A stretch of 64,000 nucleotides of DNA from Bigelowiella natans CCMP2755 (taxonomy: Eukaryota > Protista > Cercozoa), in the NCBI GenBank assembly GCA_000320545.1, contig ADNK01002609.1, forward strand, positions 1 to 64,000, read 5' to 3'. This document shows, piece by piece, positions 1 through 64,000 of the stretch; within the stretch, counting starts at the first letter, position 1; every line of letters begins with the position of its first letter. Below the pieces are notes generated by a model. It was not told the DNA's origin, made no database searches, and worked only from the letters and a program-made list of their open reading frames with translations. Position numbers and translations under genes: made by a program.

Positions 1-45
<45 letters not shown>

Positions 46-73
46 ACATTATACAATATGCGGTAATTATCAG

Positions 74-412
74 GAGTTTCATATCGAGCAAGTCTCCAGG
101 AAGTTTTCATGCCTCTGGGAAATGTCCAGTTTGCTCTTGCTACCTGTTTTGGAACTAGGGAACGTGGTGCAGCAAAGGTGACAATAGAGATCGCCATCCC
201 AACTTTAATTGAGTCATAATCTACACACGCATAAATTTGTATTAATGGAGAAATGAACGAAGATTACGTGGTGGTGACAACAAAAATTGCTTGTACCTGT
301 TTTGCATCTTAGGTTGGGCAACGTGCCAAAGGAGGAACTCCATGATTTCCTCAAGAGCAGAAGCGACTATGCGAAACAACGCATCAATATTCTAAGTCTC
401 CTTAACATATAA
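74..412 (+). CDS. Last two exons of an unknown gene starting left of the window (74-177, 313-412)
   Basis: cag|GAGTTT...CAAAG|gtgac and ttag|GTTGGG...ATATAA join in phase 2 to read EFHIEQVSRK...VVQQRLGNVPKEELHDFLKSRSDYAKQRINILSLLNI*. No family recognised. Confidence 0.5.
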
Positions 413-639
413 TGAACGCCAAGCTGCCGATAAGGCTTAGAAAGTCTTAAAGTACACATGCTAGCATAGCGTCCTCAAGAACATCAGCAAAAATGTCTAG
501 ATGTTAATTGTACGGTGCACAATTCCTCACCATTCAACATGCTAAAGAATTGTGCCCCGCATTGTTGCAGCTACCTCATTACAAACAGGACAAATGCAAC
601 TAATGTTGTAGCATCGCATTCTAGTTCGCTAGTCTTGCA

Positions 640-1660
640 ATGCATGTCAATATAGCGTGCACGAATGTGAAGTGTGTGTGTGTGTGTGTGTGTGTGTCTG
701 TGTGTGCATCTAGCTAGCCGCCAGCTCTGAAACTATGAGCTCGCTGGCGTACACTAGACACTAGTGCGATGCATGGTAGGAGCTGTGGCATGTAGTCTAG
801 TACGTAGTAGCCAGTCTAGCTGTGGACACGTGCTAGAGTGCGCTGCATGGCTTGCACTTAGCATGCTACTAGCATGCGTCTCCGCCGCTGGCTGCCATCT
901 AGCTACCTAGCGACACCCATCTAGGATGTCCTAGCCATGCTACCATGTAATAGTGAAAATTTAGCGCCAGCTAGCCCCACTAGCCCACAGCGTTCGCATT
1001 GTGGCCGCTGCTTTTTGTATATGAGTCGGATGTATGAAATGTTTAAATTGTTTCAATGGTCATCCTTTTTGTATATACTTTGGCACAGACCTGAGACCAT
1101 TCTGCTAGCATTCTAGCAATACAAAAAAATGATTTGTTCACACATGCATTGCATCCATCGCTCAACATCTAGAACATCGTATATCGAGAAGATCTTCTCG
1201 CTATCTAACTATGTCTAGCAGATGTGCAGCTAGCGATAAATGGCTAGATGGGCCGCGCTTCTTGCTTGTTTTCTAGCAAGTGTGATGCAATCTAGCAATT
1301 GTCGCTACGTTCTAGCGCTAGCCAGTGCGTTCTAAGGCTTGCTAGCTTGCATGCTAGCTTGGGCCTTCTAGCTAAATAGCCCAGCATTCTGTCATCACTA
1401 GATCATCATTGCAAATGAAGACATCTACGACATGTCATGATCGATACATGCTTGCTAGCATGCACAAGCGTCACATGCATTGATCAGTCCCGTCTTATTA
1501 CATGCTAGTATGGCCAGATGGCTAGGTGGCTAAGCCATGCTAGCATGACATCAACGAAGCCCTTCTACTCGTGCATGTTACACGCTAGCTAGCACGAAGC
1601 ATGCAGCAGTAGGGGTCGCAATGTTTATTTTACTAGCTAGCTAGCTGTGCTGCACGTCTG
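640..1660. other. CTAG/GCATGC/TGCA-rich tract at a convergent gene junction
   Basis: Dense ctag, agct, gcatgc and tgca palindromes between the + gene stop at 412 and the - gene stop at 2338. Boundaries approximate. Confidence 0.7.
1011..1076. mobile_element. ~42 bp micro-insertion with 12-bp flanking direct repeat
   Basis: ctttttgtatat at 1011-1022 and 1065-1076 flanks gagtcggatgtatgaaatgtttaaattgtttcaatggtcatc. A related copy lies at 48190-48229. Confidence 0.55.
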
Positions 1661-2337
1661 TGCAATTAAGGTAATCACGTCCGGATGAGATCGATAAATG
1701 TAAAATCATCATACTAGCTGAGAAAATTTGTTCCTTGCGGATTCATCATAAATGCCATGCATGATACTACATACTAGCAGGATTTCGATTCTAAAGTTGA
1801 GTTACTGCAGTTTATCATGTAGGTTTGCTCTTATAGAACTGTCCTCCAACGGGTGGCAAAGCTTCACACACATACGACTCATCGCTGTATGCTTTTCTAA
1901 TGTGCCCTTCTTGCCTTTACAGTATCATTCTATTATAATAACGTTGGGGAGGGACGTTCGGGACGACTGCGCTTATGGATTTATATCTCTTAATGTAAGT
2001 ATTGAGAAGATGGATAACGCGAGGTTCAACTTCGAAGACTATGTTTAGACAACGCTACCACGTCGAAAATTAGAGGCATTTACGAACCCCTCTTGCAATG
2101 TAGGGTTTTGTGCTTCGTTGTACTGTCGAAACTCCTTAATTTTTTTAAAGACTTTAGTGAAGCGCACAAAGACTGATGACGTGACTTGGTTTTAGCTACT
2201 TGCCGGTGGCAGCTTTGGAAGAATGGAGAATGTACAATAGACTAGTGTGTCAAGGGAGAAAGAACCCCTAACTCGATAGCCCACATAATCATCAGTTAAT
2301 ATTAAATCTGTGGTGGTTGATTACTGCACGTGATGAT

Positions 2338-3157
2338 TCACGATAACTTCAGGATGTCGATTTCGTCTATAGCTATCGCCTCAGAACGACACTGCTCGGA
2401 GCAAAACACTTGGTCAAGATACATGAACATGCCTTTATAAGTGGACGCCCTTTTGCACATCACGCATAAGTGGTTGCCATTCTCGTCAAAAGCGCGCTCA
2501 ACACGTAGCTTCTTCATCTTGTTCGGAGGCGCAAACACCATTTTGCCATCCCAAGAACTGCTGCCTAGGATACGGTCAAAGCTGTGACTCTGCTGGAGGG
2601 ATCGATGGTCGGTGGAGCTAGCGCTGGCTGCTGCCTGGCATTTTTGCCGCCTTTTTCTCTTCGTAGACTGGAACATCGAGGCGGAGAGATTTCGCGATCT
2701 CTGAGAGCGTTTGAGGGCTATCGGTGCACTACTTTGCAAGCCACCGCTTCTATTCTGTACCGGAGAACCGGATGATCTTCTAGTGGTTCCTAAATCTCCC
2801 TCTTGATTTAGAATGGTAGGGGTTGGAGGTGATGAAGTAATGTCAAAGTGGCCAACAATGCCGCTGCTAAAGCTGCAAAAGCTGCTTTGACTCAAACACT
2901 GGCTATTGACGCTACTCCCTCCCCTCTGCTTGCAAGGGCGGGGGGACGATGGTGGAGAGGATGCTATAGTTCCAATTCTCTGGGATTGAAGCATGTTTGT
3001 TGGAGGAGCCCCTGTCTGGGCCTTTGGGGTGTCAATGATCGGAATGACCAAGAACTAAGAAATACATAAAGGATCGTTAGATTTTCTCTCATCATCATAG
3101 CATCTACTTTACTCTCTTGAAATGTGTAGAGAAACTGTCGCATGTTCTCAATGTCAT
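2338..3157 (-). CDS. Ser-rich protein with C-terminal FCS-like zinc finger (FLZ/DUF581-like)
   Basis: ORF 2338-3051 ends HLCVMCKRASTYKGMFMYLDQVFCSEQCRSEAIAIDE (C-x2-C-x16-FCS-x2-C with MY and CR...DE). The short first exon from ATG 3157 is tentative. Confidence 0.7.
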
Positions 3158-5370
3158 GCATGGATCCTTATGAAATCCTTCATGAAGCTCGTTTCACAGG
3201 TGAGAAATGAGACTTCCATCTAAAGAAACATCGGTAACGGAATGAAATATTTTTAACAGAATGCAAGAAGGAGGGCTCTATCTCACAAACGATCGGCTCA
3301 GGAAAGGCGAGGGAGGAGGGACCTTTAAATCATTCGGTTTAAAAGGCCGGAAGTAATTTGGTGTGGGTCTGAGGTGATAGAGGTCCCTCTCGAGAATTCC
3401 CCGACAAATTGAGTTCGCACACATCGCACCACGAGAAATTAAAATGTCGAAATTTCCATATTATTTGTAAGATCCATATATTCGTTTTTCCAAGGCTTCA
3501 AGCATGAATATGTTCTCAAAAAATGGCTTGTTTCCCTGATAAATATAAAATTTCCCTAATTTTATTGATAAAGCCTTAAACGGTTTGCTAATAATATAAA
3601 TCTGCAGACGAATAATTAATCTTCGTGATTTCATCTCGTGTGGATTTATCAGCCCGAAAAGCGGAGCTTTTTCCCAGTAATAAAACAAACGGGAAACAAA
3701 CACATGACTACCCCATCTAGAGATGGAGTGATATAGGTAATTTTATTTCAGTTGCGTGAACACCCCTTTTTAGCACCCAAATATGCGTTTCAAAGAGAAA
3801 TCATCAGGAAATCTGGAGAGGTTTTGCCTGCGTTAATAATCTAATGAACCCTTTATCAATCTTCTAGTACATGTACATGTATCACATTTACTATTTCACC
3901 CTCCCTTTACCTTCGAGTATTAATAGGGTATGCGCCACCGATGACTGTAGGTGCTTCAGTGCTTCTGGCTGGTCGCGTGATCGTTTGCATCGCTTGGGGA
4001 GAAAATAGAAGTGGGAAGAAGAGTCAAAATGCTACTTGGCAATGCCGCACATGCATTTGCTAAAACGAACATTTAGAATTCTGCAGTTCTTTCGATTTGG
4101 ATCGATTTGGTTCTTACGGCAGGCTTTTATGGATGTCACAGCAATGAAAGGTAGTTATTTTTTGTTTTCGTGAACAGCGTATCCTTTTTGGATAGTGTCT
4201 CGACACATTTCGGGCAAAAATGCATGCGGTATTCGAGCTTGCGACAACCTCAAGCCTTGTCCTCGCGTCGCTCAACTCCACCCAGCCTGTAACGGCAAAA
4301 AATGGCGGAAGGCCTGGGCCAACGCTATGAGCCGGCAATGCCACCATAAATCATAATTTAGATACAGGTGGCGGTGAATTTCGATCGTGACTTAAGGTAT
4401 TGATGATTCTTTCTCATTTGGAAGCCTAACGATAACTAGCTACAGCTAAATGTTGCCGATTTTGGTTCGAGTTTGTTTCGAAGCGAAAATAAAACCACTC
4501 TGAAATTCCTTGGTTCCTGCCTTATCGTTGCCAAAAGAGAACGGTTTGCAGATTTGCATGTTACTCAGTTAAAATCTTAAAGCAAAAACAAATGTAATGA
4601 ATGTTAATGACTGAATGCCCCACCTACATCGATTCAGAGAGTTCATCGACGGAGGCTTTCATCTGGACATTGCCAGGCGAAGAGTTGCTCTTCATCGAGA
4701 CAAAATGGATCTATCTCAAAGCCTTTCTCAACTGAGGGTCAAAACTAAATTCTGATCTTGCACCGCCATTTTGGCCATTTCGGTTAATGCGCCAAGCTTT
4801 TACCTCATGATCCTTCTGTTTTTTATAGCGCGATGTCAGTAGCCAAGATGGGGAAAGGAAGAGTGGAGCTGATACTAAGCATGGAGGAACTCCGGGAAGG
4901 AAAAATAACATTTCTTTTAGCCGTTTCCCGACGGTGCTCAGGGTTGGGAATAACTTAATCAGTTGCATGACGTACCTCTTTTGTAGTGAAGCGTGACATC
5001 TCTTAAGTTCTCTTCGTGTATTATTCAGAACTCCACCGTCATGTTGGAAGCCCAGCAATGTACACACGTATACTTTTTCATTAAAAGAGAAAAGCATAAA
5101 CTTTGCGTTGTTTAATCCAAACTATTTAGCCGGAATATTCCAGCGACCGGACCCTGGAGCTGCGCGGGTGCCTGAACCAGGGTCTGTGTCTCTCCCCCCC
5201 TCTCCCCTGCGCCGCATTTTCTTTTCTTATTCTTCATAGTCTTCACGCCCTCCCTATACCCCCCACTCAACCACCCATCCACCCCAATTCCATTGGGGGG
5301 TTCCATTGGGGGGTTGGTCTCTCTCGCTGGAAAGCAAGATGAGGATCTTCGTTTGGATGTTTGTTTTCAG

Positions 5371-6298
5371 GGAAGTCTGGAACTTGACGGTCATGATCAA
5401 GGAGGCAAAGGGTCTAGCCCCAATGGACTCCAACGGTTAACCACTTTAGTAGGAGGGTTTCGTCGATGTTCATCGGGCGTTGTTGGTCGACTAACAAAAG
5501 CGTTGTGTCGCTATTGTAGGGAAATCGGATCCATACATAGAGTTTGATGTCATCGATTCACATGGACGCGCTGGTAATGTCGGCGTTGGAATACAGTTCT
5601 ACTTACAATAGGAAATGCATATCTATGTGCTATAAATACATTGCACAACACAACATTATTACAAGTGTAGCTCGCAATATGGTATCAATCTGCCACATCC
5701 TACCCACCGGGGGGGCATCTGGGAAAAAATCGATCATTTCCACATACACAGTCCAGGCGAATGAAATTCTTTCGTTGTTCCTTCGTGCTTTTGTGTGCTA
5801 TTAGCCTTCCGTCGTAAGACGCCAGTAGTGAAAAAAAACCTCAACCCAACGTGGAACATGCTCTACAACAAAATACCGCAGAAGGTCGTTTGCTATGATT
5901 CAGCGAGAAAATGCGTGCGTTTTCTGGAACATTGTATTGAGAGCTAAAAGGACGCTCAACCGTGAATTATCCGCACTTGCGAGGGGTGGCAGCTGAAGAT
6001 GATTTGTTTTGCGTAGGTTATTGACGATTTCTACAGCCTAAAGTTCGTTTGTAAGGATCATGACCTCTTTGGAAACGATGACTTCATGGGTATTATTACA
6101 GTGGCAAACACGAGGGAAGGAGAAAGGGGAGAGATGGTTTGCCAGGGCTGTGTTTTTTGAGATCATCATTTGCAAGAGGATTCTCTGGAACGTAGAAAGA
6201 CAAGTGGAGTGTGCATTCGACCCATCACTGTCCGTGTGTGTGTCAGGTGTTGCGACGATAAAACGGAAGGAAATTGTTGAAAGGATCTATCCTTCTGG

Positions 6299-6329
<31 letters not shown>

Positions 6330-6931
6330 CATGCTCTTCTGTGTAACAACTATCACACTATTACTCAGCTATCTCGTTATCAATGTGGTACTAATGATTC
6401 CACGTCTTCCACATTTTGTTTGCTTTATAATTTGTCAGATATAATCCTGTGAATGGAGGTACATCGAAGTATTCTACTGTGCGTCTCCCTCTCTCTCTCT
6501 CCCCCCCTCTCTCTTTCTACATTTATGGATTACTTCGACGATGATGATGATAATGATGTGATGATGCGTATGTTCCAACAGGGGTGCCAACGTTAACGAG
6601 AAGAAGGCCTGGAAAAGTAAGAATAGATTGTAAACAACAACTTGTTTACTTCATCATTTATGAGTACCTATTTTCCCACTGTCAAGTCCATGTATCTATC
6701 CCTCAGACGTTGGCCGTTCGTCGTGCACGTGTGATTTGTTCTAGAAATCTATGTGATGGTGATATATACCCCCCCCCCCCCCCTCAGGTGTTGAGATAAT
6801 CGTCGTCAGAGCAAAGAACTTGCTGGCTGCAGATTCAGGAGGTAGAAAATATGTGGATATACCATGTGCACTAATGGTTCCAGCTATCAATGTTGAAAAC
6901 CTCGCGTCTGGTCTTGATGCAATGTTCTATT

Positions 6932-6974
<43 letters not shown>

Positions 6975-7354
6975 TTTGTATACATGCTCTCGTGTGTCTG
7001 CGCGTGTTTTTGTGTGTTAATGGCTTGACTCAAAACATTCATTCGTTAGGAACTTCTGATCCCTACGTCGATGCATACATCATCGACGACAGAGTCAACA
7101 AAGGTTGTCGTGCATCATCGTCGTCATCATCATCCATCATCATCATCGTCTTTGTTGTTGTCACCATCGCTGTGGTAAAGCTGTGTGCTGAGCCGTCTGT
7201 CTTGGCAGTTGTGAAGCAGAGTACGAACACCATTACAAAGACCCTCAACCCTGAGTGGAACTTCATGCTCAAGATGGTTCATTCAAAGGTAGTCGTGACA
7301 GTGAGTATTCATTCATTTCACATGCGCGTGCCTGTGTAAGTGTGGATTTCTTCC

Positions 7355-7399
<45 letters not shown>

Positions 7400-7856
7400 T
7401 CCCCCCCAATTTGCCTACTTCATCTCGTCGGTTCCTTGATGACGCATTCCTCCTTCCTCCTCGCCCTCGTCCCCCTCCCGGTCCTCCTCCTCCTCTTGTC
7501 GTCGTTTGGCAGGATCTGATAGGGTTTCGAGAGATTCGCTTTGACGTGTTTGACCGAGATATTATAGGCTCGAATGACTTCCTAGGTGGGTTGCTAGCCC
7601 TCCATTCTACATCTGAAGCATTTTTGTGCATGTGGGAAGATTTACCAATCGGGCCAACGGGTGAGAGAGGGGGGGGTGCGGGCGGGATGTTGTCGTGAAA
7701 TGGGTAGATTTTTTAATGCGAATGTTAATGATCCCCGCTGCATACCTGCTCAGGCCAATGTGTGGTCTCTGCCCACCAGCTCATGACGGCAAAGCCGGTT
7801 TGTGAAGAAAGAATATGTGTATATTAACAAAGGATTTACATGTTGTGTGCGTGCAC

Positions 7857-7890
<34 letters not shown>

Positions 7891-8128
7891 TATTAATAAT
7901 TCACGCAGCGTAGCGAACGGAAAACATCCTATGATCCCGTTTGATCATGTCGTGTTTCGTGCAATAGGAAAGCAAAGACGAGGAGGGGTTCATAGACTTA
8001 ACTTTGAAGTTGGAAAAGCGAGAAGAGAGCAAAGACGACGGAAAGGTACCGCCTTTCAACAGCAGAAGCGACATCTCCCTATAGATTCGTTATAATATTC
8101 TATGAATCCATAATATATTTATATAGAA

Positions 8129-8168
<40 letters not shown>

Positions 8169-8513
8169 CCGCGGTACCCTCGAAGTTAGAATACGAGCAG
8201 TGCAGGCCGAGCTCCCTTGCAACCCGAATCTGCCTTCCCTCTCCGGTAAGTAAAGCTGCCCTGCCACCTGATGACTCTGCGACCTACCAATCAATCAACA
8301 TGTGATCATCCGCATGCCCGATGGCCTTTTCGTTGTTCGCAGCTCTCACGACTGGAAGAACTACCGGGAGGGGGACTGGACGAACTAACCCATCTTCGTA
8401 AGATGATTCATATGATGATGATTCATATGATGATGATGATGATGATGACGACGACGACGGCAGATGTGCCGGTTGCTGCTTTCTTCTCGATGCTACGTGT
8501 ATACAACATATGT

Positions 8514-8557
<44 letters not shown>

Positions 8558-9173
8558 ACATATATATGTGTGTGTATATACTGCTGCTGCTGCTGACACT
8601 ACTAGCAAGAATACGGTTATAAACGAGTTGGTGCTGAACGTGAGCGCTGTTGTTTGCGGCGTCGTCTATACAGGACATTTCGAGGGAAAAGTGTATCTTT
8701 GTCCATCCTCGTAAAATCCGCTACAAACCTTCTAGGTGAAGATGACTTAGAGCTCCCTTCTTTTCTGGGGGGAGGGCGAGGGGAGGGGGGGGGGGTTGGG
8801 GAGTCAGGACAACATTCTTCAACGATTTTAATCACAGGCCACTTTCCGGAGAAAATCCGCTAATATCAAATCGACGCTCGTCATAATTTCTTCCTCTCAC
8901 CCAATATGTGCTTGGAAGATTGGCCCCTTTTGTGTGTGCCCTATTGAATCTGACTCTCAATTCTCACTCAACTGCCCCGCTCCTGCTCTGTTTCTAACCC
9001 TTGCAGCGATGGATTCTGGAGGCACCTCTGACCCTTACGCGACGGTGGCGCTCATTGACCACAACGGCAAACAACGTGAGGAAGATATCGTCTTCTCTGT
9101 CGCATCATAATTTTCTGCATGTACGCGAAATTGCAATGCACGGTTTATCGGCGCTAGTTCAATATTTGAAGAA

Positions 9174-9223
<50 letters not shown>

Positions 9224-9382
9224 AGTTGTCCCCCTCCTCCGCACCACTTATGTTCTTCCCGTGCTTGCCTTCCTATTTCCCCCATAAATCCCAACAGTTG
9301 TGAAGAGAAGCAGCAATACAATAAAGAAGACTCTCAACCCGGTAATTGACGTTTCTGAGCTGGTTTATGTCGTTGGTTCTAC

Positions 9383-9423
<41 letters not shown>

Positions 9424-10349
9424 TATATTGACCGACGACGAGGTCAACAGGCCGTCTCTCTTTGCTGCCAATAACCACACATTCCCTTAACCCTACCACT
9501 TCCCTTCCCCCCTCCCTCCCTCCACCACGCAAACGACAGGTCTGGGACTGGGATGTGCCCAGGATACCGAGATCGGTATAGAAACACCTTCATCATGCCA
9601 AATCGAAGGGCGGCGCTTGCTGCGAAGGCGGCAAAACTACCATCTTTGGCACGCACGCTGCTCCGTTGGCATTCAACGCACTTCTTCTTAAGCATAGCCT
9701 TTTCTGTATTCCACAGGCAATGAACGAATTTGAGCATATACAGCTGGAAATATTCGACCATGACGTTATAGGCACCGATGATTTTATCGGTCACAACATA
9801 CATATTCACGTGCATTTAATCTGAGAAGAATTGTCTCTCTGGTTCTCCCCCCCCCCGTTTCTCTCTCTCTCTCTCGTTCTCTTACTGTGTAACACAAGTT
9901 CGTGTTTGACTTTTGATAACATGCTGCTGCTGCTGCTGCTGCTGCTGCATGCTATACACAACAATGACAGGCCAAGCCGTGCTTCATAGGGCAACTTTAG
10001 CAGAGAAAATTATAAAAAGAGGAGAGGTAAATAATTACCACTTTCTTCGATTCTCTCTTCCCCCCTCCCTCTTTCTCTTCCCTTATTTCTTCCTTCAATG
10101 TATTCATTTATAGAAGAATCAGGGTGCTAGCGATATTATTGCGTGTCCTATCACTGCGTGTAGTCAATACTACCTTGAAATCCCCCCCCCCCCCCCCTCC
10201 ACAACCTGATTGTACAACAACAATCTCCTAGGAGACCGGGATCTTAGAGAGTGAGCCTGTAATCTTGGAGGTAATTAGCACGAAAATACACGATGTAACA
10301 CCTATGGCGAGAGATGAACATTTTATACAAGCATATTAACTATATATAC

Positions 10350-10393
<44 letters not shown>

Positions 10394-11224
10394 ACATTGA
10401 TTGATTGATATATATATATACCAACGTCGTTTTGATGCTACACATCAATGCGCGTGATGTTCAGATTCCGCTGCGACAGAGAGTGGGGAAGGTCTCGAAA
10501 TTCGTTCCTACCGGGAAAGTCAAAGTAAGAGCAGCCGACGATGCGACTTATTGCCCGCTGCATTATTGCCCTGCATTTCGGATGGCGACGAGACTTTCAA
10601 TAAAAACTATTTGGCCTTGTTTCTTCCCCGTGTTTTGCTTGCTGTTCAGATTGAGGTCGTTCTGAAAGATGGCGCTACTTCTCGAGCGTCATCTAGATCT
10701 GGGATAAGGTAGATGTACACTATCGTTCTCTCGCCATCGTATTCTTCTCACACAGCGGGCTCTTTCTCCTTCCTTGCTTCCTTTTAGCCAAAGATCAATG
10801 GTGGCTTTAGACTGGGAACTTGGTGTTTGTGTAGTGTCGGCAGAGAACCTGCCCGCTGCTGACAGGTGTGTTCCTATCTATTCATCTTCTTCTTCCCTAT
10901 TATTACTTCTTCGAGTTCTGTTTATTTTCTTTCCGCTTCTCTCCCTCGCTCTGGTTGGCTACCGTGCGCGTGTTGCGGCTTATATTGTTGATTATGCTTT
11001 GCCATGGCAGCGGAGGCACTTCGGACCCTTTCGTCCAAATAATCTATCTCGACGCAGCCGACAAGCCGAGTACAAACAAGCATACAACGGCATTCACTTT
11101 TCCCCCCAAAAAATTACCACAATGCTGCTCTTCTTTGTAGATGCTATGCAATTTAACGTGTGTATTCATTTTCCCGTTTGTTATTTTTCACCACTATCTT
11201 CACCATCATCATCATCGTCATCAC

Positions 11225-11258
<34 letters not shown>

Positions 11259-11964
11259 GTTGTATTAGCTGCGACCGACAAAACTCATAATTTTGTCAGT
11301 TTTGACGAAGAAAAGCGGTGTGGTGAAGAAGAACCTGAACCCTCGCTGGAACTTTATGGTTCAAAATTTGGATAAAAACGTAACTGTTCCCTTAAATAGA
11401 TTCCCCTTAGTTTTCTCGCTAAGAATGAGGTTTCGACAATTTGTAAAAACACATGCAAATATACACAAAATATCTAATATCAAAACTACAAATTATTTAA
11501 ATTGTTAAATATTGTATATAATATAAATAAATAAATATATATATATATATATTAATATATGAGAGTTCTTATTATTATTATCACTTTCCTCTCCCTCTAC
11601 ACTTTCGATATGGACACGCAGTGATAAAAAATTTCAAGGCGTTACGGTGAGTGTAATACACAAATTAATACGCATATAAACAGGAGAATGTTATTTGTAG
11701 GACGGGGGAAGGGGGGGGGGGGGGGGGGGATTTGGGTTCTTGGCGCCCAACGAAATGAATATAATCATCATCATCGTCATCATCGTCATTATCGTCATCA
11801 TCTTACCTCTCCAGGTTTGAAGTCTTCGATCACGACGTATTTGGATCAAACGACTTTCTAGGATGGACAACAATCACTCGGGCCGAGCTCCTGAAGAGCT
11901 GCACAAAAAATGTCAGTCCGATGTTCCACACACTTCCTCCTCACCATTCTCATACTTCTAACCG

Positions 11965-12014
<50 letters not shown>

Positions 12015-12223
12015 CTCTATCTCCCTCCCGCCCCATCTATAGGTGTATGGATGTAGCTTGTTTAACCAAAAGCTGAAAGAGAAATCTGAAGAAAAAGGTT
12101 CGCAGTCCAATGATGCTCTCCCTAGGAGAATTATCACAAATGTCCGTATTTTCTTCCAACTTGGGAGCAAAAGTTGGAATCCTGCTGTCTACAAATAAAC
12201 ACGCATACTTCCTCTCTCTCTTC

Positions 12224-12267
<44 letters not shown>

Positions 12268-12703
12268 TTTATCTCTGTTTGTGTGTTCTCATAAACATTG
12301 ATGTTCCAGATGTAGGTTCTCTCCAGCTGAAGATCAGATTTATGGTACGTACGTCGCAAAGACAAGGAGGAGAGTCAATAAGCAGTCAATGATCAATCAG
12401 CAGATGCCCCCTACTTCACCATTTTCATTTGATTTGATGATGATGAGAATGATGATGATGATGACGATCCGCGCTCTCTGTGGAAGAAAAATGTGGTGAT
12501 GGAGACGATGATGATTTTGAGAGAATACTTCCTCAGAGAAATCCTTAACATCTGTAATTTTTCTACTTCATCTTCTTCCTCGCTCTCCCTCCTTCAATTT
12601 CTGCATTGCCTTATGAACCGTCACAAAAGGATAAGGCGAATGCCGAGAGAACAAGAGAAAGGTACGATCTTTTACCTATAGCGTATTTGGAGGAGTAGAT
12701 GAT

Positions 12704-12777
<74 letters not shown>

Positions 12778-12971
12778 AATAATCATATTTTTTCCAAAAC
12801 GGAAAATATATTTCGTGTTAAAAACGCGCATGTACACGAAGGCAGCCAAACACCTCTTTTCCCCTCTTATATTGACCTCCTTCGGTGAGCAGATTGTTCA
12901 TATTTAATCACAATTCAGGCAGCCAAGACAAATCTCAATTGAAATCCATTCTGCGGAGGTGTGTTGTATGC

Positions 12972-13012
<41 letters not shown>

Positions 13013-14597
13013 CATTTGTATTGTATCTAGCATTGATGCGTATAAATTCGGTAGTTAGTTGTTGGTTGCTACTGAGATGGCCGTGCTCTTGAATATCTTC
13101 ACTCACTCTGTCATTCACCTTTCTATTGACTGCACACAGAATTTGGCCCCTCTTGATGGTGACACGTCTGACCCTTACGTAACGGTCTGGAATAACCATA
13201 AGAGCATTTATCAACCGCCCCCCGCCCCCCCCTCCACACAAAAACAATAAAACGGAACTAAAACTCCGCTTCATTCTGTCTTCTGCTAGCATTCCTATAC
13301 TCAATCTATGGATGGTTTGTGCGTGCTAGGTTGAGTTTCTGGATCCGTTTGGGACAACACGTATGTTACGATAGATGTTGGTGATGATGATAATGATGAT
13401 GGCGATGATGGTATGCTTTGTTCTCTCTCGATTATCAATGATTTTCGAGAGATATCCACCATCGAATGCGAGAATCCGATGGAACGATTGCAATACGTGC
13501 ATTCATACTACACAAAAAACAAACAAAATCAAATAGTAACTCGTATCCCCCTCGCCCCCCTCCTCCCACCCACCCACCCACCCCGTCTCCCTCCTCCTTC
13601 TACTGATCTATTCTCCCCTCCGACGATGGCGGAATGGGAAAATGGCGAGCAGTCTTCAAGACTCGGACCGAGGTGATGAAAAAGTCGCTCAACCCAACTT
13701 GGAGGCACGAAATCCTGGGCGTTCCCCAGAGCATTCTGAATCGTTTCAGCTGCCTCCGCTTCGAGGTGTGGGATCACGATGTGCTGTCGGCTGATGACTG
13801 TATGGGCCATGCTCTGCTCACAGCGTCGTCCATCGAGAGAGCCACGACCGTGGATGAAATAGAGGATAGCAGGGCCGAGGCCATCTGCGCCCCGTTCCCA
13901 CCGAAGACCTCGTCGATACGGCTCGAGGACGCAAAGAGCACAGAGTTTGACGAGATTGAGAAGAGCATGTTTAAGATGACCCTAAAGCCCCGGCCAGGGA
14001 TTAAGGACGTCGTGAGCGGCACTCTGCTCGTTAATGTGACCTGTAACGACCCTTACGCTATACAACTTGCCAAGGAGGTGTTACTACTAGTAATAATTGT
14101 AGCAGTTGCAGTTGTAGTAATAAAACAGGATAAGTAGTCGAGGAAGTATGTTGGATCGGTCATTTTCATACGTGCGTGCGTCTTTGCTGCGGGGGGGGGG
14201 GGGGGCGTGGTTGGCCATCATAGGGTCGGGGCTGATGGCAAAGTAGCCTCCAGCGACACTCGGTGAAAGGGAAAATGATTCTTTCAAAACGCACAGCATC
14301 TTTATTTGTGTACACCGTTGTTTTCTCCCCCGTGTATCACCATTAGGTAAGAGCCAATGAGGAGAAGAAGCTAAGAGCGGATATGATAAAGCTAGAAGCG
14401 AAGTCCAAGCTCCGAAAGGCGATGTCATTGGCCAAGAACTTTGGAAAGCAGTGGAAGGGCAAGGCAAGGATGGCGGCAATGCGGCGACAGCACGAAGAAC
14501 AGCACAAGAAGGCGAAAAAGGCTCGGCGAAGAATCCGCAGACTCTCTGCTCCTAGCACCGAGTAATGAATCTAGATTATTTGGCACATTATATAAAT

Positions 14598-14641
<44 letters not shown>

Positions 14642-14710
14642 GCACAACAGTTTGGTAAGCAGTTGAGTAAGAACAATATGGTTGAGTGGATATCTTGAGT
14701 AATGTGTGGG

Positions 14711-14745
<35 letters not shown>

Positions 14746-14771
14746 TTGAGTAAATATTGAGTAATGTGTAG

Positions 14772-14809
<38 letters not shown>

Positions 14810-15149
14810 TAATTTCATATATATTATTCACGCCATCACTATACAAAAATGAAACGATAGGTTGCGCCAGCTGTTGCGCAAGGAGCACACCAAGATAGTC
14901 CGACCCTCCGGCGACGACTTCAAGGAATTCAAAAAGCGTTCGAAGAGAGATAGGGTGCTGTACCGCATGGTAGAGCGGCAGTGGGAGGCCAGAAGTCCTC
15001 TTAGCGTCCACGTTGGCGAGAGGAAACGCTCACGTTCACCGGGGTATTTCACAGAAGCTCCGCCAAGACGTTGGGATGGAAGGACACTATGGCGACAGCA
15101 GGTAGTTGCATCATGACAGCATTCGTGCAGATGAACCGCAGTACACATG

Positions 15150-15200
<51 letters not shown>

Positions 15201-15929
15201 CTGTATATCCTATACGACAGCCGGGAGTCTGCAGATTTACGAGGAGAGGAATGCTGTTATTCTGGGAGCCCCTGAGACCCATAAATGCGACAGAGAAACC
15301 CATAGTTGTGGATTTGACTGAGAAGAAGAAGAAGGACAGGAAGAAGCCGAGACGCATTAAAGGCCTTACGATAAAGAAAGGCCCTTTCACCTTCTCCGAG
15401 GGATCGCTAGTCTCTATAGAGCCCGTAGTACAGGTATTTAGTGATTAACAACACGTTGATTATGCATTGCTCATTTGGCTTACTGCTCTAGTCGCTTTGC
15501 CTCGATGCTGATTGCCTTCTCCGCCTCTCCGTTCGCTGTTTGTTGTTTCTTCAGGAGAAGATAGACGCTTCGGGCAACTTTATTTGCAAAATCGCTCCTG
15601 GGGTCTTCGATTGGTTAGGCCAACACTTGAAGTTCCTTGACTTGCATGGAAATAAGATCTTAGAGTTGCCTCCGGGATGCTTTGACGAATTGGTGAATCT
15701 CGAGACGCTCTATCTTCACCGCAATGTGATTGAGGAGCTTCCTGAAGGAATCTTTGACAAGCTTGTAAATTTGAAGCACCTATGGTTGCAAAGATGCCAC
15801 ATCAAACATCTAGACCAACTCGTATTCCGGAATCTCATTAACCTCACGCACCTCAACTTGCAGGTGTTTAGATGTTATTGTTGTTGCTGCTGCTACGCGC
15901 GCTCACTTTTCTCTCTCTCTCTATCTCCC

Positions 15930-16010
<81 letters not shown>

Positions 16011-16380
16011 AAGTTTCGCCGTACTTATCGTTACCTTCTTTCTTGAACAACAGCGTAACAGGATCAAGAAATTCAGAATGGGCATCTTTGACTCGTTAAC
16101 AAATCTGATGAATTTGTTTGTCTTCGGCAATCGCAATAAGTAAGAAAGAGAGCGCTCATAATGAAATTGCGTTAGATCAGTGCGGGACGCTTCATTGCCT
16201 TGGTCTTACTTTCTGTCTGTCTACGTTTCTCTCTTCCCTACATATCTCCACAGGTATCTTACAGATGGGGTTCTTGATGAGCTTCGAGTCTGTAAATGCT
16301 ACGTTAGTCCCAGACATCAAATGGTTCGCGTGCATCCTACGTGCAAAGTGATACCCTTTCCTGACGAAAAGGTAGAATAG
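5371..16380 (+). CDS. Multi-exon protein with five C2 domains, a basic linker and C-terminal leucine-rich repeats
   Basis: Five sets of C2 motifs: SDPY/SDPF near 5525, 7055, 9028, 11021 and 13167; KKNLNPTW/KTLNPEW/KKTLNP/KKNLNPRW/KKSLNPTW; DHDLFGNDDFMG, DRDIIGSNDFLG, DHDVIGTDDFIG, DHDVFGSNDFLG, DHDVLSADDCMG. Phase-consistent exons (14347, 14861, 15221, 15555) lead to LRRs such as LPPGCFDELVNLETLYLHRN and LPEGIFDKLVNLKHLWL. Stop at 16380; true start may be upstream of 5371. Confidence 0.8.
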
Positions 16381-16899
16381 TAGACCATTGGTGACGATGT
16401 GTGCATTTCGAGGTGCAGCGAGGAGCCGCCCTCTCCCTAACCTCGTGCTTCTCCCTCACATCTTCGGTTTCCACTCGTATCTGAATTTTTATTTTTTCCC
16501 GAAAATTGGCAGCTCTCGCAACTTCCGCGAAGCATAAAGGAAAAGATATGGCCACGAAAAACGAAATACGGCGCGGATCGATTCGGTCCCGGAGGGCTCA
16601 TCAACCGCTCTCATTCTTTAATAGGAGGGCTAGGGTGATGTTTGAACTGTTCAGCACAGAAAAAATGAACACAAACGTGATGCAGATCAGAACAAATTTG
16701 TGTGGAATTGTGTGGTTTGTTAGGTATTCGACAGGGTCCCCGAAGCACAGTGAGGAAAACCCCAATGCAACAAATGCAATGGGTTCGGGTTATGCCTCGG
16801 CAGGAAGTGGAGATGAAAAAAGGGGAGCAAATTCGAAAGGGAACAAGACCAGCAAGGGGAAAAAGGGAAGCAAAAAGGGGAAGAAGAAGAAAAAATCTC

Positions 16900-19800
16900 G
16901 CAAGTAGCAGTGCACTTCAATCTCCAAGACGTCAGCCGAAGGAGATGCAACAAAGATTGAAGATGAAACTTCGACGTGTGGGAAGAAAGTCATGCAGCCA
17001 TTGTCACCTTGCACCCCACACACAAAGATTTCTCGTTGGCACTGCAAATGGGACGCATCGTCCAAACCATGAACACCTGGACACGCACTTGAACCTGCCA
17101 GCATGTCAAAGTGTCACTGCTGGCCAGCGCGCGCGCCATGCAGGTGGTCACGCTGTCGCGCTCACCCTGGGGTGCACGTCGCCCTCGTCAGCGGCGTGTG
17201 CCAATCTAGAAATGGGGACGTGTCGAGCGCGCACTTGCTCTCAGCCGGCAAGTTCGTTGCAGAGAGACGCACGTGGCCCTGCCGACGGGGGACTCCCGTG
17301 CCTGCACTGACTTTGTGCGGGGCCCGCGTGTGCATCGCTGCTGAAAACACCACTGTGTTCACACCGACCGTGGTGATGCCCTGGCTCACTGCTGTGCGTT
17401 TGGGTGTTGCCACCTGCCTCGCTAGCTCGCTGTGGTGAGCACGACATCAAGCAGTCGTTGCAAAAGCGTGCGTGCCACTGCGTTTGCACCGACCCTGGTG
17501 ACACGCTCGCTCACAGCTGTTGGTGCTAAAACGACTTGACGGCTGTGCTTTGCGCCAATCGCGGTGCCAATTTGAAGCCAAAGTTTCGAACGAGAAACAT
17601 CGCAAAGTCCTCCAGGTGTGGGAACGAGTGCCAGAGTGCACACAAGCAACCGTTTCCTGTGATGCACTTTGTTCTATGTTGTCGTTCTCAAAAATGTCAA
17701 TGTGTTGAGGTGAGGACGCAAACTTTTGCCTCCAGCCCGTGACAACGCAATGCTGGAATGGCGTGGCCCAAAGTCGAGGTCAATTGAAACCCTGTCAAAC
17801 CAGTCTGACTTCGGTTTGCACGCACGCACTCCACTGCCACGATTGCCGAGAGCGATTCCCCACTGACATCCCCCGGAGGGCCATCGACCTGGTGCAGGGA
17901 CACACATGTCCACATGCGTGTACGCGCAAGGAACACATGTGCCCATGCACACCACATCTAGCACATGCACCCAAAAAGCACACATGCTCTGTTCACATCC
18001 CAACATGCACCAAACAAGCCACTGCACATGTGCCTTGCAAGCAACACATGGTGCACATGGATGCATGTGTGCACATGTGAGCGCTGTCATTTGGCACATG
18101 TGCAGCTATGGGCACATGTGAAGCATGCGATGTGCACATGTCGTAGACGGCTACACGGACAGGGACATGCATGTCCATGTGCTGGGGTGGACTGCGGAGC
18201 TTGGGACCTGCTAGCCTGGTTGTCGTGATTGGGGGAAGTGACTGGATCGCGCAGTTGTTGTCGCATGTGCGCACTCCTGAAATGGCGACAGCCAATTGTC
18301 CCAGTGTCCGTGCTTTTGTGCATCGGGGAAACTTGAGAAAAAACTGACTTCCAGACTTCGTTCTCTCACGTGCGCCTGCGTGCACGGCAAGGGTTTCTCA
18401 CTCCCCGGGAATCCCGGCAGGGATGCGCGGACTTTCAAGGTGTGCCTTGTTTCGGCGGCAGCCGAAATTTTTTTTAGGATTTGAACTAAAAACGAAGATT
18501 TCCTTGCAAAAAATCGAATTTCATGTGTGAACATCCACATGGATTTCCATGGATTTCTTTGGCCGAAATTGACGTGAAATCTCTGGCAACGCTCGCAACT
18601 TTTTTTCACACGAGCTCATTGGGGCCAACCCCAGCACACCACACCAACCTTCCTTGCCCTCTTACCCTCATGTCAAGTTCAGAGAAGTGTGTGTTGAAGA
18701 ACGGGAGTCATGTGAGGGTGCATCATGAACACAACGGGGTCGTAGTTGCACACGACAGTGTGATTTCTCTGCCAAAGTGCGGTTGGGGTCATGTGACGAG
18801 GAGGCAATTGCGAGGAGGCTGGACGGGAAGACACATCCTTGGGGAGAACTTGAGGCAATGTTCTCGGTTGCTGAGGACGAATGGCGTCACATCAGGAGAA
18901 GCTGCAAGGAGGATGGTTTGAAGGATGTGTGCCAGTCATGCCTGTGTGCTGACCACACAAGATGCATGTGCAGATCCGGAACACACAACCCTCCAGAGCT
19001 GGCATCGCAGTGTTTGATTGCATGTTCACACACAACACACACACACACATGCATTATATGCACACATGCACACATGCACACACACAAGCACACACACACA
19101 CACACACACACATGCACACACACACATGCACACATACACGCACACACCATGCACGTGTGCATCGTGGCTTGCCTTTTCTTCGTTCATCACTCGCTGTTGA
19201 ATTTGAACACGTCATTTTGAAATTGTGAATCATTTCAGAAGAAATGTGCCAATTTTGACCAGTGAAAAATGAACTGGCATGAGCCCGCTGCGCCGCGCTG
19301 CGTGCACACTGCGCCTCGCTGCGCCTGCCACAAACTGCAAAAAATCATGCTTGCGCGCGCATTTTTGCTCCGGAAACGTTCAATTTTGTGTTTTGAGTTG
19401 TGAAAATTTGAGAGAAGAAAGATCTTTTTGCACCTGTCACTTTGGCATGGTTTTTGTGGAAGGAGGCGAAGTCAGGGGCGTTTCCGGAGCACTCAAAGTT
19501 TGTGCCCTACCCATTTTCGATTTTCCAAAAAACAATTTTTTTTGCTTCCCTGAGGGTCCTAGGGCCCTCACATGGTCCACAGGGGTCATGTGTGAAAGTT
19601 TGGAGTGGAATCCGCGCATGCCTGCCGGGATTCCAGGGGAGTGAGAAACCCTTGGTGCACGGCGTGCACGTCCAACTCACGTCACCTCAGTGATCACAGT
19701 GGGGTGAATGCGTGGCGTGCACGAACGTTGTCGTGCCACGTGCAGAGCTCCACGAGAGTCTCAATTGACTTGGTGGTTTCTTCCAACAACGTTCCAACGC

Positions 19801-20820
19801 TGCCCTTCAATCCCTTGGCCTCCATCAGTGCGGGCCAGCGGGTTCAGAGTTGACCATCGAATCCTTGACCACCTCACACCACACGCCACCAGATTTGCAA
19901 TTTTCTGTGTTTGTGCTTGTTGTTTCAGCGACGTTCCGTGGGTCTTCAAGCACTTTGACATGAAACATGAAACATGAAAGAAGCATTGATCAAAATCACA
20001 CACGCCAGAACCACACGGGAGACCAGCGTTGACACAGCGTCCAGCAAATCCGGGAACCCGTGAAAACATGAACCCACCTCAGCGATGCTGGCAACAGCCT
20101 TCACTGCGCCTGCCGCACAGTTCTTGAGGACTGGCATCATCGACTCCGACGAAGATGCTGCTGCACTAGTCTCAACGGTGCCGCGGGGGTCAGTCATTTC
20201 GGCCATGGTTTCCTGAGTTCTTGCAAGTTTGACGCGATCAGCTTGCAGTTCCTTTTCACGTGAACGACAATCAAAACCCATTGCTTATGTGACGGAATCG
20301 CCCTGCGATCTGCACATGCGAGGCTCCATTCAGCTTGTCGCAGCATCCGACCGGACCGATTCATGCACAGATTCGAGGCACGAACTGGCGTCTTCCGGGT
20401 GAACGAGCTTCCGGCGGCTGATGGCTGCTTCGCTACTTCTGTCGGCGACGTCTGACGTGCTTGTCAACTCGGTGATGGTCGCTGCATGAATGAAAATAGT
20501 TGCGTGCGAATTGAGACAAACACCCTCTGATGGTGCTCTCAAACACAACAAGAAGATGACTCTCCAGCTGCACACTTCAAATCGTCGCAGTCCACTCGCA
20601 CCATCAAATGACCACTGCTCACTGCATCGCATTTTTCTCGTCAGATTCTCTACACCTACGTCATTCATTCACAGCCGGGCACATTCAGCTTCGAAGAAAG
20701 CGTTGTGGATTTGCTGTAATGATGACAATCTGTCACATGAAGATTCACCTTCATGATGAATCTCAGAGTCTTGAAGTCCACCACCTTCACCTTTGCACAG
20801 TTTTCTTCGATATGAAACAG
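16900..20820. pseudogene. TpA-depleted degenerate island with relics of coding sequence on both strands
   Basis: About 27 TpA in 17041-20820 by manual count and none in 19562-20166. Tyr-free, His/Cys-rich ORF fragments (HRPNHEHLDTHLNLPACQ; KDVCQSCLCADHTRCMCRSGTH). Broken minus-strand frames at 19946-20850. Confidence 0.65.
18388..19654. mobile_element. Non-autonomous hAT-like TIR DNA transposon (1267 bp)
   Basis: 44-bp TIRs at 18388-18431 and 19611-19654 (42/44 identical, starting CAAGGG). Perfect 8-bp TSD gtgcacgg at 18380-18387 and 19655-19662. No transposase recognised. Confidence 0.85.
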
Positions 20821-21573
20821 TCTTGCAGAGTATCATCCTCGTCTTATTGAGAAAAATAAACGATGTGTCAGGGTGCTAAGTTTTTTCCGAACCACAGTCT
20901 GTTTCTGCCTTCTGGTAATAAATGTCCAATAACGTTGTCTTGATCTGAACTAATTGACAAGCCATTATCGTTATATTATATCGTCCATGAAGCCTATTCT
21001 CATCAAAACACTGATGACTTCCAGGCCTACCTCTACCGAAATGCTACGAGCGTTGTCATCAAAGCTAGATGCTTCGGGCTGGTAGTATCTTCGACTAGGA
21101 TTTGCATATTTTTAAGTCCTAAATTTGAATCTGGGGAATCTATGCTGAATGGCAGCTGTTATGTTTCTCTTTTTTTCATTGCTGCTGTTACAGAGCGCCG
21201 TATCGTTGAGTTTTCTGTACGTCATTGTGAAGTCCTCTATATGCGTGCGGAGTCTGAGGAACTTGAGGTAGTAATAGTCTCAATAGTAGTGCCTCTAATG
21301 TGAGGGAGGGGGCTCAAATAGCAGGGAGGTGGCTTTGCGACAAGTCAATTCATATAAATATGCATACATAAATATCTTAAAATGTTTAAAATATGCGTAA
21401 ATATATTATTATATATAATTTTATGTACATGCATACATGCATATATTTACAAACTTACTGTTTGCTACTGTAACTCTTATACACACACATATTATACATA
21501 TATACATCAATAGCTATTTCGTCGGTCTTTAAACCATAGTGATTTTCCGCAAGCATTTCCTGCATGGCCCCTC

Positions 21574-22902
21574 ATGAGAATGCTTCTCCCATACCTACAC
21601 CCCAGCTTCGGAATGTTCGCCTGTGCGTACACTTGCAGCTTGGTCGAGTTGTTCTGCATCGCATCGTTAGAGATAATTGATGTTCCTGACGCAACAGCGG
21701 CTAAGTGCAGCTGGTGTGTTTCGCTCACAAGCCTCTGCTGCTGCTGCTACTGCTGCTGCCGTAAGTCGAGATCTAGCAGCTTAGAGCGGTGGGAAGATGG
21801 GGATGGACTTCCCACGAGCTACAGCGTAAATCACCAGCAGCACCAGCATCAACACCAGCAGCAATATAGCAGGATGCTTCAGGAAGTAGAGGCAGACGAA
21901 GGCAATGCGTAACACCCACAACGGCGAAGATTTCTTGAAAAAAAAAAGGGAAAAGGAGAATCATGAGGGAGGGGAATCAGACAAACACCGATGATTGATT
22001 GTTGCTGAAAAAGAAGAAGAAGAAGAAAAAGAAGAAGAAGGCGGGGGTGATGTTTTCCCATGGAAATCATACATCTATCGTCGATGTTGCTAGCTCCTGT
22101 ATGAGGGTTTGATTTTTCTTGAAGAAAGGCTTCGTTCATGCCATCTTGGAAAGAGAAGTAGTAGGGTCAGGAGGGGGAGGAGGAGTAGGAGGAAACTTAT
22201 CAAAGCCCGTCAATGACAAACAGAGAGAGTTTGCAGCTTGTCCGCATACAATTTCCTCCATTTCGCATCCTCCTCATAGCATTAGATGTAGTAGGCACAG
22301 CGTCCTTCTTATCTTATTATTCGTCGTCATCCTCAGGTCAATTTGGCCACACTCATCTGAGATTTACTATCCTGTACGCGGCGCTCATTCTCTGCATTGG
22401 TACCTCCCCGATTTGGCTGTCGTTGGTACTTACCACTCCTCAGCAATGATACCTACAATCAAATAGAGAGCGACCAGCCCTGACCAACTGTCTAGAAAAA
22501 ACGGCAATTAGCTGCGAATGAGATAGTGATGATGATGACGATAATGATGACGATGACGACGATGATGATGACGGTGACGATTTCACGGGTCTAATTCCTA
22601 GCCATTGTTTATATGAAGATAATTCCGGATAAGATCATGCTGGTGAATGCCGTCGTTATGGCCCTCTTCAGGTTGGTCTACACACATAAGCACACGGAGC
22701 ACAATTTCGAAATGTTCATTATCTTACGTCGCCGTTGGCGTTGCCTCCCCCCCCCCCTCCCCCCCCCCCCTTCCCCCGACAGCTTCCTTTGGCTTTGGGT
22801 TGCAATGAACGCTATTTGGAATTTTAGCTGCATGCTGACAAGGCCCGTGCTGAGCCTCAATGCACTTGAAGCGAGTCGAAAGTAGTTGCAGCAGCTCTTC
22901 TC

Positions 22903-22934
<32 letters not shown>

Positions 22935-23188
22935 CGCTCTTGCTGTTGTTGTTTTTGTTGTGTTGTGGTTGCAGGGATGGTAGTGGGTGGCTCTAAATCC
23001 TTGCTTCAATAACTAGCCATTACGATTCATATCTCCAACTACTAGCAATTACGATTCATATCTTCCCCCTCATCCTCATCATCATTATCATCATCATGCT
23101 GCCGTGTGTTGATCTGCTAGGAGAGACTTTCGCCATATCGTGATCGTCCCTTGCTACCTAGACCCTGTGGAGGTGCTCTACATATAAG

Positions 23189-23224
<36 letters not shown>

Positions 23225-23570
23225 CTATATGAATAATATGCAATATTGATATGGTGTTTTTACCATCCGATCTACTATTAATACCCATTTATACAACCCA
23301 TTCTCATGTTATAAGCATCTTAGATATGTTGATCCATCAAATCTCTTCTTGTTGTAGGTGTTGTTTGACTGCATGGGCTCGCTGATACTGCAAGGAGAAG
23401 AGGTGTCTATGCACTTAAGACACTCCGCCACATCTCCACACACCTCGCTCATTTTTATTTTTATCATTATCATTATCATTACCATTCTTATCATTATTGA
23501 CCGTTACTCAACTCAACCTGCTCCTTGCCATCGTATGGTTTCTTCGTATCTTCAAACTCCCCCCCCCACA

Positions 23571-23610
<40 letters not shown>

Positions 23611-24010
23611 AAAGGTGTGCAAGCGACTGGTTGTCGTCGTTACATTTGAGGCGCGTACACCTGGTACACACACACACACACATACACACAAACACACATA
23701 TATTATTATCTAGTATCTCCTTCTCCACCTTTTCCCCCTGTTATACGTTCTTGTTTCTATATCTTGGAGATTCTTCGTTTCAGAGTACTAGCAGTAGTTT
23801 GTTTAGTGTCCTTTCATTCAGTGTTGCTGGTCTTCTTCCCCCCCCCCCCCCCCCCCCCCACTCCTGATTGATTCACAGATGTGGACTCGAAGGTGCAGGC
23901 AGTGCGGGCTGCTTTTACAGACAAATTCGGTGACTTGCTAGTTGTCCGGCACACACTCATACCCTCTAGAGAAATTCCAGGAGGTAATTTGCATGCTGCA
24001 GGATACTACT

Positions 24011-24050
<40 letters not shown>

Positions 24051-24646
24051 TGAGTATTTGATTACCAGATAATACCCAAATCATAGCCATTTCCCCTTCC
24101 TCCTCCTCCTCCTCCTCTTCTTCTTCTTCTTCTTCTTCTTCTTCTTCTTCTCGGTCGCGTTCATGCTCGTTGTCCTATCACCAATAATTGCCTCTACTCG
24201 TCACCCACCGCCACGCTCAGGCTGCTCAAACAAGAACTTCGCTCTCCGGACAGCCCATGCATTTGTGAAGCGAAAGTACTACCTCGGGGGGCAGGAGGAG
24301 CAGAAGGAAGGGGGGGGGGGGGGGAGAAAAAAAAAAAAACCAGTTGCTTCGTGACCCTCGTTTGTCTGCAGCGGGAGGAGAAAGGGGCCACGAGATTGGA
24401 GGAGGAATAGGAGGAGGAGGAGGAGAAGGAGGAGGTGGTGGTGGTGACGGGGATGATCAGCAGCAAAAGGACCGAAAACACTATGCAGTCACGGTTACCA
24501 CGTGCGACACTGACTCCCTCTTCTACCCAGAGTACTTCACTACGTTAGAGGCGTGTTACAATGAGGCAAATCCGAAGCTTGGCCAACCACCCCAAATGCT
24601 TGTTTGGCAGCCCCCTCTCTTCTATAACTGGTAGTGGTAGTGCGGC

Positions 24647-24677
<31 letters not shown>

Positions 24678-24983
24678 ATAGTCAGTAGAAGTAGTATGGT
24701 GCGTCGATCTCTGATGATGTGCCGATTGATCACCGCATGAGATTATGTTCTGTTCTAGCAGTTTTACTCATTGGCGTGCATTTCTGTGTGTGCTGTTTGT
24801 GCGGGAAGGAACCTTGACGAAAGGCCATTCTTCAACCGAATTACAGGGATCATGCGTTCTATGATGATGCTGGGAGGTAGCGCGTATACTCTCTCACACA
24901 CACACACACACACACATTGCATATCTCAAGATGATATATGGGTGTGTGTGTGTGTGTGTGTGTGTGTGAGTGTGGACGTGAGA

Positions 24984-25025
<42 letters not shown>

Positions 25026-26665
25026 CCTAAAGTATTTGTTCTACATGTTCATTATTATCGTTGGTCGTGGTGGTCGCCATTCTCACGGTCATCACTCCCT
25101 ATGATCAACTGCAGGCTTAATCGCTCTGAATCTGAATCCTATGAGCGTCTTCTCCTACCCCTTAGAGCTTGGGTAGTACTTATTTCGTGATCTAATGCGT
25201 ACGATGGTGAATTGACAGGCAACAACAACGACTACGATAATCACCGCCATAGAGCCGAATCCTATCATCTTCATTCATGCATGCATCGTCATCTGCCCCC
25301 TCCTTCCCCCCCCCCCCTGCGTAGGGCCAAAGCTGGCTTCATCAACCCTCGTTATGGCGTAGACGACATCATCGCGAAGGTGCGGTGGATGTGTGCAACT
25401 TCTGAGAAAGTTCCCGTGGAACTGCTGCCGGTGCCTGTGATCTCCGGCCCGACGATAGGAGCGACGTTCAGCGAGGAGTACAATGAGTGGGCGAGGCAGA
25501 TCCGACGCTGGATTGTAGGGTCGTCGGAGTCGTTTCACTACTTCCTCATCCACTTTCGGGGCACACCGTTGATCTCTGGCCTGGTGTGGTTCTTCCTCTT
25601 CTTCCTCTACTACGCCGTTCTGCTCTGCTGCGGCGGCGTATTCCAGCTGCTCGCCAGCTTCCCCCTGCCATACGTCGAGCCGTACGTGTTCCATTATAGG
25701 CTTTCTCTCCTTCGAGGTGTAATAGTAGTAATAGTAGGAGGAGGAGGAGGAGGAGGAGGAGGAGGAGAGATTGATCAGAAACAACTCTCTGCTGCTGCTG
25801 TGGTCATCGTTGTTCGTAGGCTGCTGCTTTTGCTTGGCATCGTCGTTTTTGTCAGCGTTGCGCACAGATCGCAGCTGCGGTTTCGCCCAGGCGATTCTAC
25901 ATTCTCTATCTATCCCCTCTCCCCCCCCCCCCCCCCCCCCTCCTCCTCTTTGTTTCGATAAGACGTTGTGTTTGCCGTTTATTTTCCAGGAAGTAGCAGC
26001 GAAGAGGAGCACGAGTTCTCTTTGGCGTATGCGGGCCTCGTAGCTCTCGGCGTGCAATACGTGGCCTTTGCTGTGGCGTTTATAATCGATAGAATGGCCG
26101 TCCGTTACATGAAAATTAAGGAGCAGATCAGCATCACGCGCAACATCATGCACTGGGTTTTGGCCCCCGCCGTCCTTCTGGTGTACTCCCTGGTGGCATT
26201 TGCGAGCATCCTCAAATTCGTCTTTGTCGGAAAGAAGATGGCAGGGCACGATATGGCTGCGAAGGAGGTCTGATTAAGCAATCGGCCTAGTTGTTGTTGT
26301 CGTCGTTTCTTGGGTTGGTTATTGTTGTTGTTATTTTTGTTTATTTTTTTATGCGATGAAGGGCTCGGATGTGGCTCGCTTATTTCTCTCCCTCTTCCTC
26401 CTCTTCTTTCTTCCTCCTCTTCTTTCTCCCTCCCCGAACCTGAATTCTGTGAGCATAGGGACTTCAGACGGATTCCGTACTCAACGACGCAGTGGATGCT
26501 GCGCTCATCAATAACCAGATTGTGAACGAGGCAGGAAGTATTGAGCACAAGAGCAAAGCGCCAGCTGAAAGCAAGGAGTCAGCAGATGCCTACAGCAATG
26601 AGCTGCTGTACAAGCTTGGGTCACACGTCCACTTCGGGGGATATTCAGAAAGAACTCATCGATGA
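21574..26665 (+). CDS. Membrane-bound processive glycosyltransferase, GT2 family (D,DxD,D,QxxRW type)
   Basis: Exons encode HIVIVPCY, GCSNKNFAL, TTCDTDSLF (DxD), WQPPLFYNW, GVDDII, ARQIRRW and several hydrophobic TM segments. Last exon ends 26665. 5' end uncertain (about 21200-21600). Confidence 0.8.
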
Positions 26666-26689
26666 TTTGAAAAGTCTCGATGCGATGTG

Positions 26690-27420
26690 GGTTTATTGCT
26701 AAACAGCATGCGCACTGCGACCGCGTGCGTGCATGTAGACCGCTAGATCGGTCAGGGTTTAGATTTGTTCTTTCATGTCATTCGAAACACAATCACAATC
26801 CTTGCAGCAGAAAAGCCAAATCATGCTGTGCATGTGCGTGAAGCGCAGCTATTGCATGTGAGGCCGTAGTGTAAAGGTTGTAGCAAATGAACATACCTGT
26901 AGATACGTGTGCAATGAGATAGCTAGCTAGCAAGGCGGATAAATGATTCGATCATTCTGGAACATAAACCATTTGTTGCACATCGAGATCTAAAAGTCTA
27001 AAATTGCGCGCGTTGTTCATGCCGTTATTAGCAGTATTATTAATTGTTGTTTTATTCATGCATGCACACGTGCAGCTAATCTAGCAACAAAGCTAGAAAG
27101 GCTTCACATGTAGACATTCAGACGAAATGCACAGAAGCTTGCTGCATCTAGTGCCAATGATCGTAGCTGCTGTTGCATGGTTTCCAATCGAATGAGTCCT
27201 CATCCTGTGTAGCTAGCTAGCTGTGCTAGTGTGTAATGTTGTGCACAGTTCTGTGACAGCTACGCTTGCTTGCCGCACAAGGTCCACTAGCCATGGATGC
27301 AGCGGTAGACCGTGTCTAGATGTAGCGCCCATTGCACACATGCCGTAGTATACACACACACACGTACAGAAACACACACGTAAAATATTCAACATGCACA
27401 TCGTGCATACATATAATGTA
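26690..27420. other. CTAG/GCATGC-rich tract at a convergent junction (GT2 / VPS45)
   Basis: agctagctag, gcatgc and tgcatg enrichment between stops at 26665 (+) and 27737 (-). Confidence 0.65.
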
Positions 27421-27736
27421 ACATCACTACTTTATTAAGAGTTCAGGACGTGGTGCGAAAACAGTAACAATGTCTGGCTGGTGATGCATGGCCTGAATTT
27501 CTGTCAGGTATACAATGTTATCCGCTGTTTATGTGCGGTAATAGATTTTTAATAGCTACGAATTGCAAGGCGTGTAGATCAACTTCATTCCCCTCAGAGT
27601 CCAACGGCGGTCAGCGGTGTTTCAGGCCATCAAGACTGCATCGTTTTCTTCACACGTGGCTGCCTAATGCAGCAAGGTGGAAGCGACGTCTGAGTAGCAC
27701 GAACCCCTCCCCTCTCCTCCTCCTTCTCCTCCTCCC

Positions 27737-29488
27737 TTAAGAGTCGTCGAGCTTAATGTCCAAGAACACATCCGAGTTCTTAGAAACACCGAGTACATCG
27801 TTCATGAAGGACGTGGAGTTGTGAATACAGCTGCCTCCTAGAATGATCTTCGGGCCTGAAGGCCCCGACGCTTTATTCATTTCTGAGACCAGAGCTGCCT
27901 CGGAGTATGTTGTCCCCCCGATAACGTACACGAACACCTTGTCCATGTTTCTCCCCTGGCCGACCGCATCCATGAAGGGATAATCATTCATTCCCAGCTT
28001 GTTCTTGAGCAAGCTGTCTAAGACGGATGAGAGCAGTGGCTTGTACCGGGTGTACACGTTTTCGATCTCGCTCAGGCCAGAGAAGGCGTTCTTCACCATG
28101 GAAAGGAACCCTCTGTTCCTGTAGAGGTCCCCCCCCCTTACCGAGGCGCCCGCGTACTTCACTATCTCATCGCTGAATCTAGCCATTCGCTTCTCCTCGA
28201 TGGTTTTGGCTTGCTCCTTTAGAACAGAGCGGACAGTTGACATCTCGTTCCTGTGCTTCTCATATCTCAAATGATAGAGAGACGCCATGCAGACCTTCCT
28301 CACGAATGTGACGCTGGAATCCCCCAGCAATCTCATGATCTCCGTGATAGCCTTCGAGTGATCATGGTCACACGCGAGATTTTGCTCAGCCTCTGATACG
28401 GCCATAAGCTTTTCCTCCTTCACTTTGCGGTTCATCTCCACCATCACAGCAACGTGCTTCGACACGTTGCCTTGGAATGTCTTCAGCTCTGGATATTGCT
28501 CCACGAATTTTTGCATATCCTGGATAGTCTCGATTTTTTGGTTCCCTTTTTTCGCTTTATATTGAGATACCAAGTCCTTGATCGCTTTGCCAAGGTCCCC
28601 GAAGTTGTAAGTGTACGTCTTGGCGAAGAATTCGTCCTGCGTAGTTGACATTACGACCTGCTTCATATCCGGCTTAATGTCTGGCACATTGCTCATATCA
28701 ACTCGGTTGCTGTCAATGGTCAGTAGCTCGTGGACCATCGCTTGATAAGTCCATTGCATAAGAAGAGGCGTGATGGGGTCCTCTCGTCGATCTAGGATAA
28801 GCAGCACCGGTTGATTTGAGTCTCGGAAATCAAACACTTCATTTTCTTCCTTCATCTTGCTCACAATTTCGATTGCCACGGCCTTACTCAGGGCTGATGC
28901 TTTCTGATAGCGCACAAGTGGCCTCTTTTTTTGGGATAAGAGCATTGATATGAGTCCTTCTACATTCCTTTCTAGAACAGCATTGTCAGCTTTCGTCCAG
29001 TTCGATCGTCTCGTATACAAAGACCGGGTTGAAGATAGATTGCAGTGCCATGACTCAGGAGTGACCGCAAAAAAATCAGCATAGTATTCTTGAACTTGCT
29101 TCACGAGCTCGTAATCATCTGCAGCAGCAATTGTCTTCAACTGTGCATCCCCGACAAAATTTGTGAAAAAGAGGTGATACTCTTTGAACTTGGGCTTTTG
29201 GAGAGCTTGCTGCAGAGCAGATAAGCTGGAAGAAGATGGTCGCAGGAGGCAAACAGCCTTAAGGTGGTTCATTGGAGTCTTGGAAGGTTTGGAAGGTGAG
29301 TCAATCTGCTCCACGATGAATACCTGCTTGGCGATGATCTCTGTCTGTGATATCACAAGGGAAACCATCTTCATGGTGTCCTTATCCACCAAGAGTGCCT
29401 TCATTCCACTCAACCCAACAATCTTCTCAACATAGCGCTTGAACGCATCAATGGCAGAGAAGGAGCTCTTGCCTTTGTGATCGCTCAT
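27737..29488 (-). CDS. VPS45: Sec1/Munc18-family vacuolar protein sorting protein 45, intronless
   Basis: 583 aa with GMKALLVD, HLKAVCLLRP, PKFKEYHLFFTN, VQEYYADF, LLILDRREDPITPLLMQWTYQAMVHELL, NVSKHV, GGTTYSEA and LGGSCIHNS. Confidence 0.95.
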   Translation of the reverse strand: MSDHKGKSSFSAIDAFKRYVEKIVGLSGMKALLVDKDTMKMVSLVISQTEIIAKQVFIVEQIDSPSKPSKTPMNHLKAVCLLRPSSSSLSALQQALQKPKFKEYHLFFTNFVGDAQLKTIAAADDYELVKQVQEYYADFFAVTPESWHCNLSSTRSLYTRRSNWTKADNAVLERNVEGLISMLLSQKKRPLVRYQKASALSKAVAIEIVSKMKEENEVFDFRDSNQPVLLILDRREDPITPLLMQWTYQAMVHELLTIDSNRVDMSNVPDIKPDMKQVVMSTTQDEFFAKTYTYNFGDLGKAIKDLVSQYKAKKGNQKIETIQDMQKFVEQYPELKTFQGNVSKHVAVMVEMNRKVKEEKLMAVSEAEQNLACDHDHSKAITEIMRLLGDSSVTFVRKVCMASLYHLRYEKHRNEMSTVRSVLKEQAKTIEEKRMARFSDEIVKYAGASVRGGDLYRNRGFLSMVKNAFSGLSEIENVYTRYKPLLSSVLDSLLKNKLGMNDYPFMDAVGQGRNMDKVFVYVIGGTTYSEAALVSEMNKASGPSGPKIILGGSCIHNSTSFMNDVLGVSKNSDVFLDIKLDDS

Positions 29489-29782
29489 TGCAGATGGTGA
29501 AGCGGAGCCCTCTTCGTTCTCTGTTGGCCTGTGTTTGGAAGTGAATACCGGGTAGTGACAGTGAGGAGTTCGTTGTCGTCATCACTTTTTCAATGGGCGT
29601 AGTGAAGTTGAAGAATGCCAAAGAATTTAGGCTTTCTGCATTGCTTTGTTCGAAACAACTGCGCAAAATCCTGGAAATGTCATGAGCAAGCTCGCGCTTG
29701 ATGTACTGTGGATGATCGAAGCTTGACAGCACTTGACTGGGTGTTTTTACCTTGAATGCGCCAGAGAGACTTTGTTCATTGT

Positions 29783-30510
29783 TCATTGAGACAGCGGTGC
29801 TTTTAAGCTGCAGCTTCCTTCGATTGACCTGAAAATTGTGATTTTTGTGTGTGAGCTTTTCAGTGCGTTTTCTAGTAAAAACAGATTTTTCATCAACAAA
29901 TGTTCCAGATATACCTGGTTTTCCATGATTTCTTTTCGACATGACGATGAGCGACTGAGAAGCTCCGACCAAAAGAACCAGTGGATTTTCTTCGGGTTTC
30001 CGGGGTACAAAGCACAGAAGTAAAGCTTCTCCTTCTTAAAGTAACTTCTAAAGAAGGCAAAATCGCATCATCTTTCATGTGCTTTGCTATTTTACCCTAA
30101 AAAAAGTCGCAATCGCAAAGGAAAAAGAGTTGCTGTGAGAAAGGGAGGGAAAGTGCAAAGGCAGAAGCCATCATTTGATGCACCAGGTGTCGTGAGAAAA
30201 CACGACCAGGTGAAGTTGCTACCCACCTGTCAGGGTCGCATAGTGTCGAGACCCCGCTTTCAGGGTCTTCACAGAAGAGGTGTGTGAAATAAAAGCTCTC
30301 TCTGAATTTCTGTTGGGTATCAAGATCTTGGAACTCGTGGGTGTCAAATCTTTGCTGTCGTTTTTCCAATAGGGGGTACGATAAGCACCAGCCATCCCTC
30401 CCCGCCAAGAGCACTGTTCTGGTCACTTTGATTGAGCCTTTGGGCAAAACAGGCTTACTGTTCAGAATCAAAACATGCGAAACATGGACGCTTCCTTGTT
30501 CTCGCCTCAT
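29783..30510 (-). CDS. Possible small three-exon hypothetical gene upstream of VPS45
   Basis: ORF pieces 30097-30531, 29893-30078 and 29783-30010 can be joined at gtgggt/tttag and gtatat/tttcag sites. No family recognised. Confidence 0.3.
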
Positions 30511-30594
30511 TGTTGTGAATCGCCCTTTCAACTTGGGGACCCATTCTCCAATTGGAGGGACAGTTCTCGAATGGAGGTTGAGAAGGAGGAAAAG

Positions 30595-31344
30595 ATGAGC
30601 AACATGGATGCAAGCAGCATGATTGCAGATCTAAGTGTTAAGTTCCAAGCGAGAGTTGTTAAAGTCAAGAGCCGTTCAAGGTCGTCATCGGAAGGCTCCA
30701 AGCCCACAGTAGTTTTCAAAGACATCGTGCGCACTAGCAACAACAAAACTATTGTAGTACTCGCTGGTGACGACGAAGAAGACGAGACTGCTTGGGTTAA
30801 GGGAAAACATATTGATGCCTATCCTCGGAAGTTTCAAGAATGGTTCAAGGTATAACCACAACTATTCCCTTTTGAAGTCAATCTAAAACTTTTTCCCTTT
30901 CGCAGAAATTCGTCCCGACTATTCGGCACAATTGCCGACCTCGCCAAATCAAAAAGTTCCGTCGGTTGTCGAAATGGTGCCGCAGTATGGTGAAGACTGG
31001 AAGCTGCTCTTTTGGTCAACTAACCTCCTTATTCTAATTTCTGAACAGATACCTTACTTTTGATTCTTGGTTTCAGGCGTGAAATGCAACTTCTGCCACC
31101 ACTTTACAGAATTTTCTCCAATGCGATGCGAAAATGACGGAAAATGTGAAGACCCAGAGTGTTGGTATATGCATTCAGTCGAGGTCTGTCAGTAGCAAGC
31201 CGGAAATTTTATGCAGGTGAGCTTTCTCTTCCTTGCTTTTCTAAGAGCGATTGTACCCAATTAGTACTGTTCAGGTTCAACTTCGCCAATTATATGCGAT
31301 TACGAACGAGCCTTCCACCCCACCTCTCAATGGAGCACCCATGA
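30595..31344 (+). CDS. Small CCCH zinc-finger protein
   Basis: Spliced exons give CRSMVKTGSCSFGVKCNFCH (C-x8-C-x5-C-x3-H) and CENDGKCEDPECWYMH (C-x5-C-x4-C-x3-H). The phase join to the first exon and the exact ends are unresolved. Confidence 0.55.
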
Positions 31345-32339
31345 AATCGGAAGGCAAGTCTAAGGGTACTCCAACTAAAATCCGAAACCAACTCATGGAC
31401 TACAGACTTCCGGATAGATCCTTTTCGCCGACGCGCTTGAGATATTGATTGAAATTAATTGCCGATTTTTAACTAGAATCAGCGAGTGTCATGTGCAACG
31501 GTGACTACTCTAGCCAGTGTATGCCCTCTTTCTTATCTTGCAGCAATGAGATAAGATGAAGAATTTGCCCGTAACATATCGGCCGCTGGATAATTTTCCT
31601 TGTTGCATTTCAAAGTGTCATCATGAAATGAGGTTCATGTTCGGAATTTGTTGGAAATCAGGAAAGATGCTTTGTTAATCATTTATTGTAATCCTTAATA
31701 CGTACATTCTATGTCGTGTGCATGTAATTTATAATGCTTTACCCATCGTCCTTCGTCACGAAGAAAAGAAAGAAATCTGGTTATATAACTTCGATATTAT
31801 CTCAAGAATGTAGCCGTTCTTTTTTTATTAAATGTTTTAGTCTTTAATGTTAATGTTCGCCTTCGTGCTTGTCTAGAAACGCAGTACGCGTCCAATTGTT
31901 TAATCGATTTAGTTATGAGTACTGGTAGTTCGGATTTAATCAGAGCAATTTAAGATACATCGACATTCAGAAAGGTGTATGAAAAATCTTTTGGAGTAAT
32001 GTATGATTAATAATATCAATAAGATAGTTAAGGTATCATTAAACCCAATTTACTGGCGTGGCCTTTTTCACCTGGTGACTTGATGGCATGTAATTATGTC
32101 GGTCTTTATTTAAGTGCGCAAGATTGTGCCTGTACAGCAATATATCATGATAGTAACATGCGATTTATTAAACAAGTAGACATACGTGATGCCACTGTTA
32201 CTGAACTAGTGAACATGCCACCCATGCAGTCAAAAGCGCGAACGATTGAGTATAGCATGACGCATAATGGATCCGAATAATTGATAGCAAAAAGCAACAA
32301 CTCCAGAACTGTCCGTTATGACAGTTTTGACACTAAACC

Positions 32340-32660
32340 AATAAATGCCAAGATCATCAAGCTAGCATGCAAGCTAGAAAGAACTAGAGAAACTCGATCA
32401 TTGCATGCTAGCATGCTCTGCATTCATGCATTCGATGCTCTAGATGCCGCTGGGCGGACTAATGCTGGCTGGAGGTCATCATGTTGCGACGTGAGTTCGT
32501 GCGATCATGCTAGCATGTGGATTCATGCGCTATATGCGAGCTATCTAGTGCTGTCGTACAAAATTAAATAAACATAGATGGATGGGCGCGCGTGCTGTGC
32601 ACCCGCATGTCTACATGTGCAGGCTGTCTAGCTGTCTAGCTGTGTGTTGGCATGGATGAA
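32340..32660. other. CTAG/GCATGC-rich tract at a convergent junction
   Basis: gctagcatgc, ctagctgtctagc and similar between the CCCH gene (+) and the Sec6-like gene (-). Confidence 0.6.
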
Positions 32661-32795
32661 CATGACAGTCGCATGGGGGGCTGTCAGCTACCACAATGAG
32701 CAATTGCGCTTCTATGAGCTTTTCACGTACAAGTCAGCCTTGATTATGTCCAGATGTGTGTTAGGCAGCGCGATGTGCGTGTGTGCAAGATGCTA

Positions 32796-34947
32796 CTACG
32801 ACAGGAAATCCTCCAGCGTGACCACATCCAAAACGTCTTCTGGAGCGATCTTATTGCCGGTTCCATCCTCACCGCCACTGCCCTGTGTGGTACCGCCGGT
32901 ATTGCGACTGTTGATCATGACCTCGAATTTCTCCATCTCCGAGACGACTCGCTCATCTATGCCTTTTGATGTATCAATCGTACCACCGTCAAAATCACCA
33001 ACGAATCGTCGTTCGGAAAGAGAAGATATGGTAAAATGAGTGGGATGGGGGGCGGGACAGAATAAAACCAGATATAAAAGACTATTTCCCGCAACCGTAA
33101 TGGAGCAACGTTGGAATATTCACAGTATATTACATACGTTCACCTGAAGCTGTGAGTGCACGGCCTGCTTTCAACGCAGATACGCGTTTAGTTTTCTCAT
33201 CAGTATAAAACAGCAGGGTAAGGCCATACCTGAAAACAGCAGCCGCACCACCACGAGCAGCATCATGATTATGATAATGATGATGATGATGATGATAATG
33301 ATGATGATGGCGATGGTGATAAAAATGGGGGTGACATTGACAATCACGATGACGACGATGAAGACAACTACGGCGTGTAGCAGCGAAATGGCATTTGCTG
33401 TATTTCCGTAGCGACAAAGAGAATGCATGTTCCTCTCATTCTCACCATGGGGTCCTTTGGTTTTTCTTCGCCACCATGATCGCAGGACGCCCGAGGATGG
33501 TTCCTCCAGCGGTACTCATCACGTCCAAGTGCCGCAGGCAGTCGCACAAACGCGCCTAAGGTGATTGATTAGATCATTCAGTGATTTTGTAGCGGTGTCA
33601 GGAGAAATGAAGGAGAGAGAAAGGGGGGATGAGAGTGGGAGAAACAACGAAGAAAAACGGTCAGGATGACATATTCATAATCATCATCATCATCATCATC
33701 ATCATCATTGTTATTGTTATTGCTGTTAAGAAGGTATCGACGTTACATAAAGAACAGCACCATGTCGCGTATTCTCTCCAAAGCCGGTGAGGTTTGGCGG
33801 CTGTCCCCCACATCAGGCACGAGCGGGTTGCTACCGAACGCACCGAGCGCTTGCTCGTATTGCGAAAACCGACCCATGACCTCAGTCTTTGTCAGCTGCA
33901 ATCATGCGGTAGCGGCAGCAAGAACAGCAACAACATCAGCAGTATCAGTACAACACAGAACGACCGGTAGAGCCTTCCATAAGACCCATCAAAAGGCTAG
34001 TGGATCAGTGGGGAGAGAGGAAGGAGGAGAAGACTTTAGCAAGCGCCAATCATCATCATCATCGTCATCACCGTCATCAACATCATCACCTTTGACCAGT
34101 CCGAGTGCATCCTCACCAACCCCTTCACCACAACGCGGGCAAAGACACCCAAGCGATCGATGAGCCTGGAGAAGGTCACATCCGCTTCAAACGGGCTGCT
34201 GTCCTTCACAGAGAGGAATTCGCCTACTATCTCCAGCACGACGAAAGCGCCCATCGCCTCCCTCTTGTCTAGCACGCCGAGATCTCCCGCGCGCTTGCTC
34301 ACTTGCTGTCGCATCCAATTGACGTCCTCGAATAGCGCCATGAGCACCTTACTGCTGCTGGGGTCATATTCATTACCGCCCCTCCCCGCGCCAGCGGTGG
34401 CACGAGAGTTGCCGCTGCCCCCCCCCCCCCGATCCTTGAGCAAGGAGAGAAATCCGGAGGTGACCGTCGTCATGATGTCGCTCTGCTGGAGCTTGGGAGA
34501 CATGTAGGCGAGGTGCCGAGTATAAGCGTCGATGGACGAGTAGATCAGCGCGGAGGACAAGTAGCCTATCCCACGCTCCCACGATATAGCCGTCTCGACG
34601 TCGGCAATGGCCTCCTGCCACCACCGCACGATCTGGCCGCATGGGTGCTGCTGTTGCTGCTGCTGGCCATCGTTTTCCTTGGCGTGTTGTTGCCACTTCT
34701 TGGTGAAGAGCGCACCGAAGCAATCCTGCTTGAGCTCTCTCACCCAGTAGTCAGCCAGGACGCCGCATGCTGCACGAGCGATAGCGTCAAACCCCGCGCT
34801 AAGCTTTTCTTGCATTCCGCGGAGATTCAGCGCCATCTCGCTGCGAAAGGGGGAGAAATGTCATTTACTGAACGCGCGCGCGCGCACACACACACACACA
34901 CACACATACACACCTAAAAGATCGGCCATCATCACCATATTCATCAT

Positions 34948-34979
<32 letters not shown>

Positions 34980-37599
34980 TATCATAATGTCGCTACCTTC
35001 TCTGGGACTCCTGATTCCTCAATAATCGCACTTTCATATCGTCAAAGAGCTGTTCCAGGCACTCCGTGTAATGGCGACAAGACGCAATAACCGCAATCAC
35101 GTACTCTTCATTGAGCTCCGGCTTAGTACCAGCTTCTCCACCTTTTTTGCCTTCGGAGACGTGGTGAAGGCCGGCAACAGGAGAGCAAGCATCGTCTTTG
35201 ACGAGACTGATGAATTTTATAAAGAGACGAAAGATAATGATGATTGTATTGATGATGATGATACTGATGATGACGATAGTGATGATGATGATAATGATGA
35301 TGATGATAATGATGATAAGGACGATAGCAATGATAACGATAATGATAATGATGATGATGACGATGACGATGGTGATGATCGTGAAAAGAGAAGGATACGA
35401 ATGGTGGTGGTTACATCTACTTGTAAACTCTTTCAATAAGACGAGTACATAGGGAAAACAACAGATTGTGACGGTTGGATGGCATGAATCATACAGGAAA
35501 CGAGAACAACAAAAACAACAAGAACAGGGTGAGTACGATCAACAAGACCCCCAAACCCCCAAGTTTCATCATCCAAAAGGCAACACGAAGGGATCGCAAC
35601 CACCACCACCACACCAAACCATAAGTAAACACGCGCTCTACGCCTCCCAACAAAGTGATAGCATGGGGAAGATGAAGGGGTGGAACGAACCTTATCCCGC
35701 CAACATCGTGAGGGCCGTGTGAGATCATGTGCGCGGAGAATCTACGACTGCTCCAGAAAGCACGTGCCTTCATCTTCTTCTTCTTACCCCCACTGCTACC
35801 GTTGCCGCTGTCAAACTTGCTGTCCCCCCCCCTTCGCTCAACGGCGGAGTCGTGTTTGTTGAAGTGCACACACCTCAGTTTATGGCGGAAGAGCGACTGG
35901 AAGTAGGCGATGAGGCCTTGCTCGAATTGAGCAAGCTCAAGCACAGCAACCCCCTCGATGTGAGGCAGCAGCCCTCCAACATGACTCCTGAAGAAGGCCG
36001 TTGTATAACGTCAACGAACACACTGAACAGCAGCAAGGAAAGAAGAAGCAAAGCGCGGCACCGTAAGACTGTGAATAAATCGCGCGGTCCGTTGGTTTCA
36101 AAACGGCCGTTTTCCCTGAGAATGGGCGCCTCGAGGGATATCTGGCAGAACACGCGCTCAATCACCAGACGGAGCGACTTCTCACAGTTTAAGCAGAAGT
36201 GCCTGGTTGGGTTGCAGCACCACCATCAAAGCAGGGGAGGAGGAAGGGGGGGGGGGGGAAGGAGGAGGATGCTGCGTGATGATGGCGATAACGAAGATGC
36301 TGATGATCTTGGCGAAGGAAGATAAAGGGAGAAGCCATAGCTCAGTAACCACCTAATAATCGGTAGCTTCATGACTGTTAACTCCTTAGCGACTTTGCCA
36401 CCGTATTTGGGCCACAGGCGTATGAAGAGAGATAGAACACCTAAGACGAGTTTCTGAAGGGATCGAAAGAGCTCTTATTAGCCCGATTTTTGTCCGAATT
36501 GTAACTGTGCGTGAGTGTGTGCGTTTTCCGGATGCTAAGCATTGCTTTTGTTGTTGTCGTTGTAGCTACTGATGAAGCTACGTCTGGTGTTCTCTGTCCT
36601 CTCCCAAAATTCCCCCCCCCCCCCCCCCCCTCATCTTTCTCCCAGCTTCTAAGAAGATAATCACACTTACAAAGTCCTTCTGCTGCATGGATGTGAATGC
36701 CTCGAAGATACGCATGCAGCTGTTGACGATAACTGCATTTGCAGGACCTTCCACAAGCGCGCTAGTCTAAGAATCGAGGGTGGAAGAACAGAGAGGAGAA
36801 AAGTGAGAGGAGGAGGAGGAGGAGGAGGAGGTGGAGGAGAGGGAGGAGGAGAATCATGTTGAAGAGGCAATGATGAGTGTGATGGCTTATGTTTATGTTG
36901 GCTATTTTTCCTATGTTACAACATAATTAACGGTGTTGGTGATGACGATGATTGCCACCAGGATCTCGTGGTGAGGATGACACGCTCCCTACACTACCAA
37001 CGATGATGCACAGCTAAGAAAAGGACAAACTCAACATGGCCATAGCCAACACACCACACGACACCTTGTTTTTGAAGAACTTTGGATGGCTCTCGAATCG
37101 AGACTGCACGCCCTTCAAGAACTTCTCGATTTTCTTTAGCCGTCTACGAGCCCACGAGAGCTGCGAGTCGGCCGCACCGCCCTCCTTATCGACGCTTCCA
37201 CCACCACCACCACCACCATTTTTATTCTTGTTCTCCTTTGCATCCTCTACCCTGATCTCCTCGACGAAATTCACGAAGTAGCGCCCAGCTTCTGCGAGAG
37301 CCCTCTCCAGCATTTTCCTAAGGAAAAAAATTTACATGTTTCATTGAAGGCGGAGACATTAGCATTATGGTCCCTTTTGCTCGCTCCCCCCCCCCTCCCC
37401 CCCCCCCCCTCCAACCAATCTCTTTCACCGTCTGAGAATAGATTTGCTTTCGACCTTCTCTCTTCCGCACGGCGTTTACGTTCTTCCTCCTGCAGTCGTG
37501 CCAAGTGCTGCGGAGCAGAGAAGTAGTGGGTTTATCGTAACATGCACGTATGCGGATGCTATATTTAACACATTACATCTCAACTGAGCTGACAATCAC

Positions 37600-37634
<35 letters not shown>

Positions 37635-37758
37635 TGGGCAATTCCACGTTGCTTTGACTCGAATATAGCCTTCATGATCTCCCTCCAGATCGATGTTGAG
37701 GTTCTCTTGAAAAACGAAGGGAGAGGGGGAAAGACAGCAATATTAAAAATATATATTT

Positions 37759-37810
<52 letters not shown>

Positions 37811-38691
37811 TATTTTGCAGCAGCCATTAATGTATCGGCTTTTATGACCCTTCCATAATCCCCCGCTCCCCCCACCCCTTCGTTTGCCAACATCGTTTCT
37901 CTATTGCTCCTACGTTCTATTCCAGCAGGATCCAGAATTTTGGTATCTAGATGGCCTCCAGACTGACACATTATTTCATGATGAGGGTGAGGTACATAGG
38001 TAGGAAGGTGGAGGAGGAGGAGGAGAGGTAAAACCAAGAGGCATCGATCAATCAACATCCTACCAGGTTCTTTGCTTTTCCAACCGATGTCTTCCTTACC
38101 ACGAAGATATCGATCTGAGCGTGCAAGGTACGACACGTATCGGTACATATAGTCTAATGAACAACAAGCTTGCAGGAGATGGCCCCGGTGACATTGCATT
38201 GACATCGAGCAGTTTTCGAGGATGTTAAAGCAACAGGCAAATTGTGCACGGTGACCCTATTCCCCCCTCTCCCATCCCTACCCGGCGCTTGAAATTGCAC
38301 AACGAGGTTACATACTTTCGGCCGATGCGAGGTGATATGACTCAGTTCCAGCGTTTCGTTCCACAGAGCGACACCGGCATCAGAGGGGTCTACCTCATCT
38401 GTCCTCGCCTTTAGCCTCACATCGCCGTCCCATACAATCAACTATTTGATATACCAAGGAAAGGGGGCGAAACAAGAATGAGAGATGAAACCAGGAGGAA
38501 CTGATAGGAGAGCGGTGGACGGAAAGAAGGGCGGGGTAAGCACTAAAATAGACAATCAGCTCAGAAACAACAGGCACAACAACATCCGTCGGGGTAGTTC
38601 ACATGTTTCGGATGAATGAAGCTGCCGCGAAAGCCTGTCGCTACACGTCTTTATCATCATCGTTAAAGGCAGAGCGGACATGTGTATGTGG

Positions 38692-38723
<32 letters not shown>

Positions 38724-39169
38724 AGAAGAAGAAGAAGAAGAAGCAGCAGCCGTGACCTTGACGTAGGCTCTCCTCACTGACTTCTTCTTTGATGACCTGG
38801 AAACCCCTCTTGCGGATATAACCTAATTTGTAGGCATACTCCTAATCAGGCTTTGATACTTAAGGTGGTCTAGTACCAGTTTCTAATTTTCCCGGCGAAG
38901 CTACTTCCACGTCGGTGGGAGATGTTCTTACCTCAACTTTCAACTTGTTCTTCGATTTGTTCCCGCTCATGGTGCAAGCTCACCACGAGCTTTGAAAAGA
39001 GTTCAAGCAAATGAGGGGGGGGATCCCGAAGGGAATGGAACAAACGCAAACGACTAAACGAGGGGGGGAACTTCCGAGTGAGACTCCCGCTTCCCAAGAT
39101 GGTATTTTGTGCGGGGAATATCCTAAATCCCCACCAAAGGACTCTTTTAGTAACTGCGACTAAATTCAT
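32796..39169 (-). CDS. Divergent Sec6/EXOC3-like (CATCHR helical rod) protein, possibly with an N-terminal C2-like domain
   Basis: Exons with ETNGPRDLFTVL, EEYVIAVIAS, AGFDAIARAACGVLADYWVRELKQDCFGALFTKKW and VVKGLVRMHSDWSK resemble Sec6. N-terminal GVALWNETLEL is C2-like. Stop at 32796 (VVTLEDFLS*); start uncertain. Confidence 0.5.
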
Positions 39170-39513
39170 TCATTGTCGCATGCGAAAAAAAAAACATTCT
39201 GGGCGATGCTCACAGAAAAAAGAAGGGGAACTACGGAGTCCCGATATGCTTTCGGTTCCTGTCGCAGCGACAGTGTGACCTGGTGCCAGAGCGCGAAGAA
39301 TGCATAGGTTTCATTACGGGAAATATTTTAGGCCAGAAACATCTTACGCGTATGCTGCGATCTTCTAGATGGCAGAGCCAGTCGTCTGCTCATTCTCGAA
39401 AAAAAAAATTTAAATTATTTTGGATATTTTCGGTAGTATTGAACGACCAATTCTGATAATTGACCGCAATTGGCAGAACGCTCAAGGACGTCGTCGCCAG
39501 AGTAGCCCTAACA

Positions 39514-40718
39514 ATGTCTACGAGTGTAGCATCCCTGCCTTCGACGGGGGGGATGCGGCAGCGTAGACCCGCTGGGAAGGTCCTTCTCGTACTCACAATG
39601 CATCAACTCGCCTACCCACATACGCATGTGCAAGAGCGCTTGCCGAGGGAGGGAGGGAGACAGAGAAGCGGAGAAGACTGAGGAGGTTGATGTGGAAATA
39701 AACAATCCTTAATCTATTTTCAGTCCATGTCCCCGGTGATGTCGGGAATCGAGTGCGTGCGACAAAGATCGTCGGTCTCTCTTTATGGAGGTAGAGAACA
39801 GAGATGACGATGATGATAATGAAGATGATGTCATCAGAAGAGAGAAATACTTACGCGTTTTAAGGGCCACGTGCATGCTCGATATCACGCGGCTAGCACA
39901 ATTGTACCTATATCCCAGAGGACTTTACTACATCCTAGCAGCCATCCACATATTGACCTACTGCCTCTGTGATCAGGAATTGCCACCGGTCTAGCTCTTT
40001 GCGTGATCGCGTACCTGATAGTTTACGGTGACCCACCAGAATTCAAGATAGTGGTATTATCATCGATCTCTACTCCCCACAAACTTCGCAACATGCCGAC
40101 ATCACCATCGTAAGCGCGCACTCTCTTCCCCCTTTGTGTCTTGCGTCGCTGCGTTGTGTCGAACGCTCTGTTGATGATGTATTTACTCATGCAGCTGCCG
40201 ATGGAAACTACTGTGAGAGTTGCGACGTGGAACATAGCAGCCATAAACAACAACCCGTTCGAATTCTGGTGCGTCGCTATTGATAAAGGGATAATGATAA
40301 TCATGCTGATGGCCATTATGATGACGACGATGATGATGATGAGGAGGAGCGATGATATATCACAACCACAGCCTTGCGTGTGTATGATGACCTGCTGCTT
40401 TGATCAGGATAACCAACAAAGACCCTCACTATGACATATTGATGTCTTCAGTACAGCGGTTCATCAACGATCCTGGTGGTTATCATTCTACAAAGAGAGA
40501 GAAACAGGGGGGGAGGGGGGGCATAGAGATACAGAGAGAAATAACCAATATGAGCCATCTTGCGTTGAGGAGCGATTCTGTGTGGTGCGGAGCAATATTT
40601 CTCGATGATGTCCAATTTACCCCCGCCATAAAACAGGGGCGATGGACGTGGAAGTCGCAGAAGTGTTTACGCCGAAGGTAGTGGGAGCTCGGGACTGGAA
40701 GATAAGGAGAACGAAAAT

Positions 40719-40786
<68 letters not shown>

Positions 40787-41121
40787 AAAGAGAAAGTTTA
40801 TCAGATCTATATACTACTGCTACACTACTTACACTACTGCAAGTGGCATTTGCTTCGCAGTCTTCTTTTCATCAAGACTCACACAAATGCATGTTCAGAT
40901 GCTGAATGAGCTCCGTTTTGAGATGCAGAAAATGGGCTGGCAGGTTAGTTGTCGTTGTTGTAGTCATCGCTATTGTTGCTGAACATGTGTGCTTCTTACT
41001 CATACGCACTATCGTGTGTGCTCTTCTCTACTGGCGTGCAGGGAGTTGATGAAGCAATTACAACCTTTCATAAGGAATTCAAGGTTGTGGCCGGTTACAC
41101 TTGATAGAAACTGACCACACT

Positions 41122-41163
<42 letters not shown>

Positions 41164-41594
41164 GATATAGATGTAAGCATTGTATTTATTATGTGCATGT
41201 GCTCTCCCAACATGATGCCCTCACCTGCACGCCGTGATCTCCCCATATTGAACGACGCCTGACCGTTATCTCGTCGTTGTCGTCATCGTCTTCGTTGTCG
41301 TGTAAATACTACTCTATCTATCACGTAGCCCCGGAAGATAGTCAGCGACTTCCTCAAAGACCCCACGCTGGGCGCTAAGAGACTCGTAATATATGCTTCC
41401 GAACGCAACGAAAGCTGAACGTTTCGATGCTTTATGCATGCTACATACCCACAATCTCCAAAAGCACATTTTCTAGGAATAGAACCCTGCATGATTTCCT
41501 TCGGTGCCACAGCGCCTCCGCCTTACAATCTTCAACCGCTTTGCCTTGCCAAAAAGACGGAGTCTTTGTTCCAAGGGGCGATGATCGTGGAGGA

Positions 41595-41627
<33 letters not shown>

Positions 41628-42065
41628 AATGATGATAACAAGGAACAGTAGCACAAGTTCCATGTTGCGGTTTTCTTTGATAGCTGATTGTTTTCTTCTT
41701 GTTGTTGTTTTGTTGTTTTGTTGTTGTGGTGGCATTAGATATCCATGCCTGATAGAATTACAAACACTTTAAACCTACCGAACGGCCAAAAGGTAATTAA
41801 AGACAATATCACGATGGTGGTGGTGGTGGCGATAATGATGATGTTGTATGAAATATCCAGAACACGTTGTACAGTAATTCTGTATTGATTAATTAACAGC
41901 TACATCGTCCCACCGTCATCAACTGCTATGCGGGCTATTTCGACTCCGTTGAATCGTAACTTTCTCTAATGATAACGAGTCTATACTCCCCTCCCCCCCC
42001 CCCCCCCCCCCCCTTTCCGCCACCCTAGCTCTTTGGGAATGCATGATGCTGAGAATAATAAGGCG

Positions 42066-42109
<44 letters not shown>

Positions 42110-43508
42110 GTGTGTGTGATTATTGTGTGTGCGGGTAGATGGTGGAGGCAATGGAAGAAGTTCATGTTTGAGACAAATGTAAACGTTGGGTCTGGTAATG
42201 ATAGCTAATGTTCCGGTGCTGTTTGATGTCTGTCTGTGCGTGCATGCGCGCGCGTGTGTGTTGGTGCTTGTGGAAATCTATTCAAGCGCTATCAAAAGAG
42301 TGTTTGTGAACAAAATAGAAACGTATCCAGTTTTGGTGCCCAATCGTATCAGTATCATTGATGCAACGAATTCAAATATCTCTGATATCATCTCCATATC
42401 CCATCATCCTCATCAATCGACGTCATCATCATCATCGTCGTCGTCGTCATCACCATCAACATCAACATCGTCGCCCAGAAGTTGTTGGTTGTGTTGTACA
42501 GAAGAACGGAAGGTCGCACAGTTGCTGACGAAGATCAATCACTTCAAGTAAGCAGCCGACACTTCAAATCGTCATCATCACCATCATCGTCATCGCCACC
42601 ATGACACAAACGACGAGCTATTAGCGCGCTGCTTGATATGTGCTCTTGCTCGCTTGAGTCGCTGATGGCTACACACACACACACACACACACATTCTTAT
42701 GCGGGTTTCTATTCTTCAACCAACCACTTATATAAAGGTATCCGGCGTTGTCTCAGGATGAAAGCAGGATAAGCCTACCCCTGCAGGTATTGTTTCACTA
42801 GCATAGAGCACGATCGCAACACCACACACGATCTCTGTCCTATGAACGGTTGATACCTCTTTGAGTTCTCCCTCCTCCTATTCCTCCTCCCCCCCCTCCC
42901 CCCCCTCCCCCCCTTCCTCTTGCAGACTATCGCAATTGCCATCTTCGACTCAATTCTAGTTCACATGGTAGTTGCAGTAAGTAGTAGTAATATGCCATTA
43001 AAAATGTATCTGCCTATGGCCACTACAATGGTGCTGTGTTCGCAGATGTCGGTGAGATTACTGCTCGATTGTGGAAAAAAGGAGGAGCTCTCCAGGATGT
43101 TGTAGATTTGTGGTTCGCAAGTGCGTGCGTGCGTGCGTCGTCGTTGTCGCTGCCGTTGTCGTGTTCTTCTTGCGTACTACTTTGAGAATATTACTAACAT
43201 TGTTGGCCAGATGCAGCGGGTCTCGCCTGGCAAATGGCATGAGCTTCGAACGACGATGTGTCGGAGTTTGAACAAGAATAAGGTATCAGACAATGGGATG
43301 TGTGTTGTGATGCTGTCGTCGCCGTCGTCGTCAATGATGATGATGATGATGCTGATGATGATGCTGATGATGATGCTGATGATAATGATGGTAATCATCT
43401 TGCGGTGATATTCGTTTCCCCAGAATCATATTAGGCATTGATTCGTCATTCTTTATTTTTCACCCCCCCCCCCCTCTCTCTTTCTCTCCTTCCTTCTCCA
43501 TATTTATA

Positions 43509-43549
<41 letters not shown>

Positions 43550-44036
43550 CCCCTTTCATGTGATTCGTCCTTCTTTTTCTTTTTCGCCACATATATGTGT
43601 TCTATGCATCATCCCCATCATCATCACCATCACCATGCTTCTTTGTTTTGAATATGCAAATTGCAGACGCCGCGCACACTAGAGATTCTCCGAACAGAGT
43701 GAGAACGAACCGGCATCTTTCCTCCCCTTCACACACGCACATATACTACCCAAGAAAATTAAAATGTATCTTCCACGTAAGATTTGAAAGTAAGTGTGTG
43801 TGTGTGTGTGTGTGCTGCGGCGCAGATATGGCCAGAACGACATTATCTTCATTCAAGAAGCGTCCTCCGCCTTCGTCTTAGCGGCCTCGGTAGATGGTTT
43901 GATGATGGATGGGTGATGCCGGTGAAACCGACAGGGAAGAGCATCCCTGCGGCCACCTCTTCCTCTTTCCAACCACACCACCACCTCAACTTTGCATGCG
44001 GGGATTGGGGATGACACGGGCACTGGTTATGTTTGT

Positions 44037-44080
<44 letters not shown>

Positions 44081-45424
44081 CTTGTTTTCAAAACGATGTT
44101 AGCTATTACAACCAAAATATCTGCGGCACATTCGCAGCCCTTCTCACTTGCAAACCATCCATATACTGTCAGAGGGATGATCATATAAGCGCTGAGTATC
44201 ACGTCGTTTCCCCCGCTCGAATGGTGAGTTTGCTGCGTCTGTCGGTCTTCGTGTATCGTTCGTAATCATCGTGCAAAATGAGGGAAAATAGGAGGAGGCT
44301 TTCGTATTCTACAACATTGTTTCATCGCTGCGATTTTTTACCCGCGGCATCAGTATCTTACCACCAGCATAATCATCATCATCATCACCGTCATCGTTAT
44401 CATCATCATCGTTATCATCATCTTCATCGTCATCGTCATCATCGTCAGGATCCGAAAAGAGACCAAAACTCCCTCATCTTTCTGAGAAGGTAGTAGAAAT
44501 TACCATGACTTGGCCAAATATGTATTATATATATTGTTTGTTTGTGTGTGTGTGTGTGTGTGTGTGCCTTTCCGTCGTTAACATCTTCATTGATAACAAA
44601 CTACTCAAGACGCTCCTTCAAGTTTCACTCAATGCGAGAGATCACTGAAATTGTAAAGGTAGTAGTGAAGAATCGCTCTCCTCCTCCTCCTCCTCCTCCT
44701 CCTCCTCCTCCTTCTCCTTCTCCTCACCTCCCTATTTCCCGCATCATTATAGCTAGCATTCGCTCTCAAGCCCTGTCTTCTGAGACTGCAGTGTCATTTT
44801 ATGTTGTAATTGGGCGATATGCTACTGCTGCTGCCGCTGATAATAATAATAATTATTTAATTGATTGATTGATTGATTGATTGATTGATAGGAGGAGTTG
44901 TCCAAGAATGGGGAGAAAGTGCCGGTTTCCGATGGCGACATCTTTGCTATTAGGTTGTGTACTTTATATGCGTGAGAGGCGAGGGGGGGGAGAGGTGGGT
45001 TCTGGTGGAGAAGTGCGTTCGTTGTTGTGTGTGTGTGTGTGTGTGTTTGTCATTACTCCTCCTCCTCCTCCTCCTCCTCCTCCTCCTCCCATTCTTCTCC
45101 TGTTGTTCAACTCTTCTCTCCCCCCCCCCCCTTTCCTCCTTCTCTCCAGGGCGCTCGATAACTTTGGAAGGAAATATATCCTCGCGTAATACCTACTAAC
45201 ACAGCAATAGCACAGAGATGCCTGCACAGCGCACAAATGACGCCACATATCTTACGGCGCGTATTGTCTCTCAACCTGCTGCTGTCTGTCTGTTGTGCTT
45301 CTTCTTCTTCTTCGAGAAAAGGTCGTTCCACGGGGATACAAACGGCTTGGCCACGATTCCAGTCGTATCCGCGGTTGATAAGGTCTGCACGCACGCACTA
45401 GGGAGAGATGGGATGTAGTATTCG

Positions 45425-45458
<34 letters not shown>

Positions 45459-45588
45459 CTGTGTTGTAGTTGCTGCGCTAGTAGGAGTAGTAGTAGTAAG
45501 AAGAAGAAGATACTGAGGCTGTAGCATATGTTTATATACTACATATCACCTATGTGATGGAAATTCCGAAGATGGCGATGATAATGAC

Positions 45589-45622
<34 letters not shown>

Positions 45623-45962
45623 GTGATTCTAGTGTGATTCTAGTGTGATTCTTGCCTCAGTAGCAACAACAAAAACAACAACAACAACAACAACAAAACT
45701 AACAATAACAGCTACAACTACTACATCTGCTGCCACTGCTCCTTCTTGTCACCATTCGCCATCATCAATCATGAGCCCATCGTCCCCTTCTACCATTTTT
45801 ATGCATATGCAGAGTGTTATGAAGATGGAGGGCCGGCATCGACTAATCTTCGGGCTTGACGCAAATACGTGCTACAAACACCATCATATCGGATAGCAAT
45901 AATACACATACTGAACATGCACACGGAATTCCCTCCCCCCTCCCTCCCTCCTCCTTCTACAC

Positions 45963-45998
<36 letters not shown>

Positions 45999-46246
45999 TA
46001 AAGGTATGAAAGGGGCAACCGGAAACGGCAGGATATGAACGAATTTGTCCAGGTCTCGAAACAAATACGCAGCACAGACGCTTGTTGTTGTCGTGACTTT
46101 GCACCCTCTTTGGAAGATGTGAGCTTCCGTTCGGTTACTGCTTTGCTGAGCGCACACAGGCACACTCGTACAACAACACACATTAGATTCTCATTGCTTG
46201 TTGTGTTTTGTCGTGCTGTCGCTGCTGCTGCTGCTACTGCTATATG

Positions 46247-46283
<37 letters not shown>

Positions 46284-46738
46284 GGCTGCAGCACTACCGC
46301 TCCCTCGGAATACGATCATGCTGGGGTATATCTTATTCAACGCTTTCGATGCGAAATCCATCCAAATCTGCCAGTCTTTGCCAAGAGAACTGATCTTAGA
46401 CGAGACCATCGTTGTTTCCTTTTTGTGCTCCGCGTCACTGCCCGCCAGACCAAAATCGCCAGTGCTTTTCAGTACATCATTTCGCTTTCTACATTCGTTC
46501 TCCAGCAGCAGCATTATCATATCCGGGTGTGCTAATACTGCGGTGTTTGCTGCTTATGTGAAAGGCGGCCGGCCAAAGGCGAACAACTATACTACGTATA
46601 ACGCCAGAACGTATCTGCAACCTCAGTAGAGGGGGAGGGGGAGGGGGAGAGAGTGCCAGAGAACATTGCCTGATTACGATCTCTTTGCAGCTGAATAAAG
46701 CATCCAAAAAGAGCGAATTTGTCGAAAAAGGTAGTAGT

Positions 46739-46769
<31 letters not shown>

Positions 46770-47796
46770 TTAAGTATTAGTGGTGGTGGTGGTGAGAAAG
46801 CAGTCATTGTAGTGGTCATCATCATCTTTCTCCCTCGGTCTCTTGGGAGTGCTATCATTTCCATTCTATTCTCTCAATGCGTACGCGCTTGTGCGGGAAA
46901 TCTCATATTAGGCGACAGAAATCCAAAGGACTTCATCTTGTTTTACAAGGGGGACTTTCAGGTAGAAACTCGCTCCCGAAACATCGACACGACATCTGCC
47001 ATGTATTAGTTTTGTAGTAGGCGTTTCATGGAGAAGTATCGTCGATGAATCTCGATAATGCTAACTGTGGTGTGAAATGTCTCAGGAGTTCGGAACGACG
47101 AAAGACAACACCGGGAATAAAAAGTAGTTGCGTGCAGCACAAACAGAAGAAAGAACGTGGAGAAGAAGAAGAAGAAGAAGAAGAAGAAGAAGAAGAGTGC
47201 TGTATCAATAGGATGCATTGCCATAAAACGCGTATCGATAATACTCGCCTCAAACTCGAGACGCTACAATATCATCCTCCTAAAACTTTTGTGCGCTTTT
47301 TGTACCGACGAATTTCCATTCTCGAGGCAATGCAGCACTACCCATCATCATCATCATCATCATCACCGTGATCTGTCGCTCAATAGTGCATTTATATAAC
47401 GTAGGTACATCGAAGACATGGTAATACAAAGCTATATCCTTTTTCGGGTGTCGGAGGAGCAGCTACCGATCCTTTTTCTTTCCAGTTTTTTGTGATGGGC
47501 ATCCTGTTTCCTTTAATAGTGTAACGAGAACAAGCATGTATGGGGTGGCGAGGGGGGGGGGGGGGGGGTAGAAAGCAGCAAGGAAGCATGCAGATGAAAA
47601 TGTGCCGACTTGCATGCACCATTTTCTGTTTCAATGTTCTTCGTTGTATCATCTAGGAAGTAATGTGTACATCTTCTGTCCTTTACAGGTGTTCCCCACC
47701 CTCGCCTTCCCGTCGGACCATGCGGTTCTCTCCACGACTCTGGCAATTTTGAAGGACGACGACCGCCAAGATGACGGCGACGACGATGATGAGTGA
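39514..47796 (+). CDS. Endonuclease/exonuclease/phosphatase (EEP) superfamily protein with many small exons
   Basis: Motifs in order: VATWNIAAINNNPFEFW, DIIFIQE, SFHGDTNG, IFGLDAN, TTYNARTYLQPQ, KDFILF, FPSDHAVL. Stop at 47796; start approximate. Confidence 0.75.
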
Positions 47797-47899
47797 CATC
47801 TGTCGTGTGCGCGCACGCTGCGATCGGTGCATCTGTACTCTGCGCTGTTGCGAAACCATATGGGCAATGCGAGAGGGATTTGTTCAATTGTCATCCTGA

Positions 47900-48235
47900 T
47901 GTAGCCATGTAAAGCCCCACATAAACAACTAAGTCAGCATACACACCGTCGCATGCATAGCACGCACCTCGATCTCATGCATGTGTATATGTGGTCAATT
48001 AGCACCAAAGCAGCTGCACGCAGCCGCTGACGACTACAGGCATGGGACAGCACGACAAACGCTATCGTTCGCGTCATTAGCATCATGCGTGTTGCAATAC
48101 ATCGAGTACGTAAGCCAGATGTGACTAGACATATCTACATATGGCACCATGCATGCCCATAATCGCCTACCCCATCGTCTAGACCATGTGAGACGGATGT
48201 AATGAAATGTTTAATTTTTTTCAATCGTCTAGACC

Positions 48236-48280
<45 letters not shown>

Positions 48281-48350
48281 TGCAACGTTTGCATCAGCTG
48301 CAGCATACATGCTACAAGCTTGGAGCACGCACACGGTCTACAGCTGCGTA
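47900..48350. other. GCATGC/CTAG-rich tract at a convergent junction
   Basis: gcatgcat, catgcatg and ctag enrichment between the EEP gene stop (+) and the next gene stop (-). Confidence 0.55.
48174..48239. mobile_element. Second copy of the micro-insertion, with 16-bp flanking direct repeat
   Basis: atcgtctagaccatgt at 48174-48189 and 48224-48239 flanks gagacggatgtaatgaaatgtttaatttttttca. About 36/41 aligned identity to 1022-1061. Confidence 0.55.
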
Positions 48351-48472
48351 TTTAACTAATTTGAGGGGACAATGCTCGTCATCACTTTCTCACGAATTCA
48401 CCTTGGGAGCAAGCGTCTTGCCAGCTGCGGGCGAGGTTGCAGCACTCTGAGTGAATAAAATTATAGTCATCA

Positions 48473-48518
<46 letters not shown>

Positions 48519-48564
48519 CGCGTAAAGCGACGACGCGACGATAAAATCAAGGCAGGGATAAACC

Positions 48565-48599
<35 letters not shown>

Positions 48600-48602
<3 letters not shown>

Positions 48603-49475
48603 TAACTTTCTGCTTGTTAGCAGTCTCCTTATTCTTCTGCTGTTGTTCCTTCTTCTCCGCTCTCCTCGCTGCGTACTTCGCCCGTCTCCCCTCCCACTGA
48701 GAAACACCATTTGGAATACATCATCGTCGATCAACAATGCTGCTCTGATTTGAAAGCGCATCTAACAAGTGCAGTGGGATTTCGAGCAAACAAACCAACG
48801 AAGCACAACCCTCAATCGGCACGAACAGCTAGCTAGGTCATATTTTGTTGGCGTGCTGATGAACGATGGTGGGGTGGCATCTTTCAAGATATATCTCCCG
48901 TGGCGTTAGCTGCGGAGAAGACGCAAACGACCCATCGATGTGCTTTCTATCTCCATTTTAACGAATGTAGCGAACGGTGATGGATCGCATATAGCGGCAG
49001 CAGCAGCAGCAGCAGCAGCACCTCGTAGTTGAAGAGCATGTGTTTGAACCACATTCCTTCTGACCATAACGTGAGCGTCTCTCCGCGAATGCCCCAATCA
49101 TCGTCGCCCTCCCCCTCCCTCTGTTGCTCCTCCGACGGCTTTTTTGGCTGTGATAAGAGGCGGGGCAGTAAATGTGCGTGCGTGTTTTGCGTGTGTTTGT
49201 TCGAATGTAAAGAGGAATACCGTGCGTGAAAGCTTCTTCTTCACAGCCTTGACAGCCTTGACTTCTTCATTTGCAGGAGTAGTAGACACAGCGTTGTTGT
49301 TCTCACCAGTGTCCATTTTCATCATTGCATTAGCAGCTCCCACGGCAGCATTCTTCTTCTTTTCAGCGGACAATCTGCGACTGTTGCTGCTGCTGCTGCC
49401 TCCGGACTTGCGACGCTTCGGTTTCTTTTGCGATGATGACGTATCTTTCTTGACCTGTGAAAAGAGCGTGCATGC

Positions 49476-49520
<45 letters not shown>

Positions 49521-50919
49521 AGTGCGCGACTTTTAGCCCCGGGTAAGCAAAGGTTGGCTGCTGAGGATATCGTTCATGGTTTCCGTTCGCAGCATATATA
49601 GCTTGCGGCTGCTGTTGTTACTACGGTTGCTGCTGCTCCTGCTGCTGGCTGATGGTGGCGGTGGTGGTGGTGGAGATGGTGTTTCTGCTGCAGCCATAAG
49701 ATGTTCGGAATCTCGATATTTGAAAGGATGAAAGGCTGTGTGCACGAAAAATTGGTTTAAAATTCAACATCGCCAGGCTCCTTCTTCTTCGTCTTCTTCT
49801 TTTTCATACTACTACTACTACTACTACTATAACTACTCCTACTGACTTTCGTAGAAGTAGGCGTGCTAGCGCTGGTTCTCTCCCTTTTGGGGTCTCTCTG
49901 AGTGAAGATCGACACAGTCGATAGGGAGGAGGTAGAAGAAGAGGAAGAAGAGGGGAAAGAGGGGTGCAGCAGGTTAGCGTCAGTAACAACAAGCTGTGAT
50001 TAAGCCGCCACCAAGATATTTTCTCGTGGGTAATAAATGCGTTTTGCTGATTGGGGACTCTCTCTCTGTCTCTCTCTCTCTCTGTGCGTGTGTTTGTATG
50101 CACACGTGTATTTAGTGAGCAAATGTACCTGTATATTATAGACTTGGTGTTTTTTGCGGTTACGTTTCCGAGTGGGCTGATGAGAGTTATGATTCCCCTG
50201 ATGATAGAGCAAAGTACTAATAACGACGTGATGTATGGCGCAAAAAAACGAGGAGCCTTCTGCTCTCCTAATTATATACCTGGGGACGACGAATTTTATA
50301 CCCGCACATTTCCGTACCAATCGATCCAACCAACTTGTAGTAAGGAACCTTCCTTTTCTGCTGCATTAAGAATGGGGGTTTCACACGCATGAGCGCCCAA
50401 GCGGTTTGACATGTCAGCGATTCGGTGTAGAAGTGCATGTGTCGTAGTAGTCATAGCGAACATTTGTCGTCCTCCCCTCCTCCTCCTCCCCATCATACCT
50501 TCAATTCATTGATCCGCACGATCGTGGCGAGTTCCCAGGCCTTTTGATACCACACCTCGCACAGCTCACCAACTTTCCAATCTATTGCTACAGCCATGGC
50601 CTCCTCTTGTTTCTCCTCCATTGGCGCAGCCTAGGTGGGTAATGGTTTATACACATTTCGTGATCGTATCCACAAGTAATTCTCCTGCGAGAATGTGCGC
50701 ATGTGTGCACGTGCATGTGCGTCTGTGTTATCAAGCGTGTCCATTTGTCTGAACGCGACAACAGATATATCTTGAGTAAATTGCCTTTTGAATGGAGATG
50801 TTCACGAAGCCCTCATCATTTTCAGTGGTTATTATGCTTTGGGAATCTTGTCCCGAAGCGGCAACGACTGGCGGTGCCGCGACGGCATCCTGCTGCTTTG
50901 TCTGCTGCTTTGATGACAT
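48600..50919 (-). CDS. Hypothetical multi-exon protein with a Tudor/Agenet-like N-terminal segment and Lys-rich region
   Basis: ATG 50919 (MSSKQQTKQQ); exon WKVGELCEVWYQKAWELATIVRINE; exon KKDTSSSQKKPKRRKS...AVKKKLSR. 3' end approximate. Confidence 0.45.
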
Positions 50920-51878
50920 TCAAACCGATTAGAGACGATGAGATAGATGACGAGATCACATATTGCGTGAAGGAAGCTAGTTTACGACACTTAGGTCGAT
51001 AAATTTGAAAAATGGTGATATGTGCGCACAGCATTGCTGGCGAAGATACGCCAGAAACAGAGAAATTCACGTGCATATGTCGGTAGCACTCCTCAGTTGT
51101 TCGGTTTCACCTCAGCGGTATCTTTCCCGTGTAGCTGCTGCAGTGAACGTGGTATCAATAGGACGTCACTCTGCGGCCCAGATCCTCCAGCTTTCTTCTT
51201 CTCAGTCTCGCCTCCGGGGAAACCCAAGCTCCCCATAACACGAACTTTCGGATGAGGGACGAGGTCACGTCTGCCAGTCACTGATCCTAGCAAGGAAGTT
51301 TGGGTGGGATATAATCGGTTAATTGAAAAAATTATAAATTTTGTCAACGTGTGTTGATGGTCGTCAAGTGCCAGCAAGCCAGCCAGAATGATCTCAGAAT
51401 AATGCTGAAAACATCTAAGAAAAAAAAATCGCACTGTCCAGTCTCAGATGAGTTGCAGCAGGGACTAGTTTTGTTGATCTTCCAGCGAGAAAGCGCGGGA
51501 GAAATTCGTGCTAGCCTTTTCTAGTTTTGACTTCATCTGCAAGTTGTCGTAGGTATTTGATCGAACCCATTTTTATTCTCAAAACTCTGTGGGCGTTTTT
51601 CCAATTAAATTCGTGCGACACGCCCAAACCCGAAGCCAAGGGGCGCGGAAAAAGGATGTCGTACGGTAGGCTTGAGGCGAGATTTGCAAAAAACTAGCAA
51701 AAGTATGGCTAATGTGGTTGTCGTATTTTCGAATTATAGATCTTTGACGTAATTATCCCCCTTTTTGTGTGATTTTTGTCACTTAATTGCAGAAAACACA
51801 GCTCGAAACCTTTGGGCGTTACTCGCTATCCCCCTTAGTGACTCCATACTCGCCTGGAGATCCACTAAGTAGTAGACC

Positions 51879-52595
51879 ATGGAGAAAAATGGTTCTGTCC
51901 CCAATCAACCACCCCCACCAACACTTGTCCAGTATCGGAGCCCCCTCCAGATCGAGTCTCCAAATGATGAGCCAAGACTGGCAGGAATGGAGGCACTGTT
52001 ATCCAAGATTCTCCCCGACCGAATGTGGATGAATAAGGGGAATTTTCACGTACAATACGTTTCTAGTACTCCAGCAACAACTGCAGATGTTAGGAAACTG
52101 GAGGAACGCCTTGACAGGGAACTGAAAAAACAGGATGCACACAATATAGGAGTATGTAACGTGCGGTCCCGCTTGCACGAACAAGCCTTCGATGAGATCA
52201 TACGTCAGGTCACCATCACATGTGACGCACGCGGAACATTGTTGAAGAGGCTTCACGAGGAAATCAGGAAGCGGATACAGACTTATGAAACACTCTTCCA
52301 GAGTTCAAACTCTTACGGAGTCAGGTCAACCCTGAGGGGCAATAGCCACAAGGAAAAAATTAGAAATCGCATACAGGAGTTGGAGAGGGAAAATAAGCAG
52401 TTGGAATTAGATATTGAAAGACAAATGGCCAAAAGGGCGCAAATTGAGGCGAAGAATAAAGAAGAGACTCTGAAAGTGAAACAGTCCCACGTCGAACAAG
52501 TACAGCAAGCCCGCGAAAAATATGATGCGCTTATGGTTGCTTACACAGATAAGGTTAGGGTGAGTTTCGAAGATAAAAGGAAAAAGAGGAGGTAG
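51879..52595 (+). CDS. DNALI1: Axonemal inner-arm dynein light intermediate chain p28, intronless
   Basis: LLSKILPDRMW, VQYVSSTPAT, GVCNVRSRLHEQAFDEIIRQVTITCDARGTLL, YETLFQSSNSYGVR and a C-terminal coiled coil. Confidence 0.9.
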   Translation: MEKNGSVPNQPPPPTLVQYRSPLQIESPNDEPRLAGMEALLSKILPDRMWMNKGNFHVQYVSSTPATTADVRKLEERLDRELKKQDAHNIGVCNVRSRLHEQAFDEIIRQVTITCDARGTLLKRLHEEIRKRIQTYETLFQSSNSYGVRSTLRGNSHKEKIRNRIQELERENKQLELDIERQMAKRAQIEAKNKEETLKVKQSHVEQVQQAREKYDALMVAYTDKVRVSFEDKRKKRR

Positions 52596-52779
52596 TACCT
52601 CATTGGGCATCGTGTATGAAATTTAATACTCACAAGAACGAGGTAGCAAAAACTAATTCATAATGAAGCGAGTGAGGGGGGAAGTAGCAGGGTCATGCGA
52701 CATGTACTTCCGTGTGTAGGTATATGTATATACACATCATCCGAAACCAATTAGCTGCCATTATGGATCGCAGTGACGA

Positions 52780-53200
52780 CACCATTGATTAACACCAGCT
52801 GAAAGAGAAGCCCGCACCGCTGCGCGACGCATGTTTTCAATTGCATTAAGCACATAATTTAGATAAGAATAGCTAAAACAAACAGATATAATGAAAGCGT
52901 TGTGCGTAGCCGCTCGCTGCTCTGCATAGCTACATTAGGATGGCCATAGGCTAGATTTAATTGCATCATAACATACGTTTCATGCACATATTTGTGTAGT
53001 GCGACACGATGCTATATAATGTCGTATGTCTAAATTGATGCACCGTTGCCATGCCACGCGCGCATGAGCGTAATTATTACGCATGCTATATATATGCTGC
53101 TACATTGCTGCAAGTCGCCGTGCATGCCTAACTAGCATAGCTTGAATGTATGTATCTTCCCTTGTTACATATCACATGAGAGCATCGCGTAGCATGGATG
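52780..53200. other. GCATGC/TAGC-rich tract at a convergent junction (p28 / CDC6)
   Basis: gcatgc, tgcatagc and ctagcatagc enrichment between stops at 52595 (+) and 53374 (-). Confidence 0.55.
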
Positions 53201-53373
53201 GCTAACTTTTATCATTTATAAGAGATCTTAATTTACTTCAAAATAACAAGGTGAAACCGGGCACCATATCGTCTAGATACAGCGACAGTTGAAAATATTT
53301 ACAGTTTAAAATTTGAACGGCAGCCATGAAAACTTTCTGGGGTATACAACTACTGCTTATTCTCAACCCTCTG

Positions 53374-54398
53374 CTACCCTTCAAGCTCGTCGAAAACAGA
53401 GCGAATGTGCTTCATATCCTGCGCCGCGAATTTTATGTCAGAGATCTTGCAAATTAATCTCACCCGTCGTTTCGACATCAGCTTCGCTCTGGTGACGGAA
53501 ACAAGGCCGTTCTCTGACAGTCCTGTGATCAGGTCAATGAACTGGGGATGTGAGGGATTGCATGATTTTAAGGTTGGCAGGCGGCTCGCGATGCGGCCGT
53601 TGGAGAACCCCTTGAACCACTTGGTGAATCGCGCGATGGTCACGTCTTTGCTTTTGTATATTTGGTGGTAAAATGCGAAAAGAGTGAGGAGCATCTTCTC
53701 CTGGATCGGAAGGGCTTTGATGCGAGAGACGTACTCCGACCCCATCGAGCCGCTCAGCACGCGAGCCATGATGGATATGGTCACTTTTCCGCCATCACTA
53801 TTTTCGTCTTGTTCTTCAGCGATCACTTGGTCGAGGCATTGCCTGATGTGAAGGAGGCAGTATATACACGACTACTCAGCCATGCGAAAATGGGGGCGGG
53901 GGAGGGGGGCGACCAAGAACGAAAAGGGGTTGGCTTGTCATGCTTTCTCTCGCTTACTTACCGGCAGATATCCATGCACTTTCGCACATCGCCTGAAACA
54001 GCAGAAACCTAGTCGAAAAGGGAGAGGAGTAGGGGCAAACTATCAGTGGAAAATTCTTCAAAGCCTGCCATGCCTCTACGAGAAACTGAAGTAAGAGAAT
54101 TAGACCTTTCGAGCGCAGAATTGTAGGGCTCTGTCGTCAAAGAAGCTCTCCTCCTCCTCATCCTTTTCGTCATCTTCATCGTCATCACTGTCATCATCTT
54201 CTGCTTTCTTATTTGTTGTAGCAGCTATGCGCCGAGGAAGAACGGATTCAAAGCGAGCTCGAACGATATCAGAGAGTTCGGTGTGTGTGTAGGGCCTAAA
54301 CACGAGCAGCTTTGGCTCGCAGGAGCGCGCGCGCAAACGTGGGAGGAACCGGTCGGTCAAGTCGATGTTATTCGATATTCCTGAAAGTGCATAACACA

Positions 54399-54438
<40 letters not shown>

Positions 54439-55796
54439 GGGGAGAAGAGGGGATAAGTGCACAAGAAATTCACCTCTTGATCTTGATGTCGGTTAATTTT
54501 CGCGACGTCTTTCATTAAATCAATCATTACCAATGAGAACGACACTGGAACCGTACTTCTTAGGCCAGTCAAACAATTGATAGAGAACCGTCTGACGACG
54601 AGGAACGATAAATGATGAGAGAAGAATATAACGAATTTCAATGTCCCTTCCACAAAATTCAGTGTGCAGTGTCGAGTAATTATGCATCACACAGGCGAAT
54701 GTATTCACATCAGGTTGAGGATAATTGCATATGGTCTCACCTGCGATCGTGTCAGTAGCGCATCGATCTCATCTATCACACAGACTCTGCGAACATTGAT
54801 AAAATAAGTATTCGTTATGTTTAGCCGCAAGAGGATGAAGAATTCTGAATTAAGATGTACGTGAAGCGCTTATGGTTTTCGAGGAATTCGGTACGCAGCT
54901 CCCTGGCAGCTTCTATCGCATTTGAGCATCGTATCGAAGGTTGGATTTCCCTCAAAATTTCGCTGTAGATTTCTTGAGGTCTGGCGAGTGTCATTGCATT
55001 TATCTCCACAAGATTCACATTGAGGGATGAGTTGGCGGCAAGCACTTCACGACATACTTTGCCTACACAAAGCGATTTCCCTGTTCCAGGGCTGCCGCAG
55101 ATGTATAAGCTATCCCCATGCTTGTTCTCGAGAGAAGCGGCTGAGATTTATGTGCATATTTACACAACGGGAAGTTGTCTATCTACATATTCTGGTGCAG
55201 AATCTATGCTACTGTTACTTCAGCATGACATCTTTCCCCCCTTAAATTCACTAGTTATTTCAATCGTGAGTTTTTGTTTCAGTCATTTATGTGTCAGTAT
55301 AAATACATAGATAATTAGATAATTGCAAATACAGAAGAATGACACAATACAATCTGCTCCTTGTTACTAAGGCTGGCAATAAGGGGCACCTAAGAAGTTG
55401 CGAATCTGAGACTGTTCACTATTCCTACAGCAAACAGATTCTGGAGGTGTGCTTGTCCGAAGGACTTCCCTGAGCTTGGACACCACATCTCGGAGCTTTC
55501 CCTCTTCATTCTCTTTGTTGTTCTCCTGGTCACTTGCAACTAGATTTTGTGGTTTGAGCTCCACCTTTCTGTCCGAAGGGTAGTGCACCTTCTTCACTTT
55601 CTTCGAGAGAGTGGTGGGGGCAGTTTTCGTTGCCTTCGCGCAAGTTGAGGTATCTCGTCGGCCTAAGAAAACCAGCGTCATCATCTCATGTAACACATCC
55701 AAATGTAGATCGATACAAATCCTCCATACGTTTCTCTTTTCTCCAAACGTTCATTCTGGTCTGCCTAGGGCGCCCAGCAGTCCGTCTCGTTGGCAT
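53374..55796 (-). CDS. CDC6: Replication licensing AAA+ ATPase CDC6
   Basis: ATG 55796 (MPTRRTAGRPRQ); Walker A LYICGSPGTGKS; Walker B VIDEIDAL; GISNNIDLTDRFLPRL...LLVFRPYT; SGDVRKCMDICR; winged-helix C-terminus (LPIQEKMLL). Confidence 0.92.
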
Positions 55797-55850
55797 GGAG
55801 GCGAATATGTCGACTGATTCGCTTTCTGTAGATCTAGTCCTTCAGTCGCG

Positions 55851-55881
55851 TTTCGCGCGTGTTTGGGTTTTGCGCGCCAAA
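55851..55881. promoter_or_regulatory. Two E2F-type sites in the CDC6 / Dicer-like divergent promoter
   Basis: TTTCGCGC at 55851-55858 (+) and TTTGGCGC at 55874-55881 (-) match TTTSSCGC, 55-85 bp upstream of the CDC6 ATG. CDC6 is an established E2F target in animals and plants. Confidence 0.6.
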
Positions 55882-56170
55882 CAATATCGGCGATGGTGCT
55901 CGATCCTACGACAATCAACATATCCTTGTCGCAGTACGATTTCGTCTTGAATATGCATGTACCTTGTAATCCTTCCAGATTCCCGGCAAACGCGGTGAGA
56001 TATCACATGAAATTGCCGCCGACTTGCACTGCATTATCCTCCCACTTTCAGCTAAAATATGCACTAAAACCTGCATGCGCGCTAATAAGTTGAAAGGAAT
56101 GCCATGGTATTTTCCGCTGCGACATGTCTTCTTTAGCTTTTTTTTTTATCTTTTCTCATTGCGATGTTTG

Positions 56171-58845
56171 ATGGGATTGACCACCAGCAGCTCTCCTTGC
56201 CAAAGGTGGTGTTTGAGCACGCTGGAGCACGAAGCAGCAAAGGCTAACCATCATCACAATGGCTGCCGACCAATGAAGATTTGCCAGATTGAGTTGAACG
56301 AATTTTGCTCCACGTTGAACACGGTAGGACAGAGAAATGTGAGAGAGAGTAAGTGCAATCAGCCCGGAGATTTGCTCATCAAGCGAGTACGCGGATTCTT
56401 TGCGGCGAACCCCAAATTCGATGCTCTAGCTCTTAAGGTTGAGAGTGTTATTTCGAAATTCCATAAATGTTTACGATTTCAATAATTAATTGTTTTTATG
56501 GCAAGAGGAGAGAAGCACGTTATAGCTGCATGTCAATAAGCATGGCGATCAGAAAGAAGCATTTTTAGATGCATGACGATACTCAGAACAACCTCATTCT
56601 TTCGTTGACATGATTTGCTCTTCAGTTTCCTAGCCCCAAGATTTTTAAAGCCAAAACTAGTGTCACACTCGGCGAGCTTCGCACGAAAACTTCGCAACTT
56701 TTCGAGAAGAAGGGAAATATCCGTGTTATCCTGCGAGAGGCGTCACGCGAGGTTGTGTTCCTAACTGAGCCAGCCAATGGCAACCAATTATCATCGGGCG
56801 AATGTAAAGAGACAGCGACATCTTCAACAATGGATCTATTTCTACGCCCTACTCCGAGGTACTCTTTGGACCCAGGCCTTTTGGTGCTCAACGACACGGT
56901 AATCTCCGTCAAAACTTCGGAGATTTTGGATCATCAGGGTAGCATGAGCAAGCTCTCGATGTTCTGCCAGAAGAAGAGATTAGCGCCCCCTCATTACAGT
57001 GTGCGGCAGTTTCTGAAGCCAAATTGGCTAAGCCCTGAGGCTGTGGCTACCTTCGTGGCAGAGGTGGAGATTAATGATCCTCGTCCCAAGATGAAACCAA
57101 CAACCCTTCGTCGCTTCGAGGGCTACAATTCTGTCAGCAAGAAGGCAGCCAAGGCCTCCGCTGCGCTCCAGGCCTGCATTTGGTTGTTTGAGATAAAGTT
57201 TCTAGATCCGAACTTGGACGTCGTGATGGATACTGGGAACCTTCTCCCGGCTATGGAGATTTCGTACCAACGCTCGCACAAAATTAGCAATCTGTACAGA
57301 TTCATAGCGCAATTTGCCACGCCTAATCCTGCAGGCAAACAACAGCCTCTTGTGGCCATCTCACACAACGACATTTCTGGAAGAGTGCAGCCGCTTGCTA
57401 TACCAAACGAGCGCCTCGATGATTTCTACAGACTCATTGCTGACTCGTGGCACGAACCACTGTTCTTCAGCGAGGAGGCCGCGCACAGCACATACATTCT
57501 ATTCTTCGACATTGACCTTAAACTCAAGAAGAAACCTCCCCCTTCTCCCAGCTCTCCACCCGGTCCCAAATGGAAGGGGGGGCACACAACACGGGTGATG
57601 ATGGCGGTGATTAACGCGGTAAGCTCCGTGTACCACCCTCGTCTGGCAGCTCTTCGAGCACTCGAGTATATTTTCCACCGTAGAATCTCCCAACTCCGCA
57701 GCGGGGCGTTGGACCTCTCGTCGGCCGCCAGCTCGTGTGCTAGCCTGGTGCTCTCTTACGCCGATAACTTGGAGGATGAGAGCAAGGACAGTGTAGCCAA
57801 CCTGATGCTAGTGGTCTCGGAGTCGAAGATCGATTGGCTTCGATCTTACGGTAAAAAGGGCCTTCACATGCACTTCCCGCGCCTCTTCGTCGATAGCCGC
57901 ACACACGAAATACTCTACCGCCTGATCCTCATTGAGCTCAAAGCATGCTGCCCCGCTCCTGGTCTCTACGTTCATTGCGATTACACAGCGGCGCCGTATA
58001 ACAAGCGTGCTACCACGGCTGGGTCATGGCCGACCGGAAAGATGCAACCCCCTTCCCCGCCATCTCCGGGTTTTGAATTCTACAGCCTACAGGAGGGATG
58101 GGGAGGGGACCACGACCGACTTGCTGGAGAGAGGGGAGAGCAAGAGGGCGCGCTGGACGCCGCGTGTGTGCTGGACCCACGCATTCGGATGATAGGGATG
58201 CGGAAGGCAGAGAAGTGTCGTTGTCCCGAGCGACTTCGCGCAGAGCGTCAATGCCGGAAGAGAAATCATAAGATCGACGTGGGTCGCCGCTATACCGTCA
58301 CGGCGATATATGTGGCAATGACGACGATGGAGCTGATAGAGGAGGAAGAGAAAAGATGGATGAGGAAGAGGGGGGGCAGGGGCAGGAGCAGCGGGAAGGC
58401 TGACAGTGTCAAGAAGAGACGGAAGAAGATCGCTGCTAGGGTCGCTCTCGCTATTCCTTCGTTCCGGTATGGATGGAGGCTGTGGCGCAAAGATGCTCAG
58501 GAGATGCAACGGTGCGTCACTGTTTATGTATGACTCTGCTCTCCAAATGCACTTACTTCTTGCCCTCCGCTCCCACCACCACCACCACCACCACCACATT
58601 CAATACTTCTTATATCAAGCAACACGAGATTCCTTCGCTACGCCATCAGGTTCTCCATTGTAGACCAGCAGGAGAACACAGTGTCTTTCGAGCAGGCCCG
58701 TCACATACGAGAGACACGTGTAGAGCTACTCCACCTTCTCTCGCTCCGGAAATCCGCCCCCAGTAAGTAAGTAAGTAAGTAAGGACGGAAGGAAGGCGAC
58801 AAAATGAATGAAGGAGGAGAAGGGGTTTGGAAATACAGATGGCAA

Positions 58846-58879
<34 letters not shown>

Positions 58880-59107
58880 CTGTATTATGTGGCCAATGCT
58901 ATCACGTCTCTCTGTTTCGCAACATTAGGAACCCAAGCTTGGATTCCAGAGTTCCACGAAGATGACGAAAACAATGACGGTGGTGGTAGCAGTACCTGTG
59001 ACGACATCGACGACGATTACACAAACACCAGCAGGGAAAAGAGCAACGTGAAAGTAAGGGGAGCTGCTCATTCTACCGTTGCGGGCGTTGAGGATTATGG
59101 AGTTAGA

Positions 59108-59142
<35 letters not shown>

Positions 59143-60168
59143 CGATTACAAAGGTGATGATGCCGATTTGCAAAGGAAAATAGTGGAGGAACATAGGGCT
59201 CATTGTGACAATGATAACATTGAGGAAGAAGGGAGGGAGGGGAAGGGGGGCGAGAAGAGGCGAAATGATGATAGGGCGATAGCGCATAGTAGTCACGCTA
59301 TTGAGGAGGCACTCGCAGCTCTAGACGGAATCGAGAAATGCACGGATTTGATGTCGGCCCCCATGATCATGACGAATGAGGAACAGAACAATAGCGGGAT
59401 TGCTTCTGGGAGTACGACTGAGCGCAAATCTATCAAGATGCGCGGCAAACAGACTGAAAAAGTATCATCAGCTAAGGTGAGGCCATTACAACGCGAATCA
59501 TCATCAACGTTAGGAGATTTCCTTGAATCCCTCAAAAGACGCTGGAACGCAAAGGATGTTGTGAAGGGGAGGAGCAAGGAAGAGGAGGAGAATCAGGAGG
59601 AGGGAGGTGATGATGACATTGATAGGGAAGATGGATATCAGACTATTGCTGGCAACATCGACGAGAAGAAGGCGAATGTGCTGAACGAGGGAAAGTGCGT
59701 ACTACGGAAGCTTTCAGAGCGCGAATATGTGCTCTTAGTTCTGCGGGGAAAGACAACGGGATGTAGTAGGGGCGATGATGTTGTTAAGGCAAAAAATGGA
59801 TTTAATGGCAGTGATGAAAAGCATCAAGATATGATCGGCAATAATGGTAGTTTAGTGGATGATGTTGAGTGAACGACATTTCTCACCCTCACTCTCTCTC
59901 TATCTCTTTCTCTTACTTATCATTCACTTCGCTCAGTATTTGTTATACACATGCAAACGTTGAAATCACCAGTAGATTGGTTCTTTCCGCGTGCTGTAGC
60001 GTTTATTATCATTGTCATCACCATCATCACCCTTTGAAGGCGGCAAAATGGGAGAGGCGGAGAAGGGGCACTACTCCGACAAGATCGATGGGAGGCTATA
60101 TCTGGCTACTCTAACGATGAATCAAGCGGCTAAAAGAATCAATGAATGGATGACCTCCGTATTATTAC

Positions 60169-60205
<37 letters not shown>

Positions 60206-60737
60206 GTATACATGTATACATTATTCTATGTGCACGTGTCCCCGAAGGAGGGCCTCGTGCTTTTCTCACCCCCCCTCCCCTTCCCTCTGCATACTGCTAT
60301 CATTACTACAGGTGGAGAGCTTCAAGTATGTTGAATTCGAGAAGGCTGGAGCGCTGCAAAATACTTCTCCCCTGATTTCTGACATTGCAGCAGAGACCAA
60401 GTTCAGATATAAGGTGCTATTATGTGCAATCTGCACTCCGCTCAACCCCCCTCACCACCTCTCCTTTCCCTTCACCCTCATTTTCCTTTTTTCGCTTCGT
60501 TCATTTCCAGCAGTAATCAACAATGCATTCATCATCGAATCATCGTTGTCGTGAAAACGACAAATTAACTGTTTTTGGATAGGCGCGTGTGCCGTGGGTG
60601 GAAGCTGGTATTGAGGACATTCTCACAGGCCTTCCGATGCCGAATGACAGGGTATTTGTTAGTTATCCAGTAATACGTTCATGTTTACTAAAAATAATGA
60701 ATATCAAAAGTATGTGTACATATGTAGATATGAATAT

Positions 60738-60815
<78 letters not shown>

Positions 60816-63800
60816 TTTTGTGTGTTGATGTGGTGTTGCTTACTCGATGTAGCTTGCTCGGAGGGTTTGCTTTATGCAGGTCATACAGCATCTCCACAGA
60901 CAGGTTACTACAAAAGAAGGAAGGAAAGGAGGGAAAGGAGGAATTAGAGGAGGAGGAAGAGAGGCATAGAAACAGAGAGACACAGGGAAAGAAACATTTT
61001 AACCCAGTAGCACAGTTTTCTTCTTTATCTCCCTCTTCTTCTTCTTCCTTTCCTGTCGCTATTTTCGTCGATCATAGGGCCGAATTGATGATGAGCTTTT
61101 CCCTATTGGATGGAAGGAGAGGCAGCTACAGCAGCAGCAGCAGCAAGAGGAAACAGAGAGCAAAGAAGACGATGCTGATGATTACAGTGAAACCTTTGCA
61201 TCCCCATGCCGCAACAGTAACACGGCAAACGAGAAAAAGAAGAAGAAGAATTACAACAAAAGAAGCTCTAAGACCACCGCAAGCACCCTTGCATCGCATC
61301 TCAAAACAACATCTGTGCGTCGGCACCTTCCGTCAGCGTTTATTCCTGAGAAGGGGAGGGGGTGCGAGGACGAGGGAGAGAAGAAGGAGAACGAATGGGA
61401 AGAGGGGAAGAAGAAGTTGGGAGAATCGAAAGAAGCGATAAAGACGAAACCACAACAGCTGCAGCTGCTCTCCGAAAAGGCCTTCGTCGCGTATAGAATT
61501 GATCTTGGGGAGAAGATGTTTGGATGGTGCGTTATCTTGCCCAGGCATGCAGAGAACATCCTTGGCCGTCAGATGTGTGTTCCACTGCCTCATCGAGACC
61601 ATGACTTAAAGAATGTGACAACGACAACGACGACCACGACGACGCCACAGCAGCAGCGCCCGCAGCAAAACAATGAAAACTGCATTAATAGCAGTATGCC
61701 AGAGTGCGTATGGCTTCGGAGGCTTGGGGGGGATAGCAGCCAGAAGCATTTGTTTCCTCCATCATCGTCGTTGTCGCTGCCGTCGTCTATGTTCTCCTCG
61801 GGAGAAAACGGAGGAGGGGGGGGAGAAGGGGGAGGAAGAGGAGTAAGTCTGATGAAACTTGCGCGTCATTTCCACCAGATGATCTTTACCATGTTACTAG
61901 CAAAGGAGGGGCGCATTACGGCCCTCCACCAACTCCTCGTTCAAATCTCACAAGACAATCAACGAACCGGAAGCAGCAGTCCCAGAGGACTCTATCTTAT
62001 TGCCCCTCTCCACAGAGTGAGGAGAACAACAACAGGCAGTTGCGACAATAGCAGTAGCAACGGTAAGTGGGAAGTAGACTGGGAGACAATGCAGCATTTG
62101 GTTTGCCTTGTCAGGAATCCAGAGCAGTATCGTTACGCTAGCAGTAGTGGTAGTCGTACCAGCAGTGTTAATGCAGCGCGGGGCGACGGTAGCAGCAACA
62201 AAATGGCAAAGCACAACCGTTCCTGTCTTCATCTGCCTAAACGATGGCTTCTCAATCAAGGAGAAGAAGAAGAAGAAGAACACGGAAAAGAAGAAGAGAA
62301 TCCGTTAATAAGAGGAGGAGGAGATGGTAAGCACCGCGATAAAGCCAGAGGAAATGGTAGAGGGGGGAAGAGAGAAAAACGACAAAGGGGGGCGGGGAGA
62401 ATCCTGATCCGAGAGATGTGCGTTATCAGCCTCTATAACCTGCTAGTCTACAAGCCGCTCGGAGCAGAATCCGACGTGACGATGGACGACCTCTTCCCCG
62501 ATGGTAGTGGGAGGACATACAAGCGACACTTCCAGCTGCAGATGGGGAGGGTTCTCAAGGCAAAAGACCAGCTCCTCCTCAGGGTGCAGAACGACTTCTG
62601 GCGCATCAGCAACTCGATTCATACTGCTGCTGGCCAAAACACCACCACCAAGACAAGAGGAGTAGGGTTCCCTATGACAGCTGCGGCTAACGCTGCTGCT
62701 GCTACTACCACTACCAGTAGCAATGATGACAACTCCTATGCCCTGATTCCTCAAGAGCTCACTTGGTGGTTCGGAGTAAACCTATCCTCGTTGGCGCGTC
62801 TTCCCTACTTTCTTTCCGAATGGCAAGCGTGCCTCTCCCTCCACGACCTCGCGAAAAGCATTGCCTACCCCCTACCATGTTTCTCCCCGTCCCCCGCTGC
62901 TGCTGCTGCCACGGTTCCAGCGGTCATGTTCGGGGAGGGAAAGCGACGGTTCAGGCTGTTGCGTGCTTCCTTAACCAGCCCAAACGCACAACCGGGATTT
63001 GCACGGAACTGGGAGCAGCTCGAGTTCCTCGGTGATGCGGTGCTGGAGATGCTGATCGTCGAAAGCCTTTTCTACCTCTACCCTGATGACGAGGTCCGCC
63101 TCACACGTGACTCGCAGGCCGTTCTCCGCAATGCGAACCTCCGCGATTTGTACGTGAATGCTCGTCTCCCGCAGTACGCACACATCGATCCGTACGTGCA
63201 GGACCATTGGTATCCTCTCTGTGGCTTTTCGCGTCCCGTCGCTCACTTTACTCACAACTCTGCCGCCGCGGGTGATAACAGGTTCAAACGACTACGTGCT
63301 GTTAGCGGGGGGGGCAGCAGGAGCAAAGTCAAAGGAGCCGAAAATGCCGGTAGTAGCGGCCTGGGCAACGACCTGAACAAGATTACGCTGCAGCTTAAGC
63401 AGATGAGCGACTCCGCGGAGGCATTGGTTGGTGCTTTCTATGCACTCGCATGCGACGTAAATCCGCGCGAGGGGCTAGAGAGCGCACGGCCCTTCGTGAC
63501 CGACGTGCTCGGTGTGCGACTTCCTTCAAAGCGCGAGAGAGATGCTCGCTTTGAGCAATACATGCAGCGGATTCGCAGCCTGCGACTGGGAGGACATGGA
63601 GGGCAGATGGCCATGTTGGCGAGAGCAGAAGCATCTGTCTCCCGCTTTTACAAAGTCACAGGCTATCGCTTTCTCAACTCAAACCTCCTTATATCGGCTC
63701 TCACATCCAAGGCCGTCGATGCGCGTAACAACTATGAGGCGTTGGAGAAGCTGGGCGACGCGATCATCAAGACGATGGTGTCCACCCGGTTGTACGAGCG

Positions 63801-64000
63801 TGCGGATACATTCTGCATGACGCCGCACCACCTGCACAAGCTCAGGCTTCAGTTTGTGCACAACAACTTGTTCGGGTGAGAGCACATATGAACCGAATGC
63901 ACACTAGTAAAGTGTCATATTATATGCTAAAAAAGGAGCGATGCTATTACTTATTTGCGTGCATCATATGTCTGCAGGTACGTCTTCTACTCGTCAGGGT
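56171..64000 (+). CDS. Helicase-less Dicer-like protein fused to an AEP primase-polymerase domain (DUF283 - AEP - acidic linker - DUF283 - PAZ - RNase IIIa - RNase IIIb), truncated by the window edge
   Basis: Phase-consistent GT-AG exons 56171-56437, 56626-58511, 58650-58762, 58929-59846, 60040-60158, 60312-60413, 60583-60651, 60853-60903 and 61078-~63875. Motifs: SKKAAKASAALQACIWLFEIKFLDPNL; LFFDIDLK, KGLHMHFP, LDAACVLDPRIRMIGMRK; QHLHRQGRIDDELFP; TYKRHF...DQLLLRV...LIPQEL; WEQLEFLGDAVL...SDSAEALVGA; NYEALEKLGDAII. Confidence 0.85.

Follow-up and report, generated by a model that had tools for sequence, protein, structure and literature searches.

The Dicer Gene

The window, that is, the whole stretch of 64,000 nucleotides of Bigelowiella natans DNA that we analysed, is eukaryotic: its introns are small and of the GT..AG type, and the neighbouring genes include those for Cdc6 and a dynein light chain. 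Near its end, on the plus strand, lies a spliced gene for a Dicer protein (Table 1). Ten exons joined from the ATG at 56273 make one open frame of at least 2081 amino acids, which contains no stop and continues past the end of the window. The nine introns between 56438 and 63977 all have GT..AG ends and were placed by contigs of three runs. These contigs skip the introns, and that the runs are RNA is a guess. Raw reads of run X22 (19 reads from 6% of the run) were left out of the gene model. The contigs cover the gene piecewise, none of them end to end, and the gap at 59097–59253 is a repeat inside an open exon. No contig depth was seen directly upstream of the gene, between 55900 and 56170.

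The encoded protein consists, in order, of 155 residues of no known kind, a dsRNA-binding domain (dsRBD), an AEP primase-polymerase domain, an acidic linker, a PAZ-like region, and the RNase IIIa and RNase IIIb domains. An earlier, sequence-only reading of this DNA had placed the AEP inside a host antiviral enzyme; the spliced frame carries both the AEP and two RNase III domains, and the enzyme is a Dicer. That reading had also assigned nearly all of the AEP to one 1.9 kb exon. This is exon 2 (56626–58511, 1886 nt), but the closing ELLHLLSLR lies in exon 3, past a 138-nt intron. Once intron 3 has been spliced, exon 4 (918 nt) stays open to the next spliced junction.

Several other features were observed at the locus. 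The first 155 residues of Dicer (56273–56930, plus strand) have no Pfam match. One contig of run X6 (58649–58837) reads into intron 3, where a stop at 58768 would give a dsRBD-AEP protein without RNase III; this contig may represent an unspliced precursor. A Cdc6-like gene on the minus strand (53374–55800), with AAA and winged-helix pieces recognized by Pfam, is placed head to head with the Dicer gene, with the starts ≈400–500 bases apart. Further away, in an otherwise intron-rich region, is a single-exon frame of 613 amino acids (27737–29578, minus strand), which we take to resemble Vps45/Sec1.

Table 1. Features of the Dicer gene, with positions in the window.
Feature	Position	Strand	Evidence
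Exon 1, coding, 55 amino acids, no known family	56273..56437	+	ATG 56273; contigs start ~56210; joint 56435>56624 in 3 of 4 runs; no Pfam match
Exon 2, 1886 nt, dsRNA-binding domain and most of the AEP	56626..58511	+	Contigs and frame
dsRNA-binding-fold domain (Dicer_dimer/dsrm-like), directly before the AEP	56941..57216	+	Pfam PF03368, E 3.3e-7, 30.7 bits against a cut-off of 23.7
AEP primase-polymerase domain, spliced residues ~274-730, crosses introns 2 and 3	57280..58951	+	Pfam PF23162; match to profile positions 16-330 (of 478); closest fold ASFV C962R (Z 15.4)
AEP motif positions, one frame	ISHNDISGRV 57358, IPNERLDDFYRLIA 57400, LFFSEE 57460, LFFDID 57499, KGLHMHFPRLFVD 57856, RMIGMRK 58186, DVGRRY 58276, ELLHLLSLR 58723	+	
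AEP motif I, FFDID, two metal-binding Asp	57502..57516	+	Invariant 15/15
AEP motif II, KGLHM (K-x-G-x-H)	57856..57870	+	K, G and H invariant 15/15
AEP motif III Asp and following Arg and Lys	58150..58206	+	D293, R303 and K309 of the aligned piece invariant 15/15
Internal Cys insert, C-x-C-x9-C-x4-H, predicted zinc site	58216..58269	+	Two outer Cys invariant 15/15
Intron 2, 138 nt, GT..AG; takes out the stop at 58531	58512..58649	+	Joint in 3 of 4 runs
Exon 3, AEP closing helix (ELLHLLSLR)	58650..58762	+	Contigs, frame, profile match
Intron 3, 166 nt, GT..AG; between the AEP and the Dicer body	58763..58928	+	Joint in X1, X2 and X16; read into by one X6 contig
Exon 4, acidic linker of low complexity, in a single open frame	58929..59846	+	Contigs and frame
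Probable canonical DUF283, in exons 5-8 and the first part of exon 9	60096..61104	+	Joints in contigs; resemblance to DUF283
PAZ-like stretch	62407..62592	+	Aligns weakly and collinearly with residues 891-955 of Arabidopsis DCL3; not significant by itself
RNase IIIa, E..LGD and D..E acids	63013..63441	+	Pfam PF00636, E 5.8e-17; best PDB matches DCL3, DCL1 and Dicer
RNase IIIb start, E..LGD; runs beyond the window	63736..64000	+	Pfam E 1.7e-5; joint in 3 of 4 runs
RNase IIIb intron	63876-63977	+	Joint in 3 of 4 runs

Domain Architecture

Both RNase III domains have their catalytic acids, the end of RNase IIIb lying beyond the window. Comparison of the RNase III part with that of a related strain, whose contigs cover no AEP, gave seven synonymous and two non-synonymous differences; one of 29 differences, at a repeat, had been removed before the count. 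The PAZ-like stretch had no Pfam match in the pieces scanned. Exons 5–8 and the start of exon 9 presumably encode the DUF283 domain; the separate exon pieces of exons 5–9 had no Pfam or PDB match and no self-similarity to the first dsRBD.

The B. natans protein resembles canonical Dicers and Dicer-like proteins (Arabidopsis DCL3, 7vg2, and DCL1, 7eld; human Dicer, 5zak) in having a PAZ-like region and a pair of RNase III domains, arranged in the usual way and with their acids intact. It differs from them in having no helicase motifs, and in that a dsRNA-binding domain and an AEP stand first. In the pieces of the gene that were scanned, there was no Walker A motif and no helicase Pfam match, and the only DEKH, in the linker, is a chance occurrence. 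Since there was also no contig depth just upstream of the gene, the AEP stands at the usual helicase position of Dicer. This is a new Dicer architecture, in which a dsRBD and an AEP are found in place of the helicase. Helicase-less Dicers are known, for example in Giardia, but none carrying a polymerase was found in the literature searched. Full-text searches likewise found no Dicer-AEP fusion, although reviews of RNAi diversity outside those searches may mention such fusions; passages of PMC10245619, PMC10132985 and 10.1101/2024.01.18.576163 have no bearing on it.

Active Site and Fold of the AEP Domain

All the motifs quoted in the sequence-only reading, together with its Cys pattern, are in the plus-strand frame exactly where it had put them. 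The domain is real, but the extent proposed for it, 57330..58762, was wrong at both ends: it begins at ≈57280 and finishes at ≈58951. The Pfam family AEP_C962R matches directly behind the Dicer_dimer/dsRBD-fold domain with an E-value of 5.9e-7 (30.3 bits against a cut-off of 23), and the spliced Dicer scores 151 bits against a profile of 14 relatives that was built without Dicer itself. There was no match to PF01896 (DNA_primase_S) in the gene at E-values up to 1, searching the AEP sequence against the PDB gave nothing at a useful E-value, and NCBIfam gave nothing for the AEP.

The Dicer AEP and its 14 relatives were aligned in 15 rows, with identities of 21–29%. The motifs that define the AEP superfamily (I, DxD/E; II, sxH; III, hD), as given in part of PMC4538821, are all present and invariant in 15/15. 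The acids of motif I correspond to Asp97 and Asp99 in C962R (PMC10516667, in part). Judged by this alignment, the catalytic residues of the Dicer AEP are intact. It has gained long insertions compared to its kin, and the invariance of the D, D, K, G, H, D, R and K residues in 15/15 rows, despite the low identity and these insertions, suggests selection on the active site.

The Cys pattern, which had been read as a possible zinc ribbon, proved to be a feature of the family: it is an internal insert common to all the kin, with two Cys invariant in 15/15, and forms a predicted zinc site that is distinct from the UL52-type finger described below. By pattern, 4 of 68 IMG/VR primases have a CxxC-type variant at this position, and one of these four comes from a giant-virus bin that also contains NCLDV capsid genes. 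In four giant-virus-type primases (L042, L070, L080 and L037), a CxxC..CxxCxG insert, which we take to be DnaJ-finger-like, immediately follows the catalytic Lys, where Dicer has its Cys insert.

A predicted model of the AEP (pLDDT 64) has low-confidence long insertions around a core with a palm fold. The top ten VIA rows for this model were all AEPs, with Z-scores from 15.4 down to 6.4. The highest score was obtained with ASFV C962R (15.4), followed by HHV1 primase (11.7), human PrimPol (11.2), MPXV E5 (10.5) and D5 (10.2), while PriS scored 7.0–7.2. PriS, LigD and Prim-Pol all had Z-scores of 7.2 or less, and a model of one relative gave the same ordering. Because its predicted fold is closest to C962R, UL52, PrimPol and D5, we assign the Dicer AEP to the NCLDV-herpes AEP clade, which also contains PrimPol (PMC4538821, in part). 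In BFVD, a library of viral proteins only, all 33 named matches at E ≤ 0.001 come from large DNA viruses, and the best are proteins of Pandoravirus, medusavirus, Feldmannia virus and Clandestinovirus.

The Dicer AEP has in common with ASFV C962R and poxvirus D5/E5 the AEP fold (rmsd of 3.6 over 220 aligned residues for C962R), the DxD/H/D active site and the Pfam family AEP_C962R. It differs from the C962R/D5 helicase-primases in that the Dicer gene lacks PriCT2, D5_N and the SF3 helicase, and identity is 14%. Neither these domains nor a Walker A motif were found in the Dicer gene or in 16/16 nearest kin, whereas the IMG/VR D5 protein L091 has them; L091 itself gave 7.3 bits and has no Cys insert pattern. 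Human PrimPol has a related AEP of the same clade (rmsd 3.9, 209 aligned residues), and its layout of AEP plus finger is that of the kin. However, PrimPol has DxE and SxH motifs (PMC4027207, in part), where the Dicer AEP has DxD and GxH, along with an internal Cys insert and no finger. PriS, with a Z-score of ≈7, is far below C962R. The view that the domain is of giant-virus (NCLDV), D5/C962R-like type therefore holds as to clade, closeness of fold to C962R and distance from PriS, but a helicase-fused D5/C962R source is not supported, since the nearest kin are stand-alone primases with a UL52-type finger.

Nearest Relatives

A search of 1.84 billion representatives yielded 16 matches of 115–541 amino acids, none of which has RNase III or helicase domains. 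An orthologous Dicer-AEP fusion was found neither among these representatives nor, by a weak search, among 7995 longer candidates that were scored, and none was obtained from runs X17, X19, X21 and X16, which also yielded no differences in the AEP. The word-index searches performed poorly, recovering 0/7995 longer candidates, 1/7991 with alignment A1 and 6/6673 with P0004.

The nearest kin are 15 aligned environmental stand-alone primases, one of them added from the P0004 word-index search and nearly all from metagenome or run assemblies, consisting of an AEP and a C-terminal C-H-C-C zinc finger of the UL52 type. The first half of this finger (CxNxxxxH) is present in 11/15 kin. The finger is UL52-like according to the Atlas, in which the family is found on 19–20% of cluster members. 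A model of one of the kin best matches the AEPs of Pandoravirus, medusavirus and Feldmannia virus. On Dicer, the match to the kin profile ends at position 330 of 478, ahead of the finger, and no CxNxxxxH finger is present anywhere in the 2081 residues of the Dicer chain. In profile scores, too, the stand-alone environmental primases are nearest: the Dicer AEP scores 140.5 and 105.7 bits with profiles of the environmental kin, compared to 20.0 and 26.3 with those of IMG/VR giant-virus primases and 7.3 with one D5. The environmental rows had been picked by similarity to the query, a caveat on their scores and grouping.

The layout of the kin is also that of the stand-alone AEP and UL52-type finger primases of giant viruses, which we take to be A468R-like, and of mirusvirus OG0000037. 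The name A468R-like is that used in part of PMC4538821. The Dicer AEP differs from the giant-virus stand-alone primases in having no finger, in scoring only 20–26 bits against the IMG/VR profiles, and in falling outside their clade.

Five of 11 kin proteins (P0002, P0010, P0011, P0014 and P0016) end at the same column inside the finger, in V-S, V-R or V-L, and in three shorter ones (P0007, P0009 and P0015) the last residues are V-S or V-C, again at a column that the three have in common. Shared break-off columns of this type are what gene callers make at GT donors, and several of the kin thus look intron-bearing, as far as can be told from the proteins. They are possibly a family of such AEP primases belonging to nuclear viruses or protists.

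Phylogeny and Origin

The motif scan of IMG/VR gave 120 loci, 119 of which encode the broad primase family; the motif favours the stand-alone type, and there was one true D5 (L091). No further D5 AEPs were gained by searches for an outgroup. Phylogenetic analysis was carried out on 47 rows and 261 columns, consisting only of viral rows (31 of 68 after thinning), 15 environmental rows and Dicer. In this tree, 11 environmental sequences form the sister group of the Dicer AEP (support 98/90), which lies outside the clade of 30 IMG/VR primases (99/96). The end branch of the Dicer AEP is long, 1.52 changes per column, with the motifs intact. Grouping with three IMG/VR primases, two of which have the Cys insert, was rejected by the AU test (p = 9e-6). 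Dicer and L091, the single D5 row, are both long branches; they are separate in the free tree, and the AU test did not reject their grouping (p = 0.25).

The domain probably derives from an ancient capture of a stand-alone primase with an AEP and a zinc finger, and a D5-type helicase-primase is an unlikely donor. We lean towards a DNA virus that uses the nucleus as the source, with a protist gene as a strong but less favoured candidate. A viral donor is unproven, since IMG/VR yielded none of the kin, several of which look intron-bearing. No DNA context for the kin was found in IMG/VR, metagenomes or phages, and 35/35 candidate kin loci picked by pattern were false. Mirusviruses are intron-rich (10.64898/2026.08.29.747986, in part), and the break-off pattern of the kin therefore fits intron-rich nuclear viruses, or else a protist gene family. 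According to part of PMC12768974, a UL52-type primase is found in 401 mirusvirus genomes, and both copies listed there are intron-free.

We considered the possibility that the AEP is a recent, TpA-mutated viral insert, and rejected it. Recent hypermutated viral inserts have been described for B. natans (10.64898/2026.01.13.699255), and no mention of Dicer was found there. The TpA o/e ratio is 0.72 in the AEP exon, compared to 0.47–0.65 in host coding stretches; both GC3 and TpA are host-like, which argues against such an insert.

Possible Roles of the AEP Domain

For their duplex substrate, Dicers depend on helicases, partner proteins and separate RdRPs. Our main reading, to which we assign a probability of roughly 0.38, is that the AEP, by extending 3' ends, provides duplex RNA for the RNase III of its own chain. 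The AEP, with its complete catalytic residues, sits at the helicase position, where it would extend existing 3' ends, making or lengthening duplex RNA, which would then be cut into small RNAs by the portion of the protein that contains the PAZ-like region and the RNase III domains. Here we infer the catalytic activity, RNA as the product, and the hand-over to RNase III. Its mode of action would be comparable to that of an RdRP paired with Dicer, or of Neurospora QDE-1 as it supplies Dicer, except that everything is on one chain and the polymerase has an unrelated fold. QDE-1 produces dsRNA for RNAi, starting from either ssDNA or RNA (PMC2950127, in part). The proposed job of the polymerase, duplex RNA for Dicer, is the same in both systems, but the polymerase fold is unrelated, the Neurospora proteins are separate, and the activity of the Dicer AEP is predicted.

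In human PrimPol, the finger is needed for priming, but not for extension (PMC4027207, in part), and since the UL52-type finger is absent from Dicer, extension is likelier than de novo priming. The isolated AEP of C962R does extend primers, as reported in part of PMC10516667. PolpTN2, an archaeal plasmid AEP, gains terminal-transferase and reverse-transcriptase activity when its accessory region is removed (PMC4538821, in part), showing that the substrate choice of AEPs can shift. The host-like composition of the AEP region (TpA o/e 0.72) also counts in favour of RNA supply. In the available part of PMC10516667, however, C962R adds NTPs very poorly, prefers dNTPs and is without terminal transferase activity. 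The dNTP preference weakens the RNA-supply reading, and a DNA-making role is retained for that reason. A fuller scenario starts with a primase of a DNA virus that uses the nucleus; after capture, this primase would have lost the finger for priming, taken the place of the helicase and turned into a new kind of RNA polymerase, giving a self-feeding Dicer that makes its own dsRNA. Taken as a whole, this scenario is doubtful.

If supply of RNA by the AEP is correct, a polymerase of a DNA-replication family inside Dicer would represent a novel means of initiating or amplifying silencing, and a viral-type replication enzyme would have been turned to host defence, all in a single-chain enzyme that can be tested directly. 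Should this mechanism prove wrong, the architecture still has the support of spliced contigs, and it points to a family of apparently intron-bearing AEP primases of no assigned source.

An active AEP might instead make DNA, like C962R and PrimPol. It would extend 3' ends with either DNA or RNA as template, and serve to repair RNA-DNA hybrids or to copy invader RNA into DNA; the ends could be those of Dicer's small-RNA products, which would replace the priming finger. In addition to the dNTP preference of C962R, this would agree with the binding of single- and double-stranded DNA by the polymerase domain of PrimPol (PMC4027207, in part) and with the ability of a truncated AEP to reverse-transcribe. 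The Cdc6-like replication gene placed head to head with Dicer would also be in keeping with a DNA-making role, but this placement may be due to chance in a compact genome, and the dsRNA-binding domain alongside the AEP and the fusion to two RNase III domains point to RNA. RNA-DNA hybrids, moreover, are not usual substrates of Dicer, and we consider DNA synthesis unlikely, if still a contender. We give less weight again to the AEP as a binding module, sensor or decoy, which would hold nucleic-acid ends or viral replication intermediates and, taking over from the helicase, load them on the RNase III core, with no catalysis needed. Its location at the helicase position, the long low-confidence insertions around the core and the missing priming finger are all consistent with such a role. 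However, decoys usually lose their catalytic residues, whereas here the metal- and nucleotide-binding residues have all been kept at ≈25% identity, and the intact active site weakens the decoy reading.

Two more explanations appear very improbable. The AEP could act in 3' tailing or end repair, with a few nucleotides added either to substrates or to the small-RNA products, as might be expected from the enhanced terminal transferase activity of PolpTN2 upon loss of its accessory domain, but no terminal transferase activity is found in C962R or in its AEP alone. Least probable of all, the fusion could be young or loose and have no joint function, or there could be two transcripts, one for a dsRBD-AEP protein and one for a helicase-less Dicer. 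No orthologue was found, no contig spans the gene, and the X6 contig that reads into intron 3 would stop after the AEP. On the other hand, intron 3 is spliced in X1, X2 and X16 into an open exon of 918 nt, and the host-like composition and the long end branch with intact motifs do not suggest a young fusion. Compared to all of these, supply of duplex RNA by the AEP is the reading that we prefer.

Other Viral Primase Loci

Two further loci were observed among the viral sequences. L073 (3148–6048, minus strand) contains a frame of 967 amino acids with an AEP and finger in the last 420 residues and an N-terminal half without Pfam match; there is an NCLDV capsid gene on the same contig. The D5 helicase-primase of L091 (3464–7432, plus strand) contains an intein that carries a homing endonuclease.
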